From a virus, in the IMG/VR virus record IMGVR_UViG_3300042013_000061, positions 32,001 through 96,000 of that record: 64,000 nt of DNA; one strand, written 5' to 3'. Every line of letters starts with the position of its first letter. Positions within the stretch are counted from its first letter, which is position 1. The translations under genes and the position numbers were made by a program. Positions 1-64,000 of this stretch are shown piece by piece. Under the pieces are notes generated by a model. It was not told the origin of the DNA. It searched no databases and saw only the letters and a list, made by a program, of their open reading frames with translations.

Positions 1-162
1 GAACATCCACACAACAATGCCTAAATAGGCGATACCGATTGCAGCACAGCTAATACTAAACAGCGACATTGCGACGTAGAATGCACGGGACATAATCAGG
101 ATAATCCTTTATAGGTTTTATACGAAAAACGGGATTCACCGAATTGGCAAACCCCGCTTTTG

Positions 163-384
163 TTAGAACTTCGCTTCTTTTGTGTTGCGATGAACTTGCA
201 GATACGCGATCAAATAAATCGCAGCGATCCACATTGCAGCACACAGCCACGACAACGCGACGGCTGCATATTCGTAGTAGCTACCGAGTGCAGTGAAATA
301 GTCGCCCACGCAGCAAACAAACCACGTAATCAAACCCATGATTACGATTATTCCGAGCGTAAAAATGTGAGCGAAATTTCTCAT
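163..384 (-). CDS. small membrane protein (two hydrophobic segments)
   Basis: 73 aa with two hydrophobic stretches; start overlaps the dcd stop codon. Confidence 0.6.
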   Translation of the reverse strand: MRNFAHIFTLGIIVIMGLITWFVCCVGDYFTALGSYYEYAAVALSWLCAAMWIAAIYLIAYLQVHRNTKEAKF

Positions 385-1136
385 TATCCGAGCATCCGTG
401 GAAGAGTTGGAATTGCACTTTGATTCATGTACTTGCCGCCCCGTTCGGCGTAAGAGGTTTCACACTCTTCGTTACCTTCAAGGAACAGAATCTGTGCGCA
501 GCCTTCGCCTGCATAAATCTTTGCAGGCAGAGTTGTTGTGTTGCTGAATTCCAGTGTCAACGAACCTTTCCAATCCGGCTCAAGCGGCGTAACGTTCACG
601 ATCAGACCGCATCGCGCATACGTCGATTTACCGATGCACAAAACCAGAATGTTTCGCGGAATGTGAAACCACTCAGGTGTATTCGCCAGAGCAAAACTAT
701 TCGGCGGCAGATACAGCGCTTCGCCATCCGGCACAAACTTCTCGACGAAATTGTCTTCGTTGAAATCTTTCGGATCGACACACGAATTGTTGATGTTTGT
801 GAACACCTTGAATTTGTTGCCGACGCGAATGTCATAGCCGTAGGAACTGAGGCCATACGGAATGATTTTGCGCGTGCTACGTTCGCCGTCATCATCACCG
901 ACGGCTTTGTATTCAACGTGCGTAACTTGCTTGTCAGAGAATGGCGAAATGATCGGCTCATATTCGTATTCTTTTCGCGACAGGCCCAAGTCTTTCTGCT
1001 GCTGTGCAGAGTACATTGCCCACACTGCGCCTTGAGGTGAGTCGTACCAGCAATGGAATTTTCCGTGACGCAGCCACGCAATTTGAGTACGAGAAACTGC
1101 TTTGGAACGAATCCACTTATCCGACATAATGCTCAC
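384..1136 (-). CDS. dcd: dCTP deaminase with N-terminal insertion
   Basis: [47 protein letters not shown] and GKY motifs typical of Dcd. Confidence 0.95.
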
Positions 1137-1459
1137 GAAAAGTTCTCCTTTTCTTCAGCAGTCGCCGGGCGGATTTGGTAGTTGGCTTGCGCCTGTACCA
1201 TTGCGTTTTCGACTTCTGGAGAATACCAGCAAATGAATTTGTCACCGTCCAACGTGCTGACCACCATCGTAAAAGGTTTGAAAACTTTCGGTGCAAATTG
1301 CGGTGTGAATTTCTGGAGAACAGACAGCGCATGTTCATCGAGAAAGTTTTTGTCTGCATCACCGGCCCGGTAGTGCATATGGTCGTAAACGCGGCGCAGG
1401 GCCATCGCCAGACTTTGGATAACATATGCTGGTCGCGGTTGCTTTGTACCTTCAATCAT
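1133..1459 (-). CDS. hypothetical protein (shares an F-x-[CF]-W-Y module with the dcd insert)
   Basis: 108-aa ORF; stop overlaps the dcd start (ATGA). Confidence 0.75.
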
Positions 1460-1475
1460 TTAATTTCCCCCGAAA

Positions 1476-1868
1476 TTATTCTGGAAGTTTCAGTCCACGT
1501 TCTTTTACAGTACGGTCAGACAGTTTGTGGACAGTGAGTTCGCCAGCCGAATCGAACACTTTTTGCTTCGTGGCTTTCGAGTACCAGAATGCAAAGTTTC
1601 CGTTTTGATCGTAAACGGCTTTGTGTGGTTTCTCTTCGTATTTGTCGAGCAGATATTCCAACTCTTCTGCTACAAATGGTTTTGTGATGGTCGGATGCGT
1701 TTGCCCGCCGACCATGTAGTAAGGGTCAGCAGGCTTGCGTTTTATGATTGCGAGCAACGCCGCTTCAATATCCACGACAAAACCTGCTTTCAATTTGGCA
1801 ATCTCTTGCGCATGTGCGACTTTCAAATCCCAAATTTCTTCGTCTTTCATTTCGCCAATGACGGACAT
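1476..1868 (-). CDS. hypothetical protein, probable paralog of 1133..1459
   Basis: 130-aa ORF with RBS-like GAGG upstream. Confidence 0.75.
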   Translation of the reverse strand: MSVIGEMKDEEIWDLKVAHAQEIAKLKAGFVVDIEAALLAIIKRKPADPYYMVGGQTHPTITKPFVAEELEYLLDKYEEKPHKAVYDQNGNFAFWYSKATKQKVFDSAGELTVHKLSDRTVKERGLKLPE

Positions 1869-1870
1869 TG

Positions 1871-2050
1871 CTAAACCCTCACGTGAATGACTTCTAAACC
1901 TTTATCTTCGAAGTCTTTAATGCGTGCGTCGTCATGCGTATAGACACAGGTAACGTCGTCCGCGTGTTCAATCAAGATGTAACGCAATTCCTTTACAGTT
2001 TTTTCAACTGCTTGCGGATCGCCTCTGTTCTGGATGTATATTTCGATCAT
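1871..2050 (-). CDS. 59-aa hypothetical protein (not in ORF track)
   Basis: Read by hand: MIEIYIQNRGDPQAVEKTVKELRYILIEHADDVTCVYTHDDARIKDFEDKGLEVIHVRV; ATGA overlap with the upstream stop; fills the gap exactly. Confidence 0.7.
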   Translation of the reverse strand: MIEIYIQNRGDPQAVEKTVKELRYILIEHADDVTCVYTHDDARIKDFEDKGLEVIHVRV

Positions 2051-3315
2051 TGCAACGGGCGACTGGTCTGATCTACGCCAGACTTAGAAGCACTAACCTG
2101 TTTTTTGGGTTGAGATAAACCGGACGGGTTGCCCTGTTCGGAAAGGAAAGGACGATATAGATAAAGGATTTCGGCGTACTTCTTACCGCCTTTAATCATG
2201 ATCGTTTTACCGCCGACAACGTAGCGACCGGCAATATCATTTGGTGCAGGTTGAACGTCACCCTTTGCGCCCGCGCCTTGCTGGAAATCAACCGAGGTAA
2301 ACGATTTAATATCCGTTGCGGAATCTGTCAGTGCAACAACGCGTTCACTAAACATGGAAAGCAAACGCACATTTTGATAATACGCACGTTCGTAATGCTC
2401 GTGAATGTTGAAGCCTTCGTCTGGCCCGGTGCCGGGATCGAGGCCCGAATAACTCACACGTGCGCCACGCTCTTTTAATTGCGCGAGAATTTCAGTGTTT
2501 ACAGGAACGCCAGCAGCCGGTGCGTTAATGTCCATCGTCTCAATTGCAAGCGCGCTGGTTTCATCTGCGAACGCGTGACCGAACAGCTTGTGTCCGTAGT
2601 TCACAAAGTGCGTAAACAAACCGGAAACGCTCATATCTTTTGCACTGCGCACATCGACACTTGTACCGACTGCCCCGGCACCGTCTTTGTTATGCACGAG
2701 CGTTTGTTTCGGAGTTTCGTTTAGGACGGCCATCAGGTCTTTATAAACCAATGTACCATCCATGCGAACGCAACGCGCCATGCAACTTGTATCGTCTACA
2801 TATCCGCGCATTGCCATGTCTTCGGAAAAACCGAGACGTGTTGTATTCAAATTCAACCAAATTTGTGTATCGGTTGTGGGTTTCGACGGGCCGTCATAAA
2901 GCAGGCCGCTTAATTCCGCAAGCTGCTGCATTACGTTGGAACTGGCCGCATCAAACGATTCTGCGAAAGAACCGGCACCGAATTTCGGACTGTTGTAAAT
3001 GCAGACAATGTGCAAAACTTTACCGCTGGAATTTCGTGGTCGAGTCCAACCGAACACACGGAATTTATATTCAGGTGCGGTTTCTGCTGTCTTGCCCATA
3101 CGCAAAGTAATCGTCGTGCCGTTCTTCAAATTCAAGTCGCGGCTTAACGTTTCTTTTTCATCGTACAGGCTCAATTTCATTGCGGGTAAACCCATGCCGA
3201 AACCTTCCATGATCCAGATATTTTCAATCATGTTCATGGAAGGGGGCATAGGACTCCCATCAATATCCAGCGTGCAAAAAGCCATGCCTTCGATGTTGAG
3301 GGATGCTTGAGCCAT
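2047..3315 (-). CDS. putative baseplate hub protein (gp27/gpD-like)
   Basis: 422 aa; follows the gp53-like gene in the tail module; size and pattern fit a hub; inferred from synteny. Confidence 0.5.
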   Translation of the reverse strand: MAQASLNIEGMAFCTLDIDGSPMPPSMNMIENIWIMEGFGMGLPAMKLSLYDEKETLSRDLNLKNGTTITLRMGKTAETAPEYKFRVFGWTRPRNSSGKVLHIVCIYNSPKFGAGSFAESFDAASSNVMQQLAELSGLLYDGPSKPTTDTQIWLNLNTTRLGFSEDMAMRGYVDDTSCMARCVRMDGTLVYKDLMAVLNETPKQTLVHNKDGAGAVGTSVDVRSAKDMSVSGLFTHFVNYGHKLFGHAFADETSALAIETMDINAPAAGVPVNTEILAQLKERGARVSYSGLDPGTGPDEGFNIHEHYERAYYQNVRLLSMFSERVVALTDSATDIKSFTSVDFQQGAGAKGDVQPAPNDIAGRYVVGGKTIMIKGGKKYAEILYLYRPFLSEQGNPSGLSQPKKQVSASKSGVDQTSRPLQ

Positions 3316-3324
3316 AATTGCCTC

Positions 3325-3651
3325 TTAGAGAGTTACAACATTTGAACCGGCGACACTTCCTTTTGCACGTTGCAATCGAGTGGTCATTTCGTTCACGTTT
3401 GGAATTTTGATTTTCGCACCTTGCGTGATTTCCCAAATGTCATCAAGGCCGTTGTAGACCATGATTGCGCGCCACCATTTAATCGTGCGGTACGCATTGT
3501 AAGAAATCAAACCGGGGTTGAATTGTTCCATCGCATTTACAGTATGCGTGGTGAACGTTTCTACGCCTTCGATTGCCTCATAAGAAACATCAAGCAAAGG
3601 GTCAATGCCGTAAGCATCAACCTGCACGAATTCCCTTTGATCGTAAAGCAT
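3325..3651 (-). CDS. baseplate wedge gp53-like / LysM-like protein
   Basis: ISYNAY...WWRAIMVYNGL..IWEI..GAKIKIP pattern; start moved to MLYDQ (GAGG RBS). Confidence 0.7.
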   Translation of the reverse strand: MLYDQREFVQVDAYGIDPLLDVSYEAIEGVETFTTHTVNAMEQFNPGLISYNAYRTIKWWRAIMVYNGLDDIWEITQGAKIKIPNVNEMTTRLQRAKGSVAGSNVVTL

Positions 3652-3659
3652 AAGCCACC

Positions 3660-4391
3660 TCAAATAACGGCAAAGAATTTATCCAAGTCTTCTTTCGTGG
3701 TTGTCCAGAACGCTTCGAACGTCACGTTAATGGTTGCAGCAATTGGATTGCCGGTCGCGTCAAATTGCGTATCGAACGTACAATCCACACTGCTGATAAA
3801 GCACGGAGAAAAACGGAGAAAACGACCGATGTTCAAAGTGATTTCGTCACCGCCCAACTGCACACCGCCGCTGAAATCACCGGCCAGTAATGCGCCAGTG
3901 TTCCCAACGTGCGGGCCGGGAGCCATCAAAGTTCCCGCTGCTGTTTCAGAAGGTGCAACCAATTGCAGAAGCTTTTTCATTTTATCGGTTACTTCCAAAT
4001 ACGCATCGTCATAAGCAACGATGGCAAAAGGAATTGTGATAATCAGTGTGGAACCGCTAGACCACACCGCACCCGACAAACTTTTCATGATCGAAGTTGC
4101 GCCTGTAGTAGCGCGCAAAACTTGTTCGGCACTTGCTGCAATTCCACCAGCACCCGAGGCTTCACCCGCCGCCTGAGAAAGTGGCGCTGCAAATGGTCGA
4201 TCATAACTTGATGTTAAATGGAGGCCGAAGTTTTCAGGCAACGGCGTATCCATGTTGATATACATTTCACCATCACGACGAACCTCAAGCTGTGCCGTAT
4301 AAATACTGGAAATATCCGGTTTAGCTTTTGCGGTACTCGGAACGGTTACGTTGAAAATTGATGCGACTGCACCGCCAAACGATTGAGACAT
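3660..4391 (-). CDS. putative tail tube initiator / baseplate protein (gp48/gp54-like)
   Basis: C-terminal CFISSVDCTFD...GNPIAATINVTFE pattern of tube-fold proteins; start moved to MSQSF. Confidence 0.55.
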   Translation of the reverse strand: MSQSFGGAVASIFNVTVPSTAKAKPDISSIYTAQLEVRRDGEMYINMDTPLPENFGLHLTSSYDRPFAAPLSQAAGEASGAGGIAASAEQVLRATTGATSIMKSLSGAVWSSGSTLIITIPFAIVAYDDAYLEVTDKMKKLLQLVAPSETAAGTLMAPGPHVGNTGALLAGDFSGGVQLGGDEITLNIGRFLRFSPCFISSVDCTFDTQFDATGNPIAATINVTFEAFWTTTKEDLDKFFAVI

Positions 4392-4392
4392 T

Positions 4393-7300
4393 TTAAATGT
4401 ATCCAGAGTTAATGAATAGCAGCCCGAGGTCGTCAATCATCGCGGGCACGTCGTCCAATTGTGGCATATCGTTTTTCTCACCTTTTCCACCACCGCCACC
4501 ACCCGGCGAACCACCTTGCGACGGCGCAGCACCACCACCGCCCGAATCCCCGGAATCAACCATTGCAACTTTTTGCACACCGTCGAAAGAATTACGTTCG
4601 GCAGGCGCAGCAACTGGGGTCGAAGTAACCGCAGACATTGCAGTTGTTGGCGTTGCAGCAGAGCTAGTTTGAATCGGAGTTTCGTTTGCGTAATAAGACG
4701 ACGATGCAGGCGATTCAACCGGAGCTTTAAACATTTCCGCTGTCGATTGAATAAAGCCCCCGGTCGGCGTTGCTTTTGTTCCCGGTGGCAAACTTGCAGG
4801 CGTTCCCATTACTTTTGGTTTGTCGATATTGCTGTACGTTGTTACGCCTTTTTCAGCAGGCCCGCCGCCACCAAAGAAACCGGTTGCAGCGTCAGCAACA
4901 CCATTCACGATATTTCCGAATGATGGCAAACCAGAAGCGAGACGTGGAATATTCGGAATCGGCAATGCACGCCCGAGTTCCCGCATGTACGGGTTTTTCC
5001 CAAATATTTTGTTTTGCAGTCCGCCAGTTACAGAGTCAACTTTACGCAAGGCTTTATCAACACCCGGCGCCATCGTACCGAAAGAACCCAAACCTTCGAT
5101 TTGTCCGATACGTGTAATTGCACCAGTAATTTTACGTGTTGTTTCACCCTGCACAGGTTTTGCTTGGCGACCGTAACCCGCACCACCATAGCCCGGCGAT
5201 TGTCCGGCTGCTTTGCGTTTATTCGAATCGAAATCCCACGGTGCAGCAATGCGAGGATCGACGCCGCTTTTTACCTGTTGTTCATACGCGGCTTGTTCGG
5301 CAGGTGTACGTGTTACAGGTTTATCACCCATCACGTCAACAGTTGCAGGAACCGCACTTTTTTCCGCACTGAAATCTTTATTCTCAGTTTTTGTAGCATC
5401 CGCAGCAGCTTTATCATTTTCCGCAACAGCAGCACCAATTGTTGCAGCGGCTGCTTTTTCATCGGCACTTTCTTTTGCACCTAAAGCATTACCCGCAGCT
5501 TGCGTTCCTTTGCTTTCGCTTTCAGGGCCAGTCGGGCCAGTACCACCACCGCCAGCCGCGCCGCCCGCAGGCATTGCACCTTTCGTATTTTCTTCGGCAG
5601 CTTTTACCGTAACTTCTGCTGCCTTATCCATTTCTTTCGCAGCGGCTGCTTGCATCAGTTGTGGACTTTGACCAGCCGAAGAAGTTTCAGGCCCGCCGCC
5701 ACCGCCACCACCGCCTTTCCCCGCACCAATTAATTCAACGTGCCAAGGCTCATTGGAAAGTGGACGGTGAAAACCATACTTTTTAAACATCCCGGTAGAT
5801 TCAAGTTTACCGGCAGATTGGCGGTCGATATCAATTGCGAAACCGGATTCATGACGCGACGTGCCGGGGCGTGCAACACGTTTTGTATCGCGACCGTATT
5901 TAACCCACAATTGTTCCTGTTCCATTCGGGTACGGAATGCAGACGCAACGTTAACAACCGTGCCGCCGTTATTCGTTACCCAATCACCGACCATCGTGTA
6001 CCATGCTTGTTTAAACTTTGGATTTAAACCAGCCAAATTCACATCGGATTTATTTGGAACAGTTGCTTTTTGTCCGGCTGCATAAAGCGCACCGTCAGCA
6101 GGGGAAAGCATACCCGCAGCAGTACCGCCGCCAGCTTCGTCACCGCCTGCACCACCAGTACCACCACCACCACCGCCCGGTTGTGGGGCCATAATTCCGA
6201 CAGTGCCATTTGATGCACCGCCACCGCCAGAACCGCCCGCAGTTTTGCCGCCATAAGCGCCAATCATTTTTTGCGAATATTGCGAACCAATTCCCGAACC
6301 ATCTTTTGCAGCGGAACCGGGGCCAGCTTTTTCTTCGTTAAGCATTGCAAGCGCAGCAGCTTTTTCCGTACCTGCACGGCGATAAATGCTGTCTTGTGTT
6401 TTCGAATCACTGTTGCGGAAACGCGTGCTAACAGTTGCAGCGCGAGTATCTTGCAGACGCGAAATAACGTCGGCGTCATCCATTCCGTTTACATCACGGT
6501 TTCCCAACGCATCGGAAATAACACGTTTACCAACGCCGGGGCCGTACTGTGTACCGATAGAATAAACAACTTCTTTCAACGCACGCGAACGCGTTTCCAA
6601 ATCTACGTCGTATTGTTCGGTAAACCATTTCGCAACAGGATCGTAGTTTTGCTTTTTGTTGTAGGCGCCTTGGGCTTTTTCCATGCCTTCGCCGTCGCGA
6701 TCCGTAACCTCTTTGTACTTGTCGTTGAATTCTTTCGAACCGGCTTTCAGGCCACGGAAATCGTTGTAGTATTTCTGACCTTCTTCCGAACGCAGAAAGT
6801 TAGTCATGCTTCCGTTGTTGGTAGCGAGTTGGTGTTTGCCGTAGCTCACCCCGCCGTTATCGCCTTTACCTGTTGAAACTGTACCAACGCCACGGCCACC
6901 AGATTCAAACGCAGCAGAAATAGAACCTAAATCTCCGCCGCGTGCTTTCTTGCCAATTTCCTGACCTTCAGTCCGCGTGCTTGCGGTCATACGGTCGAGA
7001 ACTTGGTCAGCAGGATCATCGCTACGGAATTTGTCGCTAATCCAATCTTTACCTGATTGATAACCGTGCGAAATTGTTCCGGCTTTTTTCCGGTCGTAAT
7101 CGAAGTTATCCGATGCAGCTTCGATTGCTTTACCGCCGTAATACGCAGCAGCCAACGCAAGCAATGGGCCTAATGCACGCGCACCCATACCGGCCACACG
7201 TCCACCCATACCGCCGCCGATTTCACCGCCAAGGCCACCAATCTTTTGCATCTTTGGCCCGAACTTTTTCGGCATCTTTCTTTCCATCTTTTCAAAACGC

Positions 7301-7896
7301 CCACGCGAATCACGCGGCATTTTGTTCGCACGATTTCTGCGCATTTCACGCAGTTCGTCGGTGATGGAATTCTGGCGAGCTTTCTTTTCATTTACGCGAG
7401 TGAATTCACCCTCGTAAGTATTGCCGTGTGGCCCCTGCACTTTCGGCACAGGTTTCGACGCTTCTTTTTTCAGATATTCAGCAAGACGTTTTACAACATC
7501 GCTGACTTCCGAAGTTGCACGAATTTGATCCTGCATCAAACCGGTTTGCTGCGCGAGCATACCCGATTGTTTTTGTGTAGCGATTGCCTGAGTTTTCAGG
7601 ACTTGCGTTTGCCCGTCGATTGCGTCCGCACTGCGCCCATCATGTTCGGTTTTAAGCGAAGTTTTATCAGGGGAATTGCGACCGTCTTTACCACCGACTT
7701 GAGAAACGTTGTTGCGATAATCCGGTTGTTGCTTTCTCTGTTTGCCCGCAGAAAAACGAACTTCGTCATCCTGTTTTACGTGAGCGTGTTGCATCAGCTT
7801 CGGCGGGGAAACATCACGAAAAGGCCGACGTTCTGGCTTTTCAGATTTCGGCTCATACTGACCAACAATAGCGTCTAATTTCTCATGCGCCGCCAT
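4393..7896 (-). CDS. tape-measure/hub-like tail protein with lysozyme-like and M15 peptidase domains
   Basis: ESGG..GTVSTG.GDNGGVSYG.HQL (VgrG3-C-like glycosidase); SAFRT..EQ, SRHESGFAID and EPWH (M15/VanY-like Zn peptidase); Gly-rich linkers. Confidence 0.75.
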   Translation of the reverse strand: MAAHEKLDAIVGQYEPKSEKPERRPFRDVSPPKLMQHAHVKQDDEVRFSAGKQRKQQPDYRNNVSQVGGKDGRNSPDKTSLKTEHDGRSADAIDGQTQVLKTQAIATQKQSGMLAQQTGLMQDQIRATSEVSDVVKRLAEYLKKEASKPVPKVQGPHGNTYEGEFTRVNEKKARQNSITDELREMRRNRANKMPRDSRGRFEKMERKMPKKFGPKMQKIGGLGGEIGGGMGGRVAGMGARALGPLLALAAAYYGGKAIEAASDNFDYDRKKAGTISHGYQSGKDWISDKFRSDDPADQVLDRMTASTRTEGQEIGKKARGGDLGSISAAFESGGRGVGTVSTGKGDNGGVSYGKHQLATNNGSMTNFLRSEEGQKYYNDFRGLKAGSKEFNDKYKEVTDRDGEGMEKAQGAYNKKQNYDPVAKWFTEQYDVDLETRSRALKEVVYSIGTQYGPGVGKRVISDALGNRDVNGMDDADVISRLQDTRAATVSTRFRNSDSKTQDSIYRRAGTEKAAALAMLNEEKAGPGSAAKDGSGIGSQYSQKMIGAYGGKTAGGSGGGGASNGTVGIMAPQPGGGGGGTGGAGGDEAGGGTAAGMLSPADGALYAAGQKATVPNKSDVNLAGLNPKFKQAWYTMVGDWVTNNGGTVVNVASAFRTRMEQEQLWVKYGRDTKRVARPGTSRHESGFAIDIDRQSAGKLESTGMFKKYGFHRPLSNEPWHVELIGAGKGGGGGGGGPETSSAGQSPQLMQAAAAKEMDKAAEVTVKAAEENTKGAMPAGGAAGGGGTGPTGPESESKGTQAAGNALGAKESADEKAAAATIGAAVAENDKAAADATKTENKDFSAEKSAVPATVDVMGDKPVTRTPAEQAAYEQQVKSGVDPRIAAPWDFDSNKRKAAGQSPGYGGAGYGRQAKPVQGETTRKITGAITRIGQIEGLGSFGTMAPGVDKALRKVDSVTGGLQNKIFGKNPYMRELGRALPIPNIPRLASGLPSFGNIVNGVADAATGFFGGGGPAEKGVTTYSNIDKPKVMGTPASLPPGTKATPTGGFIQSTAEMFKAPVESPASSSYYANETPIQTSSAATPTTAMSAVTSTPVAAPAERNSFDGVQKVAMVDSGDSGGGGAAPSQGGSPGGGGGGKGEKNDMPQLDDVPAMIDDLGLLFINSGYI

Positions 7897-8849
7897 TACT
7901 TAAATCCTCTGCGTGTGCCCATCGTCCGGCCCGCTGCTGCTTTCGCTTTCTGTTCTGCTTCACGACGATCAGCCGCTAGGGTCGAGTGGTGATAGAGGAA
8001 CATTCGCACAGGCAATTTCATATCCGGGCTTGCACCGAATTGCGACATTAGGTTGTAGCACATGTTGTAAATATCTTTGTCGGTATTGTCCGCGAAGAAC
8101 GACAACAGACTTGGATTAGATTCGTGTTCTTTTACGTGGTTGCATTGACCGCAGCGCAGCTTCACAACCTCTGTGACGCCGTGGAAATACTTCTTCATTG
8201 TGCGTTCAATTTCTTCGAACAATTTCATGTCCGGTTGCGCCATCAAATACGCAAGTTTTGCTTTGTACGTGTTGCCCTTCTTTACCCAACGCGCAACGCT
8301 GCCCACATATTTCATGCGCGGGTCTTCGTCAACGTGTTCGTAATAGTCGGTCATTGTTGCCACACGAGCGAAATCAATTTCTGGATGTTTGATAACGAGG
8401 TCATCGTCTTCCAGCGTATGGATTTTTACCTGTGTGTTTTTAATCAGTTCCGATTGCGTGTGCCCGCAAGGCTGTAACCAGAAGCCGCGTTTTTCCGCAG
8501 TCTTTGCAGTCACGTCAAAACCGATTTTATTGTTCTCGTTCACATACACCATGTGGTTGCAGGTATAGCGCGCTTGAACCGGGAATTCAGGAAACGAACT
8601 ACGGCGCAGCCAAGCCATGACATAACAGAAATCGCCATCGGTTAGCTGATTGATATCGACGCTACACGCCAATTGCACCGCACGAATAATGTGCTGGTGC
8701 GGACGCGTTTTCGCAGTCATGCCGTGGTGCAGCAACGGCAATTCTTCGAGAATAAACTGACGCATAAAAATGCGATCAAAGTCATATGTGACGCCACCCG
8801 TAGGCAGTTCGCCAATATCCATATAACGAGCGTCAAGTTCGTAATTCAT
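7896..8849 (-). CDS. baseplate hub assembly protein (T4 gp26-like), paralog 2
   Basis: LPTGG..Y, LTDGDF.Y...WLR..S and CxxC; start moved to MNYEL. Confidence 0.6.
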   Translation of the reverse strand: MNYELDARYMDIGELPTGGVTYDFDRIFMRQFILEELPLLHHGMTAKTRPHQHIIRAVQLACSVDINQLTDGDFCYVMAWLRRSSFPEFPVQARYTCNHMVYVNENNKIGFDVTAKTAEKRGFWLQPCGHTQSELIKNTQVKIHTLEDDDLVIKHPEIDFARVATMTDYYEHVDEDPRMKYVGSVARWVKKGNTYKAKLAYLMAQPDMKLFEEIERTMKKYFHGVTEVVKLRCGQCNHVKEHESNPSLLSFFADNTDKDIYNMCYNLMSQFGASPDMKLPVRMFLYHHSTLAADRREAEQKAKAAAGRTMGTRRGFK

Positions 8850-8859
8850 TTCCAGCCCC

Positions 8860-9639
8860 TTAGATAAAGAAAGAGTGCGCGTCAATTGTCACGTCGAAAG
8901 GATGCGACAGACCACAGCGGACACAGGTTTTATTTACCCGTTGAATAATGCCGTGGTCATACGTGAAGTGAGCGCGTGAAGCTTTGTCGAACAATTCCAT
9001 ATCGGTGCTTTCCAATGCGCCGTTCAATTTCTCGTGCAGTGTACGACCGGCACGGATATAGCGGACTGGCCCGATGATTTTCTTGTTGCGTTTTTCTTGA
9101 CCGAGTTCCAGATATTCCACGAGGTGTGCAACGCGTGGATAATCCAGCAGCGGATCAATTGGCGTTTCATCCATTTGTTTCGTGACGAAATCTTCGAACA
9201 CAACATCCTGTTTGTTGTATTGATCGCAATCCAATTCGACCATTTCGATTTTACGCGGGTCTTCCATGTGCTCTTCAGCTTCGGTGCCTTGCGCGGCATC
9301 CCACTGCGCCCACATATTGTCGATATCTTCCATCGTGAGAATTTGTTTTGTATCTTTGCGTTCGAAAACAATCCCGCCGCAATCCCACTCAGCAAAGATC
9401 GGCAGGTCACGCGAGTTGAAGCGCAGCCATGTCAGGATGTAATAAAAATCACCATCCGTTAATTGCTTTACATCGAAGTCCATAACTTGCCCGACCGCTT
9501 CGATCAGTGGCGCGCTGTTCTCCATGAAAATTGCTTCGGAGATATACGGCAAGTGTTTAGGCCGGAACGGATTAACTTCAATGGATTTAACAGCGTAAGG
9601 AATCCCGCGAGACGGCAAGTTAGAACTATCGAATTTCAT
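8860..9639 (-). CDS. baseplate hub assembly protein (T4 gp26-like), paralog 1
   Basis: LPSRG.PY, LTDGDFYYILTWLRFNS and terminal CVRCG. Confidence 0.6.
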   Translation of the reverse strand: MKFDSSNLPSRGIPYAVKSIEVNPFRPKHLPYISEAIFMENSAPLIEAVGQVMDFDVKQLTDGDFYYILTWLRFNSRDLPIFAEWDCGGIVFERKDTKQILTMEDIDNMWAQWDAAQGTEAEEHMEDPRKIEMVELDCDQYNKQDVVFEDFVTKQMDETPIDPLLDYPRVAHLVEYLELGQEKRNKKIIGPVRYIRAGRTLHEKLNGALESTDMELFDKASRAHFTYDHGIIQRVNKTCVRCGLSHPFDVTIDAHSFFI

Positions 9640-10139
9640 GAAAATCTCACCCTATCTAAAGCAAAGTTTTGTTGAACCTTCAGCGCTTGCCCGCCTGCGT
9701 TTGTCAGGTCGATTGGGCTTGTCGTTGTCGGCCATGTACCTTCCAGCGTTACAGTCATGATCGGCGTGTCTGTCGTGGTTCCGTCAGTTAACGCAAATCG
9801 CATATTTCTTTTGTATTTTCCCGGCAGTGAATACGTGCCTGTTTCTGGATCAATGATTTTATCTTGCCACTCTTTGACCCAGTGGTGGCTACGCATGCGC
9901 ACGTCTTCATAAAACGTAATGTCGAACGCGCTCAGTTCTTTGAAGCCCGGATATTGTTCAAATCGTCCGGCCATGAAAAGCGGTTTCATATTGATTGAGG
10001 GAAAAGGCAAACTCACCGTTTCCACATAATCAGGATCGCCATCGAAAGGCAATTCGATGCAGTACCAATAAAAGTCGAGCATTGGCGATCTATCGCCAGA
10101 ACGGCGTGCCGTGAATTCCTCAAGCGTGAGTATCGGCAT
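9636..10139 (-). CDS. tail tube-like protein
   Basis: ITFYED, W..EWQ..I and LEGTWPTT.SPIDL pattern of the gp19/gp54 family; start moved to MPILT (the longer start runs through a terminator). Confidence 0.65.
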   Translation of the reverse strand: MPILTLEEFTARRSGDRSPMLDFYWYCIELPFDGDPDYVETVSLPFPSINMKPLFMAGRFEQYPGFKELSAFDITFYEDVRMRSHHWVKEWQDKIIDPETGTYSLPGKYKRNMRFALTDGTTTDTPIMTVTLEGTWPTTTSPIDLTNAGGQALKVQQNFALDRVRFS

Positions 10140-10160
10140 ATTATTTATCTCGTACAAGCG

Positions 10161-10193
10161 AAAAAAGCCCGATGCAAAAAATCGCACCGAGCT
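10161..10193 (-). terminator. rho-independent terminator after the tail tube gene
   Basis: GCTCGGTGC/GCATCGGGC stem followed by T6 on the minus strand. Confidence 0.75.
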
Positions 10194-10205
10194 TCTTCGT
10201 TTTAT

Positions 10206-10712
10206 TTACCGACGTTCAACGTAGCCGTAGGCGAATTGCGCGTCTTGACGCAGAGCCTGACCACCCGAACCTTCGAATTGGTATTCGGAGATTTCGGTAG
10301 GGAACATTCGGTGAATATTCCACGATGCAGCTTCGGCGCCGGTTTGATCGTAAATGGTAAGAATTGCAGTACGCATGTACGAATCGGAGAAACCACCGGT
10401 TTGCGTTTGGGTTGCACGACCGACAGCCGCCCAGTCTTTGAGGGACTGGTAAGTACGGGCGTCGTAAATCTCGTGAAGTGCAACGGTCATTGTGTGGCTG
10501 AAAGTTTTACGGGCCGCGTAAATCAGTTTGTGGCCGAAAAGTTCAACTTCAACGGTTTGCAGAGTGGCGCCGGGGAGCGAAGCACCCAAGCATTGAATCC
10601 GCATTTGACGACCATCACCGCCGCCCGGAATATCCGTGAAAACAATGTCGAAGTTATCGTTCAACATCGGATCTGGCAAGCTGTAAGTTTCGTCCAACGT
10701 TACTTTAGGCAT
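10206..10712 (-). CDS. tail tube protein (gp19-like)
   Basis: Directly after the sheath; ASLPG, YDQTG..AASW..HRMFPTEIS and QFAY pattern. Confidence 0.8.
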   Translation of the reverse strand: MPKVTLDETYSLPDPMLNDNFDIVFTDIPGGGDGRQMRIQCLGASLPGATLQTVEVELFGHKLIYAARKTFSHTMTVALHEIYDARTYQSLKDWAAVGRATQTQTGGFSDSYMRTAILTIYDQTGAEAASWNIHRMFPTEISEYQFEGSGGQALRQDAQFAYGYVERR

Positions 10713-10730
10713 AAATCACCTCTGTTGGAA

Positions 10731-12320
10731 TTAAATTGTCGCTACGGCGGTAGACAGTTGCCCGGTTGCCGCGACGGTTGTGGTGAACAAAATGCGTTTC
10801 GAATAACGTTCCGGCTGAATCATGTAGACCAGCGCTACGTCACCGTTTGCAACTTGTGCAGCCGGGTTTGTGTCCTTGTCGCATTTGACTTCATACGCAT
10901 ACAAACCGCGTGCGTTCAAAATCGGTTTCAGAATTGCGTCTACAACGCCTTCCAATTGTTGCCACAGGTATTCGTCGTTTGGATCGAACAGGCCGACCAG
11001 CACGTCGTATTTCGCAGTGGTTTCAATCGTGTTAATCAGGCGGCGAACTGGAACATCCGACAGAGCCGATTTCTCAGCTTGCAGAGTTTGTGCGCCCCAA
11101 ACGCAGTAACCGTAACCTGCGAATTTCTGAATCATGTTGATCTGGTTTTGATCCAGAATGTTGCGATCATTCAGGGAGTATTTTTGACGCACTCCGCGAA
11201 TTTCTTTAATCACACCACGAACCACACCAGCAGGCGCCCACCACTCGGCCTTCATTGCGTCGGACTGTGCAAATACAGCAGCAACAGCACCGGAACAAGG
11301 CACGTAAATCTCTTGGTTTTCGTCTGTCAATTCCAGAATGTCAGAGCAGTACATCGCACCGAAACTGGTATTCGCATTGAGGACGTTACGACGGTAATCA
11401 ACAGCGCGTGCAACTGTTTGCATATCCGAAGGAATGTCGAGAATTGCAAAACAATCCCGGCGCTCTTCAGCGAGTTGCAGCATGCGTTGTTGCACACCAG
11501 TATCGGTATAACCGGCGTTAATCAAAACGCGAATTTCGTAATCGTCTTCGTTGTCGAACAAATCCCAGCCTTCGATGATATCGCCAGCATTCGACTTGCG
11601 ACCGTTATCACCAAAAGAAAGATCGACCTGCGCCACTGCGTTAATGAGGCGCGCTTTACCTTCCGAATTAATCCACGCTGGATTGGTTTCGTTGACCTTC
11701 GCACGAATGCGAGAATCAGCGGCCTTCAGTTGGTATTCAATGTTCAGTTGTTTATTCTGACCACTGACTTTATCGCGCAATGTGCCGCGATAGGTTTCGA
11801 CCGGGTTGCTGAAATTCGTTTCGAAAACTTGCAAAACAAACAGTTCGTTTTCAACGTCGTTAACGTCTGGATAAACCAGAACGCGAAGGTTGTTGTTCCA
11901 CGAGCCGGGGTTTGCGCCGTACAGGAAAAGGATTTCGTCGGGCAATTGATTGTGATCGGTTTCTGGTGCCAGATAACCGTTGGTTGCCGATTTCGCAGTG
12001 CAGAAACCATCAACTGTACGGAAAGACGCGGAACCATAATTCGCTTCAGTATCAACGCGAACAAACCACAAACGTTGTGCGGTATTCAGGAAACGTTCTG
12101 CGCAGAAATGCGCGTAGGTGAGAGACGCATCACGACGACCGAAAATCGACCGCCATTGTGCAACACCATTCGAGATTTCAGTTGGTACGCCAACCGGGCC
12201 ACGAACTGCATCACCTACCATTGCGCCCGTGCTGGGGTACGTGGACGATGCGGAAAAGGAATTATCCTGTTCACCACCATACACGCCCGCAGACGTATTG
12301 CTGCCATTTTGAAGGGGCAT
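10731..12320 (-). CDS. tail sheath protein 1
   Basis: SAGVY..E.D N-terminus; RGPV, RRDCFAILD, WWAPAG..RG, WGAQT and VRRL motifs. Confidence 0.93.
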   Translation of the reverse strand: MPLQNGSNTSAGVYGGEQDNSFSASSTYPSTGAMVGDAVRGPVGVPTEISNGVAQWRSIFGRRDASLTYAHFCAERFLNTAQRLWFVRVDTEANYGSASFRTVDGFCTAKSATNGYLAPETDHNQLPDEILFLYGANPGSWNNNLRVLVYPDVNDVENELFVLQVFETNFSNPVETYRGTLRDKVSGQNKQLNIEYQLKAADSRIRAKVNETNPAWINSEGKARLINAVAQVDLSFGDNGRKSNAGDIIEGWDLFDNEDDYEIRVLINAGYTDTGVQQRMLQLAEERRDCFAILDIPSDMQTVARAVDYRRNVLNANTSFGAMYCSDILELTDENQEIYVPCSGAVAAVFAQSDAMKAEWWAPAGVVRGVIKEIRGVRQKYSLNDRNILDQNQINMIQKFAGYGYCVWGAQTLQAEKSALSDVPVRRLINTIETTAKYDVLVGLFDPNDEYLWQQLEGVVDAILKPILNARGLYAYEVKCDKDTNPAAQVANGDVALVYMIQPERYSKRILFTTTVAATGQLSTAVATI

Positions 12321-12360
12321 GGTATTTTTCTCCAGTTATCTCCCACTCAATGGGATTACT

Positions 12361-12369
12361 TATAAATTA
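12361..12369 (-). promoter_or_regulatory. putative late promoter TAATTTATA (sheath 1)
   Basis: Recurrent intergenic motif; hairpin 12341..12355 follows. Confidence 0.6.
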
Positions 12370-13719
12370 CGCTTTTATTAACGTGCAGCGAACTGGCTTG
12401 TCTGCATAAAGCTTGATTGTTCCGGCAAAAGAACCATTCAAGAAAAAAGAACCATTAATCTTGAATGTTACCGGCGCGCTTTGTACGCCCGAATCGTCAG
12501 CAATTGCAGCTTCGCATTCTTCAGTCGGAGCCATAATCGTGTCGATGTTTTTGGTTACGATTAAACCGTTGCTTTCGTAACTCAATGTAAGCGGTTGGCC
12601 GGGCAGCGCAAGATTAACCAGCGCCGGAAGTGTAAGAGAAAAAAGCCCGGAATATTGATACGCCAATTCCATCGGAACGGAAGTGGAAATACCAGTTACG
12701 GCATTGGTGAATTTCATTGCTGCTGTTGCAGGCAGATTGTAATCCTGAATATTCACGGTGAACGGTTTAGCAACATCGGCAATTGCAACGGTGTCCATTA
12801 CAGGCACTACCGGAGCGGCGGCGATGGTTAGCGTTTTGGAAATATTCAGAACTTGTCCGTAAATATCTTTGCCCAAAACAACCACGGTTAATTCGTCGCC
12901 TTCTTGAACAGCAAACGAACTTTCAGTGTCTTCATACGCGAGTGCAATCGGTGTAAATGTCCCGATTACTTTTTCCAGCGATGTACCGGTGCGATTGTTG
13001 GTGACGGACAGCATCGTTCCGGCTGGATTCTTCACGCGCAGATTCAGGAAAGAATCAAACGGTGCAGACGTAGGCATTTCAATTGTGGTTTCTGCAAAAT
13101 CCAACGTCACCACAACATCCAAACTCACTTCACGCGACAGACCGTTGGCCGCGTATGCCTCTTCGTAACTGACGCGCAAAGTATCGTCTTTCTGGCAGTA
13201 GAGAACACCGTCGAAATCAACGCCTTTTGCATCATTGTTTTGCGTCTGGAAAAAACCAGTGTAAACGCCCTGACTTTCACGGTTGAGATTTGCCGTCTCA
13301 GTTTCGCCCGTGCGCAAGTTCATAACGTCTACGGAAATTGGTGCAGCGGTGTAAACGTCTTTATCCGTAACCCGCACAGAAATAAAGCGTCCCGCTTGTG
13401 TAGCGCCTACAGTTTCCAATGTCGCATCGAAATAGATTTGTTCGCTGCGCACTTCCGGTTCAGGGATGGAACCAAAGCTGGTAAATTCAGCAATGATTTC
13501 ATACGGACACTGAATCGAAACGAGATTGCTAACGTCTTTCATTGTGTAGGGATTATCTGGCCCCACGGTGATATCGGTTTGCGTCATTGACGCCTCAGTC
13601 ACTTTCGTAGCAACCGAGAAATTGCCTTGCCCTACGCGACGGACTTTATCCACAACAAAGTGTTTGATTTCCGTCACGACGGTTTTTGCGAGCGGTTTGT
13701 AAATATCGCGTACTTTCAT
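12367..13719 (-). CDS. virion structural protein with Ig-like repeats
   Basis: Beta-rich; VRVTDKD...GETET..L...GVYTG...DG.L...DDTLRVSY repeat unit; lies between head and tail genes. Confidence 0.6.
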   Translation of the reverse strand: MKVRDIYKPLAKTVVTEIKHFVVDKVRRVGQGNFSVATKVTEASMTQTDITVGPDNPYTMKDVSNLVSIQCPYEIIAEFTSFGSIPEPEVRSEQIYFDATLETVGATQAGRFISVRVTDKDVYTAAPISVDVMNLRTGETETANLNRESQGVYTGFFQTQNNDAKGVDFDGVLYCQKDDTLRVSYEEAYAANGLSREVSLDVVVTLDFAETTIEMPTSAPFDSFLNLRVKNPAGTMLSVTNNRTGTSLEKVIGTFTPIALAYEDTESSFAVQEGDELTVVVLGKDIYGQVLNISKTLTIAAAPVVPVMDTVAIADVAKPFTVNIQDYNLPATAAMKFTNAVTGISTSVPMELAYQYSGLFSLTLPALVNLALPGQPLTLSYESNGLIVTKNIDTIMAPTEECEAAIADDSGVQSAPVTFKINGSFFLNGSFAGTIKLYADKPVRCTLIKA

Positions 13720-14438
13720 GAGTGATCCGCCGTCTGGATTTCGGTGTATTCTTCGTCAGTAATAGCACCGTCTGGAGTAACGATGATGGCACCCATTTCG
13801 AAAATGCCCAAGTTATTAACCTTGGCGACTTCCTTACTAACGCCCGTCCACGTGTTCGACGTAAACGCAATTTGAATATCGAAACCTTCAGGATCGTTTT
13901 CAGCATCTTTATCAGCACGCGGAATCGTGATTTCTTTTGTGTCGGCTTTGATATCCACAAACGACGAAACAGCATCACTCGTTACCCGGATGTTCATCGA
14001 CTTCGCGTCAGTGAGGATCAGGGCTTGTGAAATAAAACGAATTACGTCTGTGTAATCGTTCGTCACGTAATGGAATTCGTAACGCAACGTAATGGGAAAC
14101 ATGTAGTGCTTTGTAATCGTGCTGTTTTTATCGGATAACGACATACCCGCACTGTGCCGACGAATCGTAGGCGACAGCAAATGATTCTCTGCGTTCCCGA
14201 TGGAAGTAAAACTGATATACGCATAGGGATACGTTGGCTCAAACTGACCGCGCAGCATTTGCTTCACATCGTTGTTGTGAACAAACGGCAACTCTTTCAC
14301 TTTGAAGAAATTCTTAAACGCTTTTCGAATGCCGTGAAAGCTTGCATACAAGTGCGTTTGTTTGAATGCTTGATTGCCTAACAAATCTTTTCTGCGCATT
14401 TCCTCCCGCATGTCTTGCTTAGCTTTCGTTTCTGACAT
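13716..14438 (-). CDS. putative tail terminator / neck protein
   Basis: 240 aa between capsid and sheath; YPYAYISF and PITLRYEFHY pattern; inferred. Confidence 0.4.
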   Translation of the reverse strand: MSETKAKQDMREEMRRKDLLGNQAFKQTHLYASFHGIRKAFKNFFKVKELPFVHNNDVKQMLRGQFEPTYPYAYISFTSIGNAENHLLSPTIRRHSAGMSLSDKNSTITKHYMFPITLRYEFHYVTNDYTDVIRFISQALILTDAKSMNIRVTSDAVSSFVDIKADTKEITIPRADKDAENDPEGFDIQIAFTSNTWTGVSKEVAKVNNLGIFEMGAIIVTPDGAITDEEYTEIQTADHS

Positions 14439-14457
14439 TTTCCACGCTCCACAAACG

Positions 14458-14493
14458 AAAAAAGGCCGATGCGATTTCTCACAGCGGCCTTTT
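14458..14493 (-). terminator. rho-independent terminator
   Basis: AAAGGCCG/CGGCCTTT stem plus T-run on the minus strand. Confidence 0.75.
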
Positions 14494-14495
14494 CG

Positions 14496-15020
14496 TTAAA
14501 GCTTGATCGTTACACGGCCCGGCTGTAGCGGTACGCTTACTTCAGGGATTTTACGCACCAACGATTCATCGTCGTAGGGTTCAAGATCAACCGAAGCAAT
14601 TGCCAATAGATTAGGATCGACAATAATGGATTCGCCGTCTTCCAGAAAACGCTTGTGCGAATGAATCGCGCTGGCAATCGAAATGATTTTTCCGAGTGCA
14701 ACATTGTCATTCCCGTGAAGAGAAGGACTCCAAGTATTTTCCGATGGAGACGTGCCGCCTTGATTAGTGCTCGGCATCATTACGTTAACGTCGTCAACGT
14801 AAGAATTAAATCCATCCATACCGTCACCGTCCGCACCGCTTGCCTCATTGCAGCCTACTTGCGCAGGCCCACAACTTTGTAAAGCAGGTTGCAACGAACT
14901 GTTCAAAACGTTGGAAAATTCATCACAGTTGCAAGCCTGTTCAAGCACTTGCAAGGCCAATTCTTTTCTTCCGTTTTTGCAGCACAATGCCGCGAGGGTA
15001 AACAGTGCCTGAATATCCAT
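14496..15020 (-). CDS. hypothetical protein, probably head-associated
   Basis: 174 aa; strong AGGAG RBS; directly after the capsid gene; contains ISIAS and AIAS. Confidence 0.7.
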   Translation of the reverse strand: MDIQALFTLAALCCKNGRKELALQVLEQACNCDEFSNVLNSSLQPALQSCGPAQVGCNEASGADGDGMDGFNSYVDDVNVMMPSTNQGGTSPSENTWSPSLHGNDNVALGKIISIASAIHSHKRFLEDGESIIVDPNLLAIASVDLEPYDDESLVRKIPEVSVPLQPGRVTIKL

Positions 15021-15087
15021 AACTTTCTCCTTTGTTTCTAATCGCGGTAAAAAGGGGCGCTCCTAATTACCGCGACCGGAGATTGTC

Positions 15088-16173
15088 TTAGACCAGACGC
15101 TTACCTTTGGCGATAGAACGGTTGTTCGCGAGTACAAACGAGAACATTTCGCTCAGCAACCAGCCTTTCGAAGTGGAACCTTCGTAGGCGCCGTCAACCG
15201 GAGTCGAACGGATGCCGCCACGGGTGGAGTATGCAGCGTGGTTTTGTGCATCGGAGACGATGTAAATTTCGCCTTTTTCCAGAACCTTTTGGTTCGGCTG
15301 ACGGAATGCGTCAGTAACCAGATTCAGACCGACCAGAGTACCGAGTTGACCATTCAGGGCCAGATCGTATTTGGTAATCGGATCGAGGAAAGTTGCGAAA
15401 TCGTTCGAACCGATAATGTCCGACCAGTAATCGTTCGCGATGATTGCGGTAGTTGCTGGCAGGTTCCATTGAGCAACGGCTTGACGCAGTTTACCCAAGT
15501 TTTTCGTGGTCAGTTCGCCAGCGATGTATTCCAGCGGGTTCATCATGCCGACGGTGGCGTCAGCAGCTTTTTTCCACAGGCGGTCTTCTTGAACCATGAT
15601 GGCTTGCAGCGCATCATTGTAAGCGTGTTCCAGCAGGTCGCCGTTTACTTGTTCCATGTCCAGAGCGGAAACACGAACGTTCGCGATGATTTCGAATTCC
15701 GCAGGTTGGAAAGTGCGGTTACGAATTTGCTGATAACCAACACCAGCAGGGCCGGTGGCGATTACAGCCATTGCATCGTGCGGAGGCATTGGAACGCGTT
15801 GAACTTCGCCGGTGCGCAGGGTATTGCCTACGGAAACTTTACGCAGGAAACCGTCGCGGTCTGCCTGTTCGTAAACTTGTTGTGCGATGTTCGCGCCCAG
15901 TGCTTTCCAGTTGGCGTCGGACGAAAGAGCGTCAGCCAGAATTTCGCGATGCGAAGCGATAACTTCCGGTTGTTTTTCTTGAACGATGGTGCCCGAAGCA
16001 AACGCTTCCATGAACAGACCGACTTGGCGAGCCAAATCTTTTTTGTCATGGGCGTTGAATTCGCCGGTCGTGGAACTCAGAGCAAGTTCCTGACCTTTTT
16101 TGTAGCGCAGTTCTTCGAGCGGGTTGCCGTTGGCCAGAACCATACGAGCGTTTTTGAATTGTTTAGCAGACAT
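15088..16173 (-). CDS. major capsid protein (HK97 fold)
   Basis: 361 aa; strongly biased codons; QAIMVQEDR..., GQLGTLVG..LVTDAFR and GEIYIV pattern; follows the scaffold and decoration genes. Confidence 0.8.
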   Translation of the reverse strand: MSAKQFKNARMVLANGNPLEELRYKKGQELALSSTTGEFNAHDKKDLARQVGLFMEAFASGTIVQEKQPEVIASHREILADALSSDANWKALGANIAQQVYEQADRDGFLRKVSVGNTLRTGEVQRVPMPPHDAMAVIATGPAGVGYQQIRNRTFQPAEFEIIANVRVSALDMEQVNGDLLEHAYNDALQAIMVQEDRLWKKAADATVGMMNPLEYIAGELTTKNLGKLRQAVAQWNLPATTAIIANDYWSDIIGSNDFATFLDPITKYDLALNGQLGTLVGLNLVTDAFRQPNQKVLEKGEIYIVSDAQNHAAYSTRGGIRSTPVDGAYEGSTSKGWLLSEMFSFVLANNRSIAKGKRLV

Positions 16174-16220
16174 GGGTAAATCTCCAGAATTGTTCTCGAT
16201 TTTTTCTTTTAATCGAAAGA

Positions 16221-16958
16221 TTAGGCGTTGGTTACTTTAACAACCAGCGGGCCGTAGGAAGCAGCGTCAGCAACAGGGGTCTGCATGACGATGACGTTTT
16301 CCAACAGAGTACCGGTGCCCGAAGCAGTCAGACGACCATCAACACCCAGTTTCGGGTGAATCACAGCAGCCCAATCGGAACTGGCGTCGTAGAAAGTGGT
16401 AGCCAACGATTCAGCGCGAGTGGTAACGCCGATGCGTTCTTGTTCGGTCGAAGCCAAGCCGCCGATTTGCAGATCGCCCAGTACGGTGCGAGCTTCGGAA
16501 ACGGTTGGTTCGTACATGAATTGAACGAACAATTCTTTACCGTTGTCACCGGCAACAGCCGGGTTTGCGCCTTCGGCTGGAGTGCCGAGGAAGAAATACA
16601 GTTTGGTGCCGACCAGTTGCACGTTGCCTTCGGTTGGAGCGTTGGCAGTAATCGACAGAGTGTCGCCGCCAACTTGAACCAGAATTTGACCGGTGATTGG
16701 CTGGCGAGCCAGATCAACAACGCCGCTTTCTGGAACAACAACGCCGGAAACGATTTTCGGCAGGAAAGAAGGCGGGGAATTTCGGTTCAGTGCGAAACCG
16801 GCGAAGATTTCACCGTTGGCACCAGTCGAAGGACGAACATACGAACGACCATTTACTTTCGACCAAACCAGAGCAACGCCTTCTTCTTGAATGACGATAC
16901 CCGGCTCTACGTCGCGGTGTTCAGTGTTGAAAGTACGAGTGTATTTTTGAACGAGCAT
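16221..16958 (-). CDS. putative capsid decoration / structural protein
   Basis: 245 aa, beta/Gly-rich; directly upstream of the MCP; high-expression codon bias. Confidence 0.6.
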   Translation of the reverse strand: MLVQKYTRTFNTEHRDVEPGIVIQEEGVALVWSKVNGRSYVRPSTGANGEIFAGFALNRNSPPSFLPKIVSGVVVPESGVVDLARQPITGQILVQVGGDTLSITANAPTEGNVQLVGTKLYFFLGTPAEGANPAVAGDNGKELFVQFMYEPTVSEARTVLGDLQIGGLASTEQERIGVTTRAESLATTFYDASSDWAAVIHPKLGVDGRLTASGTGTLLENVIVMQTPVADAASYGPLVVKVTNA

Positions 16959-16973
16959 GGAATTTCTCCAATT

Positions 16974-18872
16974 TTAATTGAATTTCAGACCGGCGAGTTT
17001 GGTCTGGAAAGAAGAAGGTTCGGCAGACTGTGCGGACGCAGTAGCTTCGAAACCTTGTGGCTTTTGTTGCACTTGTTGCGGACGTTCAACAGGGCGACCA
17101 ACGCTCAGCGAAGAAGCGGTGGCAACGTTCACTGGCTCAACGTCCATAACAGCTTGGGCCAGTTGGTTTTGCACAGTCAGATCGTATTTCAGAATTTCGC
17201 TGGCTTTTGCAATGATTTGTTTGTTGTAAGCATCGGAATGCTCACCGAACGCACGTTGCAGAAGTTCATCGCCGCCTTCGATGCCGAGGTCTTCAAGCGT
17301 CGAAGCAATGGCGATACGAATTGGGTTTTTCAGGTCTTTGAAGAAACCGCCGTTAACGCCTTGTGCGGCGGTAGCGAGTGCAGCTTCGAAACGACCGGCG
17401 TATTCGTTACCGTCACGCGAAGCAGCTTCTGCAATATTTGCAGTTTGTTCGCTAACTTGAGTGGCGATACTTGCAGCCACAACAGCGTCAACCGAAACAA
17501 CCGGTTTAATTTCTTCGAAACGCAGTTGTTCCATTGCAGCAGGCACACCCTGTTCGGATGCGATTGCTTTAAATGCGCGACCAAAATGCGCATCGGCAAA
17601 AGTAGCTGGATTTTCAGCAGCAGAAGCGATTGCTTTTGCGAACGGAATACCGTTGTTGAATGCCAGCCAAGTAGGCTCGCCCGCGATAGTGCCAGCGAAG
17701 GCAACTTCAACGTCTTTCATGTCGTTCGAAGCAATGGCAACGAAAGAAGCAGTGATTTCCACTTTTTCTGGCTCCACGGCAGCGGCGGCAGCAGTAGCCA
17801 CTTCTGGTTTTTCCTGAGAACCGATTTCTGCATTTTGTTCGCCAGTAGCGACAGCAGAAGCGGTAGCAACTTCAGGGGTTTTTGCGACTTTTTGTTTGCG
17901 ACGAACGCCACCTTTTTTCTTGGTGTCAGAAGCGAGCGAAAGCGACAAATCTTCATCGTCGTCTTCTTCATCTTCTTCCTCTTCCTCTTCGGTGTCGTCG
18001 TCTTCCTCTTCCTCTTCTTCGTCTTCCTCTTCGTCTTCGGTGTCGTCTTCTTCCTCTTCTTCCTCTTCGAAATCATCGTCGGAGAAATCATCGGAAGCAA
18101 CTGCTTTTTCCTGTTCCGACATTACGTCAGAAGGATCAATCAGACCGCTCGAAGTTGCAGGGCAGAAAATCGGAGAAGCATCACTGCAAACAATGTGCAG
18201 TTGACCGTTTTCTTCGGTGGAAGCGGCAGTAGTCAGGTAATGTGCTTTTACTTGACCATTTTCCGATGCAACAGCAATTTGCGGAACGTATTCAGCAACT
18301 GCGGTGGCTTCGGTGCCTTTGTAAATGTCGAAATTCAGTGGCTGGTTAGAAATAACCATCACATCATCGCATTGTGCGGCGAAGGTTTCGCACGCGCCGG
18401 TAGCCAGTGCGCGATAGGCTTGTGCAGCACCTTTACGCGAACTTGCAACAGCGAGCAGAATTTCCTTAACCGGTTTGGTTTGATTGGTTTTCAAGTCGGT
18501 GTCTTCCATTTGTGGTAACGCGGAAGCGCAGGACGGGCAATTTTGCAGAAGCTCTTCGCTATCCGCAAACACGTGAGAACCGCAACCCGAAGCACAAGCT
18601 TGATAAAACGCGTCCAAATCGCCATCGGCGGAAGCGGTCGCAACCATTTCGTGTTTTTCGTCTTCTGGAACAGCGACCATTTCTTCCCCATTAAGAGGAT
18701 TCAAAAGCTGCATGCCAACAGTTTGTGCAGTAGCAATAGCGAATTCGCCATCTTTACTTTCCAATACCTGATAGCTACCAGAAGCAACGGCACGGAAATG
18801 ATCCATTGCTTGTTCTTGAGTGTCGGCTGCCACGACGATCCCACGTAGGCGCGAGGTTCGTTTAATAGACAT
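16974..18872 (-). CDS. putative prohead scaffold/core protein
   Basis: 632 aa, Ala-rich, with a long Asp/Glu tract; lies between protease and MCP; start moved to MSIKR (GGAG RBS). Confidence 0.6.
   Translation of the reverse strand: MSIKRTSRLRGIVVAADTQEQAMDHFRAVASGSYQVLESKDGEFAIATAQTVGMQLLNPLNGEEMVAVPEDEKHEMVATASADGDLDAFYQACASGCGSHVFADSEELLQNCPSCASALPQMEDTDLKTNQTKPVKEILLAVASSRKGAAQAYRALATGACETFAAQCDDVMVISNQPLNFDIYKGTEATAVAEYVPQIAVASENGQVKAHYLTTAASTEENGQLHIVCSDASPIFCPATSSGLIDPSDVMSEQEKAVASDDFSDDDFEEEEEEEDDTEDEEEDEEEEEEDDDTEEEEEEDEEDDDEDLSLSLASDTKKKGGVRRKQKVAKTPEVATASAVATGEQNAEIGSQEKPEVATAAAAAVEPEKVEITASFVAIASNDMKDVEVAFAGTIAGEPTWLAFNNGIPFAKAIASAAENPATFADAHFGRAFKAIASEQGVPAAMEQLRFEEIKPVVSVDAVVAASIATQVSEQTANIAEAASRDGNEYAGRFEAALATAAQGVNGGFFKDLKNPIRIAIASTLEDLGIEGGDELLQRAFGEHSDAYNKQIIAKASEILKYDLTVQNQLAQAVMDVEPVNVATASSLSVGRPVERPQQVQQKPQGFEATASAQSAEPSSFQTKLAGLKFN
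17950..18090 (-). repeat. low-complexity GAA/GAG/GAC tract encoding poly-Asp/Glu
   Basis: DDFSDDDFEEEEEEEDDTEDEEEDEEEEEEDDDTEEEEEEDEEDDDED. Confidence 0.9.
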
Positions 18873-18910
18873 GGTTAGCTCCCATAAGAGGCGTGGAATC
18901 AAACCCACAT

Positions 18911-18920
18911 TAAAAAATTA
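18911..18920 (-). promoter_or_regulatory. putative late promoter TAATTTTTT (scaffold-capsid operon)
   Basis: Variant motif 48 nt upstream of the scaffold ATG, followed by a GTGG/CCAC hairpin. Confidence 0.5.
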
Positions 18921-18933
18921 ACAAAAACAGTTT

Positions 18934-19296
18934 TTAGATCAGTTTCAGAACGAAGCCGCGAACCTTTCGGCAAATGGCTTGGACACTGGAGTGAACCGTA
19001 CTGCCTTCATAGTTGATTACTTCGCCATTAATGTTTGTTTCACCTCTATATTGCCAATCGTTTTCGCCACGAACAAAGGCAATATATCCGGTGCCCATAT
19101 CTGAAACGAAATCAATCTGTGCGCTATGGTGAGGCTTGCCCGCTCCAACGTGATCGTATTCAATCTCGTATTTAAGCATTCCCTTTCGAATCTCGGGAAT
19201 GTCGGAAATGTGTGACTTCAGATTGCGTAAATCAAAGCTTTGCGGCAGGTGCATACTGGTTAATGGCGAGGCTGCTAAAGCAATTTGAACATCCAT
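18934..19296 (-). CDS. hypothetical protein, possibly virion-associated
   Basis: 120 aa; AGGAG RBS; own TAATTTATA motif; N-terminal IALA. Confidence 0.75.
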   Translation of the reverse strand: MDVQIALAASPLTSMHLPQSFDLRNLKSHISDIPEIRKGMLKYEIEYDHVGAGKPHHSAQIDFVSDMGTGYIAFVRGENDWQYRGETNINGEVINYEGSTVHSSVQAICRKVRGFVLKLI

Positions 19297-19320
19297 ATAG
19301 CAGACTCCTAAACGCTACAG

Positions 19321-19330
19321 TTATAAATTA
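19321..19330 (-). promoter_or_regulatory. putative late promoter TAATTTATA
   Basis: Recurrent motif, 34 nt upstream of ATG 19296. Confidence 0.55.
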
Positions 19331-19351
19331 GCCCAAACAGAAATGCGGGCC

Positions 19352-19391
19352 AAAAAAAAGCCCTAACCGGCGGGGGAACCGGGAAGGGCTT
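19352..19391 (-). terminator. rho-independent terminator
   Basis: AAGCCCT..CCGG/CCGG..AGGGCTT stem followed by T8. Confidence 0.8.
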
Positions 19392-19438
19392 AAAGTGGTA
19401 AAACACATATGGAGCGAATCAGCCTACCCTAGTAAGCT
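19352..19438 (-). ncRNA. candidate small RNA (~87 nt)
   Basis: Promoter motif at 19441..19450, 5' hairpin, pyrimidine-rich linker and terminator; no RBS-led ORF. Confidence 0.4.
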
Positions 19439-19440
19439 AA

Positions 19441-19450
19441 TATTAAATTA
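19441..19450 (-). promoter_or_regulatory. putative late promoter TAATTTAAT
   Basis: Recurrent motif, followed by the hairpin AGCTTAC-TAGG-GTAGGCT. Confidence 0.5.
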
Positions 19451-19490
19451 GGGAGTTTTTACATTCCCTATTTGAAAGGGTTAATGCTTT

Positions 19491-19535
19491 TTAAACCCAT
19501 TCTTCTTCGTTAGTTACAACGGCGAATGCGTTCAT
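19491..19535 (-). CDS. 14-aa micro-ORF MNAFAVVTNEEEWV
   Basis: AAAGGAATAAACA-ATG RBS directly after the protease stop. Confidence 0.35.
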   Translation of the reverse strand: MNAFAVVTNEEEWV

Positions 19536-19547
19536 TGTTTATTCCTT

Positions 19548-20363
19548 TTAAATGAGCAATCCTTTTGGATCGAGAATGGTATCGCCAATAGCGGAAACAT
19601 AAGACGGATCGCCATAACCCGAACGATAACCGTCTACGCCAGAACGACCACCAATGTTTTCCAGCAATGACAATTCAAAGCCGGTAATGTTTTCACAGCG
19701 GCGATAAGCCAAACGACCATCCAACAGTTTGTACGTTGGTTTGCGTGGGCGTGTATGACTGCAAGGAGAACCAATTCCTTTACCCGCTTGATGCGAACAA
19801 ATGGAACATTTATAAGCACTGTAATACATGCCCATCGAATAAGTGTTCAATTCACGTTTCAATACACGTGCAATTCGCACCGGGTCGCGGGTACGATCCA
19901 TTGCCGCCAGCATTACCAGTTTTTGCACACCGGGAAACGGCGTAGGGCGCATATAAGTACCGAGGATTAATCCACGTACCCATTCCGGTTTGTGCTGGTG
20001 TTCAACATACATCGGGGCGCCTTCCCACGTTTTGTATGCCATTTGTTTTTGGTCTGGATTCCAACGCAGAAATTCCTGCAAAGAAACCGAATCCCCGTTT
20101 GTATTGGGAATATCGGTAATCATTGCAGGAACAGGAACCAGAATATAATCGTTAATATCCTTGGACAAACCGTGATAAGCAGCAGCACGTGGAAGCCAGA
20201 TATTCGATTGAAGCGTTTGCATTTCGCCCGTGCCGGATGCAGTCGGGCCAACGGTAATAGAACCATCACCGTTCTTTGTAATTCCGTGCAATTCAGTAGG
20301 CGCTAAAGGCGTGCCCATGCTGAATGCTGTAGCTTCGAAATGTTCGTCGTGTTCGCCTTCCAT
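19548..20363 (-). CDS. putative prohead maturation protease
   Basis: PNTNGD, YVEH, YSMG and ELSLL pattern of HK97-type (U35/S78-like) phage proteases with a CxxC insert; upstream of scaffold/MCP; start moved to MEGEH (GGAGG RBS). Confidence 0.6.
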   Translation of the reverse strand: MEGEHDEHFEATAFSMGTPLAPTELHGITKNGDGSITVGPTASGTGEMQTLQSNIWLPRAAAYHGLSKDINDYILVPVPAMITDIPNTNGDSVSLQEFLRWNPDQKQMAYKTWEGAPMYVEHQHKPEWVRGLILGTYMRPTPFPGVQKLVMLAAMDRTRDPVRIARVLKRELNTYSMGMYYSAYKCSICSHQAGKGIGSPCSHTRPRKPTYKLLDGRLAYRRCENITGFELSLLENIGGRSGVDGYRSGYGDPSYVSAIGDTILDPKGLLI

Positions 20364-20695
20364 TATTTGCCTCCAGTGTAGTGATCGCGCACCCATTGGC
20401 GGGCATCAGAAATAGACAATTGATTCGGGTTTTTAAGCGACAACAATCCCTCCTCACTTTGCGCAACATGAACGTTCGGATTTTCTTCGTCGTATTCATG
20501 ATCGTGCATAAATGGATCGAATTGTTTATGGTGGAGTTTCGCAGTCCACATCGCCGTGGTTTGAGAGCGATCAACGCTTTCGTCATCCACGGCGGATATG
20601 GTGGCAATGCGTTTTTCTCCGTCGCAAACCCAAACATTTGACCGTTGGTGCATTGGCAAATGTCTTTCTTCCGGGTCAGCAAGAAAAGTCAGCAT
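20363..20695 (-). CDS. hypothetical protein
   Basis: 110 aa from MLTFLAD (GAGG RBS); avoids overlap with the upstream gene. Confidence 0.7.
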   Translation of the reverse strand: MLTFLADPEERHLPMHQRSNVWVCDGEKRIATISAVDDESVDRSQTTAMWTAKLHHKQFDPFMHDHEYDEENPNVHVAQSEEGLLSLKNPNQLSISDARQWVRDHYTGGK

Positions 20696-20702
20696 AAATA
20701 CC

Positions 20703-22034
20703 TCAGTCGATAGTGTTGTAATCGAAATCGCCGTCGTAACGAATGTAATAACGATTGTCCACACTGCCGATGCTAGCTTGCGCATTATCGTTTTCGAAAT
20801 GATAAACGGTGCGTTCGCCATCAGAGGTAATGCTCGGCACGTATTGCATGCCATTGAACAGCTTTTGCAGCGCGGTAATTCCCCCGTTGCAATCGAACAC
20901 CATGCCGTCACCACATTTTTCGTAGTTTTCACACTGTGCAAGATTGAGCAGATATTTCAGGGTTTCAACAGCGCTATCGGATGCAGATGCAAACATTTCG
21001 TCACGACTTAATTGGAAATCACGTGCGGAATGATATTGCAGAATATCCGACACCTGATCTACGATTAAATTAATGGTATCGGAATGATCGTCTTCACCAT
21101 CGAACGCAGATGCAGCAGCTTTGTAACCTTTCTTCGATTCAGCATCTTTGCGCTTCTGCACACGTGCATGAATTTCGTCGTCGGTTTCTTTCTTGCCGCC
21201 GAATACATCATCATCGTCTTCAACGCCTGCGGCTTCGCGTGATTCTTTGCGTTCTTTCTGACGTTTTTTCTCACGCAAACGACGCAATTCATCAACGTCA
21301 TCACGCAAGTTTTTACCGTGTTTGCTACCGGCCCACATATCGAACATTACTTTGCCGACAAGTACGCCCAACGGTGCCGCCGCCATACTGCACGCCATGA
21401 TCCCGGCGCCGAACAATGCCATTGTCGCAACACTTGCCAGCACCTTTTGCATTGCATGCTTTTCAGTGGTGCGCATTTCATCCGGCTTTTTCTCGCCGCG
21501 CATGAGGTCTTTAACAGCAGCCAAACCTTTCTTGAACATTACCGGTTGTTTCTGCGCTTGTGCCTGTACGACAGTAGCGATTTCGGTTTTGTTCTTTTTA
21601 ATCGTGTCACTGGCTTCGCGCAGATGTTCGTCTTTTACCTGACTCAACGCCGACAGACTTTGCGGATTAATTACCGCTACGTTTGCTTTGTTGTAATCAG
21701 CGATATCACGCCGCACTTTTGCAACTTCCATGCGCTTTGCGTGAATCTCTTTTGTAGAAGGGAAACGGTCGCCGCCATGCACAACAACTTCGTTTTTCTT
21801 TGTAGGCATTTTCGGTACAAATGCACCGTTGAAATCGTCCGCTTTTTCTTTCGTATCACCACCCATGAGAAAGCGGTGACTGGAATGCGGATAAAGTTTA
21901 ATGTAGCGCTCACGTGCTGGTTTCGACAGCTTCAGAAATTCGCCTTTACTCAGGCGTTTCCGCCATTGCGACATATCTTTAACTGGCGCATCCCCATCGT
22001 CATCTTTGAACGCCCACGCTAGAGAGATATACAT
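20703..22034 (-). CDS. hypothetical protein with an internal hydrophobic hairpin (candidate internal virion protein)
   Basis: 443 aa from MYISLA; segment VLASVATMALFGAGIMACSMAAAPLGVLVG. Confidence 0.7.
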   Translation of the reverse strand: MYISLAWAFKDDDGDAPVKDMSQWRKRLSKGEFLKLSKPARERYIKLYPHSSHRFLMGGDTKEKADDFNGAFVPKMPTKKNEVVVHGGDRFPSTKEIHAKRMEVAKVRRDIADYNKANVAVINPQSLSALSQVKDEHLREASDTIKKNKTEIATVVQAQAQKQPVMFKKGLAAVKDLMRGEKKPDEMRTTEKHAMQKVLASVATMALFGAGIMACSMAAAPLGVLVGKVMFDMWAGSKHGKNLRDDVDELRRLREKKRQKERKESREAAGVEDDDDVFGGKKETDDEIHARVQKRKDAESKKGYKAAASAFDGEDDHSDTINLIVDQVSDILQYHSARDFQLSRDEMFASASDSAVETLKYLLNLAQCENYEKCGDGMVFDCNGGITALQKLFNGMQYVPSITSDGERTVYHFENDNAQASIGSVDNRYYIRYDGDFDYNTID

Positions 22035-23106
22035 AGAGAGCTTCCTGTACCGCCCGGTCGAGAATGGCGATATCGTTTTCGATGTTTTGTGGAAGGTTTC
22101 CATCCGCGTACATTCGCAACAAAATGTCTTTTTGTTCCTGTGCAGCGCGAAGGTTGCCGGTCTGCTGATAGCACGCCATCAACATGTGATTGCACCACGA
22201 ACCGTGGTAATACTTATCCGAATAAATCATGTCATATGTTGGACGTTCAACCAACATGGCGGAACGCACATACGCAATGCAGTGTTCATACTGTTTGTGG
22301 TAGAAATAAAAGTCCGCCAATTCACAATATGGTTCGCGAATATTGTTGCAGTGTTGCACGGCCTGACGGAACCACCATTCGGCTACTTCGTAATCGCTAG
22401 CCATTTGGGCAACCCGGCGCGCACTCTCCGAACGGAAAGGTGCATAGGTTTCGATTTCCATGTGTTGCTTGTACAGCATGTCGGCCATTGCGTAATTCTG
22501 AAGCGCGTAATATTCCCGCGCCAGATACTGCACACTACGCGCATCATTCGGGTTTTCGTCGTAAGCCACTTTCAACAGGTCGAGATAATGACCAGCGGCT
22601 TTAGGCGTTCCGTAATGCACGCAATAGAACGGCAGAGTTACCGCTTTTTTCTCTTCACGTGGAACGCAAAGTTCATGCACAGGGTATTGCCATGTAACGC
22701 TATCACGACGGTGAACGGCCAGACGCGGATAGGACATGCGAACATTTCCTACATCGTCGAAATCGTAAACCAGCGTGTAATTCGCAACGTCCATTTCTTC
22801 CGTGAAATTCTCTTCAATTGCTTTGCGCCAATCAGGCCCGAGGCGTTCGTCGAAATCCATAGAAACACAAACGTCGAAATCATCAGGAACCCACGAAAGC
22901 GCTTCGTTGCGGGCACGGTCGAATCGGAACGTTTTAGAAGTGTGCATTTGTTTAACATTTGCACCACCTTCCAGAAGCAGGCGCACGGTATCGTCTTTAC
23001 TCCCGGTGTCGAGAACAAAAATACCGTCTGCATCTTTGATATTTTCCAACCAGTCCGCAACGTTGTGTTGCTCGCCTTTCGCAATAGCGTACACGGCAAT
23101 TTTCAT
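22000..23106 (-). CDS. glycosyltransferase family 2 with C-terminal TPR-like repeats
   Basis: LDTGSKDDT, FDRARN.AL, DFDE (DxD), VHE and HYG motifs; helical YLAREY...A..LY repeats. Confidence 0.88.
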   Translation of the reverse strand: MKIAVYAIAKGEQHNVADWLENIKDADGIFVLDTGSKDDTVRLLLEGGANVKQMHTSKTFRFDRARNEALSWVPDDFDVCVSMDFDERLGPDWRKAIEENFTEEMDVANYTLVYDFDDVGNVRMSYPRLAVHRRDSVTWQYPVHELCVPREEKKAVTLPFYCVHYGTPKAAGHYLDLLKVAYDENPNDARSVQYLAREYYALQNYAMADMLYKQHMEIETYAPFRSESARRVAQMASDYEVAEWWFRQAVQHCNNIREPYCELADFYFYHKQYEHCIAYVRSAMLVERPTYDMIYSDKYYHGSWCNHMLMACYQQTGNLRAAQEQKDILLRMYADGNLPQNIENDIAILDRAVQEALYVYLSSVGVQR

Positions 23107-23110
23107 GTGA

Positions 23111-23434
23111 TTAAGCTCGCTTTTCTTCGTCAAGTACAACAACAGATTTCAGTACGCTGTCGATCAGTTCCAGCGCGCCATCGTCAGTAGCGGCGGCAGT
23201 CAATTGACGCGGCCATTGAACCTTTTGGTAATGGCTGTCCGATTTAACATCGGAGATTCGCCACACGTCAGTCATTTCAAGTGTTACAACTGCCAAACCT
23301 ACGCGCCCGCCATAAACCATGACGGAAACGCGTGAGGGACAATCTTGTTTTTCGTGATGCTCCACGATCTTCACGTCTTGTTTCAGGCGACGTGTGTGAA
23401 TTAAGTCGTGTACAAGTGTTGTGATATTTGGCAT
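23111..23434 (-). CDS. hypothetical protein
   Basis: 107-aa ORF between the ligase and GT2 genes. Confidence 0.7.
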   Translation of the reverse strand: MPNITTLVHDLIHTRRLKQDVKIVEHHEKQDCPSRVSVMVYGGRVGLAVVTLEMTDVWRISDVKSDSHYQKVQWPRQLTAAATDDGALELIDSVLKSVVVLDEEKRA

Positions 23435-23437
23435 GGG

Positions 23438-25375
23438 TTATATTCCGTGCTTCTTGCGAAAGCTGGCTAATGAGAGAATTGGTTTTCCAAGGGATTTCGC
23501 CTCTTTAGTCTTTTCGTTGGAAGCATTGTCGTCTTTCACGATCAGCAGAGTTGCCTGCTTAACCGTAGAGGCAATCTTCCCGCCGTTCGCGATAATCCAC
23601 TCTTGCAATTGTTTGTCCCTTACGGACGTGAACAAAACAACTTGGCCGCTCATTTTAGAACCGGTGACTTCTGCTTTTTTCGCTTCAGTCAGTTTGATTC
23701 CGTTGCGCTTGCAGAACTTCAGGAACACACTGAAATTCTCTGCAATTTGATGGGCCAGTTTATTAAAGCCTTTAACCTTTCCAATACGTTCTGCCAATTC
23801 ATCCACAGACCAATCGGAATCCAACAGGTCTGGAATATCATCGACGATATATTGCAAACGTTTCTCCCCAATTCCTTCGCCAAAAGCGGCAGAACCCTGA
23901 GCAACGTTTTGGAAGGTCATGCGTGATCTTGCGTCTTTGAGTGCCTTGTGTAATTTCGCGGCACTTGTATCGGCACTGCGCGGCAGGGCTTGCAAATCCT
24001 GCATCGTCATTTTCATGATTTTCTTCACGGTGTCATAACCTGCATCAACAAGTTTTGTGATAACCCCTTGTTTAACGCCGTCAACTTCGAGTACCGTGAA
24101 AAAGTAAGTCAATTCTTTAATTGTGCGCAGGTTTGATTTTTCATCATGCACTACGCGGAAATGCACACCGTCGGCTTCACGTTCATACGGGCCGGGCGGC
24201 AGGCTGGCTTTCTTCGCACCTTTAACGATTTCCATAATGTACGGAATTACGTCACCGGAACGAACAGCTTTAATAACTGTGCCCTTGTTAATCGGGCGCG
24301 GGGCATACGGCGCCTTTTCTTTTGGCTTCGGTTTCAGATAACCGTGCTCAATGTAGAACGCGTTATGTCCGGTAAACCACGAAACTTCTACGCCGCCAAT
24401 AATGGTCGGTTCGATTGTAATTCGCGGGAACCATTTTCCGTAACGCGTTTCTTCCCACACAACATCCTTGACGACCAATTCAATTGCGTTCGCCAGACTG
24501 TTGATTTTGAATGCGTAGGCGTGGGTCGGATAACCCGCCGTCACCTTGTAGGCTTTGTTTTGCGTTACCACAACACCGTCGATATCCCGGCCTGCTTCCT
24601 TCTTGCGCTGGTCGTGATATTTTTCCAGAATTTCAGGTGTGATTTTCTTTACGACAATGTACGGCACAACGTCGAAACCGTATTGCTCAAGTTTCTTCAG
24701 TTGGTTTTCCAGTGGGCCACCAGCAGTGATGCCCTTCAGGATTTCGTAACACACAACACGGAACTTTTTCATGTCCGTGTGGGCTACGTTCCGATTCAAC
24801 AAACCACCGGCTGTGTTGCGTCCGGTCTTGTCGTCAGGGAAGAACTTTTTAAATGTCGTCTTGTCGATTGTGAATTCAGCACGCACAATAAAGCGGCCTT
24901 TGAACGCAATCTTTTTCGGGATTTTCATGTAAGGAATTGCTTTCGAAACGTCCTTACCGACCAGCCCTGCTTTGCCGCGTGTGGTTGCCAGAATCGGCAC
25001 GCCCCCGTCATAGGTAATCGACAGGGAAATACCGTCTTCTTTATCCGACAATACATACGACGTAGCTTTCATAAAAGCAATCTGGCGAGCCGGTGACAGA
25101 ACCCGGAATTTATCCAGACTCGCCATCGGCACTTCCAGAGTAATGTCGGCGTTTTTCACACCACCGACATTCTTTTCAGTCTTCTTTTTCTTGGAAATCG
25201 ACCAACGATAATCGTCCATGATATCGTAGGTTTCATCACCAATAACTTCCGCATTTGCACGGTAGCGGTCGTCGAGTTCCTGCAACACAGCATTCAACTG
25301 AGCGAGCGTTAATGACTTCGCAAACTTTAACGGGTCACGGCGCATTGCTCGCTTCTGTTCAAGCGTGAATTTCAT
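23438..25375 (-). CDS. ligA: NAD-dependent DNA ligase
   Basis: Domain Ia DETYD, MASLDK, KEDG active site, TRG, RN...G, DGVVV, AFK, RSGDVIP, HhH repeats and C-terminal BRCT. Confidence 0.95.
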   Translation of the reverse strand: MKFTLEQKRAMRRDPLKFAKSLTLAQLNAVLQELDDRYRANAEVIGDETYDIMDDYRWSISKKKKTEKNVGGVKNADITLEVPMASLDKFRVLSPARQIAFMKATSYVLSDKEDGISLSITYDGGVPILATTRGKAGLVGKDVSKAIPYMKIPKKIAFKGRFIVRAEFTIDKTTFKKFFPDDKTGRNTAGGLLNRNVAHTDMKKFRVVCYEILKGITAGGPLENQLKKLEQYGFDVVPYIVVKKITPEILEKYHDQRKKEAGRDIDGVVVTQNKAYKVTAGYPTHAYAFKINSLANAIELVVKDVVWEETRYGKWFPRITIEPTIIGGVEVSWFTGHNAFYIEHGYLKPKPKEKAPYAPRPINKGTVIKAVRSGDVIPYIMEIVKGAKKASLPPGPYEREADGVHFRVVHDEKSNLRTIKELTYFFTVLEVDGVKQGVITKLVDAGYDTVKKIMKMTMQDLQALPRSADTSAAKLHKALKDARSRMTFQNVAQGSAAFGEGIGEKRLQYIVDDIPDLLDSDWSVDELAERIGKVKGFNKLAHQIAENFSVFLKFCKRNGIKLTEAKKAEVTGSKMSGQVVLFTSVRDKQLQEWIIANGGKIASTVKQATLLIVKDDNASNEKTKEAKSLGKPILSLASFRKKHGI

Positions 25376-26682
25376 AGACGTTTTCCAGCAGTCAAGTCGA
25401 GGTCAGCGGCTTGTTCCATAACTTTGTCGAGCGCCTTACCTTTAATGGTCTTGACGTAGGTTACAGATTTCATAGACCGCAAGTCTTCACCGGCAGGCAC
25501 TTTGTAATGACGCAGAGATTTTTTATCGGCGTTAAACATAACGAGAACATCCGTCATGCCGGTCGGCTCAATGGAAACAACTGTCCATTCCGTACCGTCT
25601 TTCGAAGCCAGTACCACGCCTTCTTCAGCGAGAATGGCATCAGGTTCGGGAAGTTCTTCGCCCGTCTCTTCGTCGATATCATGATCTTGATGGAAGTCCA
25701 TTTCTGGATCATCTTCTTCATCAAATTCGTCTTCGTCTTCCAGTGGTGTAATTGCCGGTTTACCTTGGGTATTTACAGTATCCAAATCTTCCATTTCAAA
25801 TTCGTCAGGAGGATTAAGCAGATTATCTTCTTCTTCCTCGTCGAAATCCATTTCCTCTTCCAAATCTTTGTAGTGGAAATCCGAAACAAGTGGCTTTGTT
25901 CGGTCTACAAATTTGTCGGGATCGTGTTGCGATTCCTTGACCATTGGAATCTTTACGCGGCCCGGTTTAATTTCTTTCGGAATGCGAATCTGCGGACGGC
26001 GCGCACGCTTAGGCAAAGTCGCAATCAGGTCTTTCAAATCCACGAGGCCGCGTTGCTGTTGTGCGCTCGGAAGAATGTCAGAATTAAGCGTAATCTTTTC
26101 GTATACATCGTGGTCAATGTTTACGCGTTCGCCATTCTGCATAATCACGTAACCACCGTGAGACTTGCGCATATAGCGAAGGCCGACCACATCACCGTCG
26201 TGCAGACTGGAACGCGTAGTGCCGTGATGTTTTGTTACCACGTTTACGGTGCGAACCATTTTCCGCCATTGGTAATTCGCTCGGTCATACGATACAGCTT
26301 CGTTAATCGTACCGCGTGCCACGAAATATTGTGCGGTTTGTTTGTCACCAGTTTCCAAATGCTGCTTTCGCAACTGGCCTTGACGCTGGCCGGTCTTCGC
26401 GGGCTTTTCGGGAATCCCTTGGTAGGGTTTCAAATGCTTGATAAACTCGTCGATTTTTTCTTGCTTGATTGAGCGGAAAATCTTCTGAGGATATTTCGCC
26501 AATACCACTTGATACGCACCAGCGGTTGGCCCTCGTGTAGCTTTCCGCAAACCGATCAAATCGTCCGTCTCAACTTTGAGCGGCAAATCAGCGTCGAGTT
26601 TCAGTTCAAACATCGGCCCTTTATTTGACATCCATTCAAATTGCTTGAAGTCTGCCTGTACTGCGGCGAGGGCGATAATCAT
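25372..26682 (-). CDS. hypothetical protein with acidic central region (candidate virion protein)
   Basis: 436 aa; N-terminal MIIALA; ATGA coupling at both ends. Confidence 0.75.
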   Translation of the reverse strand: MIIALAAVQADFKQFEWMSNKGPMFELKLDADLPLKVETDDLIGLRKATRGPTAGAYQVVLAKYPQKIFRSIKQEKIDEFIKHLKPYQGIPEKPAKTGQRQGQLRKQHLETGDKQTAQYFVARGTINEAVSYDRANYQWRKMVRTVNVVTKHHGTTRSSLHDGDVVGLRYMRKSHGGYVIMQNGERVNIDHDVYEKITLNSDILPSAQQQRGLVDLKDLIATLPKRARRPQIRIPKEIKPGRVKIPMVKESQHDPDKFVDRTKPLVSDFHYKDLEEEMDFDEEEEDNLLNPPDEFEMEDLDTVNTQGKPAITPLEDEDEFDEEDDPEMDFHQDHDIDEETGEELPEPDAILAEEGVVLASKDGTEWTVVSIEPTGMTDVLVMFNADKKSLRHYKVPAGEDLRSMKSVTYVKTIKGKALDKVMEQAADLDLTAGKRL

Positions 26683-28346
26683 AACGCGATAATCTCTTTC
26701 GTTGTGGTGACGGTTTCGTGTTGCAGCGTATAGGAAACACTCACGTTATAAGTGCCCGGTACGTTTGCATTCACGCTACCAAAACTCACGCTTGCCAATT
26801 CATCAGAGCAGAACCACAATGGCGAAACAACACGTTCACTTCCATCACTGAATGTTGCAACAGCGACATAAGCGTTTGCGGTATTTGCACGAATAGATTC
26901 TGGCCCTTCAATGCGAATCGAGAGCGGGAAAGTTTTATTGTCAATCAGGGTTACAGGCAATTCGGTCATCAGGTCTACGCCGCTAATGCTGGTCGAAGCA
27001 CGGATTACCAATTCTGCCGTTTCAACAACTTGCACAGCATGCAGAACGCCGTTGTTGGAAATGTTCGCAATATACTCATTGGAAATTTCCCATTTCGCAG
27101 GCAACACAATGTCAGCGCCATCCTCGTAAACCACGTGGAATTTGAGAAGCTGATATTCACCGACGTGCATCGGACTGCGCAGTTCAATGTAGCAACTAGC
27201 AGGCAAGGAGAGTGCAGGAACTACTTCGATATTTCGCGTTACTTGCAAATCCTCGTAAACTGCCATGAGGTTGACCGAAGTTTCAGCCTCGACTTTCGGT
27301 GCTGCGTAGAGCTGATTCCCGTCATCAATTGAACCGGCGATTGTGTTCGTGTGGATTCGGGATTGCACTGCTTTTTTCGTACCGTCTGTAAAATGCACAG
27401 TCGTGTAATACTGCACGACCAAACCTTCACGCACACGAGCAGGGCCGTCAATCGACAGATACTCAGGACGCACTGTAATATCCAACACGCTCAATTCAAT
27501 TGACGCACTGGTCACAGTACCTTCGAAATCGTAAGACGCAATAATGGTCGTATTTTCTACGCCGTTAACTGCGTTTGCACAAAAGGTTCCGTCGCAGGAA
27601 ATTTCCCCGGCTTTCGGATTCGTGTGCATCCATGTTGCAATTACTTGCTGATTTTTCCCATTGTCGAACAGAACTTCGAAACCAAAGTTGGCTCGGCCTA
27701 ATTCAGTGATAATGGAAGGGCCAAAAATAAAACCTTTGACCGGGTAAATTGCGGAGTCAACAACGAGAACATCAAGAATTGCTGTGCGCGTAATTCCGGC
27801 GACAATGTAAGTCGCGGTGAATCGCACTAACGCACTGCCGCGAATCTTTTGGAAATGGGCAATGCCGGTTGTGTCGATTGTGGCAATACTTGGCCGACTT
27901 GATGTAAAAGTTGTGGGCACAATTTCCACAGTAGAACTATCATCGTAACGAGCGGTGACGACGTAAGTTTCAACTGTGTTTTTCTCGACTTCACCTTTGC
28001 CGTTAATGACAATAGAAACCAGCGTGGGCGGTGTGTCGATATCGCGAACAGTCACAATCGTTGTGCTGGTCAGCGTCGAGTCGGAACCTGCATGGTAATA
28101 CAGGCAAGAAACTTGCACAGAACGCGTGCCCGTTGGAACGGTGCCGCCTGTGAATAAACCATCTGCTGAAATGCTGCCAAAGGGCGAGGCAATTGCCGAC
28201 CATGTGGCTAATACTTCGTGTTGTGAATTGTCTTCAAATGTCACGATTGCGCGCATTTGAAAAGTTGATCTTTCTGCAACAGGAACGGTGGGGCCGATGA
28301 TATCTATTTGAACCGGCCACAGTTCCTCTAAGCTAGTATCGGCCAT
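26679..28346 (-). CDS. Ig-like repeat virion protein (6 repeats)
   Basis: Six ~90-aa units of the form P..I.I.GP..V.E...F.DG....V...W....I...G. Confidence 0.8.
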   Translation of the reverse strand: MADTSLEELWPVQIDIIGPTVPVAERSTFQMRAIVTFEDNSQHEVLATWSAIASPFGSISADGLFTGGTVPTGTRSVQVSCLYYHAGSDSTLTSTTIVTVRDIDTPPTLVSIVINGKGEVEKNTVETYVVTARYDDSSTVEIVPTTFTSSRPSIATIDTTGIAHFQKIRGSALVRFTATYIVAGITRTAILDVLVVDSAIYPVKGFIFGPSIITELGRANFGFEVLFDNGKNQQVIATWMHTNPKAGEISCDGTFCANAVNGVENTTIIASYDFEGTVTSASIELSVLDITVRPEYLSIDGPARVREGLVVQYYTTVHFTDGTKKAVQSRIHTNTIAGSIDDGNQLYAAPKVEAETSVNLMAVYEDLQVTRNIEVVPALSLPASCYIELRSPMHVGEYQLLKFHVVYEDGADIVLPAKWEISNEYIANISNNGVLHAVQVVETAELVIRASTSISGVDLMTELPVTLIDNKTFPLSIRIEGPESIRANTANAYVAVATFSDGSERVVSPLWFCSDELASVSFGSVNANVPGTYNVSVSYTLQHETVTTTKEIIAL

Positions 28347-28376
28347 GAATTATTATCTCTCCGAAGTCTGCAACTG

Positions 28377-28408
28377 AAAAAAGCCAGCCACCCGAAGATG
28401 GCTAGCTT
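28377..28408 (-). terminator. rho-independent terminator
   Basis: AAGCTAGCCA/TGGCTGGCTT stem plus T-run. Confidence 0.7.
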
Positions 28409-28418
28409 ACTTTTTCCG

Positions 28419-30743
28419 TTACACGTATTTAATGGAGTAGTTATCGGTACGCGGCGAGAATTCCGGCAACGTAGTTGCCTCACTGCGAACAACAATCCAC
28501 GGACGCACACCGGTTCCGTCGTCGAATTGCACGGTCAGAGTTTTCGGCAAGTTTGCATCGTAACCCGGCAGACCTTCTTCGTTACCAATTACATCGTTGC
28601 GGTAATTAATACCGTCGAAAGTAACGTTGAAAGAGTTCGCCAAATCGACGATGAAAGTATCACCAGCGCGAGCATCCCACATCACGTAAACATAATCGTC
28701 CACGGAAATTGTTGTGGAGAAGTTTTTCGCGATACCGTCCATTGCAACGTCCAACGTGTTGGTCATTACATCAGCAACGAAATCGGTGAAACCTGTCCAG
28801 TGGGTGTACTGGCGACCGCTAGCCGAAGTTTCTTCGGTCACACCATAATCGCGTTCTTCCTGAGTAATTTCGCCAGCAATTGGGCCGCCGGTGAACTGGA
28901 TGTTGGAGAACATCGCAACGCCGTAACGCAGCGGCGGAATTGCAACAGAAACGGTTTCGATAACAATCGCTTTTGTTGCGTTCAACACGATGCCGTCTTC
29001 GGTGTAGTTTGCGCGGATACTTACGTTGCCATTTGCAACACCGGTAGCTTCACCAGCGGCGTCGATTGTGGCTTTCGTCACATCCGAAGTGCTCCAAGTA
29101 GTCGGAGCTTTAACAACGTCCGAACCGTCAGCATAAGTCACGGTGTAAACGAAAATCGCTTTGCCCAAAGGAGCGAGCGAACTAACGCCGGAAATTGCAG
29201 CAGAAACAGGCCAGTTTTTCGTGTCAGCAATTGCGATTGTTTTCTTCGCAGTAACAGTCACGCCGTTTTGTGTGTACGAAACATTCACTTCAACGGTTTT
29301 GCTACCCGGAACAGTCAGCGGCTTGGCAGTCAACAGACCGTTTTGGTCAATTGTTGCGTAGGTGCTAGCAGTTACAGACCAAACGCCAGCCACGTCACCG
29401 TTGGTTGCGTCAGAGAAAGAAACGGCTGCGTTCAAGTCGATAGAATCGTCTTGATCTACAGAAACCGGGCCGGTAATTGCAATGCTGTTTGGATAAACCA
29501 GCGGGTCTTTAATCGTTACGGCGATTGTGGCTTGGCGAGTCACGCCGCCTGTTGCATAAGTTGCAGTCAGGTTAGTGGCAACGTCGCGAACCTGATTCGA
29601 TTTCGGAGTCAGCACGCCAGCGGTGAAAGAACCCGCATTTGTGTTGCTCGAAACAAAAGCATTCGGCGTAACAATGTTGGTGCTGCCGTCAGTGAAATGT
29701 GCGCGCACAGTGTACGTGCCGGTTTCCGATTTCAGGAACTGAGTCGGGCCGAGGATTTCGATATGATCCAGAATTACCAACGTCGGATCACCAATAATGG
29801 TAATCACATAATCCTGATAAATCACGGTGCCGGAATCAGGATGTGTCCACGTAGCGCGAACAGTTACCGGAGTGTCAACGGCAACCAGACCTGCTTTAAA
29901 CACGCCGTTATTCGTGCCGATTTCTGCGTGGTCGAGATTATCCTGCAAAGTCCATACAGCTTTTACGCTGAAGAATTTGCTTCCGTCGTCCATCGTTACA
30001 TCGGCACGCAGAACGTGATTCGATGCACCCGGTACATGTTCGGTTGGGCCAACAACAGCGAGGCCGGTAGGCAGCGGGCCGACGTATTCAAATTCGGTAG
30101 TCGGTGGCAACCATTCCGCGATGAAATTGCCGACTTGATCCACACCGGTAATAAACAGCAATTCACCGTTTTTTGGATCGGAACCGATAATGCTTACAAA
30201 CTTATCAGAACCATCGCCAGCGGAAATCATGGTGCGCGGAATATCAGCGTGTGTATGCGGACGCGGATCACGAGCATTCGCCATACGCGTGTCGTTAGTG
30301 CCGACAACGATGCGATCACCCGGAACAGCTACAGCATCATGCGATGTTTCAAAACCACCGTAACGATTTACCGAAGCGAGGCCCGGCAAAAAGTTCTGAA
30401 TTTCACCCAAGATCGGATCGGATTCTTTTTTGAAGTATTGAACTTCTTCAAAGATTTCATCAACAGACGAAAGCACCGACCACGAACCGCGATAGTCTTT
30501 ATCGTCGTATTTTTCAGCATCAACACGACGCATCAAAACTTTGTAATCTTCGTGTTCTGGATTCGCGTTAATCCAAGTCACGTTGTAAGGAACGGTGAGG
30601 GTATCCGGTTCAAGAAGTGAAACGAGGACAACGAATTGTTTTCCGTTGCCCTCGATCAGAATCTCAACCGGGTTAAAGCGAGACAGACCGCGATAATTCA
30701 AAGCAATCGCAATTTTCTCGTCGATAAACTCGGTCAAAGTCAT
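28419..30743 (-). CDS. Ig-like repeat fibre protein (N-terminal anchor plus 4 Ig repeats)
   Basis: DTRMANARDPRPHTH fibre motif; four Big_2-like units (e.g. TWSTSDVTKATIDAAG). Confidence 0.8.
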   Translation of the reverse strand: MTLTEFIDEKIAIALNYRGLSRFNPVEILIEGNGKQFVVLVSLLEPDTLTVPYNVTWINANPEHEDYKVLMRRVDAEKYDDKDYRGSWSVLSSVDEIFEEVQYFKKESDPILGEIQNFLPGLASVNRYGGFETSHDAVAVPGDRIVVGTNDTRMANARDPRPHTHADIPRTMISAGDGSDKFVSIIGSDPKNGELLFITGVDQVGNFIAEWLPPTTEFEYVGPLPTGLAVVGPTEHVPGASNHVLRADVTMDDGSKFFSVKAVWTLQDNLDHAEIGTNNGVFKAGLVAVDTPVTVRATWTHPDSGTVIYQDYVITIIGDPTLVILDHIEILGPTQFLKSETGTYTVRAHFTDGSTNIVTPNAFVSSNTNAGSFTAGVLTPKSNQVRDVATNLTATYATGGVTRQATIAVTIKDPLVYPNSIAITGPVSVDQDDSIDLNAAVSFSDATNGDVAGVWSVTASTYATIDQNGLLTAKPLTVPGSKTVEVNVSYTQNGVTVTAKKTIAIADTKNWPVSAAISGVSSLAPLGKAIFVYTVTYADGSDVVKAPTTWSTSDVTKATIDAAGEATGVANGNVSIRANYTEDGIVLNATKAIVIETVSVAIPPLRYGVAMFSNIQFTGGPIAGEITQEERDYGVTEETSASGRQYTHWTGFTDFVADVMTNTLDVAMDGIAKNFSTTISVDDYVYVMWDARAGDTFIVDLANSFNVTFDGINYRNDVIGNEEGLPGYDANLPKTLTVQFDDGTGVRPWIVVRSEATTLPEFSPRTDNYSIKYV

Positions 30744-30752
30744 GACGATTCC

Positions 30753-31397
30753 TTATTTCTGAATGTCGGTGGAAGTCAGTTGACGCCATACAGCGTTGCC
30801 GTTCCCGGTAGCAACCAGAGTCGCGCCAATTACTGGCGTTGGGCTGTCACCGATGGTCACGATTGCGCTTTTGGTTTTCAACTGATTTGCAGGTTTTTCT
30901 GCGTGCGTGTGTTCGGTCGGAACGCGGTCGTCGGTCAAACGCGGATCGCCTTCACCAACTGCAATCGGTTTTGCACCGTCAGCAGGGGCAACAGACAAAC
31001 GCGCAATGCCGAGAACGGTTGTCGATGCTGGCGGAATCGGATTCGCTTGATTCAGAAGCGCGGCGTCTTCGTCGTCGTAGAATTGATCCTCGTTAAATTC
31101 CAGCATTGTGTCGATTACTTCCCACGTGTGGTTAGTACCGGCTGCAACATCCGGGTCTTTCGAAACACGGCGGCGCGCTGCTTTGTAATAAGCGCTCAGC
31201 GGATTGAAATCGAACCAAACCACATTGAGTGGCAGGATTTCGGTAAATGGTTCGCGCAATGCGCAAATCACAGTTTGAACCCGGCGCACGGTGCTATTCG
31301 AAATGCGCGTGGTAATCGGATTCGTTTCATCCATGTTTTGAATGTCCGACAGGACAAGCAAAGAATCACGGATACTTTCGAGTTGTTTCTCAGCCAT
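30753..31397 (-). CDS. fibre-anchor protein, paralog of the N-terminus of 28419..30743
   Basis: PLNVVW/PYNVTW, RRV, ASTTVLG/ASVNRYG and DPRLTDDRVPTEHTH motifs. Confidence 0.75.
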   Translation of the reverse strand: MAEKQLESIRDSLLVLSDIQNMDETNPITTRISNSTVRRVQTVICALREPFTEILPLNVVWFDFNPLSAYYKAARRRVSKDPDVAAGTNHTWEVIDTMLEFNEDQFYDDEDAALLNQANPIPPASTTVLGIARLSVAPADGAKPIAVGEGDPRLTDDRVPTEHTHAEKPANQLKTKSAIVTIGDSPTPVIGATLVATGNGNAVWRQLTSTDIQK

Positions 31398-31402
31398 TTT
31401 AA

Positions 31403-33043
31403 TTAAGCCTCGGTAAAGGTCATGGAAGAACCGAAATTGCGAATGTCAGCAGTCAGGGAAGCACGGCTGGCCGGAATCTCAGGGTCAATGACGAAATCAA
31501 TCGCCATATCGTTATTCGCGATTACTTCAGTTGTGTTGTTGCGTTCATCGCAAATGGTTTCCCAATCGTTGATACCGCGACCGCGTTTCACTTTGGCTGC
31601 TTCAGCATCGACGATGCCTTTCAATTGATCCCGTTCGTATTTATCGTTCGGGTTGAAAACAGACGGCAGAAACGCTTTACGAATCAGCGTTTTCACACCG
31701 TTAACCAGACGACGCACGTTCACGTATTGGAAACCAGACTCGAAAGCCTGCAACGTGAGTTGTTCGAAAATAACGAAACCGCGTTTTGGAATGCGGCGGA
31801 TGTAGTTAATCTGCGATTGTTGTAGAGCATTACGCTCTTGCAGATTGTATTTCCGGCTCAGGTTGGTAACTTTCAACTGACCACGAGAAATACCAGCCGG
31901 TGCCCAGTAGTAGGCTTTTACGCGGTCGGTGTACGCATAAGCTGCGGCAACCAAACCAGACGGCGGACACATGATTTTGCGACCGGAAACGTCGTCGGTG
32001 ATTTCCACAAACGGGCCATACAGCGCGCCGTAGGAATTGGAAACGTTCAACACATTGCGACGATAATTCGTTGCTTTGGAAACCTCTTCGAATTCCGTAG
32101 GCAGGTCGATAATCGCCATTGCATCGCCGCGAGTTTCTGCGATGGAAATCATGCGCTGCTGAATATACGGCGAAGTGAAACCACCGTTAATCAGAATTTG
32201 CACTGCGAAATCGTCGGTGTTTTCGATACCTTCCCATGCAGCGATGATATCGGAATCAGAGCAACGGTTGCCGTTTTCGCCGCCGTCCAGAGTTTCGAAC
32301 GTCGAAGTGCGGATATCAATCAGTGGGCAAAGTGCGTTGTTTTTAACGCGAATGAATTTCGAGTTTCCGTTAATACGGGACTCGACAAACATTTGCTGTT
32401 GTTGGCCGTCAAGTTCAGCAGAGCGGCTGCACAGGTACGATTCAACCGGTACGCTGCCATTGCCTTTGTAATCTTTGAAAACTTCGACGTAGAAATGTTT
32501 CGGGTTACTGAATTCCCCGACAGCGGTGCCTTGCTGGTTCGAAGGGCGCACGCGAATAGAAATGCTATCCGACCACGAACCCGGCGAAGTTGCACAGAAA
32601 AACAACAGAACGTTTTCAACGCCCGGAGTGCCGACAGTGAAACCGATTTCGTTGATTGGATTTCCGAGAACACCTTTCGGGGTATTATCACCATCGTCGA
32701 AATTCACCAGTTTCAGAACCGGTTCCATTGCCGCATTATCATCCACGGACAAATAGGCGCCAGCGGTCAATGCAGTTTTAACGTCAACCGCACGCTTGAT
32801 ATACAGGCGCGATTCCGCAGTAAAGTGTTCAGCACAGTGCATGCTGTAACCCAATTTTGCGAAATCTTTAATGCCGAATTTGGTTTTCAAATCTTGCTTG
32901 TCAGTAACAAGCGTCCATTCTTCGGTGCTGCCCATTTGCGATTCAACAACAATCGCACCAATGGAGCTAATCACCGTACCGCCGCGCTGGCTCAGGTCGT
33001 TATCCTGATCGTAAACGCCAGCACTCGTATTAGGAAATGCCAT
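31403..33043 (-). CDS. tail sheath protein 2
   Basis: SAGVY..D.DLS, RGDAMAIIDLP, PPSG, WAPAG..RG, NVRRL, FNPND and CDERNNT motifs. Confidence 0.92.
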   Translation of the reverse strand: MAFPNTSAGVYDQDNDLSQRGGTVISSIGAIVVESQMGSTEEWTLVTDKQDLKTKFGIKDFAKLGYSMHCAEHFTAESRLYIKRAVDVKTALTAGAYLSVDDNAAMEPVLKLVNFDDGDNTPKGVLGNPINEIGFTVGTPGVENVLLFFCATSPGSWSDSISIRVRPSNQQGTAVGEFSNPKHFYVEVFKDYKGNGSVPVESYLCSRSAELDGQQQQMFVESRINGNSKFIRVKNNALCPLIDIRTSTFETLDGGENGNRCSDSDIIAAWEGIENTDDFAVQILINGGFTSPYIQQRMISIAETRGDAMAIIDLPTEFEEVSKATNYRRNVLNVSNSYGALYGPFVEITDDVSGRKIMCPPSGLVAAAYAYTDRVKAYYWAPAGISRGQLKVTNLSRKYNLQERNALQQSQINYIRRIPKRGFVIFEQLTLQAFESGFQYVNVRRLVNGVKTLIRKAFLPSVFNPNDKYERDQLKGIVDAEAAKVKRGRGINDWETICDERNNTTEVIANNDMAIDFVIDPEIPASRASLTADIRNFGSSMTFTEA

Positions 33044-33118
33044 GAAAAGAACCCCTTGTATGGTTGGTATATGGGAATATGTGAGAGCAAATCCTAAAAG
33101 AATTGCTATTCCACTATA

Positions 33119-33127
33119 TTTAAATTA
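33119..33127 (-). promoter_or_regulatory. putative late promoter TAATTTAAA (sheath 2 operon)
   Basis: Recurrent motif just downstream of a terminator, followed by a long hairpin. Confidence 0.6.
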
Positions 33128-33159
33128 CGCAAAGGGGTTTTTGACTTTTTTCAGGCAAT

Positions 33160-33186
33160 AAAAAAGGGGCCGCAATGGCCCCCTTT
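33160..33186 (-). terminator. rho-independent terminator
   Basis: AAAGGGGCC/GGCCCCTTT stem plus T-run. Confidence 0.85.
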
Positions 33187-33200
33187 GGTGTAGCGTTTAT

Positions 33201-33965
33201 TCAATCATCAAAGCAATCAGAATCATCATTGTCAGGATGAATCGTACTCAGGTAATATTTGAAGCAGCGGATTGCCAATTCTTTATCACCGCGTTTCCAT
33301 GCTTTAATTGCAGGCATATACGGACGCGCATTCAGATAACGCATGTGGTGTTTGATTTGATTGTGCCGTTCGCTAACGAATTTCCACAACCAATAGGTAA
33401 TCCTTTTCGGTTCACCGCGAATCAGGAATACACGAACGAAACAGAAAACCAATGCTTCCATGTTTTCGTCTTCCATGTGTTCCGTTGATTCATGGAAACA
33501 TTCGAGGATTTGTTTCTTTTGTTCGGCGGAGAAACGCATGATCTTGTCAGGGTGTGAAGCCTGCTTAATCATCCGGTAAAGAGTTTTGATTGGAATTTCA
33601 TCTTCCTTTTCTTCACTCTTTTTCGATTCAACTCCATCAAACGAAATTGAATCATCGTCGCCTGTGAATTCGTCTTCGATACCGGGAAAGGACGTATCGA
33701 CGCCATCGTAATCCGTAACCGCCAAAGGCTGGTCAACGACCATTAATCCTTTTGCAATTCGGTTAACGGATTTCATGTCGCGTGTTTCTTCGTCTTCTTC
33801 TTCGTCGTCAATATCAACGTCTTCGTTTTCGCCGGTATGCCCGCCCATTGCATAATTGCATTCGGCTGCGAGCCAGCTATAACCCGTTTCAATTGTCACG
33901 ATCAATTGTTTCAACGTGCGATCATCACGTTGAATTTCTTCGATATCGTCGAGGGTGATATTCAT
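33201..33965 (-). CDS. J-domain-like protein
   Basis: IKTLYRMIKQASHPDK followed by a helix (J-domain helix II-HPD-helix III pattern). Confidence 0.6.
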   Translation of the reverse strand: MNITLDDIEEIQRDDRTLKQLIVTIETGYSWLAAECNYAMGGHTGENEDVDIDDEEEDEETRDMKSVNRIAKGLMVVDQPLAVTDYDGVDTSFPGIEDEFTGDDDSISFDGVESKKSEEKEDEIPIKTLYRMIKQASHPDKIMRFSAEQKKQILECFHESTEHMEDENMEALVFCFVRVFLIRGEPKRITYWLWKFVSERHNQIKHHMRYLNARPYMPAIKAWKRGDKELAIRCFKYYLSTIHPDNDDSDCFDD

Positions 33966-34735
33966 AGGATACTCATTAAGTCCTGTTTATCGCTGCGCTT
34001 GCTGTTTAGGAACAAAGCAAACTGCATAGTCATTCGAATCTTTTCCGCGAAAAAGGAAACCGGGTCAGCCCCGTTCACTACAACGATGCGCGGAATGTGG
34101 TCGTATTTCTCCAATAAGTCACGAACCTTTTCAATCTTCTGCGGAGTGGAATCTGGCCCGACATTCGCAATGATTAACATGGAGATATTTCGTCTTACTT
34201 TTTCGTCACGCAAATCATCCTGATAACCGCCCATGACTCGGTGCCAAACCGGCAGCAGTCGGCCTTTGTGAGAACCGCTGCGCTGCTGTTCAATTGCCGA
34301 ATCCATAAAACTCATGGCGAGGAATTTAGCGCGATCATCAGTCGCCATTGAACCGATGCCAATGATTGGAGAACCGTGCAACGGATTCGTCAGCATTCGG
34401 TGACAGGTATCAATCTGTCTTTTCACACTTGTTTTCGGCAAGTGGTAATCTTCAGGCAACCATTTCGGAACAAACGGCGTAATAGAAACCAGTGCATCGT
34501 CAAGCAGAAACGGACTGCGCATGACTTGCAAAGCGCTACCATCGACGCCTTGATTTTTGAGTGTCTTTACGCGTTCCGAATCGAAACGGAATTTCAAGTG
34601 TGGTGCCGGGATGCGAAGGACAGGTGCAAATGTCTTTTTCTGCTTTTTAATCCCGGCAACCGGTTCAACTTTCTTCTTGGTTCCCTTGAGCTTTGTCACC
34701 GGTTCCGTTTTCTTTATGGTCTTTAACTCTTTCAA
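33962..34735 (-). CDS. hypothetical protein, possibly a degenerate DnaC/IstB-like ATPase
   Basis: LIIANVG...LL...PRIVVVN resembles the Walker B/sensor region, but canonical Walker A/B residues are missing. Confidence 0.45.
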   Translation of the reverse strand: MKELKTIKKTEPVTKLKGTKKKVEPVAGIKKQKKTFAPVLRIPAPHLKFRFDSERVKTLKNQGVDGSALQVMRSPFLLDDALVSITPFVPKWLPEDYHLPKTSVKRQIDTCHRMLTNPLHGSPIIGIGSMATDDRAKFLAMSFMDSAIEQQRSGSHKGRLLPVWHRVMGGYQDDLRDEKVRRNISMLIIANVGPDSTPQKIEKVRDLLEKYDHIPRIVVVNGADPVSFFAEKIRMTMQFALFLNSKRSDKQDLMSIL

Positions 34736-35399
34736 GGTCTGGACTCTCGGAAGGGTGGGTTTGATACTTCTTTACAGTATTTGAAGTGCCGAATATACGC
34801 TGCCTGCTCTGCTCACAATGCAGCGCAAGCTCTGCGGGCGTCAGGCTTTCTAACGTGACGACTTCACCGGTTACAGGATGGTGAATATTAGGCAAGAAAA
34901 ACTCTTGTGTTTCCTGCTTCGTCAATTGCTCAAGAAGCATACGACCGTAGGGATTATCGGGCATATCAATAATCTGCTGCGAAAGCGTTTTCACTCTGTT
35001 TTCAATGTACGCTGTGATTTCATGTTCGGGGCGCATGAACAGCGGAAGTATGTGCGCTTCGTCAATCATTTCCTGATCGAAAAATCCACCGGGCGGCATA
35101 GAACACCCGCGACCGATTCTAGGCGGGAGCATTTCTTCAGTGATTTTCCAGTCATGTCCAATCGGTGGGCGTTTACGCACGAATTCTTCTTCGTCGTTTT
35201 CTGCATTCGCTTCCACGCCCGGTGCGAAATAGGCACGGTTGTAAAGTTTGCGCCCGGTATTAAAAATGACTTCCCGTTCGTATTCGACGGATGCTTTTTC
35301 GTCGGCGCTTCCCATTAATTCATAGTTCACGTGCGTGACGTATTCACCGGGAACCATCGGGTGTCCAAGATCAAACAAAGGAGATACTGGCGAGTGCAT
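34665..35399 (-). CDS. hypothetical protein
   Basis: 244 aa from MHSPV (GAGG RBS). Confidence 0.7.
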   Translation of the reverse strand: MHSPVSPLFDLGHPMVPGEYVTHVNYELMGSADEKASVEYEREVIFNTGRKLYNRAYFAPGVEANAENDEEEFVRKRPPIGHDWKITEEMLPPRIGRGCSMPPGGFFDQEMIDEAHILPLFMRPEHEITAYIENRVKTLSQQIIDMPDNPYGRMLLEQLTKQETQEFFLPNIHHPVTGEVVTLESLTPAELALHCEQSRQRIFGTSNTVKKYQTHPSESPDLERVKDHKENGTGDKAQGNQEES

Positions 35400-35736
35400 T
35401 GTAATCCTCGGCTTCTTTTCGAATTTCTTCTTGAGTGGGCATTCCGGCGACATGGCTTTCGTATGTTTTACCATCCGAATATTCGACGATGCGTTTTACC
35501 TGCTGGAAATCCCATTCATAACGTAGCGCCGTGACAAAGCGCCCGGTCACTCCGAACAGTTTAATAACCAAACATTCGCCGGTAATTGTCCATCGGATTT
35601 CTTCGCCGTCGTACAGTGCAGGAATCGCACGCAGACCGGGGCCGTCTGGATTTCTTTCGTAGTGGGAAACCTTTCTTTCGAATGGGCCTTCACGCCCGGA
35701 AAGAAAAACCTTCATAGTCGTTTCAAACTGTTCCAT
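35371..35736 (-). CDS. hypothetical protein
   Basis: AGGA RBS before MEQF. Confidence 0.65.
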   Translation of the reverse strand: MEQFETTMKVFLSGREGPFERKVSHYERNPDGPGLRAIPALYDGEEIRWTITGECLVIKLFGVTGRFVTALRYEWDFQQVKRIVEYSDGKTYESHVAGMPTQEEIRKEAEDYNALASISFV

Positions 35737-35872
35737 GCGCATTCCTTTTACGATGCTTCAACGCTCGGCGCTGCGCTCGATTTAAGACGGGTGCCGGTTT
35801 ATCGGAATCGTCACACACGCAGCCGAAATCATACCAGCCACAACCTGTGCATTTCTTTTCACTGGTTTGCAT
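35723..35872 (-). CDS. 49-aa Cys-rich protein with NRAQRR motif
   Basis: GAGG RBS; MQTSEKKCTGCGWYDFGCVC...NRAQRRALK. Confidence 0.55.
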   Translation of the reverse strand: MQTSEKKCTGCGWYDFGCVCDDSDKPAPVLNRAQRRALKHRKRNAHGTV

Positions 35873-36212
35873 CTGGCACCTCTTTTTCTTTCCAGAATTT
35901 CTTCCGAACGTAGCTCCAGCCAATCGCCTTATAAAACGCGTAAATATCTGCGTGATGATAAGTCGGTAAATCACTGCACATTTTCTGCAAGGCCGCGAAC
36001 GTCTCAGCGTCGTAACCCGTGTTGACAAACTTTGGTGTGTCTACGTCTTTTGCTATATCAGCGTGAAGCATTTTGCGAATGGCTTTCTTAAACGCTTCGT
36101 AAGAACCCACATGCCGATAGCAGAATTTCTCACACAGTTCTGGCATGTCGAAAGTGTGGAACGATACACGCGCACAATCGACCATCAAAACACAGCGAAT
36201 TAAATGGCTCAT
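35859..36212 (-). CDS. hypothetical protein
   Basis: ATGA overlap with the upstream stop. Confidence 0.65.
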   Translation of the reverse strand: MSHLIRCVLMVDCARVSFHTFDMPELCEKFCYRHVGSYEAFKKAIRKMLHADIAKDVDTPKFVNTGYDAETFAALQKMCSDLPTYHHADIYAFYKAIGWSYVRKKFWKEKEVPDANQ

Positions 36213-36436
36213 AACGGCATGTCCATCGGGTCTGGAATACACAATTCATGGAGACGGTTACGCATTCCACGGTCGAAGCACGAACTGTCAAAACCGCCGT
36301 CGCACTGATACCACAATTCATTCATGCGTTTGCTGTCGCCGCGATGTTCTGCAACAACGCTATCCACGTAATCGCGGCCAGCTTGCCAGTCTTCTTCAGG
36401 TGTGCGAATGCCCAACAGTTTGCGTAACCATTTCAT
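36209..36436 (-). CDS. hypothetical protein
   Basis: 75-aa ORF directly after the helicase. Confidence 0.65.
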   Translation of the reverse strand: MKWLRKLLGIRTPEEDWQAGRDYVDSVVAEHRGDSKRMNELWYQCDGGFDSSCFDRGMRNRLHELCIPDPMDMPL

Positions 36437-36438
36437 GA

Positions 36439-38133
36439 TTATTTTCCAATACGTTTCTGTTTGCCTTTCTCAAAGCTCATTTTCTTTTTCGCGTAACGAT
36501 CATCTTTTGCGTCATTGCGTTTGTTGTGAATCGAAGCCGCAATACCGCCAAACAATCCACCGGTAGGAATGCGAGCAACTGCACTCGTTTCCGTTTCTGC
36601 GTCCTGCTCTTCGTAGCTTATGTCCCGCTTTACATTTTTCAGCCACTTGCCCATCCGCTCCAATGCAACTGGCGTCGGCGTGTGATTGAATTCTACGGCC
36701 TGATTCCAAGTGTTCGAACAATACTTCAAAGACGCGTTCGCTTTGGTGTCTACAAAGAATCGAATAATTGGCTGACGTTTATCTGGATCGGGTGTAAGAA
36801 TACGCGAGCTTTCCTGTTTCCAGTTCGGTTCGTTATTCATCGGCATGACGTAGTAAAGACACGACCACGGTTTGATGTTGATACCGCGCTGCAACAGACG
36901 ACGAATCCCGACAACTACGCGAATTTTACGCACGCCCGCTTGTTGCTTAATCCAGTCGCGACGTTCTTTGTTTTTCTTCGGATTGCTGCCACCGGTAAAC
37001 GCTGCGGCAACTTCATAACCGACACGATCATTAATCCGTTTTACCAGTTCTTCGATATGGTCTTTGAAGTGGCACGGAATAACGATGGAATGTCCGGCTT
37101 CCAAATCTTTCATAACCCAATCAATAATCAGGTCATTTCGTTTCTTGTGCTTCGCGAGCATCTTGCCGAGGAACACAAATCCCGGCTTGCCTTTGAATGC
37201 ACCTTTCGATTTCACGCCGGTATCAACAGCCAGCAATTTCGCGACCATTTGTCCGCGTTTAATTTTCGACTTCACTTCACCGATTACAAGCGCGGTGATA
37301 ATGTGTTTCCCATCCTTGCGGGTTTCCGTACCAGTGCAACCCATACGCACGCGCATTTTCATGCTGTTCATTACGTCTGCGAATTCTGGCGCACCGGTGG
37401 CTTGTACTTCGTCCACAATTACGGTGCCGAAAACCTTGTTCACTTTCGCCAAGAATTTCCGACCTTTCGGACTCAGGAAAGACTGGTAAGTGATGATGCC
37501 GATTTGAATGTCTTCCAAATCTTTTGCAGTCTTGATAAACCCGAATAGTTTCTTCCCGGTTTTCTTTTCAAGTGCAGGCAGGTTGGTGCTTTCGCGAATG
37601 TCCCCAAGGAACTGATTCAGGAAGTCATACTGGTCAGCGATCAACAGAACTTTGTAGCCGAGTTCAATTGCGATTTTCAGTGCAGTCAAAGATTTACCAG
37701 AACGCGGCGGAAGCACGAAAAGGCCGTACTTGGCCTTTTTCATTTTCTCTACGGTTTTCAACTGGTATGAATACCAATCGCGGTCTTCACCGAGACTGAT
37801 TTTAATCTTGTAGTCGAACGGCACACGCGTTCGCTTGTCAACAACGGTGTAATCATCGAAGTCGATTTTCATCTTTTCTTCGATGTTGTTTCGGTCGCCC
37901 ATCGGCAGACCGATATATTCCACATTACCAATTACACGCTTGTTAGCAAGTTGGTAAGAGCCGTTGAAATTCTCACAGCCCTTACACTCAGGCACAGGAC
38001 GTTTCGGGCGGAAGTCACAGGACTTGCAGCCGAAGTCCGAAAAGAAGTTTTTGAAATATTCCTTCTTTACCCGCTTCTCGCTAAGATCAATGCTCGGCAC
38101 ATAGAACTTATCCGATACGATTATTTTTCCCAT
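36439..38133 (-). CDS. SF2 DNA helicase (UvsW/RadD-like) with N-terminal Zn finger
   Basis: YQ (Q motif), PPRSGKS, TYQS, VDEVQ, TGT..RKDG and RGINI motifs; CxxC..CxxC. Confidence 0.85.
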   Translation of the reverse strand: MGKIIVSDKFYVPSIDLSEKRVKKEYFKNFFSDFGCKSCDFRPKRPVPECKGCENFNGSYQLANKRVIGNVEYIGLPMGDRNNIEEKMKIDFDDYTVVDKRTRVPFDYKIKISLGEDRDWYSYQLKTVEKMKKAKYGLFVLPPRSGKSLTALKIAIELGYKVLLIADQYDFLNQFLGDIRESTNLPALEKKTGKKLFGFIKTAKDLEDIQIGIITYQSFLSPKGRKFLAKVNKVFGTVIVDEVQATGAPEFADVMNSMKMRVRMGCTGTETRKDGKHIITALVIGEVKSKIKRGQMVAKLLAVDTGVKSKGAFKGKPGFVFLGKMLAKHKKRNDLIIDWVMKDLEAGHSIVIPCHFKDHIEELVKRINDRVGYEVAAAFTGGSNPKKNKERRDWIKQQAGVRKIRVVVGIRRLLQRGINIKPWSCLYYVMPMNNEPNWKQESSRILTPDPDKRQPIIRFFVDTKANASLKYCSNTWNQAVEFNHTPTPVALERMGKWLKNVKRDISYEEQDAETETSAVARIPTGGLFGGIAASIHNKRNDAKDDRYAKKKMSFEKGKQKRIGK

Positions 38134-38696
38134 TTTTTCCTGAAAGGCGGTTCCCGGTTAAATGCTTCGCCATACGCGCTATTTACATTATAACTGCCGT
38201 CGTTTTTATCGTAGTCTTTGTATGCACTCGGCCACGCCTGAATTGAATCAGGAATATACGGGTTTGGATTCGGTGGATAGAACGCGTCACGATTTGCGGC
38301 GTCGATGGATTCGCGATAGCTGATATCCAGTTGAACTGCGCAGTCGATTTCTTCCAGCCACTTAATGAATTCGTACATGACCGGAGGCGCCCAGTTAACA
38401 GGGAACATCCGCTGCCAAACATTTGGCCGATGCGCAAGCAGATAGCGCTTCAGGCTGTCTTTCAAAAACGTGTAATCGACGAATTCGATCACGTAAGCGC
38501 AACTGCCGTGATACAGGATTTCATTCAGCAGCAAAAACGTATGCGATTTCTTATCGAAGTTTCCTTCGGTGTGAACCTGCTGCATGCTGTTGAACATTGT
38601 GTATTTATTCGTATCGCCCTGAATCGCGATGATCGGAATAAACGGCGTAGGTTTCCACGACATACCGTCAGCGGGAGTTTCTTTAATTTCGTCCAT
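38121..38696 (-). CDS. hypothetical protein
   Basis: 191-aa coupled ORF. Confidence 0.7.
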   Translation of the reverse strand: MDEIKETPADGMSWKPTPFIPIIAIQGDTNKYTMFNSMQQVHTEGNFDKKSHTFLLLNEILYHGSCAYVIEFVDYTFLKDSLKRYLLAHRPNVWQRMFPVNWAPPVMYEFIKWLEEIDCAVQLDISYRESIDAANRDAFYPPNPNPYIPDSIQAWPSAYKDYDKNDGSYNVNSAYGEAFNREPPFRKKWEK

Positions 38697-39043
38697 TAAC
38701 CTTTATCCTTGTCGTACCAATAGGAAGACGCTCGGGCGGGCGGTGGATTTGCACGCGCCTGACTTTCAGGATAAATCAGGAGAATATTTCGCACGTCGTA
38801 AACGTATTTGTAAATGGCTTCGAACACTTCGACAGGAACACGCGTGGTCACAATCAAAAGCGATTCAGGATCGCGACTGAGACGCTCAAGATGTTCGAAT
38901 GCGTCTTGTGCATGGCGGACGATTACGGAATCCGCACTCTGCATTTTATTCAGGCCATAACCGGCCATGACAATGCCGGTGCCTTCGATGGATTCAGTGC
39001 TGCGAATATGCAGGTTGATTACTTTCATGCGGTTTGACTCCAA
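38696..39043 (-). CDS. hypothetical protein
   Basis: Coupled ORF; the start may be the second Met. Confidence 0.65.
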   Translation of the reverse strand: MESNRMKVINLHIRSTESIEGTGIVMAGYGLNKMQSADSVIVRHAQDAFEHLERLSRDPESLLIVTTRVPVEVFEAIYKYVYDVRNILLIYPESQARANPPPARASSYWYDKDKG

Positions 39044-39354
39044 ACAAAATCACGTTGAAATGGTGTGAGTTGAAACACGACAGCCGCACCCAACGCCATC
39101 AGTTCGAAAACCACACGACGGATGAACTGAATGTCGAGGCCCATGAAATAGACTTCGACGTAATCATTGGCATTCGTGTATTCCACAACCTGCTCATGGA
39201 ATTCTGTCAGGTCATCGCTTGCGCGCCCCGCCTGAAGAACCACCAAATGGCTTTGGTCGTATTGCAGCTTCGTCCCTTCGAAAAACTCTGCAATTTCTGC
39301 ATTGTTCTTGAGAGCCGACATATCTTCCGTTGAATACACGAATGCCGTTTTCAT
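39025..39354 (-). CDS. hypothetical protein
   Basis: 109 aa; ATGA overlap. Confidence 0.7.
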   Translation of the reverse strand: MKTAFVYSTEDMSALKNNAEIAEFFEGTKLQYDQSHLVVLQAGRASDDLTEFHEQVVEYTNANDYVEVYFMGLDIQFIRRVVFELMALGAAVVFQLTPFQRDFVWSQTA

Positions 39355-39902
39355 AACGATACCTGTTCGGGTTTGGTTAAGACAATGACCAGCTTCACCA
39401 GATTGGTATACATATAACCGGCTTGGTCAATGTCTTCCACAATCAGGGCCGCTGATTTGTCGAGTGTTTGCACTTGGTGCAGGAATTCATAGAACGGTTT
39501 CATGATCGCTTCTATGAACGCTTTTCGCTCAGCTTGCGCGCCAATGCCTTTCAGATGGTGCCCGAATTCTGAAAGCAAATAGTCACGCAAATTGCTAAGT
39601 GTTTTTTCCATTGCACTGCTGATCTTTACACACTGGCCGCGAATCTCTGTGCAGCGTGAACGTGTGGACTGATCTTGCAGCATGGAATCCAGAACCTTTT
39701 CGGGGAACTGGCGCATTGAATTTTTCTTGCGGCGTAATTCGCGAGTTTGCCGAGTCATGTGGAGCATTTGTAGCTCTTCATGGAAGGCGTCAAAATTAAT
39801 CGCATAGGCCGGGTTTCTTTCGAACATTTCAAGGAACTGCATGTAACGCTTGTTCTTCTTGATTACCCGGCGCAGCGCTTTAATCTCTTCGCGACTACTC
39901 AT
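39351..39902 (-). CDS. helical protein, possibly a UvsY-like recombination mediator
   Basis: All-alpha; C-terminal IVEDIDQAGY...NLVK resembles the UvsY tail. Confidence 0.45.
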   Translation of the reverse strand: MSSREEIKALRRVIKKNKRYMQFLEMFERNPAYAINFDAFHEELQMLHMTRQTRELRRKKNSMRQFPEKVLDSMLQDQSTRSRCTEIRGQCVKISSAMEKTLSNLRDYLLSEFGHHLKGIGAQAERKAFIEAIMKPFYEFLHQVQTLDKSAALIVEDIDQAGYMYTNLVKLVIVLTKPEQVSL

Positions 39903-40218
39903 TCACATCACGCAAGCGGGCGTTGTAGTGTTCGGCCAAGGCTTCACACGATGCAGCAATTTGCATAACCATGTCTTTTTTCAGGTCGCACAAATTGTCA
40001 AAGTTTGGTTCACCAAACGGGAACATTTGCCAGTAGTCCGCGTACCAGCTTTCAACTTCCGTCATGTCCTGCAAATCCACGATGGCGGCTGCGTACATGT
40101 TGCGGCGGTCGTTGCTTACGTTGATCCATTCAACCGGCGAATGGTCAAAGATCAATTCGATTCCTGACAATGAGTGGTGCAGGAAAATGCAGTTCGATAA
40201 ATGCGTGAATGTTTTCAT
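39895..40218 (-). CDS. hypothetical protein
   Basis: 107 aa; GGAG RBS; ATGA overlap. Confidence 0.7.
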   Translation of the reverse strand: MKTFTHLSNCIFLHHSLSGIELIFDHSPVEWINVSNDRRNMYAAAIVDLQDMTEVESWYADYWQMFPFGEPNFDNLCDLKKDMVMQIAASCEALAEHYNARLRDVNE

Positions 40219-40670
40219 GACGGCTCCGTCACAAGATATGGAGAGGGCGCATTGCCGCTAATAGCCAAGATCGCACCAGTGCTTGTCTTGAGTATTAACA
40301 GTTTTTGCTTATCCGACGTTAAAGGCTGCTGGACGTAATCGTACAGTTCCTTTTTGTTGCACTTCACAATCAAACGATGGTCGGCCAGTTTGACTTTCGA
40401 CGTATCTGTTACAACGAACAGATGGCCGTAGATTGAACCGCGACCATTGACGAAATTGTACATCTTGCAGAACCGATTTAAGATCGTCGGATTCTGGTAA
40501 TCAATCTGCATCGGTGTGTTTACCAACTTGCGGAAAAACAAACCGATATGGTGGCCGTCATGTGCGGCCCCCAAGTCTTCAAACGTGTCTACTTTGCGAA
40601 CAGTATGTGTGAACGTATCCGCGAGACTGAAAATCGGACTTACATCACTTCGCTTCATCATAAGTGCCAA
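40215..40670 (-). CDS. hypothetical protein
   Basis: ~150-aa coupled ORF; exact start uncertain. Confidence 0.65.
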   Translation of the reverse strand: MALMMKRSDVSPIFSLADTFTHTVRKVDTFEDLGAAHDGHHIGLFFRKLVNTPMQIDYQNPTILNRFCKMYNFVNGRGSIYGHLFVVTDTSKVKLADHRLIVKCNKKELYDYVQQPLTSDKQKLLILKTSTGAILAISGNAPSPYLVTEPS

Positions 40671-41802
40671 CCAATGTCAGCGTACCATCGTCCGTTTTTG
40701 TGATGAACCGGTAGGTGGACATTGCAGCCGGAATTTTGTAGAAGTTCATATTGATTTCCATGTCTTTCGCCTTGTTAAACAAGTCCATGAAAATGCGCGG
40801 GTCTACACGAATCTGTAGAGGCTTGCCGGTTGTTTCGGCTTTGAATTTATCCGATACCTTACCGCCTTTGCCCTGCACGTGCATATTCACAACGCCGTCA
40901 GCGATTGCGATAGCCATCCGCGTTTCACCGTCAGTCAGAACCGCCATGTTCGAAACGGTAGCAACTGCTTTCGTATCGAATTTCATTGTCGTGCGCGGTT
41001 TCAAATCATCCAGACTTTTGTTGTACTGAAGCGCCATTGTGTAATGACCTTCTTCCAACTGCGTTTCTGGAATCGACACGGTGAATTCTGGACTCGATAC
41101 GCGGAACCGTCCGCCACTTGTCGAGAACGCCACTTCGTCGCTTTCAATGAATTTGTCGATCACCGTAAACGCTTTTGCAGGCAGGGCCATACGCATCGGT
41201 GTTTTGTTTTTCACTTTGGTACGGTACAGTGCGACATGGTGTTCATCGTAGCAGTAAACACGCATGATTTTTTCACCGATATCAAAGATCACCGGCAGTT
41301 CGGTTTTCGCATAGAAATCGGTGATGTTCACACGGCGCACAGCAGCCAGCAAACGTTCGACAATCGCTTTATCCATCGGCGGGGTTTTGTCCCCGGTCAA
41401 TTGATGTTCCAGCATGCGGATATCGTCAGCGTCGAATTCCATAGCGTCCAAATGCGCTTCGAAATTCCCCTTCTTTTCTTTGAATGCGATCTTACCGCCA
41501 CCGGTTTTGAAATTGCATTCAGTTCGTGCTTTCAACAGGCCGGTCAGCGTGTTGGCATCGACACGAATTGTCCCGGCTTTTTTCACTTCACCGGAAATCT
41601 TCATAGACGCCAGCGCATCGGTGGAAGTACCAATGAGATACACGCCGTCAATCTTTTTACCTTCACCTTTCACCGCTGCGATAACAAATTTCGTATCGTC
41701 GGATTTGGTGTAGGTTGTCACGCCGTTAATCTTTGTGAAACCCGTTGCGATATCCTTGCCGGACGCGCTGAATTCCAGTTCGTTACCTTCGATTAATTTC
41801 AT
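40645..41802 (-). CDS. dnaN: DNA sliding clamp (Pol III beta-like)
   Basis: 385 aa with three repeated alpha/beta domains; D.HHVALY and IRVDPRIFMDLF echo DnaN motifs; two genes downstream of the polymerase. Confidence 0.65.
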   Translation of the reverse strand: MKLIEGNELEFSASGKDIATGFTKINGVTTYTKSDDTKFVIAAVKGEGKKIDGVYLIGTSTDALASMKISGEVKKAGTIRVDANTLTGLLKARTECNFKTGGGKIAFKEKKGNFEAHLDAMEFDADDIRMLEHQLTGDKTPPMDKAIVERLLAAVRRVNITDFYAKTELPVIFDIGEKIMRVYCYDEHHVALYRTKVKNKTPMRMALPAKAFTVIDKFIESDEVAFSTSGGRFRVSSPEFTVSIPETQLEEGHYTMALQYNKSLDDLKPRTTMKFDTKAVATVSNMAVLTDGETRMAIAIADGVVNMHVQGKGGKVSDKFKAETTGKPLQIRVDPRIFMDLFNKAKDMEINMNFYKIPAAMSTYRFITKTDDGTLTLVGTYDEAK

Positions 41803-42155
41803 TGCACTGTGTATCCTACAAGTTCGGCATGGTTATACGGGTGCAGCGTGAGTTCAAGGTGATGCTGCCCGGTATCGTCGAGCAACACTTTGTAATTCCA
41901 CAAAACGTTTACCTTGAATTCCACAACTGCAACCGCTTCCATATTTTTTATCAAAGTGTCGAGGAAAGCATCGTCCACATAAACTTTTGAAATGCCGTGA
42001 TGAACGTTAAGAACAAAACCTTGAATGAATCCGACAAAATCCTCAATCAGCGGATCGTGCGGACTCATTCCCCCGTGCATATCGACAACCACATTGACGA
42101 TTCTCGGCACGCCCTGCATAAAAGCTTCGTCGGGTATTTCGGTTAATGTGCCCAT
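41799..42155 (-). CDS. hypothetical protein (weak resemblance to the sheath C-terminal domain)
   Basis: 118 aa; LWNYKVLLDD..HLELTLHP..AELVGYT. Confidence 0.65.
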   Translation of the reverse strand: MGTLTEIPDEAFMQGVPRIVNVVVDMHGGMSPHDPLIEDFVGFIQGFVLNVHHGISKVYVDDAFLDTLIKNMEAVAVVEFKVNVLWNYKVLLDDTGQHHLELTLHPYNHAELVGYTVQ

Positions 42156-42165
42156 GCTTTTTCCC

Positions 42166-45100
42166 TTATCCTTTGGACAGGCGTTTCTGCGGCTTCGCTA
42201 GTTTGATCGGGTCTTTATCTTTCGCAATCTTTTTCTTCTTGCCCGGAATTGCGATTGGATCGTCCACGCCTTGTTTAATCAGGAATGCACGTTGCTTGAT
42301 TGCCCACGACGGGCCTTCGTCGAATTTGCTGTGCAGTGCGCGCAGCGTATCGTTAACATCCAAATCGTAACCGAGTTCCGAATTCATCCCCTCAATCGCT
42401 TCACGCAACAACAGGTCGAGGCTGTCTTTTTCTTTGATCGGATATTTACCGGTCAGTGCCATGTTCCAACCGCCGCACTGATCCAACGAGAAACCAAAGT
42501 CAAAGTCGATTTCCAACGGGATTTCGAATGTGAAATTGTGACGCTCTTTCGAGATTTTCGCTACGTCGTAAGTCAGACCTTTTTCGATCATGTCCACGGC
42601 CAGCCAGAAGTCTTCAAATGCACAGGAGAATTCAAGGGAGTCGTGTACGCTGTTGGCCTGTACAAAGTCCGGGTAATGTCCGGTCTTTTGGTAGTATTCG
42701 AAACGACGTTTTTCAATGCAACGTGCGCCGGTCATCATGAAGTCGGAACCCATGCCCTGTACCGGTGAGTTTACAGATTGCCGCTCGTTACGCGAAATGA
42801 TGTTGCCCGCGTCTTCGTGCGATTGCGGAGTCAGGAAACCCCACAGGTTACGGCGGCGACCGAGTGGCGATTCAACGTACAGGAATTCACGAGCGTGAGC
42901 TTTGGCTTTATCAAACCAGCCAGCACCAACCGGGAAACGTTTAAAGAATTTCGCAGTCAAATCACGAACCATTTCCACGGTCGCGTCAATCGACTTCGCT
43001 GTACCCTTTTCACCCTGTTGGTAAATCAGTCCGAAAATTACCTGCTTAACGCTGTTCCGTTTTGGCTTGTCGATCTTGTCGATATCCATACGGAAGAAGT
43101 ACGCAGCGTTAATTTTGTGTACGTCACCTTTCAGTTCAATATCTTGCGCCAATTCAATCGTCGGCGTTTTCTTGAACTTCTCACGCAGAACCAGACCTTC
43201 ACGGAATACTGCTGCCACCTCTTTGTCACCAGAGATAAGCGACCAGCCGCGAACTTCGTGTGCCGCGTAGTCCACCTTAATAAATATTCGACCTTTCGGC
43301 GTAATAAACAAACGCTTAATCAGTTTACCCATTGCCGAACGTGACGGGATTGTTTGCAGTGTTGGGTCACGTGCCGAAGTACGGCCTGTCACCACGTCGA
43401 GATAACCGAAGCGCGGACGCATGCAACGGTCGGAACGGAAGTCATCATCTTCGCCCCACTTGAGAATAAAGCTCTTCACATACGAGTTGTAAAGTTTCTC
43501 AATTTTCGACAGTTCCGAGAACAACTTAATCTCGGGAACATCTGCATACTTCTTCTGGAAATCTTTGTCGATCTTGCCTTCGCCTTTCTTGTTTAACAGG
43601 ATAGGTTTCAGGCCGAGGACTTTGAAGAACAGAAGCTGTTTGTGGTCGGACTTGTTGATCTTGAAAATCTTCAGGTTCGACCGGCCAAACATTCCCATGC
43701 TTGGAGCGCCGTTCTGTTTCGCCAGAAGTTTGTTTGCCTTTCTGACGCCTTCGGATTCGTACAGCAGTTTCGTAACGCGGTTTTTCTCTTGAACAATTTT
43801 CGAATCTTTCGACTTGAGTTTGAACAGCCAGTCAATGTCGAGATACGAACCGTTAAATTCAAGGTTGCTCAGCGTGTGAATCTGATCGCTAAGCTGCTCG
43901 GAAACCAGCGACTCATATTTCTTAAAGCCGATTGTCTTACCGAGTTTTAATTGCAGCTTTTGAATGTGCAGCAGCGTGATTACGTCGAGCGCCATGTACG
44001 TTAACACTGGCCCTTCCAAATCTTCGTCCGCAATGAACGCCCGGTTTTCTTTACCGAAGTCGGATTCGTAATATGCACGACAGCCGTACTGCATACAGAT
44101 ATTCAACAGGGAATAATAGTTACGCCCGGTTACTGTCTGGATTGCTTTGTGGTTTTCATCCTTGCCGAATTCCGCAGAGATAACACACCACAGATTCGCT
44201 TTGAAGAACCGCACGCCCAAGTCACGACGCGCACCAATCAGGTCGAACGCTGCGTTGGCATAGAGGTTGTATTTGTTCTTCGATTCCCACTCGAAATAAT
44301 CGCGAAGTTTCTTCTTGATGTATTTGAGTTCTTTCGGGAGCCACGGCGAATCTTTATGCAGGAACGGCAGAATGTATGCCCGTCCGGTTTCCGTTGCGAA
44401 CTGCCAAGTTACCGTGTGGTTTTTACGACGGTTCAGGTTCCGGGTTTCCGTATCAATCGAAACGATTTCCGCTTCAACGATATCCTTGTACATTTTGTCG
44501 AACTTTTTAATCGTATCGACCATGACGATATCGTATTTGAGCTTCGGCACTTTGTACATCAGTTCGCCGTCGTTCAAACAGGTCGTCAAGTTGCGCGCCA
44601 CGTAACCAGCAGCCGCCATCGTTTCGTCATTCTTCTGCAAGCTACGCAGACTCAATGTCGAGACGTGATTAAACTTGTGAACTTTCCCTTTGTATTCCAG
44701 TTTGGTTTTGATCGGAACGCCGTAGAAGTGCTGCCACTGCACACCCTTTTTGCCGGTGTGTTGCGAAATGAATTCGCCGTTCAATGCCTTCGTTGGGTCT
44801 TGTCCAAACGTCACCACAGTATCAGGTTTGTAAACGCTGATAATGTATTCCAAACGCTTCTTGAATTCTGCTGCTGCAATTTCCAAGAAGGCAGGCGCAC
44901 CGCCCATTGTTTTCATGCTGTTATAACTGACGGCCATCCAGTTATAATCATCCAGCTTATTTGGTGCGTGATAATATTCTTCAGCACACCACATCAGATT
45001 GCGCAACAGTTCCCCGGTCGCACCATCAAACAGCTTGTTACGACGCATTGCCTCACCGGGCATTGAATCCAAAACAAACAGGATTTTTCCACGTGCATTC

Positions 45101-45255
45101 TTCGTCACGTGTTTGGGCAATTCGACTTTATCAAATCCCACAACGTCATAAGGCTTTACCGCCTTACTATACTTGTGGGTGAATTCCACATAATCAAACT
45201 TCATAGGGTAGTGTCCGGTATAGAAAACCTTCCCGTGGTATTTACAGTTTTCCAT
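42166..45255 (-). CDS. polA: family A DNA polymerase with N-terminal UDG-like domain and 3'-5' exonuclease
   Basis: ExoI DTET, ExoII NAAFD, ExoIII YMALD, TGRTS, motif A DYAAHEVR, motif B R...K...FGLIY, motif C VHDS; true start may be 45204. Confidence 0.93.
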   Translation of the reverse strand: MENCKYHGKVFYTGHYPMKFDYVEFTHKYSKAVKPYDVVGFDKVELPKHVTKNARGKILFVLDSMPGEAMRRNKLFDGATGELLRNLMWCAEEYYHAPNKLDDYNWMAVSYNSMKTMGGAPAFLEIAAAEFKKRLEYIISVYKPDTVVTFGQDPTKALNGEFISQHTGKKGVQWQHFYGVPIKTKLEYKGKVHKFNHVSTLSLRSLQKNDETMAAAGYVARNLTTCLNDGELMYKVPKLKYDIVMVDTIKKFDKMYKDIVEAEIVSIDTETRNLNRRKNHTVTWQFATETGRAYILPFLHKDSPWLPKELKYIKKKLRDYFEWESKNKYNLYANAAFDLIGARRDLGVRFFKANLWCVISAEFGKDENHKAIQTVTGRNYYSLLNICMQYGCRAYYESDFGKENRAFIADEDLEGPVLTYMALDVITLLHIQKLQLKLGKTIGFKKYESLVSEQLSDQIHTLSNLEFNGSYLDIDWLFKLKSKDSKIVQEKNRVTKLLYESEGVRKANKLLAKQNGAPSMGMFGRSNLKIFKINKSDHKQLLFFKVLGLKPILLNKKGEGKIDKDFQKKYADVPEIKLFSELSKIEKLYNSYVKSFILKWGEDDDFRSDRCMRPRFGYLDVVTGRTSARDPTLQTIPSRSAMGKLIKRLFITPKGRIFIKVDYAAHEVRGWSLISGDKEVAAVFREGLVLREKFKKTPTIELAQDIELKGDVHKINAAYFFRMDIDKIDKPKRNSVKQVIFGLIYQQGEKGTAKSIDATVEMVRDLTAKFFKRFPVGAGWFDKAKAHAREFLYVESPLGRRRNLWGFLTPQSHEDAGNIISRNERQSVNSPVQGMGSDFMMTGARCIEKRRFEYYQKTGHYPDFVQANSVHDSLEFSCAFEDFWLAVDMIEKGLTYDVAKISKERHNFTFEIPLEIDFDFGFSLDQCGGWNMALTGKYPIKEKDSLDLLLREAIEGMNSELGYDLDVNDTLRALHSKFDEGPSWAIKQRAFLIKQGVDDPIAIPGKKKKIAKDKDPIKLAKPQKRLSKG

Positions 45256-45261
45256 AGAACG

Positions 45262-45297
45262 AAAAAACCCGCCAATCCAATGAGGAAAGGCGGGTTT
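45262..45297 (-). terminator. rho-independent terminator (near copy of 59993..60028)
   Basis: AAACCCGCC/GGCGGGTTT stem plus T-run. Confidence 0.8.
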
Positions 45298-45299
45298 GA

Positions 45300-45782
45300 T
45301 TAACCGAACAGATTCACAAGGCGCATGAAATCGGTCATACGGTCATAGTTTTCTTCAGGTGTTTCGTAAGCGATCCACGCCCGACGCATTGCGCCAAGGT
45401 GTTGTGTCGCCAACGCGGGAACGCCGAGCCGTGTATAGACTTGCCAATTAATCGGCAACTCGTAAACGGATTCTGTGCCGCCAGAAAGTACCACCTTCAC
45501 TGGATGCTCAGGACGTGCATCAACAAATCCAATAAATCGCGGATTGTCTTTCCACATCAAAAGACTGACTTCGGTATCAGGCACGTCAACGGTTGTGATT
45601 GGCATGGTTAGCCCGTCAATCCGTGCGCCTTCAAATTCGCCAGAACCTAATCCGAAATAACCCATGAAATCCGAAGATGCGTGGCCCGGTACAAGCTCTT
45701 TAAAGTTTGTAGTCAGGATATGGTAATGATGCCCACGCAATTTCAGATATGCAAAGTGCAGATGAATTTCACTCTTGTGCAT
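45300..45782 (-). CDS. hypothetical protein
   Basis: 160 aa from MHKSE. Confidence 0.7.
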   Translation of the reverse strand: MHKSEIHLHFAYLKLRGHHYHILTTNFKELVPGHASSDFMGYFGLGSGEFEGARIDGLTMPITTVDVPDTEVSLLMWKDNPRFIGFVDARPEHPVKVVLSGGTESVYELPINWQVYTRLGVPALATQHLGAMRRAWIAYETPEENYDRMTDFMRLVNLFG

Positions 45783-46176
45783 CGTCGTCTGCCCCCGGTT
45801 CTTCAACCGGCTGCGATTTCACTTGAGACTGCTGCACATTTTGTTTCGCAGGGTTTTGATTTTGTTGCGGGGCCACGACAGGTGCCGGTGCTTTTGCTTT
45901 CACTTGAGTGCGCAGCAATTCAGCCGCTTTCTCAGGGGAAAGTTTGCGATGGTTAACCAGTTTTTTATCCCAATACATTCCTTTCGGAAGTTTGGCAGTC
46001 ACGTGGAACGGCAGACCGTTGGTAGGAACGCCGGGGCAGAAAGAATCATCGCGCTCGAAAGCTTTCATTGCGAGAATACTATCGGTGCTCCAAATCCCGT
46101 CAATTGGCCCTTTGTAAAAGCCAAGAAAGGCGAGGACTAATTGTTGGGCGCTCAGTTCGATTTGACTTGTTTGCAT
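45769..46176 (-). CDS. peptidoglycan-binding domain protein (no catalytic domain seen)
   Basis: QLVLAFLGFYKGPIDGIWS.DS..AMKAFE fits PG_binding_1; GGAG RBS before MQTSQ. Confidence 0.65.
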   Translation of the reverse strand: MQTSQIELSAQQLVLAFLGFYKGPIDGIWSTDSILAMKAFERDDSFCPGVPTNGLPFHVTAKLPKGMYWDKKLVNHRKLSPEKAAELLRTQVKAKAPAPVVAPQQNQNPAKQNVQQSQVKSQPVEEPGADDDAQE

Positions 46177-46384
46177 TTCTTTTCTCCAAAATCCAATGCC
46201 CGGTTCGATCATCCCACACATGGTTGGGGCCGGGTGGGCCTGCAAGCGGATGCGTGCGACCATTTAAAAGGTGCGCAGGAATATAATCAGGGCCGGGAAT
46301 TCCCGGTTGACCTTCAGGGCCAGTTGGCATACCCGCCCAATAACGCGCCGGGCCGTCGTCACCTTCATATCGCGGATGGCACAT
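46100..46384 (-). CDS. small Gly/Pro-rich hypothetical protein
   Basis: GGAG RBS; short G-x-y run (GPEGQPGIPGP); overlaps the next gene by 77 nt. Confidence 0.45.
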   Translation of the reverse strand: MCHPRYEGDDGPARYWAGMPTGPEGQPGIPGPDYIPAHLLNGRTHPLAGPPGPNHVWDDRTGHWILEKRNANKSNRTERPTISPRLSWLLQRAN

Positions 46385-46394
46385 TTAATTCTCC

Positions 46395-46419
46395 AAAAGA
46401 AAAGGGCCGTCCGTGGCCC
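46395..46419 (-). terminator. rho-independent terminator
   Basis: GGGCC/GGCCC stem plus T-rich tail after the SNF2-like gene. Confidence 0.65.
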
Positions 46420-46425
46420 ATAATC

Positions 46426-49400
46426 TTATTTGGTTTTCTTGTAGCGGAACTTCAGTTCGGCCAATTCTTTCAGGGCCGCAGCTTTGTTCACTACGTTGTA
46501 ACCAGCCTTGCCGACTTTCGAAATCATGTCTTTAAGGTCGGTTTTGTTTTTACCGAAGTACAACCACTGTCCTTCGCTACGCTGCCACTTCACGCCAGCG
46601 CCGGTAACGGTTTTGCCAATGTGTTTAACAATCGCAGGGTTAGTGCGAATGTCGATACACAGCATTACGTGGTCTTCCATGAAAATCGGGAAGACACGAA
46701 CCGCACGACGGTTGCTGGTGATGCGTTTACCTACGCTGAAGAATGCAGGCAGTTCGGAGACTGGCGCCAGTTCCAAGTCATACCACAATTTGTGAGTATT
46801 TTTCATACCCGGCTGGAATGCCGCGTTGACTTCTTGAATCAAATCAACCGTCTTGTCAGGAAGGTCGAAGTTTGCATCAAGATACTCGTAAATTGCATGG
46901 AACTTTTTCTTGTTGGAAACGGTAACGAACGCGTAACTTGGAGTCCAAGTGAAACCCAAGTTTTTCAGGTTCACATCGCTTTCGTCGAATTCCGCTTCCA
47001 GTGTGGCGAAGCCGTGGTAATAAGCAGGCGACAGCCAAACGTCGAGGTCGGCATTTGCTGGAACGATGCGGCCAATATCCGGTTCAGCTTCGTCCGTAAC
47101 AACAACCTTTTTACCGGTCGGGGCGATTTTGATAATACCGTCTTTGACTTTGTAAATGCCATCGTTAAGCGGTTTGCCTTTGATTTCGTTTTCCTTGCGC
47201 TTCTCGCCGTCGGCCTGTTCCTTCTTGATAATGCCGATGGTTTCTTTTTGCTGGCGCTCGCGAATACGACGTTCTTTTTCTTCCTGCTCTTCTTGCGCCT
47301 TCTGCTGTTTTTCCAAACGCTTATCGCGTGCTTCTTGGCGCTTCTCTTCGGTTTCCGTACCAGCAGTCGAAACATCGAAATATTTCGATTCTTGATCCGG
47401 CGTAATGTTTTCCAACGCGATGTAGCACATGTTCGCCTGAATCGTCACACGGGAGGACATGCCAGCCGGTGGATTTTTCAAGTTCACAATCAGCGACGAC
47501 AAACGCTTACCGCCATCCTTCTTGTTGAAGCCTACGATACGGCCAGTGCCCCATTCGGTAACAACTGGTTTTTTCGACAGACGTTCCACAAAGTTGTTGG
47601 CGACTTCTTCATCGCGCAACAGGATTTCAATGTTGGTAAGTTTCCATTTGTTTGGATCGGAAATCGGCATGTTCGGAACGAACGGGCGAACTTCCATCGT
47701 CTTCGCGCCTGCTACGTTTGGAGCCGCTTCGATAGGCAGCAATTCTGCTGTCTGTTCGTTGCGCATATCGCGAAACTCTTTGTTTTCAATATCGTTGAGT
47801 TCTTCATACGATTCGCGCATGCCTTTAAACGGTTCGTCATCCAAACCTTTAATGTTTTTCAGCATGTCGATACCGAGAGACAGCGCAGCGTTTTCACGCT
47901 CTGTCGGAACTTTACGACGTGTCAGCATTTCTTTGTAGCGCGGGTTATCGGCTTCAGTGAAACGAGCGATCCCGAAAGTTTTGGAAATTACACGCGCCTG
48001 TTTAGGCACTTCCATTGTGTTGTTCGCCAGTACCCAATCGAGATAAATAACATCCCGAGTCATTTCGCCTTCGCCATTGGCGGCAGCAATCGCGCCCTTT
48101 GGATCAGGACGGAAAATACGGGCGTTCGTTTGGTTAAGCGCACCCGGCCCCCACGGCGATTCGGCACGGATAATCCGGCTTGCCATTTGCAGGTTGTGCC
48201 CTTCGGACATACCCTGTTCGTTAGCAATCAGAATCTGTACACGGTCGTCGGTTTTAAAGTCGTTGAATGATTTGACTTTATCCGGTTCATCACCCGTGAA
48301 TTTCACGGCTTTTTGCTTGTAGTTTTCTGGCAGCGCATCGTAAATTGCCGAGGCACTGTGATTGTAGCGAGTGATAATAATCAGCTTGCCACGTGGTTCC
48401 TTTTTCCAGTAGTCCGGGTTTTCATCCGGGGAAATACTCAGTTGGTCACGCGGCAGGGCCATGTGTTCCGCACTGGAATGGTATTTCTTCGCGACGTACA
48501 AATCTTTTCCAACAGAAACCAAATCATATTCGGTGTACTGCTGGCCGCGTCGCCATGCTGGAGTGTTGAAGTGCAGGTGTACAAGGTTGGCAATGTATTT
48601 CGCTTTACGCGATTTAAACTGCGCGCCCTTGCCGAAAACTTGTTCGTAGGCTTCGTCGTATTGCGGGGCGATAATCAGACGTTCAAAACGTGCAAGGTTC
48701 TTTTCCCAAAGTGCCTGTTTGATTTTCTCGCCAGCAAAGTCAGCATCGTTGTCGATAAGACCAACGCCACCGCCACCTTCGCTTTCTTCTTGACCGCCGT
48801 GTTCGCCTTCGCTGCCACCTTCTTCGTCATACTCGTGGTCGGCTGCATCTTCCGCTTTCTTTTTCTGCGCCAACAACGGCTGCAAATCTTTCAGCGTTTT
48901 ATCCAGTACCAATTTGTACAACTGTTCGTGCAGTTTTTGCTGCTCGATTTCTTCAGCCGAAGTGCCGTCGTTACCTTGCGAATCCACCAGCGCGATTGCG
49001 TGGAAAGTTTCGATTGGTGCAGGCAGCATGAACGCCCATTCTTTACGCTTTTTCACGATGAACGCGGTGTAGTGGGAAAGCTTATCCACTGCGCGTTTGC
49101 CGTTAAGCGGAGTATAGGTTGCAACGGTGCGATCACCGATTTTTACATCGGAACCAGAAGCTTCTGCATCGGAACGAATGTTCGCAATTTCACCAGCACG
49201 GAAAACGTGCGGAGTTTTCAGAGCGATTTGACCTTCGATATCTTTTGCACGGTCAGGCATGATTGTACCGGTGAGGATACGCAGCCATTTAACCATCGTC
49301 GAAGTGGTCAGGATTTTCGTTGCACGGTGACGCGCAGAGTTAAACGATTTCAGGTTGTGCGATTCGTCGATTGCGATGTAATTGCAACCGAGACGACGAA

Positions 49401-52400
49401 TGAATTCCAAGTTAGCCGAGAAATTCACTTGTGCATTACCGATACACACGCGTTTGTTACGGCCCTGAATGAACGTCATGGAAGCGATGAAAATTGTGTT
49501 CGGCGGCGCAGCAGTTGCCACTTCCAGCAAACGTTTTTCACCCCAACGTTTCATCACGGCAGCGGACAACGGGAATGCGTTCCAGTTTTCGCCAACGAAA
49601 TATTTCATATCTTCGCACCACTGGTTAATCAACCCGTTCGGGCAAATCACCAACGGTTTAACAACGGTGCCAACGTCCAGCATATCTTTGACCATACAGG
49701 TCATGTCAATTACGCCTTGGCCGGTTTTACCACCACCCGGATCAAGTGCGAGAATTGCGAAAGAAGGCGGAACTTTTTTACGCAGATACGATTGCACAGA
49801 CGCTTGGTGCGGGAACACTGCACGCGGTGAGTCAGTCACCATACCGGGAACTTTAATGTCCTCGGAAGAAAACGAATCATCAGGACGAATGGATTCAACT
49901 TGTTCGTCTGCTTCTGCGAAAATCGTTTCCTGATTTGGTGCGTATTTGCCGAGCATGGTAGTGAACGGCAGAACGTCGTGCATGATGCGACGGTTATTCA
50001 GCTTCGGAATATCAAGCTTGTATTCGGCATCTGGATTGTTCGGGTTTTGACCCACTGCAATTTGCAGACGGCCGCCGCGTTCGTTGAAGTAGTCAGCAGT
50101 CGGAATCGCGTTAATCGCGTCCAGAATTTGTTTGAATACTTGACCACCGAAATAATTGTACAGCTTTGCAAAATCGGCAGTGGTCGAAGTCGAAGCGTTG
50201 AAGTAATTCGGATGCGAGGCAAGCTCTTCCTGAATTTCAAAACTCTTCGGACTGTAATCGTCGGTACGCATGTCGTTGAACGTATCAGTCCACAATTGCG
50301 AACCTTGTTCACCGGAAGCCTGCACCATTGCCGAACCGAGGATCGACGAAATAGCGCGTTTGGTCATGCTCACTTGCGAAGGTTTGAACGAACCGTCTTC
50401 GTTGAAATACTCGAAATAAGTCGTCGAGTAATCGTGACCTTTTTCAGTCGGAAGTTTTTCGTAACCCAGCGCACGAATTGCGTTCTTCGCGATGGCGTCC
50501 AGCTTCGGCGCTTTGTTATCCGCGTAAGCCAGTTTCAAATACAGGTCAACGATATCGGTAACAATGTCGCTGTTTGCAAATGTCGCTGCGGAAGTTTTCG
50601 AGCCATAAGCGCGTTCGGATTTGTAGGCGATTTCACCGATGTTCTGGTATTTGGTCAGCACCCACATTGTCGAGGCGAAATTCCGCACCATCGGTTTTTC
50701 ACCTTCTTTCGAAAGGTTGTAACCGAGATAATCCGCGATAGAAAGCGAATCAGGAATTACCGAACCAACGTCAACACGGGTAGTTGCAGAACCGGGCATG
50801 TCGCCAGCGGTCATGGTGATACCGAAGTCCCAATCGTAACCGATAATGCAACCGTCGAAACCTTTCAGTTCCACCATCAATTCATTCAGACGTTCAACGT
50901 CGTGCATGTCGATGTGCGGCCATGCGTCGGCACGCGGGTTGGCATAGAAACCGGCAATTGGAATATCGTTGCGGTTGAGAATTTCCAGAATTTCTTCGGA
51001 AACTTTTTCGTAGTCTTCGGCCAGCGTCGATGCTTTAAAAGCTTCGATATCAGGACGCGTTGCCATTGTCCCGTTCGGACGAATGTACATGTTTTCCGCG
51101 TTGCCTTTGGTTTTCTCTACAACGAAACCGTGCTGTGTACGAATATCCGAAATCTTTTTCAGCGTGGTCGCACCCATCGAATAACGAGGGATGTTAACCA
51201 TTTTGATTGCACGTTCGTTGCTGTACGACGGAACGCCTTTACGCGTTTGCGCAACTTTCGCACGGATTACTTGACCGATATAAACCGAGAACCATGCGTT
51301 GGTGCGGCTCAGGTTCGGGCGTTCGTTGGCTTCGGTCTGGCTGACGAAATGCGCAATGTCAGATTCCAGAGTAAAGCGAATCGAAGTCCGCATAACGAGG
51401 TTGAGAATTTCAGCTTCAGGGGCGAGTTTTGCATTGCCGCCGTTAAGCGTGGTTTCGACCATCGAATTGTTTGCAGAGCTTTCACCCATACGCGCTTGGC
51501 GGCGTACATCGGCAGCAGCTTCGATAGCCTGTTCCGATGGCATTTTCATGACTTCAATTTGCAGGAATTGTTCTGCAAGGTGATTGGTCACGTCCATGTC
51601 GGTGATGATGGATTTCGGCAGCGGGAAACCGGTGTGCTTAGTCCAGATTTGTTCGATATCGGTGAACTTGGTATTTACCGACAGACCACGGTGAATAACG
51701 CGCTCAGAAATTGCAGTGGAACCGAACAGGAATTGCGTGATTTCTTTTGCAGCGGCCAGAATGTTTTGACCGAACGGCGACTGCCAGCGACCGCGACGAT
51801 GCTGTTCAACGAAATAATGGTTGGAACCATTGTTCGCCAGCAAATCACCTTGGCCCATGTTGGTATCGTCGGAACCGAAATACGGCGCGGGTACATGCTC
51901 AGCGCGTTTATCAGTACCGGTGCCATTCAGCACAATATCAATACCGTCGTTATAACGCTGCGAACGATAGACGTTGTGGAAAGCGGTTTGCGACATACGA
52001 ATTGCGCGGAGGAAACCAACAACCGAAGATTTCACGGATGCTTCGTCGCGCTTACGCTGCATCACGTCATAGAACAAACGCTCTACGCGGGATTTTGCAG
52101 CTTCTTCGTCCATGCCCGAAATGTAATTCGAATCGGCCATACACAGACGCATGAAACGGAAAAACAAGTTGATATTCGACGTTACGTCACTGAGGGATTC
52201 CAGAATCGCAACGAGGAATTGACGATCACTCGGGTAGAAGAAACCTTCGTATTCCGAATTGCGATCAGGCTCCAAATTGATTGGACGAATCGAACGGATA
52301 AATTCCGACTCTTCGTTCTCGCCGTCTTCGTCGTCATCGTCGCCGTTTGCACGGGCAATTGCCAGTTCGTCGCGATACTCTTCTTCGTAAGCAGCGTGAA

Positions 52401-52452
52401 GTTTGATCGCCTCGGTAATCGGATTTTCACGCCACACAATTTGTCGATTCAT
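46426..52452 (-). CDS. giant SNF2-like helicase/ATPase (2008 aa)
   Basis: FPHQ, DPGGGKT, LVICP..LINQW, IDESH.LK, LTGT, EGHNLQ.ASRII, W.P....Q..ARIFR motifs. Confidence 0.85.
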   Translation of the reverse strand: MNRQIVWRENPITEAIKLHAAYEEEYRDELAIARANGDDDDEDGENEESEFIRSIRPINLEPDRNSEYEGFFYPSDRQFLVAILESLSDVTSNINLFFRFMRLCMADSNYISGMDEEAAKSRVERLFYDVMQRKRDEASVKSSVVGFLRAIRMSQTAFHNVYRSQRYNDGIDIVLNGTGTDKRAEHVPAPYFGSDDTNMGQGDLLANNGSNHYFVEQHRRGRWQSPFGQNILAAAKEITQFLFGSTAISERVIHRGLSVNTKFTDIEQIWTKHTGFPLPKSIITDMDVTNHLAEQFLQIEVMKMPSEQAIEAAADVRRQARMGESSANNSMVETTLNGGNAKLAPEAEILNLVMRTSIRFTLESDIAHFVSQTEANERPNLSRTNAWFSVYIGQVIRAKVAQTRKGVPSYSNERAIKMVNIPRYSMGATTLKKISDIRTQHGFVVEKTKGNAENMYIRPNGTMATRPDIEAFKASTLAEDYEKVSEEILEILNRNDIPIAGFYANPRADAWPHIDMHDVERLNELMVELKGFDGCIIGYDWDFGITMTAGDMPGSATTRVDVGSVIPDSLSIADYLGYNLSKEGEKPMVRNFASTMWVLTKYQNIGEIAYKSERAYGSKTSAATFANSDIVTDIVDLYLKLAYADNKAPKLDAIAKNAIRALGYEKLPTEKGHDYSTTYFEYFNEDGSFKPSQVSMTKRAISSILGSAMVQASGEQGSQLWTDTFNDMRTDDYSPKSFEIQEELASHPNYFNASTSTTADFAKLYNYFGGQVFKQILDAINAIPTADYFNERGGRLQIAVGQNPNNPDAEYKLDIPKLNNRRIMHDVLPFTTMLGKYAPNQETIFAEADEQVESIRPDDSFSSEDIKVPGMVTDSPRAVFPHQASVQSYLRKKVPPSFAILALDPGGGKTGQGVIDMTCMVKDMLDVGTVVKPLVICPNGLINQWCEDMKYFVGENWNAFPLSAAVMKRWGEKRLLEVATAAPPNTIFIASMTFIQGRNKRVCIGNAQVNFSANLEFIRRLGCNYIAIDESHNLKSFNSARHRATKILTTSTMVKWLRILTGTIMPDRAKDIEGQIALKTPHVFRAGEIANIRSDAEASGSDVKIGDRTVATYTPLNGKRAVDKLSHYTAFIVKKRKEWAFMLPAPIETFHAIALVDSQGNDGTSAEEIEQQKLHEQLYKLVLDKTLKDLQPLLAQKKKAEDAADHEYDEEGGSEGEHGGQEESEGGGGVGLIDNDADFAGEKIKQALWEKNLARFERLIIAPQYDEAYEQVFGKGAQFKSRKAKYIANLVHLHFNTPAWRRGQQYTEYDLVSVGKDLYVAKKYHSSAEHMALPRDQLSISPDENPDYWKKEPRGKLIIITRYNHSASAIYDALPENYKQKAVKFTGDEPDKVKSFNDFKTDDRVQILIANEQGMSEGHNLQMASRIIRAESPWGPGALNQTNARIFRPDPKGAIAAANGEGEMTRDVIYLDWVLANNTMEVPKQARVISKTFGIARFTEADNPRYKEMLTRRKVPTERENAALSLGIDMLKNIKGLDDEPFKGMRESYEELNDIENKEFRDMRNEQTAELLPIEAAPNVAGAKTMEVRPFVPNMPISDPNKWKLTNIEILLRDEEVANNFVERLSKKPVVTEWGTGRIVGFNKKDGGKRLSSLIVNLKNPPAGMSSRVTIQANMCYIALENITPDQESKYFDVSTAGTETEEKRQEARDKRLEKQQKAQEEQEEKERRIRERQQKETIGIIKKEQADGEKRKENEIKGKPLNDGIYKVKDGIIKIAPTGKKVVVTDEAEPDIGRIVPANADLDVWLSPAYYHGFATLEAEFDESDVNLKNLGFTWTPSYAFVTVSNKKKFHAIYEYLDANFDLPDKTVDLIQEVNAAFQPGMKNTHKLWYDLELAPVSELPAFFSVGKRITSNRRAVRVFPIFMEDHVMLCIDIRTNPAIVKHIGKTVTGAGVKWQRSEGQWLYFGKNKTDLKDMISKVGKAGYNVVNKAAALKELAELKFRYKKTK

Positions 52453-52865
52453 TCTGAAACCTCGTCGAGTTCCCCGTCACACTGAATAATTGCAGGCCAC
52501 AGTGGGTTGGGTTCTTGTTTCTGGTCAACAGCACAGCGCATCAGTGCTTTGCAAAGGGCTACACGAATAAACGGATCGGGTTCATCCAGAAAAGTCGTGC
52601 GGTGATAGTAATCGTACAGATTGAAATAAATCTGTTTGGAAAGTGGCTCGTACAAATCATCAACCGCTTTCTTCATGTCGAAGGTCGGCTGCGCCCGTGC
52701 AGGCAAATAAGACGAATATTCTTGATCGGCCAAATCCTGAATATCGTTGCGGGCGACTTCAGCAAGGTCACTGATTGCCTTCAGCTTTGTGGCCGGATCG
52801 GCATCACCCTTATTGATAACCGCCAGAATGGAATTCAACCCATTCAATGCGCTTTGTACTGTCAT
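52449..52865 (-). CDS. hypothetical protein
   Basis: 138 aa; GGAG RBS; ATGA overlaps. Confidence 0.7.
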   Translation of the reverse strand: MTVQSALNGLNSILAVINKGDADPATKLKAISDLAEVARNDIQDLADQEYSSYLPARAQPTFDMKKAVDDLYEPLSKQIYFNLYDYYHRTTFLDEPDPFIRVALCKALMRCAVDQKQEPNPLWPAIIQCDGELDEVSE

Positions 52866-53545
52866 CGAAAATCTCCGATTGAAGCTCTACGCCAAACGGC
52901 AAAAAGCTGTTTATCCAAGTTTGGGTACATGGGAATTGTGTTGTCAAAATAAAGCTCGTATTTCAACACGAGGAAATCGTTTTTCAACCGCGCAATACTG
53001 ACTCGCATGTCCGAGTTTAAAATCACGACTACTTCCATTGACTCGCGCACCTTATCGGCACGTGGAGGAAAACGATCAGCATAAACCGTTTTCTTTTCAC
53101 CCGCGTGCAGTTTCACACGCGACGAAAGCTGTAGTTCCTCGGGCAATGACTTGAATACTTTCAGTTCAACCAAACGGCGCAGAAGGTAATCAAGTTCGAA
53201 TCTTTGCGGCTTCAGTTTGACTGTTCCGCGAATGGTGAATCCGTTTACGACGTTAACCAATTCATCGGCTTTCATCACGAATTCGTATTGGTGCTGCACG
53301 GGTAAAAGGTGATACAAAAGAAACTTCGAATGCACCTGTTTTGAAAAGGACTTGTACCGGGTATTTACAGTAAAAAAGTCCGCTAACAATTTCGTTGTTT
53401 TGATTTTGATACCAGCTTGCTGCAAAAGAATGCGGAAACATTCACCCAACACAAGCGGTTCAAGTTTGCTTGTACGGGGCAGCTCTAAAAACGCATCCCA
53501 TGAACCTTGAAAGTCTTCGCTAATATCGGATGGCATTTTCATCAT
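52862..53545 (-). CDS. hypothetical protein
   Basis: 227-aa coupled ORF. Confidence 0.7.
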   Translation of the reverse strand: MMKMPSDISEDFQGSWDAFLELPRTSKLEPLVLGECFRILLQQAGIKIKTTKLLADFFTVNTRYKSFSKQVHSKFLLYHLLPVQHQYEFVMKADELVNVVNGFTIRGTVKLKPQRFELDYLLRRLVELKVFKSLPEELQLSSRVKLHAGEKKTVYADRFPPRADKVRESMEVVVILNSDMRVSIARLKNDFLVLKYELYFDNTIPMYPNLDKQLFAVWRRASIGDFR

Positions 53546-53868
53546 TTCTTTTTCGCCAAGATCAAATGTTTAGCGGCACCATGCCCCGGTCGTTTTGCAT
53601 GACAATCGGCGCACAGAGTCCAAAGGTTACTCATGGTTGTTTGCCCACCACGTGCTGCTGGTCGAATATGATCGACTTGCAGATTGGTTTTGCAAGGGCA
53701 TTTGCGGCACGTGTAATTATCACGCGCTAAAACTTTCTCACGAACTGCCATCCAATCCCAACGCTCGCCATAAACCTGCACAGACGTGCGACGAACCTTG
53801 GCAACAACAGCCGGTTTTTTCGTAACGCTTTTTGCTTTGAAAGGTTTGATGCGTTTCGGTGTGGTCAT
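53542..53868 (-). CDS. HNH endonuclease
   Basis: RDNYTCRKC...VDHIRP...GG.....NLWTLCADCH. Confidence 0.92.
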   Translation of the reverse strand: MTTPKRIKPFKAKSVTKKPAVVAKVRRTSVQVYGERWDWMAVREKVLARDNYTCRKCPCKTNLQVDHIRPAARGGQTTMSNLWTLCADCHAKRPGHGAAKHLILAKKK

Positions 53869-54674
53869 AGCAGAACCTTCCGTGCGCGATCAATTGCCAA
53901 GCCGTATTCAGCCTGAAGGTTATCGGCGCATTCAGACAAAGTATTTTTCAACTTCTTCTGAATCTCAAGACGCATATCAGAATCCTTTACGAATTTCGAC
54001 ACGGCACCGTCAATGTGGAAATACAGGTCGGTTAGCGACTGCGCCACAACCATTTGGTATGGCCGCAATACGATGCTTTCCAATTCAGCAATTTGTGCGC
54101 TGATATCCCGTGTGGCCCGCAGGTCGGCAATCACTTCGCGAATCTGCGAATAAATAACGTTTAGTGCGTAAACGTCTTTGTTATAAATCCGATCTTCCAT
54201 CTGCTCTTCGAAACGACCAGCAAGGTGAATCAGATTTTCAAAAATGCGGCGCGACTCGGCATCGAATTCATCAACAACCGGAGGCAATTCAACGAATACC
54301 TCGACGGCATCAATTACTTGTTGTTTGCCTTTCGCTTTTTTCTTCAGTGCAGCAACACCAGCGACTTTAGGGATTGTCGCCAGTTCGGTTTTCACCGCTT
54401 TTTTCTTTTCTTTGATACGTTCGACCGTACCTTCGATTGTTACCGGGGTCTTACGCTTTTTCTTTTTGAGTTCACTGCCTTTCTTGTACGTGTTGTCTTC
54501 GATAATAACGACTTCACGTTCGACTTTCTTTTTCTTCTTTTTCGTTTTCAGAATAGAAGAGCCGCGACCGCCGCCGTCGTCAGCATCCTTGTTACGGAAT
54601 TTCCCGCGTTCATCAATGTCACCACCACTGCCGCCACTAACACGGCGAATGGAATCCCCACTATTCTTTTTCAT
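53865..54674 (-). CDS. hypothetical protein (Lys-rich N-terminus, helical C-terminus)
   Basis: 269-aa ORF with RBS. Confidence 0.7.
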   Translation of the reverse strand: MKKNSGDSIRRVSGGSGGDIDERGKFRNKDADDGGGRGSSILKTKKKKKKVEREVVIIEDNTYKKGSELKKKKRKTPVTIEGTVERIKEKKKAVKTELATIPKVAGVAALKKKAKGKQQVIDAVEVFVELPPVVDEFDAESRRIFENLIHLAGRFEEQMEDRIYNKDVYALNVIYSQIREVIADLRATRDISAQIAELESIVLRPYQMVVAQSLTDLYFHIDGAVSKFVKDSDMRLEIQKKLKNTLSECADNLQAEYGLAIDRARKVLL

Positions 54675-54696
54675 ATTTCCCCCGGCTTAAATCGGC

Positions 54697-54719
54697 AAAA
54701 GGGGGCACGTGGCCCCCTT
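54697..54719 (-). terminator. rho-independent terminator
   Basis: AAGGGGGC/GCCCCCTT stem plus T4. Confidence 0.7.
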
Positions 54720-54736
54720 CTGTTTGTAGCAATTAC

Positions 54737-55579
54737 TTAGAAGAAAACGTGGGCGCGTACACGCTCCATGAATTTTTCGTAGTAGGCCGGACGACGTGCA
54801 AAAACACGAGCGTAGTAGGCGCTGATTTGTTCGATGTTCGGAGTTGCAGCCGTTGCGATTTCGTCTTCTGGATCATCAACGATTTCGTGGTCGGCGGCGG
54901 CAATTACAATCATGTCGCGATGCACGGTTTCTTGCTGACCATTTTGACGAACGACTTGAATATCAGTAGTTGGGCTACCGTCTTCGTTGTCGATAGAAGC
55001 AACAGCGATTGCCACGTTCAAATCGCAAGACTGCTGCGAAATGTAAGTAATCAAATCGCCACCGGTTACGGTTGCGCGAGCTTGTGCGGTATCGGCGCCG
55101 ACGTTCGCATTTACGAAATCGTTATGGTCAACCGAAGCACAGGCCAGCAATTGCTGCATTACCAGATGATCGTCGGCAACAGCCGATTTAACCAGAACTT
55201 CACCGGTCGCAGTTTTGCGCAGTGCCCACAGGCATTCGGTGTCGTCCATGAACATATTTGCAGCAACGGCTTTGTAATTGCCGCGATTCGCATCACTCAG
55301 GACAACGCGCTCAGCAACAACGCCGACGATGCCTTCGAAAATGTGGGTACGTGCATCGCTGGCGAGCGAAACAAACGAACCGGTAATCGGAGTGATATTT
55401 GCGAATTGCTTTTTGATACCGGCAAACACTTGATCTTTGCTTGCAGCAACGGAAGCGGTTGCGATAATACGCATGAAACGATCATCAACCTGATACGCTT
55501 CACGAATACTTACTTCAGTGGCTTCAGATTTGACGTTGTGGGCCAAAGCCGATTGCGCACGATTGAGGGAAAAAGTCAT
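54737..55579 (-). CDS. putative virion (head) protein
   Basis: 280 aa; own TAATTT motif and terminator; several x-x-A-S motifs (ATAS, SLAS, ACAS, AVAS). Confidence 0.65.
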   Translation of the reverse strand: MTFSLNRAQSALAHNVKSEATEVSIREAYQVDDRFMRIIATASVAASKDQVFAGIKKQFANITPITGSFVSLASDARTHIFEGIVGVVAERVVLSDANRGNYKAVAANMFMDDTECLWALRKTATGEVLVKSAVADDHLVMQQLLACASVDHNDFVNANVGADTAQARATVTGGDLITYISQQSCDLNVAIAVASIDNEDGSPTTDIQVVRQNGQQETVHRDMIVIAAADHEIVDDPEDEIATAATPNIEQISAYYARVFARRPAYYEKFMERVRAHVFF

Positions 55580-55617
55580 TGTTTATCTCCAGTAGAGTAA
55601 GCCAAGTGTTACTCTTA

Positions 55618-55626
55618 TTTAAATTA
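55618..55626 (-). promoter_or_regulatory. putative late promoter TAATTTAAA
   Basis: 47 nt upstream of ATG 55579; hairpin AGAGTAA/TTACTCT at 55594..55615. Confidence 0.6.
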
Positions 55627-55629
55627 ACT

Positions 55630-56844
55630 TTAGAAGAAATTGCGGAAGAATCCGCCAGTTGATCCACGACCGGGCAAACCCGGCAATCGGGTCATTGGTG
55701 TGTTCGAAACTCCGAGAATACCGATTGCTCTACTGCTGTCGATGAATCCACCACCAGCGGAACCATCACCACTCAAAACACCGGCTCGGCCTAACAACTT
55801 CTTGAGAGGTTTTACAACGCTTTCAATTTCTGCATCGAGTCGGCCCAAAGCACTTTCCAATGCTGGCGTTCGATCAACGTTTAAGCTAACCGTTTGCCCA
55901 CCGAAATCAAATGCTAACGCACCTTCAGCTTGAATCTGTGCGCCCAATGCGTAAATGGCAGAACAAGTCAGCCATGCACCCATTAATGGCCCCTGCATAT
56001 TCGTGCCGGTAAAGCTCGAAATGTTTGGTTGCAGGGAGTTAAACATATTCAAGCCACGCGACAACGATTCCATCAAATCGGATTGTGTGTATTCCAATTC
56101 GGGAATAATGTTCGCGATTCGCGCACGGTTAATAAAATCCTCAAGCTGACGTGCAGCCATAAGGATTTGCGGAGTAACCGCCCACACTTTATACGACAGT
56201 GTGCTACTTGCCAGTTTGCGCGTTGGTGTGTGTTCTACAAGCATTGTCAGCGGCGACATTTGAGGCGTGCCGACTACTGCGGGCATATCCACAACGGTGC
56301 GATTTTTCATCGCCTCGACGTAAATGCCTGTGTCTTCTACGTTCCAGTTTTCATACACTGCGCGGTTGTTGAAATACAGCGACAAAGTTAGCTTATCGCC
56401 TTCAACTCCTTTGCGTGCTTTTGTTCCCTTTGCCAAATTGGCAGGAACAGCAGCGACCGGGGCTTTGTAGGTAATCGGCAGGGTTAATTGCATACGCGCA
56501 TCACGCCCGCAAACAATCACAATATCCGATTCACGGCCAAGCGTTGCAGGCTCGACAGTGATGGAAGTTTTAGCCTGATAATTCCCGTCTTGCCCTTCGT
56601 ATGTCCACCGGGCAAACAATTCAACAGCGTCACGCAAATTCATATTCGGAATTGGTAGGTCAGCCATCCAATTACCGGGCATGCTTGCGTGAGGTTTTGC
56701 GTAAACTTCTGCGATCACAGAACGGTCGGTGTCGAATAATCGAACCAACGGGGCAGGCGAGTTTTCCGACGGCAAGACTGGATCGTCGAACGCATCGAAA
56801 AACTCTTCTGTAATCGTACACGTTTGTCCTTCGTATACGTTCAT
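55630..56844 (-). CDS. putative head-tail connector / neck protein
   Basis: N-terminal beta domain; helical C-terminus with FDFGGQTVSL hairpin typical of connector proteins; inferred. Confidence 0.45.
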   Translation of the reverse strand: MNVYEGQTCTITEEFFDAFDDPVLPSENSPAPLVRLFDTDRSVIAEVYAKPHASMPGNWMADLPIPNMNLRDAVELFARWTYEGQDGNYQAKTSITVEPATLGRESDIVIVCGRDARMQLTLPITYKAPVAAVPANLAKGTKARKGVEGDKLTLSLYFNNRAVYENWNVEDTGIYVEAMKNRTVVDMPAVVGTPQMSPLTMLVEHTPTRKLASSTLSYKVWAVTPQILMAARQLEDFINRARIANIIPELEYTQSDLMESLSRGLNMFNSLQPNISSFTGTNMQGPLMGAWLTCSAIYALGAQIQAEGALAFDFGGQTVSLNVDRTPALESALGRLDAEIESVVKPLKKLLGRAGVLSGDGSAGGGFIDSSRAIGILGVSNTPMTRLPGLPGRGSTGGFFRNFF

Positions 56845-57740
56845 TCGATTATTCCTTTCGACAAATTCACAACCAATGTTTCTACGTCGTGGATTTGCGA
56901 TTCGTCAGCCGGTAGCAATGCGACCAGACCGGCTTCGTCAGGCTGCACCATGTTCTGCAAATAACGCAGAATGAATTGGCGCAAATGTTCCTGCACCTCT
57001 TCTTCGTACTGCGCGTAATACTTGCTGCGCTGTCGCATGGGCAGTTTGTCCGCGATGTACCGAACGTAATATTCGATAAATTTCGGTGTCCATTCTACAT
57101 GCAGCAGGTCGGGCATTCTCTTCCAGAAATCCAATACATATTTCCAGTCCGTCATCGCCGTATAAAACATGGCTCGTGGAATGGTATTGTAGAGATATTT
57201 CCGAGTGACTTGCACGCCACCATGAAACTCTTTGACAGATCGAATCACAGCTTTGGTATAGCCGCCAGCAATGTCGAATAAATATCGCTGATCCCGAATC
57301 ATCATCTGCTGCATTCGCGCCGATGTAAGAATATTTAACGGGATGGAAATACTTATAAAATCATTCGCGCTGTCGGTGTCATTTCCCCAAATTGCTGTGT
57401 AGCCGCGCAGCCAATAAACATGCTTTGCAGTTCCCGGCCCGTTGTTGTCTTTCGTTCGGGCGAAGGTGAACACAAGGCCGCTGCGCCGGACATTTTCGTC
57501 AGGCTCCGAAACTAATCCCACACTGGTATGCGTGTATTGAGAATAAACGTTAACCAGTGTGAAACTTGTTTTCAAAATAAACGCTAGCGGAGTCTTTCGC
57601 AGTTGCAATTCCAAGTAATCCAGAATTGCGCGAATATCAATGAGGTATCTATCGGTGTTGTACGTTGTAACGTACCGATCCCCGCCATAAGGCCATGCCG
57701 ATAAACGAAAGTCTAACGGCATTTGCGCATGGATATACAA
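56841..57740 (-). CDS. hypothetical protein
   Basis: 299-aa ORF in the late operon. Confidence 0.7.
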   Translation of the reverse strand: MYIHAQMPLDFRLSAWPYGGDRYVTTYNTDRYLIDIRAILDYLELQLRKTPLAFILKTSFTLVNVYSQYTHTSVGLVSEPDENVRRSGLVFTFARTKDNNGPGTAKHVYWLRGYTAIWGNDTDSANDFISISIPLNILTSARMQQMMIRDQRYLFDIAGGYTKAVIRSVKEFHGGVQVTRKYLYNTIPRAMFYTAMTDWKYVLDFWKRMPDLLHVEWTPKFIEYYVRYIADKLPMRQRSKYYAQYEEEVQEHLRQFILRYLQNMVQPDEAGLVALLPADESQIHDVETLVVNLSKGIIE

Positions 57741-57742
57741 AC

Positions 57743-58942
57743 TTAATCCCGAATGGTCAGGCTGTAGGTATGCACGCCCGGATCAATGGTGCGCAGAGTT
57801 GGCGAGTATTCTTTATTCAGCAGCTTTTTGATCGACGGAATTGCATTCATGGTGCGAAGAACTTGCGCCTGAATTGAGCGATCACCATCAGGATATTCGA
57901 GGGTAACTTCTGTCGCTTCAACAGTAACGCCGGTAACGCCTTCGATTGCGGAAAGACGCGTGGTAACTTCGGTCGCGTCGAGGTCGAGTTCAACCGGGGC
58001 GGCGAACGCAGCAACGTCAGCGATTGCGAATTTACGCGGCATCACTTTATCCAAATCTTTTGCGAGTGCTGCGGTATCGTTACCATTCAATTCGGAACCG
58101 ATTGCGTACAGACCCGGCAGACCGACTTTATCGTGAACGGCGACATACGCTTTCATCGAGAACGCATCGTCAGTTGGTGTCAAACGCGCAGTGATAATTA
58201 CAACCTTTGCACGTTCGGTCACACCGGCAGCAGGCCAGTGACTGATATCGCAGTTCAACACGAAATCCATCACGTCATTTTTGATACCGACGTTGATGTA
58301 ATAATCGAGTTCTGCATCGCTGAAATACGGAGGATCAATTTTCGCTTTTTTCGCTGCTTCAATTGCGGCGTCACGCGCTTTGATATAATCCGCATCCAGA
58401 GCGTCGAAGTATTTCTGCACACGTTTGAACAAATCACCCACGGCTTCTGGAATGTGATTGTCGGCAACGTCGCTCATGTTTTGCAGTGCTTCAGTGTAAA
58501 CGTCGATCAGTGCATCACGATCACGGTTCAAATTCGGCACGAGTTTATTCAGGCTTTTGTTTTCGGACGCGGCGAACAATTCAATCATGCGTTCCAGTTC
58601 GTCGATTGCTTGACGGGAATCAAGTGCGTCGATGTATTGTTTCAGAACACGCGGGCCGGGGGTATCAACCTTTTGAACAATGAGGCCGAAGCCTGCATTC
58701 TTTCCGCCTTTTTTACCGCTGGTTGCGCCCTTACCTTGACCGCCAGAAACACGACCAATAAAGTCCGTGCTTTCCGATGCGGTGGAGAGCATGCGCTTGC
58801 CAAAAACTTTACCTTTGAAGAGTTTCAAAAGGCTGGTGAACTTGGAGATAATACGACGATAAACCGGCTTGCGTTTATTGTAGTATTTCAACAGTTGTTC
58901 GTCTGTCATCTTGTTAAGGAAGGCAACGTTCTGTTTGCTCAT
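57743..58942 (-). CDS. hypothetical protein, probably virion-associated
   Basis: 399 aa; basic N-terminus ending in LSTAS. Confidence 0.75.
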   Translation of the reverse strand: MSKQNVAFLNKMTDEQLLKYYNKRKPVYRRIISKFTSLLKLFKGKVFGKRMLSTASESTDFIGRVSGGQGKGATSGKKGGKNAGFGLIVQKVDTPGPRVLKQYIDALDSRQAIDELERMIELFAASENKSLNKLVPNLNRDRDALIDVYTEALQNMSDVADNHIPEAVGDLFKRVQKYFDALDADYIKARDAAIEAAKKAKIDPPYFSDAELDYYINVGIKNDVMDFVLNCDISHWPAAGVTERAKVVIITARLTPTDDAFSMKAYVAVHDKVGLPGLYAIGSELNGNDTAALAKDLDKVMPRKFAIADVAAFAAPVELDLDATEVTTRLSAIEGVTGVTVEATEVTLEYPDGDRSIQAQVLRTMNAIPSIKKLLNKEYSPTLRTIDPGVHTYSLTIRD

Positions 58943-59955
58943 GATGGTTCCATAATTGTGTTGAGTTTTACTTTTTCATCCTTGCTGACATTCAAGATTT
59001 TAGTCAGCTTACTCAGCGAACGCGCATCATAGATTTTGCGTTTACCGACGATGAACGAAATCATCCGGTTTTCACCATACTGCGAGACGCGGTGAATAAT
59101 ATCCGTGTTAGGGAGATTCACGGCACGCTTCAGATACGGGAGAACTTGAGCAAGGAATTTGTTAATGTCGTCGGGCTGCACAAAAGGTTTCAAAATAACG
59201 TTCAATTTATCGTCCGTCACTTCGATATCTTGCACCATGTTCGACGCCAGCAGCGAATCGTCTTTCGGCTCGGGTTTACCCACGTATTCGAAATCAGACA
59301 GATTGCCCATGATGTAGGTTTGCACGTCTTTTGCGGTATCCACATTGGATTCCTCAGACGATACAAAAGGCGAGTCAGGAATAGACACGCGATATTGCCC
59401 GCCGCTAAGCGAAAGCTTTACGGTGATTGGGCCGCTAACAAAACCGTTTTTATCCGTTACGCCATGATCCGTCCGAAAACAAATCATTTGATTCTCAGGC
59501 AGACGAATGTGTAACTGAGTCGTCGGACTAATGCGCGAAAGAATGCGGTATACGGTTTCCGAAAGGTACGACAAATGCTTATCCATACGGGATGCGCAAA
59601 CGCCGTCGATCAAATCCATAATGGTCTTTTGAAACGACCGGATGTTTGTTTGCTGTGCGTTAATCATATTGAAACAACGATCACGCTTTGAATCGGAAAA
59701 CTCTTGCGCAACCGAACGTGCGCAGCGCAATTCAACTAATGAATCAACACAGAATTGCAAGGCTTCAACAGCGTCACTGACTTTCAGGTACGGCAGTTTC
59801 TTTTGGTTGAACTTCGATACCAAAACGCTAAAAGTCGTATTAATCTTTGACAATACAGTAATGACTTCATTCGCGTTTCGGGCGTTCTTTAAATCAATGA
59901 CATTTGGATTGTCATCAATATACTTTGATTGAATTTGCAATGCTCGAACACCCAA
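58939..59955 (-). CDS. hypothetical protein
   Basis: 338-aa ORF; start codon uncertain. Confidence 0.7.
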   Translation of the reverse strand: MGVRALQIQSKYIDDNPNVIDLKNARNANEVITVLSKINTTFSVLVSKFNQKKLPYLKVSDAVEALQFCVDSLVELRCARSVAQEFSDSKRDRCFNMINAQQTNIRSFQKTIMDLIDGVCASRMDKHLSYLSETVYRILSRISPTTQLHIRLPENQMICFRTDHGVTDKNGFVSGPITVKLSLSGGQYRVSIPDSPFVSSEESNVDTAKDVQTYIMGNLSDFEYVGKPEPKDDSLLASNMVQDIEVTDDKLNVILKPFVQPDDINKFLAQVLPYLKRAVNLPNTDIIHRVSQYGENRMISFIVGKRKIYDARSLSKLTKILNVSKDEKVKLNTIMEPS

Positions 59956-59970
59956 ATAAGTGGATATACA

Positions 59971-59979
59971 ATAAAATTA
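59971..59979 (-). promoter_or_regulatory. putative late promoter TAATTTTAT
   Basis: Directly after a terminator; followed by an ATATCCA/TGGGTGT hairpin. Confidence 0.5.
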
Positions 59980-59992
59980 GCGTCCAGATAGC

Positions 59993-60028
59993 AAAAAACC
60001 CGCCGATCCACTAGGGAAGGGCGGGTTT
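59993..60028 (-). terminator. rho-independent terminator (near copy of 45262..45297)
   Basis: AAACCCGCC/GGCGGGTTT stem plus T-run. Confidence 0.8.
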
Positions 60029-60056
60029 CTTTTATTGCAAACCAATCAAACGGCTA

Positions 60057-61427
60057 TTAACCGAAAGCTGGTTTTTTGTTACCGGACTTCTTCGGAACAG
60101 CGCCACCTTTCGGTTTAGCGGCTGCTTTCGGAGCGGCCTTTGGTGCGGCTTTAGCGGCGGCTTTCGGCGCTGCTTTTGCTGCTTTTTTCGGAGCGGCTTT
60201 TGCTGGTGCAGCTTCAGCTTTTGGCTTGGCTGGACGACCACGTTTTTTCGGAGCGACTGCCGGAGCGGCTGCTTCTTTTACTTTGGCTGGGCGACCACGC
60301 TTTTTAGCTGGTGCGGCGGCTGGCGCTGCTTCAGCTTTTGGCTTGGCCGGACGACCGCGTTTCTTTGCCGGTGCTGCTGGTGCTGCTTCGGCTTTTGGTT
60401 TTGCAGGACGACCGCGTTTTTTCGCTGGAGCGGCTGGAGCAGCAGCTTCAGTTTTTACTTTCGCAGGACGACCGCGTTTTTTCGGTGCAGCGGCTGGAGC
60501 GGCGGCAACTTCAGTTTTCACTTTAGCTGGACGGCCACGCTTTTTGGCTGGAGCGGCTGGAGCAGCAGCTTCAGTTTTTGGCTTGGCAGGACGACCGCGT
60601 TTTTTCGCTACTGGAGCCGGTGCAGCATCAGCTTTTGGCTTGGCTGGACGGCCACGCTTTTTGGCTGGTGCAGCTTCAGCAGCCGGAGCGGCAGCAGGTG
60701 CTTTACGCGCTTTTTTCACAGCACCGCCGGTTTTGCCGAAGTGCTTAGTGGAAATAGCTGCGGTTTCTTTTTGTGCAGCAACTTTGCGAGCAGCAACCTT
60801 TTTAGGGTCGATGGTTTGCAGACGCTTGCCTTTCTTGGAGATTGGCTTGGCGCTGAAGTTACCGATGAAATCCTTCAGGCGGAAAACGCCGCGCTTTGCA
60901 GACTGCGCTTTGATTTTGCCGATGGTTTTCTGGTGAGTTTTCACCGCTTTCATACGCTCGCCAGCGAGTTGTTTACGCTCGGAAGCGTAACGCTGTTTCT
61001 CAGCGGCGCGCATTTTCATACGAACGGCAGGAGCGACTTTTGCAGTGCGGATTTTTTGCAGTGCTTTTTTGTGAGCACCGGAAACGGCTTGAGCCTTCGA
61101 TTTCAGTTGACCACGGATGGACTTCTGAGCGGTGACGGCTTGACGTTTCTGTTCCGAAGCGTGCTTACCAGCGTGGCGAAGTTTGCGGTTGGCTTTGTAG
61201 GCACGAACGGCTTTTTTCGCTTCAGCTTCGGTAGCACCGTGACGCATGGCACGCAGAAAAACCGAGTTTTCCAGATGCGCCAGTTTTTCCTGATGCGTCA
61301 TGGTTTTGTAACGGTTTTTTGCAACCTTGTTCAGCTTCGATTTGTTTTTGTTGCGGTATTGTTTAGCCTTTTTGGCAGCAGCGCGTGCCTCGGGGCTTTT
61401 GTCCTTACGGACGACTTTCGTGACCAT
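60057..61427 (-). CDS. histone H1/AlgP-like DNA-binding protein with 8 AT-hooks
   Basis: Extremely Lys/Ala/Pro/Arg-rich; 8 x KKRGRPAK; (P/A)KAA tail. Confidence 0.85.
   Translation of the reverse strand: MVTKVVRKDKSPEARAAAKKAKQYRNKNKSKLNKVAKNRYKTMTHQEKLAHLENSVFLRAMRHGATEAEAKKAVRAYKANRKLRHAGKHASEQKRQAVTAQKSIRGQLKSKAQAVSGAHKKALQKIRTAKVAPAVRMKMRAAEKQRYASERKQLAGERMKAVKTHQKTIGKIKAQSAKRGVFRLKDFIGNFSAKPISKKGKRLQTIDPKKVAARKVAAQKETAAISTKHFGKTGGAVKKARKAPAAAPAAEAAPAKKRGRPAKPKADAAPAPVAKKRGRPAKPKTEAAAPAAPAKKRGRPAKVKTEVAAAPAAAPKKRGRPAKVKTEAAAPAAPAKKRGRPAKPKAEAAPAAPAKKRGRPAKPKAEAAPAAAPAKKRGRPAKVKEAAAPAVAPKKRGRPAKPKAEAAPAKAAPKKAAKAAPKAAAKAAPKAAPKAAAKPKGGAVPKKSGNKKPAFG
60220..60670 (-). repeat. 8 imperfect ~57-63 nt tandem repeats encoding AT-hooks
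   Basis: Repeated AARAARCGYGGYCGYCCNGCNAAR units. Confidence 0.9.
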
Positions 61428-61496
61428 CGGAGCATCCTCGATTATAGGGTTTTGGCAGTTGGCCTACAATCGTAGCGCCACGATGTACCAACTAAT

Positions 61497-61505
61497 AATA
61501 AATTA
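61497..61505 (-). promoter_or_regulatory. putative late promoter TAATTTATT (histone-like gene)
   Basis: Followed by a long hairpin at 61457..61493. Confidence 0.6.
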
Positions 61506-61522
61506 GTATTATCGTGAATTAA

Positions 61523-62572
61523 TTAACTGGCCGAAATCCCCAGCCGGGCACAAGCCTTTTTAACTTCTTTTCGACCGGCTTTAATCAACTCTTTATCAAA
61601 GCCTTCTGCCACCATGAACTCTTTTAAACCAAACATTGGATCAATATCAATGTTTTCCACTTTAATTGAATCATCTTCAGAAACATTCGATTTTTTCGCA
61701 CCAGCCTTATGAATGCCCCCGGTAATGTTCGGGTATTGAATCATTAGGTCTGCTGGAATAGGAACATCTTCAGCCACGTGCAGCTTATAACGAACGTTAT
61801 CCGAGTACGTCAGCTTCTTGTAATCATTCAGATCATTAATCTCTACGTTCTGCAACGTAAAGTTTGGTTTGTTTTCAACGAACTTGTGTTGGAACGCAAC
61901 GCGGTTTCCTTCCATGCTGGCTTTAAAATGAATAAAGCCTTTTGGCAATGCTTCGCCAAAGTTTTTCTGGAATGGATTACCGCAATAAACGGCCCGCTTT
62001 GTTTTCATGAATTGGTATTGGTGAATATGCCCGGAAATAGTGAAATCGTTTTTGTGGGTTTCCAATTCATGTTTGGTTTTTAACGAACGACCGTTATCAC
62101 CAATAGCGCCGCTGTATTCAACGTGCGCAAAGTTCAATGCACCCTGTTTAGTGGACAGGGTTTTCAAGCATGGGTACGGCAGGAAATTCACCGGTACGTT
62201 TTCGATTACAACGCGTTCCGGTTTCAGGACGATTTTCAGACGCTTAAACGCTTTCGACGTTGCCAGCTTGTGCATGAAATTCATCGACGTATTTTCGATA
62301 TCACCGAAATCATGGTTGCCCATGATGTAATACGTGTAAAGGTTTTCATCGTGTCGCAGAAACAAATCGTACAGCTTGCCGTATGTATCCCAATCGAGGT
62401 CTGGTGTATCAGACAAATCGCCCGGAATAAATACGTGTTTAATACCGTTGCTATACGCGTACTGGTAAATCTTTTCCATTTCCGCCAAGATGCGATCATT
62501 TGCATCGGGGAAATGCTTGTTCAATCCGTCAAGGTGAACGTCAGAAAATGCAATGCCTTCAAGATCAGCCAC
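61523..62572 (-). CDS. sbcD: Mre11/SbcD-like nuclease (T4 gp47-like)
   Basis: SDVH, GDLSD, GNHD, SGHIH and G.PFQKNFGE metallophosphoesterase motifs. Confidence 0.9.
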   Translation of the reverse strand: MADLEGIAFSDVHLDGLNKHFPDANDRILAEMEKIYQYAYSNGIKHVFIPGDLSDTPDLDWDTYGKLYDLFLRHDENLYTYYIMGNHDFGDIENTSMNFMHKLATSKAFKRLKIVLKPERVVIENVPVNFLPYPCLKTLSTKQGALNFAHVEYSGAIGDNGRSLKTKHELETHKNDFTISGHIHQYQFMKTKRAVYCGNPFQKNFGEALPKGFIHFKASMEGNRVAFQHKFVENKPNFTLQNVEINDLNDYKKLTYSDNVRYKLHVAEDVPIPADLMIQYPNITGGIHKAGAKKSNVSEDDSIKVENIDIDPMFGLKEFMVAEGFDKELIKAGRKEVKKACARLGISAS

Positions 62573-63008
62573 GTTTTACTTCCACTGTGAATTGAATGTA
62601 TTTCAGGGGGCGCGAAGGTTGGAACGAATACGGCATAACCAACATACCGATCAGACCCCGACCACGCTTTTTCGCCGTGCGTTTGTTACGCAGGAATAAG
62701 TGCGTAATCCGTTCACCGTCAGCCGTGTTCCCGCCGACCAGAACGCCACGGCGATTTCCCCGTTTTTCATCATTTACAGTAAACGATTCGACGATACCTT
62801 CACCCGGCCCGCCGACAGTGAAGTCATTAATGCCACGCCGATCTATTAAATCGTCAAAGAATTTCTTGATAATTGGTTTTGCGTCTGCGGTTTCCATACC
62901 AATTGTGTGTGACAGTTGATCGCTGATATGCTGCACCATTCTGCGCACGTTGATATCGTCGATAGAGCTACGCGCTGGTATGTCGTCGAGGCCAGTGTGG
63001 TCAGTCAT
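62565..63008 (-). CDS. stand-alone tail-sheath C-terminal-domain-like protein
   Basis: INVRRMV..I, FFDDLIDRRGINDFTV and FQPSRPLKYIQFTV motifs. Confidence 0.65.
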   Translation of the reverse strand: MTDHTGLDDIPARSSIDDINVRRMVQHISDQLSHTIGMETADAKPIIKKFFDDLIDRRGINDFTVGGPGEGIVESFTVNDEKRGNRRGVLVGGNTADGERITHLFLRNKRTAKKRGRGLIGMLVMPYSFQPSRPLKYIQFTVEVKRG

Positions 63009-63282
63009 TTTTATATTCTCGTGTGCGCAGGCAGGAACCGAAATACAGGATGTTTTTATCGAACAGGTTATTCACGAATGCCAGCCGGTCTTCGTCAAGA
63101 TCGAATCGCGCTGCAATTTCTGAGAGCTTATCGTTTGTCTTGATGTGGTAGATTCCGAAGTTTTCGACTAAGTGGCGTTCGTACTTGATTTCCGAGGCTG
63201 CGCGTTCCGGGTCACTCCACTGGATACGCTTCTCGAAAATTGCACGATCTTTTTCGTGTACATCGAATTCGTCGGCTGGCAT
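63001..63282 (-). CDS. LysM domain protein
   Basis: YHIKTNDKLSEIAARF......LAFVNNL....LYFGSCL. Confidence 0.7.
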   Translation of the reverse strand: MPADEFDVHEKDRAIFEKRIQWSDPERAASEIKYERHLVENFGIYHIKTNDKLSEIAARFDLDEDRLAFVNNLFDKNILYFGSCLRTREYKND

Positions 63283-63287
63283 TTAAA

Positions 63288-63626
63288 TCACCGTAGTTTG
63301 ATTACTTGGCCCGGAAAGATCAGATGCGGATTTTCCAGATTGTTCAACTGTGCGAGAGTGCGCCACGAATGGCCGGTGCCTTCACCAATGTGCGAAAGCG
63401 TATCGCCTTCTTGCACAATGTACATGCCGTACTCTTTCGACACTTGATAACGCAGTTTTTTCTTCAGCGCTTTCAGTTCGTCGCCGGTGATTTCGTGGAT
63501 TTCCAAACCATGCACGGTCTGGCGTGCGACAGAATCTTTAATCGGAATGTTAGACGCGCTCACTGTGAGGTTGCCGTCAGTCTGAACATGCACATTGCCA
63601 GCGGAAATATCTACTTTGGTATTCAT
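63288..63626 (-). CDS. LysM domain protein
   Basis: YIVQEGDTLSHI.......WRTLAQLNNLENPHLIFPGQVIKL. Confidence 0.88.
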   Translation of the reverse strand: MNTKVDISAGNVHVQTDGNLTVSASNIPIKDSVARQTVHGLEIHEITGDELKALKKKLRYQVSKEYGMYIVQEGDTLSHIGEGTGHSWRTLAQLNNLENPHLIFPGQVIKLR

Positions 63627-63988
63627 GAGATTGGCGGCGCCTCGTCGATTTTCAGTTCTTCGGGAGTTTTAAGATTGCGTGCTGCAAACATGGATGCGCG
63701 CAGACGATTCAAACCTTCGACCGTCAATTGATCTTGCGCGTAATTCTCTTCCGCGTGGAACGGATGATCGACGTGGCCGATGGTGCCAACATTCGGAAAT
63801 TTCTTACCGAATTTTTGCAGCTTGGCTTCTTCGTCGAGGTTACGCACATGCTGATTGAACTGGCGCAGCATCTGATCGTAAGCGGCGCGCTGGTAAACAT
63901 ACGCATTTTGAAACGCAAAGTTTCCGATGTTTGCTTGCTGAATGCAGTAAGCCAGAAACTTTACGGGAGGGCGAATTGGAATTGCCAT
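63623..63988 (-). CDS. hypothetical protein containing an EF-Tu-like NVGTIGHVDH motif
   Basis: 121 aa; AGGA RBS; ATGA overlap with the LysM gene. Confidence 0.7.
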   Translation of the reverse strand: MAIPIRPPVKFLAYCIQQANIGNFAFQNAYVYQRAAYDQMLRQFNQHVRNLDEEAKLQKFGKKFPNVGTIGHVDHPFHAEENYAQDQLTVEGLNRLRASMFAARNLKTPEELKIDEAPPIS

Positions 63989-64000
63989 GACGGTTCCTTG

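Follow-up and report, generated by a model that had tools for sequence, protein, structure and literature searches.

A ten-residue EF-Tu peptide on a small non-GTPase protein of a Lu11-like jumbo phage: a probable mimic carried by unrelated phage proteins

Among bacterial proteins, EF-Tu is the most abundant and the most conserved. Phages are known to mimic host molecules by means of DNA mimics, tRNA mimics and nucleotide sponges. In native EF-Tu, residues 13-17 form a buried strand. The protein is a target of Lit, which cuts it at G59-I60, and of Doc, which modifies T382. The segment that overlaps the end of this strand is numbered T16IGHVDHGKTTL27 in one report, which describes Asp21 as outward-pointing, solvent-exposed and part of the elongation-factor signature, with its backbone NH binding the beta-phosphate and with a position in the sarcin-ricin-loop pocket when EF-Tu is on the ribosome (PMC9825190). 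The same report describes TreTu, a Salmonella Rhs ADP-ribosyltransferase that modifies Asp21 and requires folded, GTP-bound EF-Tu, on which it docks at helix D (PMC9825190). EF-Tu is also cut after R45 and R59 by the type IV Thoeris caspase, whose specificity is simply for Arg (10.1101/2024.10.24.620036), and is bound at domains II-III by Avs7 (PMC13581612). A second group relevant to this locus comprises the cyclic-oligonucleotide sponges T4 Vs.4 and Acb2 (PF24729, Acb2_Tad1_hairpin; PDB 7UQ2 and 8H2J). Acb2 is described as a short N helix followed by two long helices, with the N-terminal arm contributing to the ligand pocket (PMC10419184).

The DNA analysed here, referred to as the window, is a stretch of 64,000 nucleotides with a GC content of 48.6%, corresponding to bases 32001-96000 of a 139,569-bp IMG/VR record with an estimated completeness of ~47%. 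The phage is a jumbo myovirus of the Lu11/HRDY3-like type, and its nearest isolates are the Pseudomonas phages HRDY3 (71.5% identity, 774-aa tail protein) and Lu11 (65.3%). The window also encodes a major head protein, two sheath paralogues, a DNA polymerase, a ligase and a connector. The gene studied here, of 121 aa, lies inside a block of small genes flanked by an sbcC-like gene (767 aa) and sbcD (349 aa). The block is a variable accessory island, its content differing between the present phage, Lu11 and HRDY3. A 300-kb relative from IMG/VR (L051) has the identical gene order and a 90% identical copy of the gene. Using tblastn, we found no counterpart of the protein in Lu11 or HRDY3 and noise alone (E of at least 2) among 50,697 phage records, and megablast of window positions 60000-64000 returned zero matches. 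The features discussed below are as follows:

63288..63626: the next gene, encoding a 112-aa LysM protein, its start overlapped by 4 nt by the stop of the 121-aa gene
63623..63988, minus strand: ATG-start ORF for the 121-aa carrier of the EF-Tu peptide
63656..63745, minus strand: C-terminal helix region (residues 82-111), with a likeness to the T4 Vs.4/Acb2 C-terminal arm
63722..63835, minus strand: variable linker containing the motif (residues 52-89), from low pLDDT and column variability
63761..63796, minus strand: conserved 12-mer P-NVGTIGHVDH-P (residues 65-76), from column variability
63764..63793, minus strand: decapeptide NVGTIGHVDH (residues 66-75), equal to EF-Tu N13-H22
63800..63988, minus strand: N-terminal helical module (residues 1-63; helices 9-21 and 26-63), from a low-confidence AF2 model
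63995..63999, minus strand: Shine-Dalgarno-like AAGGA 6 nt 5' of the ATG, read from the sequence

The reverse complement of positions 63989-64000 reads CAAGGAACCGTC and is followed directly by the ATG of the 121-aa gene.

The protein reads ...EEAKLQKFGKKFP-NVGTIGHVDH-PFHAEEN... around the decapeptide, which lies exactly where a preliminary description, made from the sequence alone, had placed it. The equivalent segment of EF-Tu comprises strand beta-1 and the first half of the G1/P-loop, Asp21 included, and a PDB profile search aligned the decapeptide to EF-Tu chains 5i4r_C and 2hcj_A. The same description had reported that GKT and the remaining G domain are absent, and our searches agree. The Walker A motif GxxxxGK[ST] is incomplete, reading GHVDHPFH here, and none of the six orthologues has its Lys or Thr. 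The protein matched zero Pfam families at E<=0.1, and PF00009 gave nothing at E<=10 over the whole 139,569-bp record, compared to 14/14 positive control genomes. There was also no PHROG match and no usable match in the ESM Atlas, and PADLOC reported zero families among nine proteins. Every defining GTPase test failed, and from its sequence we conclude that the 121-aa protein is not a GTPase. A split GTPase completed by a second phage gene was rejected, since the record, only 47% complete, is without a PF00009 match. We also rejected an intein or homing remnant, having seen nothing intein-like 3' of the motif by eye. The further suggestion that an upstream KxxKF...P echoes EF-Tu held up poorly: aligning it takes a 2-residue gap and gives three identities plus one K/R pair in seven positions.

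A word-index protein search of a 5.8-billion-cluster collection yielded only two 90% clusters of the family (P0001 and P0002) and, with cluster members included, six full-length orthologues at 78-95% identity. The JGI label 'glucose-6-phosphate isomerase' on P0001 is unsupported by any search here. Five matches came from an exhaustive HMM search over 1.84 billion representatives, and of these only P0001 and the 67-aa P0004 are credible; P0003, P0005 and P0006 were rejected as repeat or coiled-coil proteins. P0004, from a 10.5-kb contig, is 40% identical to residues 5-67, spans the N-terminal module alone and stops where the motif would start, and it may be either a form of the protein that lacks the motif or a gene that is broken. 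Scans for related loci recovered one locus in viral_contigs and confirmed 0 of 122 candidates in metagenome_contigs.

Comparison of the 121-aa gene with its L051 orthologue gave a dN/dS of 0.087 at a dS of 0.72, which supports a real gene and indicates that it is under purifying selection. The single sequencing run labelled RNA-Seq is flagged 'probably DNA', and its contigs span just parts of the stretch. The decapeptide is retained in all five other full-length orthologues, with a V->I replacement in P0002. Across the six close orthologues, only 1 of the 12 columns of the P-motif-P 12-mer is variable (V->I), compared to 17 of 26 in its flanks (Fisher p=0.0014). These flanks, with 9/13 variable columns at residues 52-64 and 8/13 at residues 77-89, vary more than any other part of the protein; residues 1-51 have 8/51. 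Compared with the whole rest of the protein, the 12-mer is not significantly less variable (1/12 versus 32/109 columns, p=0.18), because the N-terminal module is likewise well kept. The orthologues are also closely related, and variable columns are therefore not independent events. By these alignments, the decapeptide copy is real and, relative to its flanks, is maintained by purifying selection.

At the nucleotide level, the 12 motif codons of the window and L051 have one synonymous difference over nine synonymous sites, as against the gene-wide dS of 0.72. This low divergence is marginal (approximately p=0.03, a rough binomial estimate from two DNA copies) and leaves room for nucleotide-level constraint in this lineage. 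It could also mean recency, as would suit a neutral relic, that is, a fragment of host tuf caught by illegitimate recombination that persists, or serves as an ordinary strand, with no EF-Tu-related role. The high abundance and conservation of tuf would favour such an event. Against it, the flanks of the motif are without any likeness to tuf, the motif is retained across orthologues at a dS of 0.72, and the motif 30-mer of the window has an exact match in 0 of 185,579 species genomes. The motif codons are ordinary for this phage. The preliminary description had named a recent neutral insertion, with the motif absent from orthologues and the DNA near-identical to host tuf, as one outcome that would refute its reading; the presence of the motif in the orthologues and the absence of the 30-mer from reference genomes indicate that the decapeptide is not recent host tuf DNA.

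The same ten residues occur elsewhere in phages. Using the back-translated decapeptide, we identified 49 loci in viral_contigs (IMG/VR), 27 of which are EF-Tu genes (GKTTLT... followed by the EF-Tu body, some truncated at a contig end or frameshifted), and the remaining 22 ORFs lack a G domain. When the motif was masked, BLASTP sorted these 22 ORFs and the window's protein into 10 clusters. One of them (nine loci) still resembles the EF-Tu N-terminal arm and helix alpha-1, and two of its loci are fused to a YbcO nuclease domain. The remaining nine, the window's family included, have no detectable likeness to EF-Tu or to one another outside the motif, and several of them have a decayed GK[ST]T-helix pattern after it (by eye). 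Some singletons may not be genes (L025, L043 and perhaps L031), being short or lying under a longer opposite-strand ORF. The preliminary description had proposed a motif search for recurrence in unrelated scaffolds, and such recurrence is what this search uncovered. The carriers belong to Mu-like and lambdoid phages and to several jumbo lineages, and in one cluster (48 records) the gene is 109 aa long and is found in Erwinia jumbo phages and the SPN3US-like phages related to them. The 121-aa protein fits the informal group that these ORFs form, of exact or near-exact NVGTIGHVDH on a non-GTPase phage ORF.

Could the ten residues have arisen by chance or convergence, independently of EF-Tu? A scan of this kind spans very many windows and memorable motifs, and a single 10/10 match is conceivable a priori. 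However, shuffled and reversed decapeptide patterns of equal degeneracy found 0 and 0 loci, compared to 49 for the true pattern, 22 of them outside EF-Tu genes, and an EF-Tu-like GK[ST]T and helix alpha-1 pattern is retained after the motif in several other carriers (by eye). We regard an independent origin as hardly credible, in line with the earlier judgement that a chance match was very unlikely.

The motif codons differ synonymously both between and within clusters, so it is the peptide that the carriers have in common. Homology to an attP/tuf integration site was rejected, since synonymous sites vary freely between copies and the 30-mer is in no reference genome; the jumbo-phage carriers, moreover, are presumably virulent, which argues against this reading. 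These comparisons show the decapeptide, as far as the masked alignments can tell, to be a portable peptide that is also present on at least nine other, unrelated families of small phage ORFs. Occurrence of the same peptide on many unrelated small phage proteins makes a function very probable. As a control, the equally invariant EF-Tu G3 decamer DCPGHADY[VI]K was found at 65 loci, all 65 in an EF-Tu context, and random tuf debris therefore fails to explain the pattern. Compared with this one other decamer tested, escape from EF-Tu genes is specific to residues 13-22. In favour of the neutral relic, some carriers clearly come from the 5' end of tuf, with the N-terminal arm and helix alpha-1 (the cluster with L004, L016 and L047). 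Yet the confinement of the control decamer to EF-Tu genes speaks against a relic, as does the fact that an identical set of ten residues is the common denominator of ten clusters, and we consider this explanation very unlikely for the window's gene.

The neighbours of the nine other carrier families have no common Pfam family among the 98 of 180 ORFs tallied (top tallies: SLT, 2; GNAT, 2), a tally that omits the EF-Tu-like cluster (L004, L006, L016, L017, L033 and L047), L041, opposite-strand ORFs that run across the motif ORF and, at the remaining loci, part of the distal and opposite-strand ORFs. Our literature search found nothing on the use of NVGTIGHVDH by phages; the matches listed were plant-immunity, immunopeptidomics and general GTPase papers.

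We next consider the scaffold on which the peptide sits. An AF2 model built from a three-sequence alignment has a mean pLDDT of 49.3 and predicts helices at residues 9-21, 26-63 and 90-104. Residues 57-88, including the motif, are modelled as coil with pLDDT <50, and this lowest-confidence placement is what would be expected of a displayed linear motif. Foldseek of the model against the PDB found nothing at E<=0.001. The PDB profile search (177,635 sequences) returned, in addition to EF-Tu fragments aligned by way of the motif, phage T4 Vs.4 (7UQ2) at an E of 0.94. In a single-pair BLASTP, 15 of 32 positions are identical between residues 82-111 and Vs.4 residues 55-86 (E 6e-06), and the matched stretch is the ASMWACR..PEE block, which is invariant in the Vs.4 family. 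Using hhalign, we obtained a probability of 72% against Vs.4 (E 3.3e-05), with the N-terminal arm unaligned. Four of the six orthologues scored above all 20,000 shuffles with a Vs.4 HMM, and the score of the window's own protein, which has F for W, was reached by 25 of 20,000 shuffles. An M-x-A-x-x-R-x-[IV]-x-x-P-[ED] pattern is visible in the alignment with PaMx33 Acb2 as well. The hairpin loop of the Vs.4 family is hypervariable and lies at the position that the motif has in the 121-aa protein.

By the Pfam model PF24729 (cut-off 27 bits), neither the window protein nor P0002, P0004, P0009 or P0010 matched at E<=10, compared to 71.4 bits for the positive control T4 Vs.4. A six-frame search of the record with the same model gave no match, PF13876 gave none at E<=10, and an Acb2 likeness was not found in the other carrier families. 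Weighing these alignments, we give about even odds to the 121-aa protein being related to Vs.4/Acb2, at best as a divergent relative. If this kinship is true, the EF-Tu peptide occupies an enlarged hairpin loop.

The resemblance bears directly on an explanation in which the peptide is a ligand-binding loop and not a mimic. On this view the protein would be an oligomeric sponge of the Acb2/Vs.4 kind. Its half P-loop and the His-rich stretch beside it, GHVDHP[F/H]H, would bind phosphate, a nucleotide or a metal, sequestering a nucleotide immune signal or an alarmone. Such a role would suit the Vs.4-like C-terminal helix, with its identities, hhalign score and shuffle result, the pattern that extends to PaMx33 Acb2, and the siting of the motif at the hypervariable hairpin loop. 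It would also suit the replacement of F77 by H in orthologues, which gives HVDHPHH. Further points in its favour are the predicted helix layout, which is that of Acb2 (PMC10419184), and the D21 backbone NH, which holds the beta-phosphate in EF-Tu (PMC9825190). But the Pfam models are unmatched, the PDB-wide E is ~1, GKT has lost its Lys and Thr, the other carrier families are without Acb2 likeness, and the N-terminal arm, part of the ligand pocket in Acb2 (PMC10419184), is unaligned. On balance, we think a ligand-binding loop unlikely.

The reading that we favour, as moderately probable in its general form and with no partner named, is that the 121-aa protein is a non-GTPase that carries a selected mimic of an EF-Tu peptide. 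Under this proposal, an accessory protein of the Lu11-like jumbo phage, small and for the most part helical, would show EF-Tu residues 13-22 in a flexible linker between its long helices, on a scaffold that may be kin to the Acb2/Vs.4 sponges. The peptide would act as a short linear mimic of the EF-Tu segment and would occupy a protein or rRNA factor that normally reads the EF-Tu G1 loop, and the phage might gain anti-defence or host take-over from it. Since residues 13-17 are buried in EF-Tu, a mimic of the folded surface should not need them, and the retention of these strand residues fits extended-peptide recognition better than surface mimicry.

The preliminary description had pictured a captured tuf fragment kept as a mimic, for example as a decoy for EF-Tu-targeting or EF-Tu-dependent defence toxins or as a binder of EF-Tu partners. 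That picture is supported in part, in that the peptide is EF-Tu-derived (or EF-Tu-convergent), kept by selection and borne on unrelated scaffolds. Several specific decoy versions do not survive. A decoy for the type IV Thoeris caspase was rejected because R45 and R59 are not among the copied residues and the motif contains no Arg; a blocker of Avs7, because Avs7 binds domains II-III and not the copied stretch. A decoy for Lit was rejected on its cut site, G59-I60, which is outside the copied stretch, and for EF-Tu methylation the literature consulted gave no link to residues 13-22. Thoeris, Lit, Doc and Avs7 thus all miss residues 13-22 and TreTu acts on Asp21, so that the most concrete candidates are an enzyme or sensor directed at the P-loop and the ribosome itself.

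Two more specific versions of mimicry follow these candidates. In the concrete version that we prefer, tentatively and with TreTu as precedent, the peptide could draw off an enzyme or sensor directed at the exposed Asp21 region of the P-loop, acting as its pseudo-substrate or decoy. TreTu itself requires folded GTP-bound EF-Tu and docking on helix D, and an isolated peptide may therefore escape recognition of that kind. The other version is speculative and rather doubtful: the decapeptide would be a mobile anti-defence module grafted on unrelated scaffolds, jamming a widespread, undescribed reader of the P-loop/Asp21 face or shielding the sarcin-ricin loop. The reader might be a defence-associated ADP-ribosyltransferase or a sensor acting like TreTu, with a target face common to elongation GTPases, and in the present phage an Acb2/Vs.4-like oligomeric sponge would perhaps display several copies of the peptide. 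If true, this version would represent a new class of phage counter-defence, in which a short linear peptide imitates a host protein that is universal, and would hint at a new class of EF-Tu-directed immunity.

What is new here is a ten-residue EF-Tu mimic, probable as such, that recurs over Mu-like, lambdoid and jumbo lineages and is absent from the literature searched. Any partner that the peptide has must be no less universal than EF-Tu, and discovery of that partner could reveal a new EF-Tu-centred pathway of defence or take-over. The decapeptide also offers a simple sequence handle for accessory or anti-defence genes in uncultured phages, and its graft on an Acb2/Vs.4-like scaffold, if true, would tie the peptide directly to known counter-defence proteins.

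Compared with EF-Tu itself (tuf; PF00009), the 121-aa protein is identical over ten consecutive residues, the exposed Asp21 included; unlike EF-Tu, it is without GKT, G2-G5 and domains II/III, and the motif lies at residue 66 with a Pro on both sides. TreTu is an interbacterial toxin and not a phage defence, and we know of no defence system of its kind. It is the only enzyme found with its target residue inside the decapeptide and sets a precedent for readers of that loop. Like T4 Vs.4/Acb2, the 121-aa protein is a small phage protein with a predicted short N helix and two long helices, and the C-terminal helix of the 121-aa family resembles the arm ...DQLT......ASMWA.R....PEE of Vs.4. It differs from Vs.4 in a hairpin loop ~26 residues longer, within which the EF-Tu peptide is located, and from Vs.4/Acb2 generally in an N arm that is not alignable and in leaving the Pfam HMM unmatched. 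The 109-aa carriers of Erwinia phages (ChrisDB, Huxley and Machina) and their SPN3US-like relatives have no likeness to the 121-aa protein outside the motif, and by eye they still have HV in front of the motif and a decayed helix alpha-1 behind it, whereas the 121-aa protein keeps the decapeptide alone. Some of the Erwinia copies are annotated 'putative elongation factor Tu'. These genes likewise place the exact decapeptide on a small non-GTPase ORF, and their phages, as here, are jumbo phages of Gammaproteobacteria.

The 121-aa gene carrying the EF-Tu decapeptide lies between the two halves of a split 'endolysin', as revealed by comparison with the Pseudomonas phages Lu11 and HRDY3. Each of these isolates encodes a single 'endolysin' gene (~210 aa) composed of an N-terminal domain and a C-terminal LysM; in the window phage, the halves are two distinct ORFs (110 aa and 112 aa), separated by three genes encoding proteins of 168 aa, 160 aa and the 121 aa under study:

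Window 63288-63626, (-) strand, LysM half
G000 96953-97285, (-) strand, N half (the same ORF as L054:3953-4285 under a second sequence handle)

The N half weakly matched PTH2 (peptidyl-tRNA hydrolase; E 0.0011, 19.6 bits, under the 23-bit cut-off) and no lysozyme family.

Several other genes nearby, together with two tail-sheath paralogues 19 kb apart, were annotated using Pfam and PHROG:

Window 60057-61427, (-) strand, 456-aa Lys/Ala/Pro-rich protein (Pfam AT_hook, E 2.8e-06)
Window 62565-63282, (-) strand, 147-aa ORF, then a 93-aa LysM mini-protein
Window 10731-12320, (-) strand, tail-sheath paralogue, 529 aa (phrog_23, E ~1e-69)
Window 31403-33043, (-) strand, tail-sheath paralogue, 546 aa (phrog_23, E ~1e-69)

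The 456-aa protein contains ~8 tandem KKRGRPAKPK units and is a candidate phage AT-hook DNA-binding protein. The 147-aa ORF resembles the C-terminal domain of tail sheaths only faintly (E 0.047 with Pfam; E 0.0021 with the PHROG tail-sheath family), and both it and the adjacent 93-aa ORF, the second LysM mini-protein of the block, are located away from the tail module.

Between the window and L051, a 300-kb relative, the 12 motif codons (window 63761-63796) carried one synonymous difference over nine synonymous sites, compared to a much higher dS of 1.59 for residues 1-51 of the same gene. This reduction in synonymous divergence is marginal, and could reflect nucleotide-level constraint or recent exchange. 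One source named P0001, the cluster holding the full-length orthologue from the 300-kb contig, 'glucose-6-phosphate isomerase', which was unsupported by every search made.

In HRDY3 and Lu11, a conserved 447-449-aa gene is directly followed by a 66-67-aa ORF with a below-cut-off match to the Acb2/Tad1 hairpin and no BLAST similarity to the 121-aa family:

L099:1477-1677, (-) strand, HRDY3 (E 6.3e-05)
L100:1381-1584, (+) strand, Lu11 (E 1.7e-04)

Among other carriers of the decapeptide, two prophage-like contigs encode in-frame fusions in which the arm, strand, decayed P-loop and helix of an EF-Tu N-terminus are joined to a nuclease domain, YbcO/DUF1364 (3e-44 for Pfam YbcO):

L016:3050-3589, (-) strand, EF-Tu N-terminus-YbcO fusion
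L045:3334-3873, (+) strand, EF-Tu N-terminus-YbcO fusion

In their relatives L004, L006 and L047, a mini EF-Tu ORF is found immediately 5' of ORFs of ~99, 121 and 243 aa, which, by size alone, resemble the YbcO-RusA-Q gene order.
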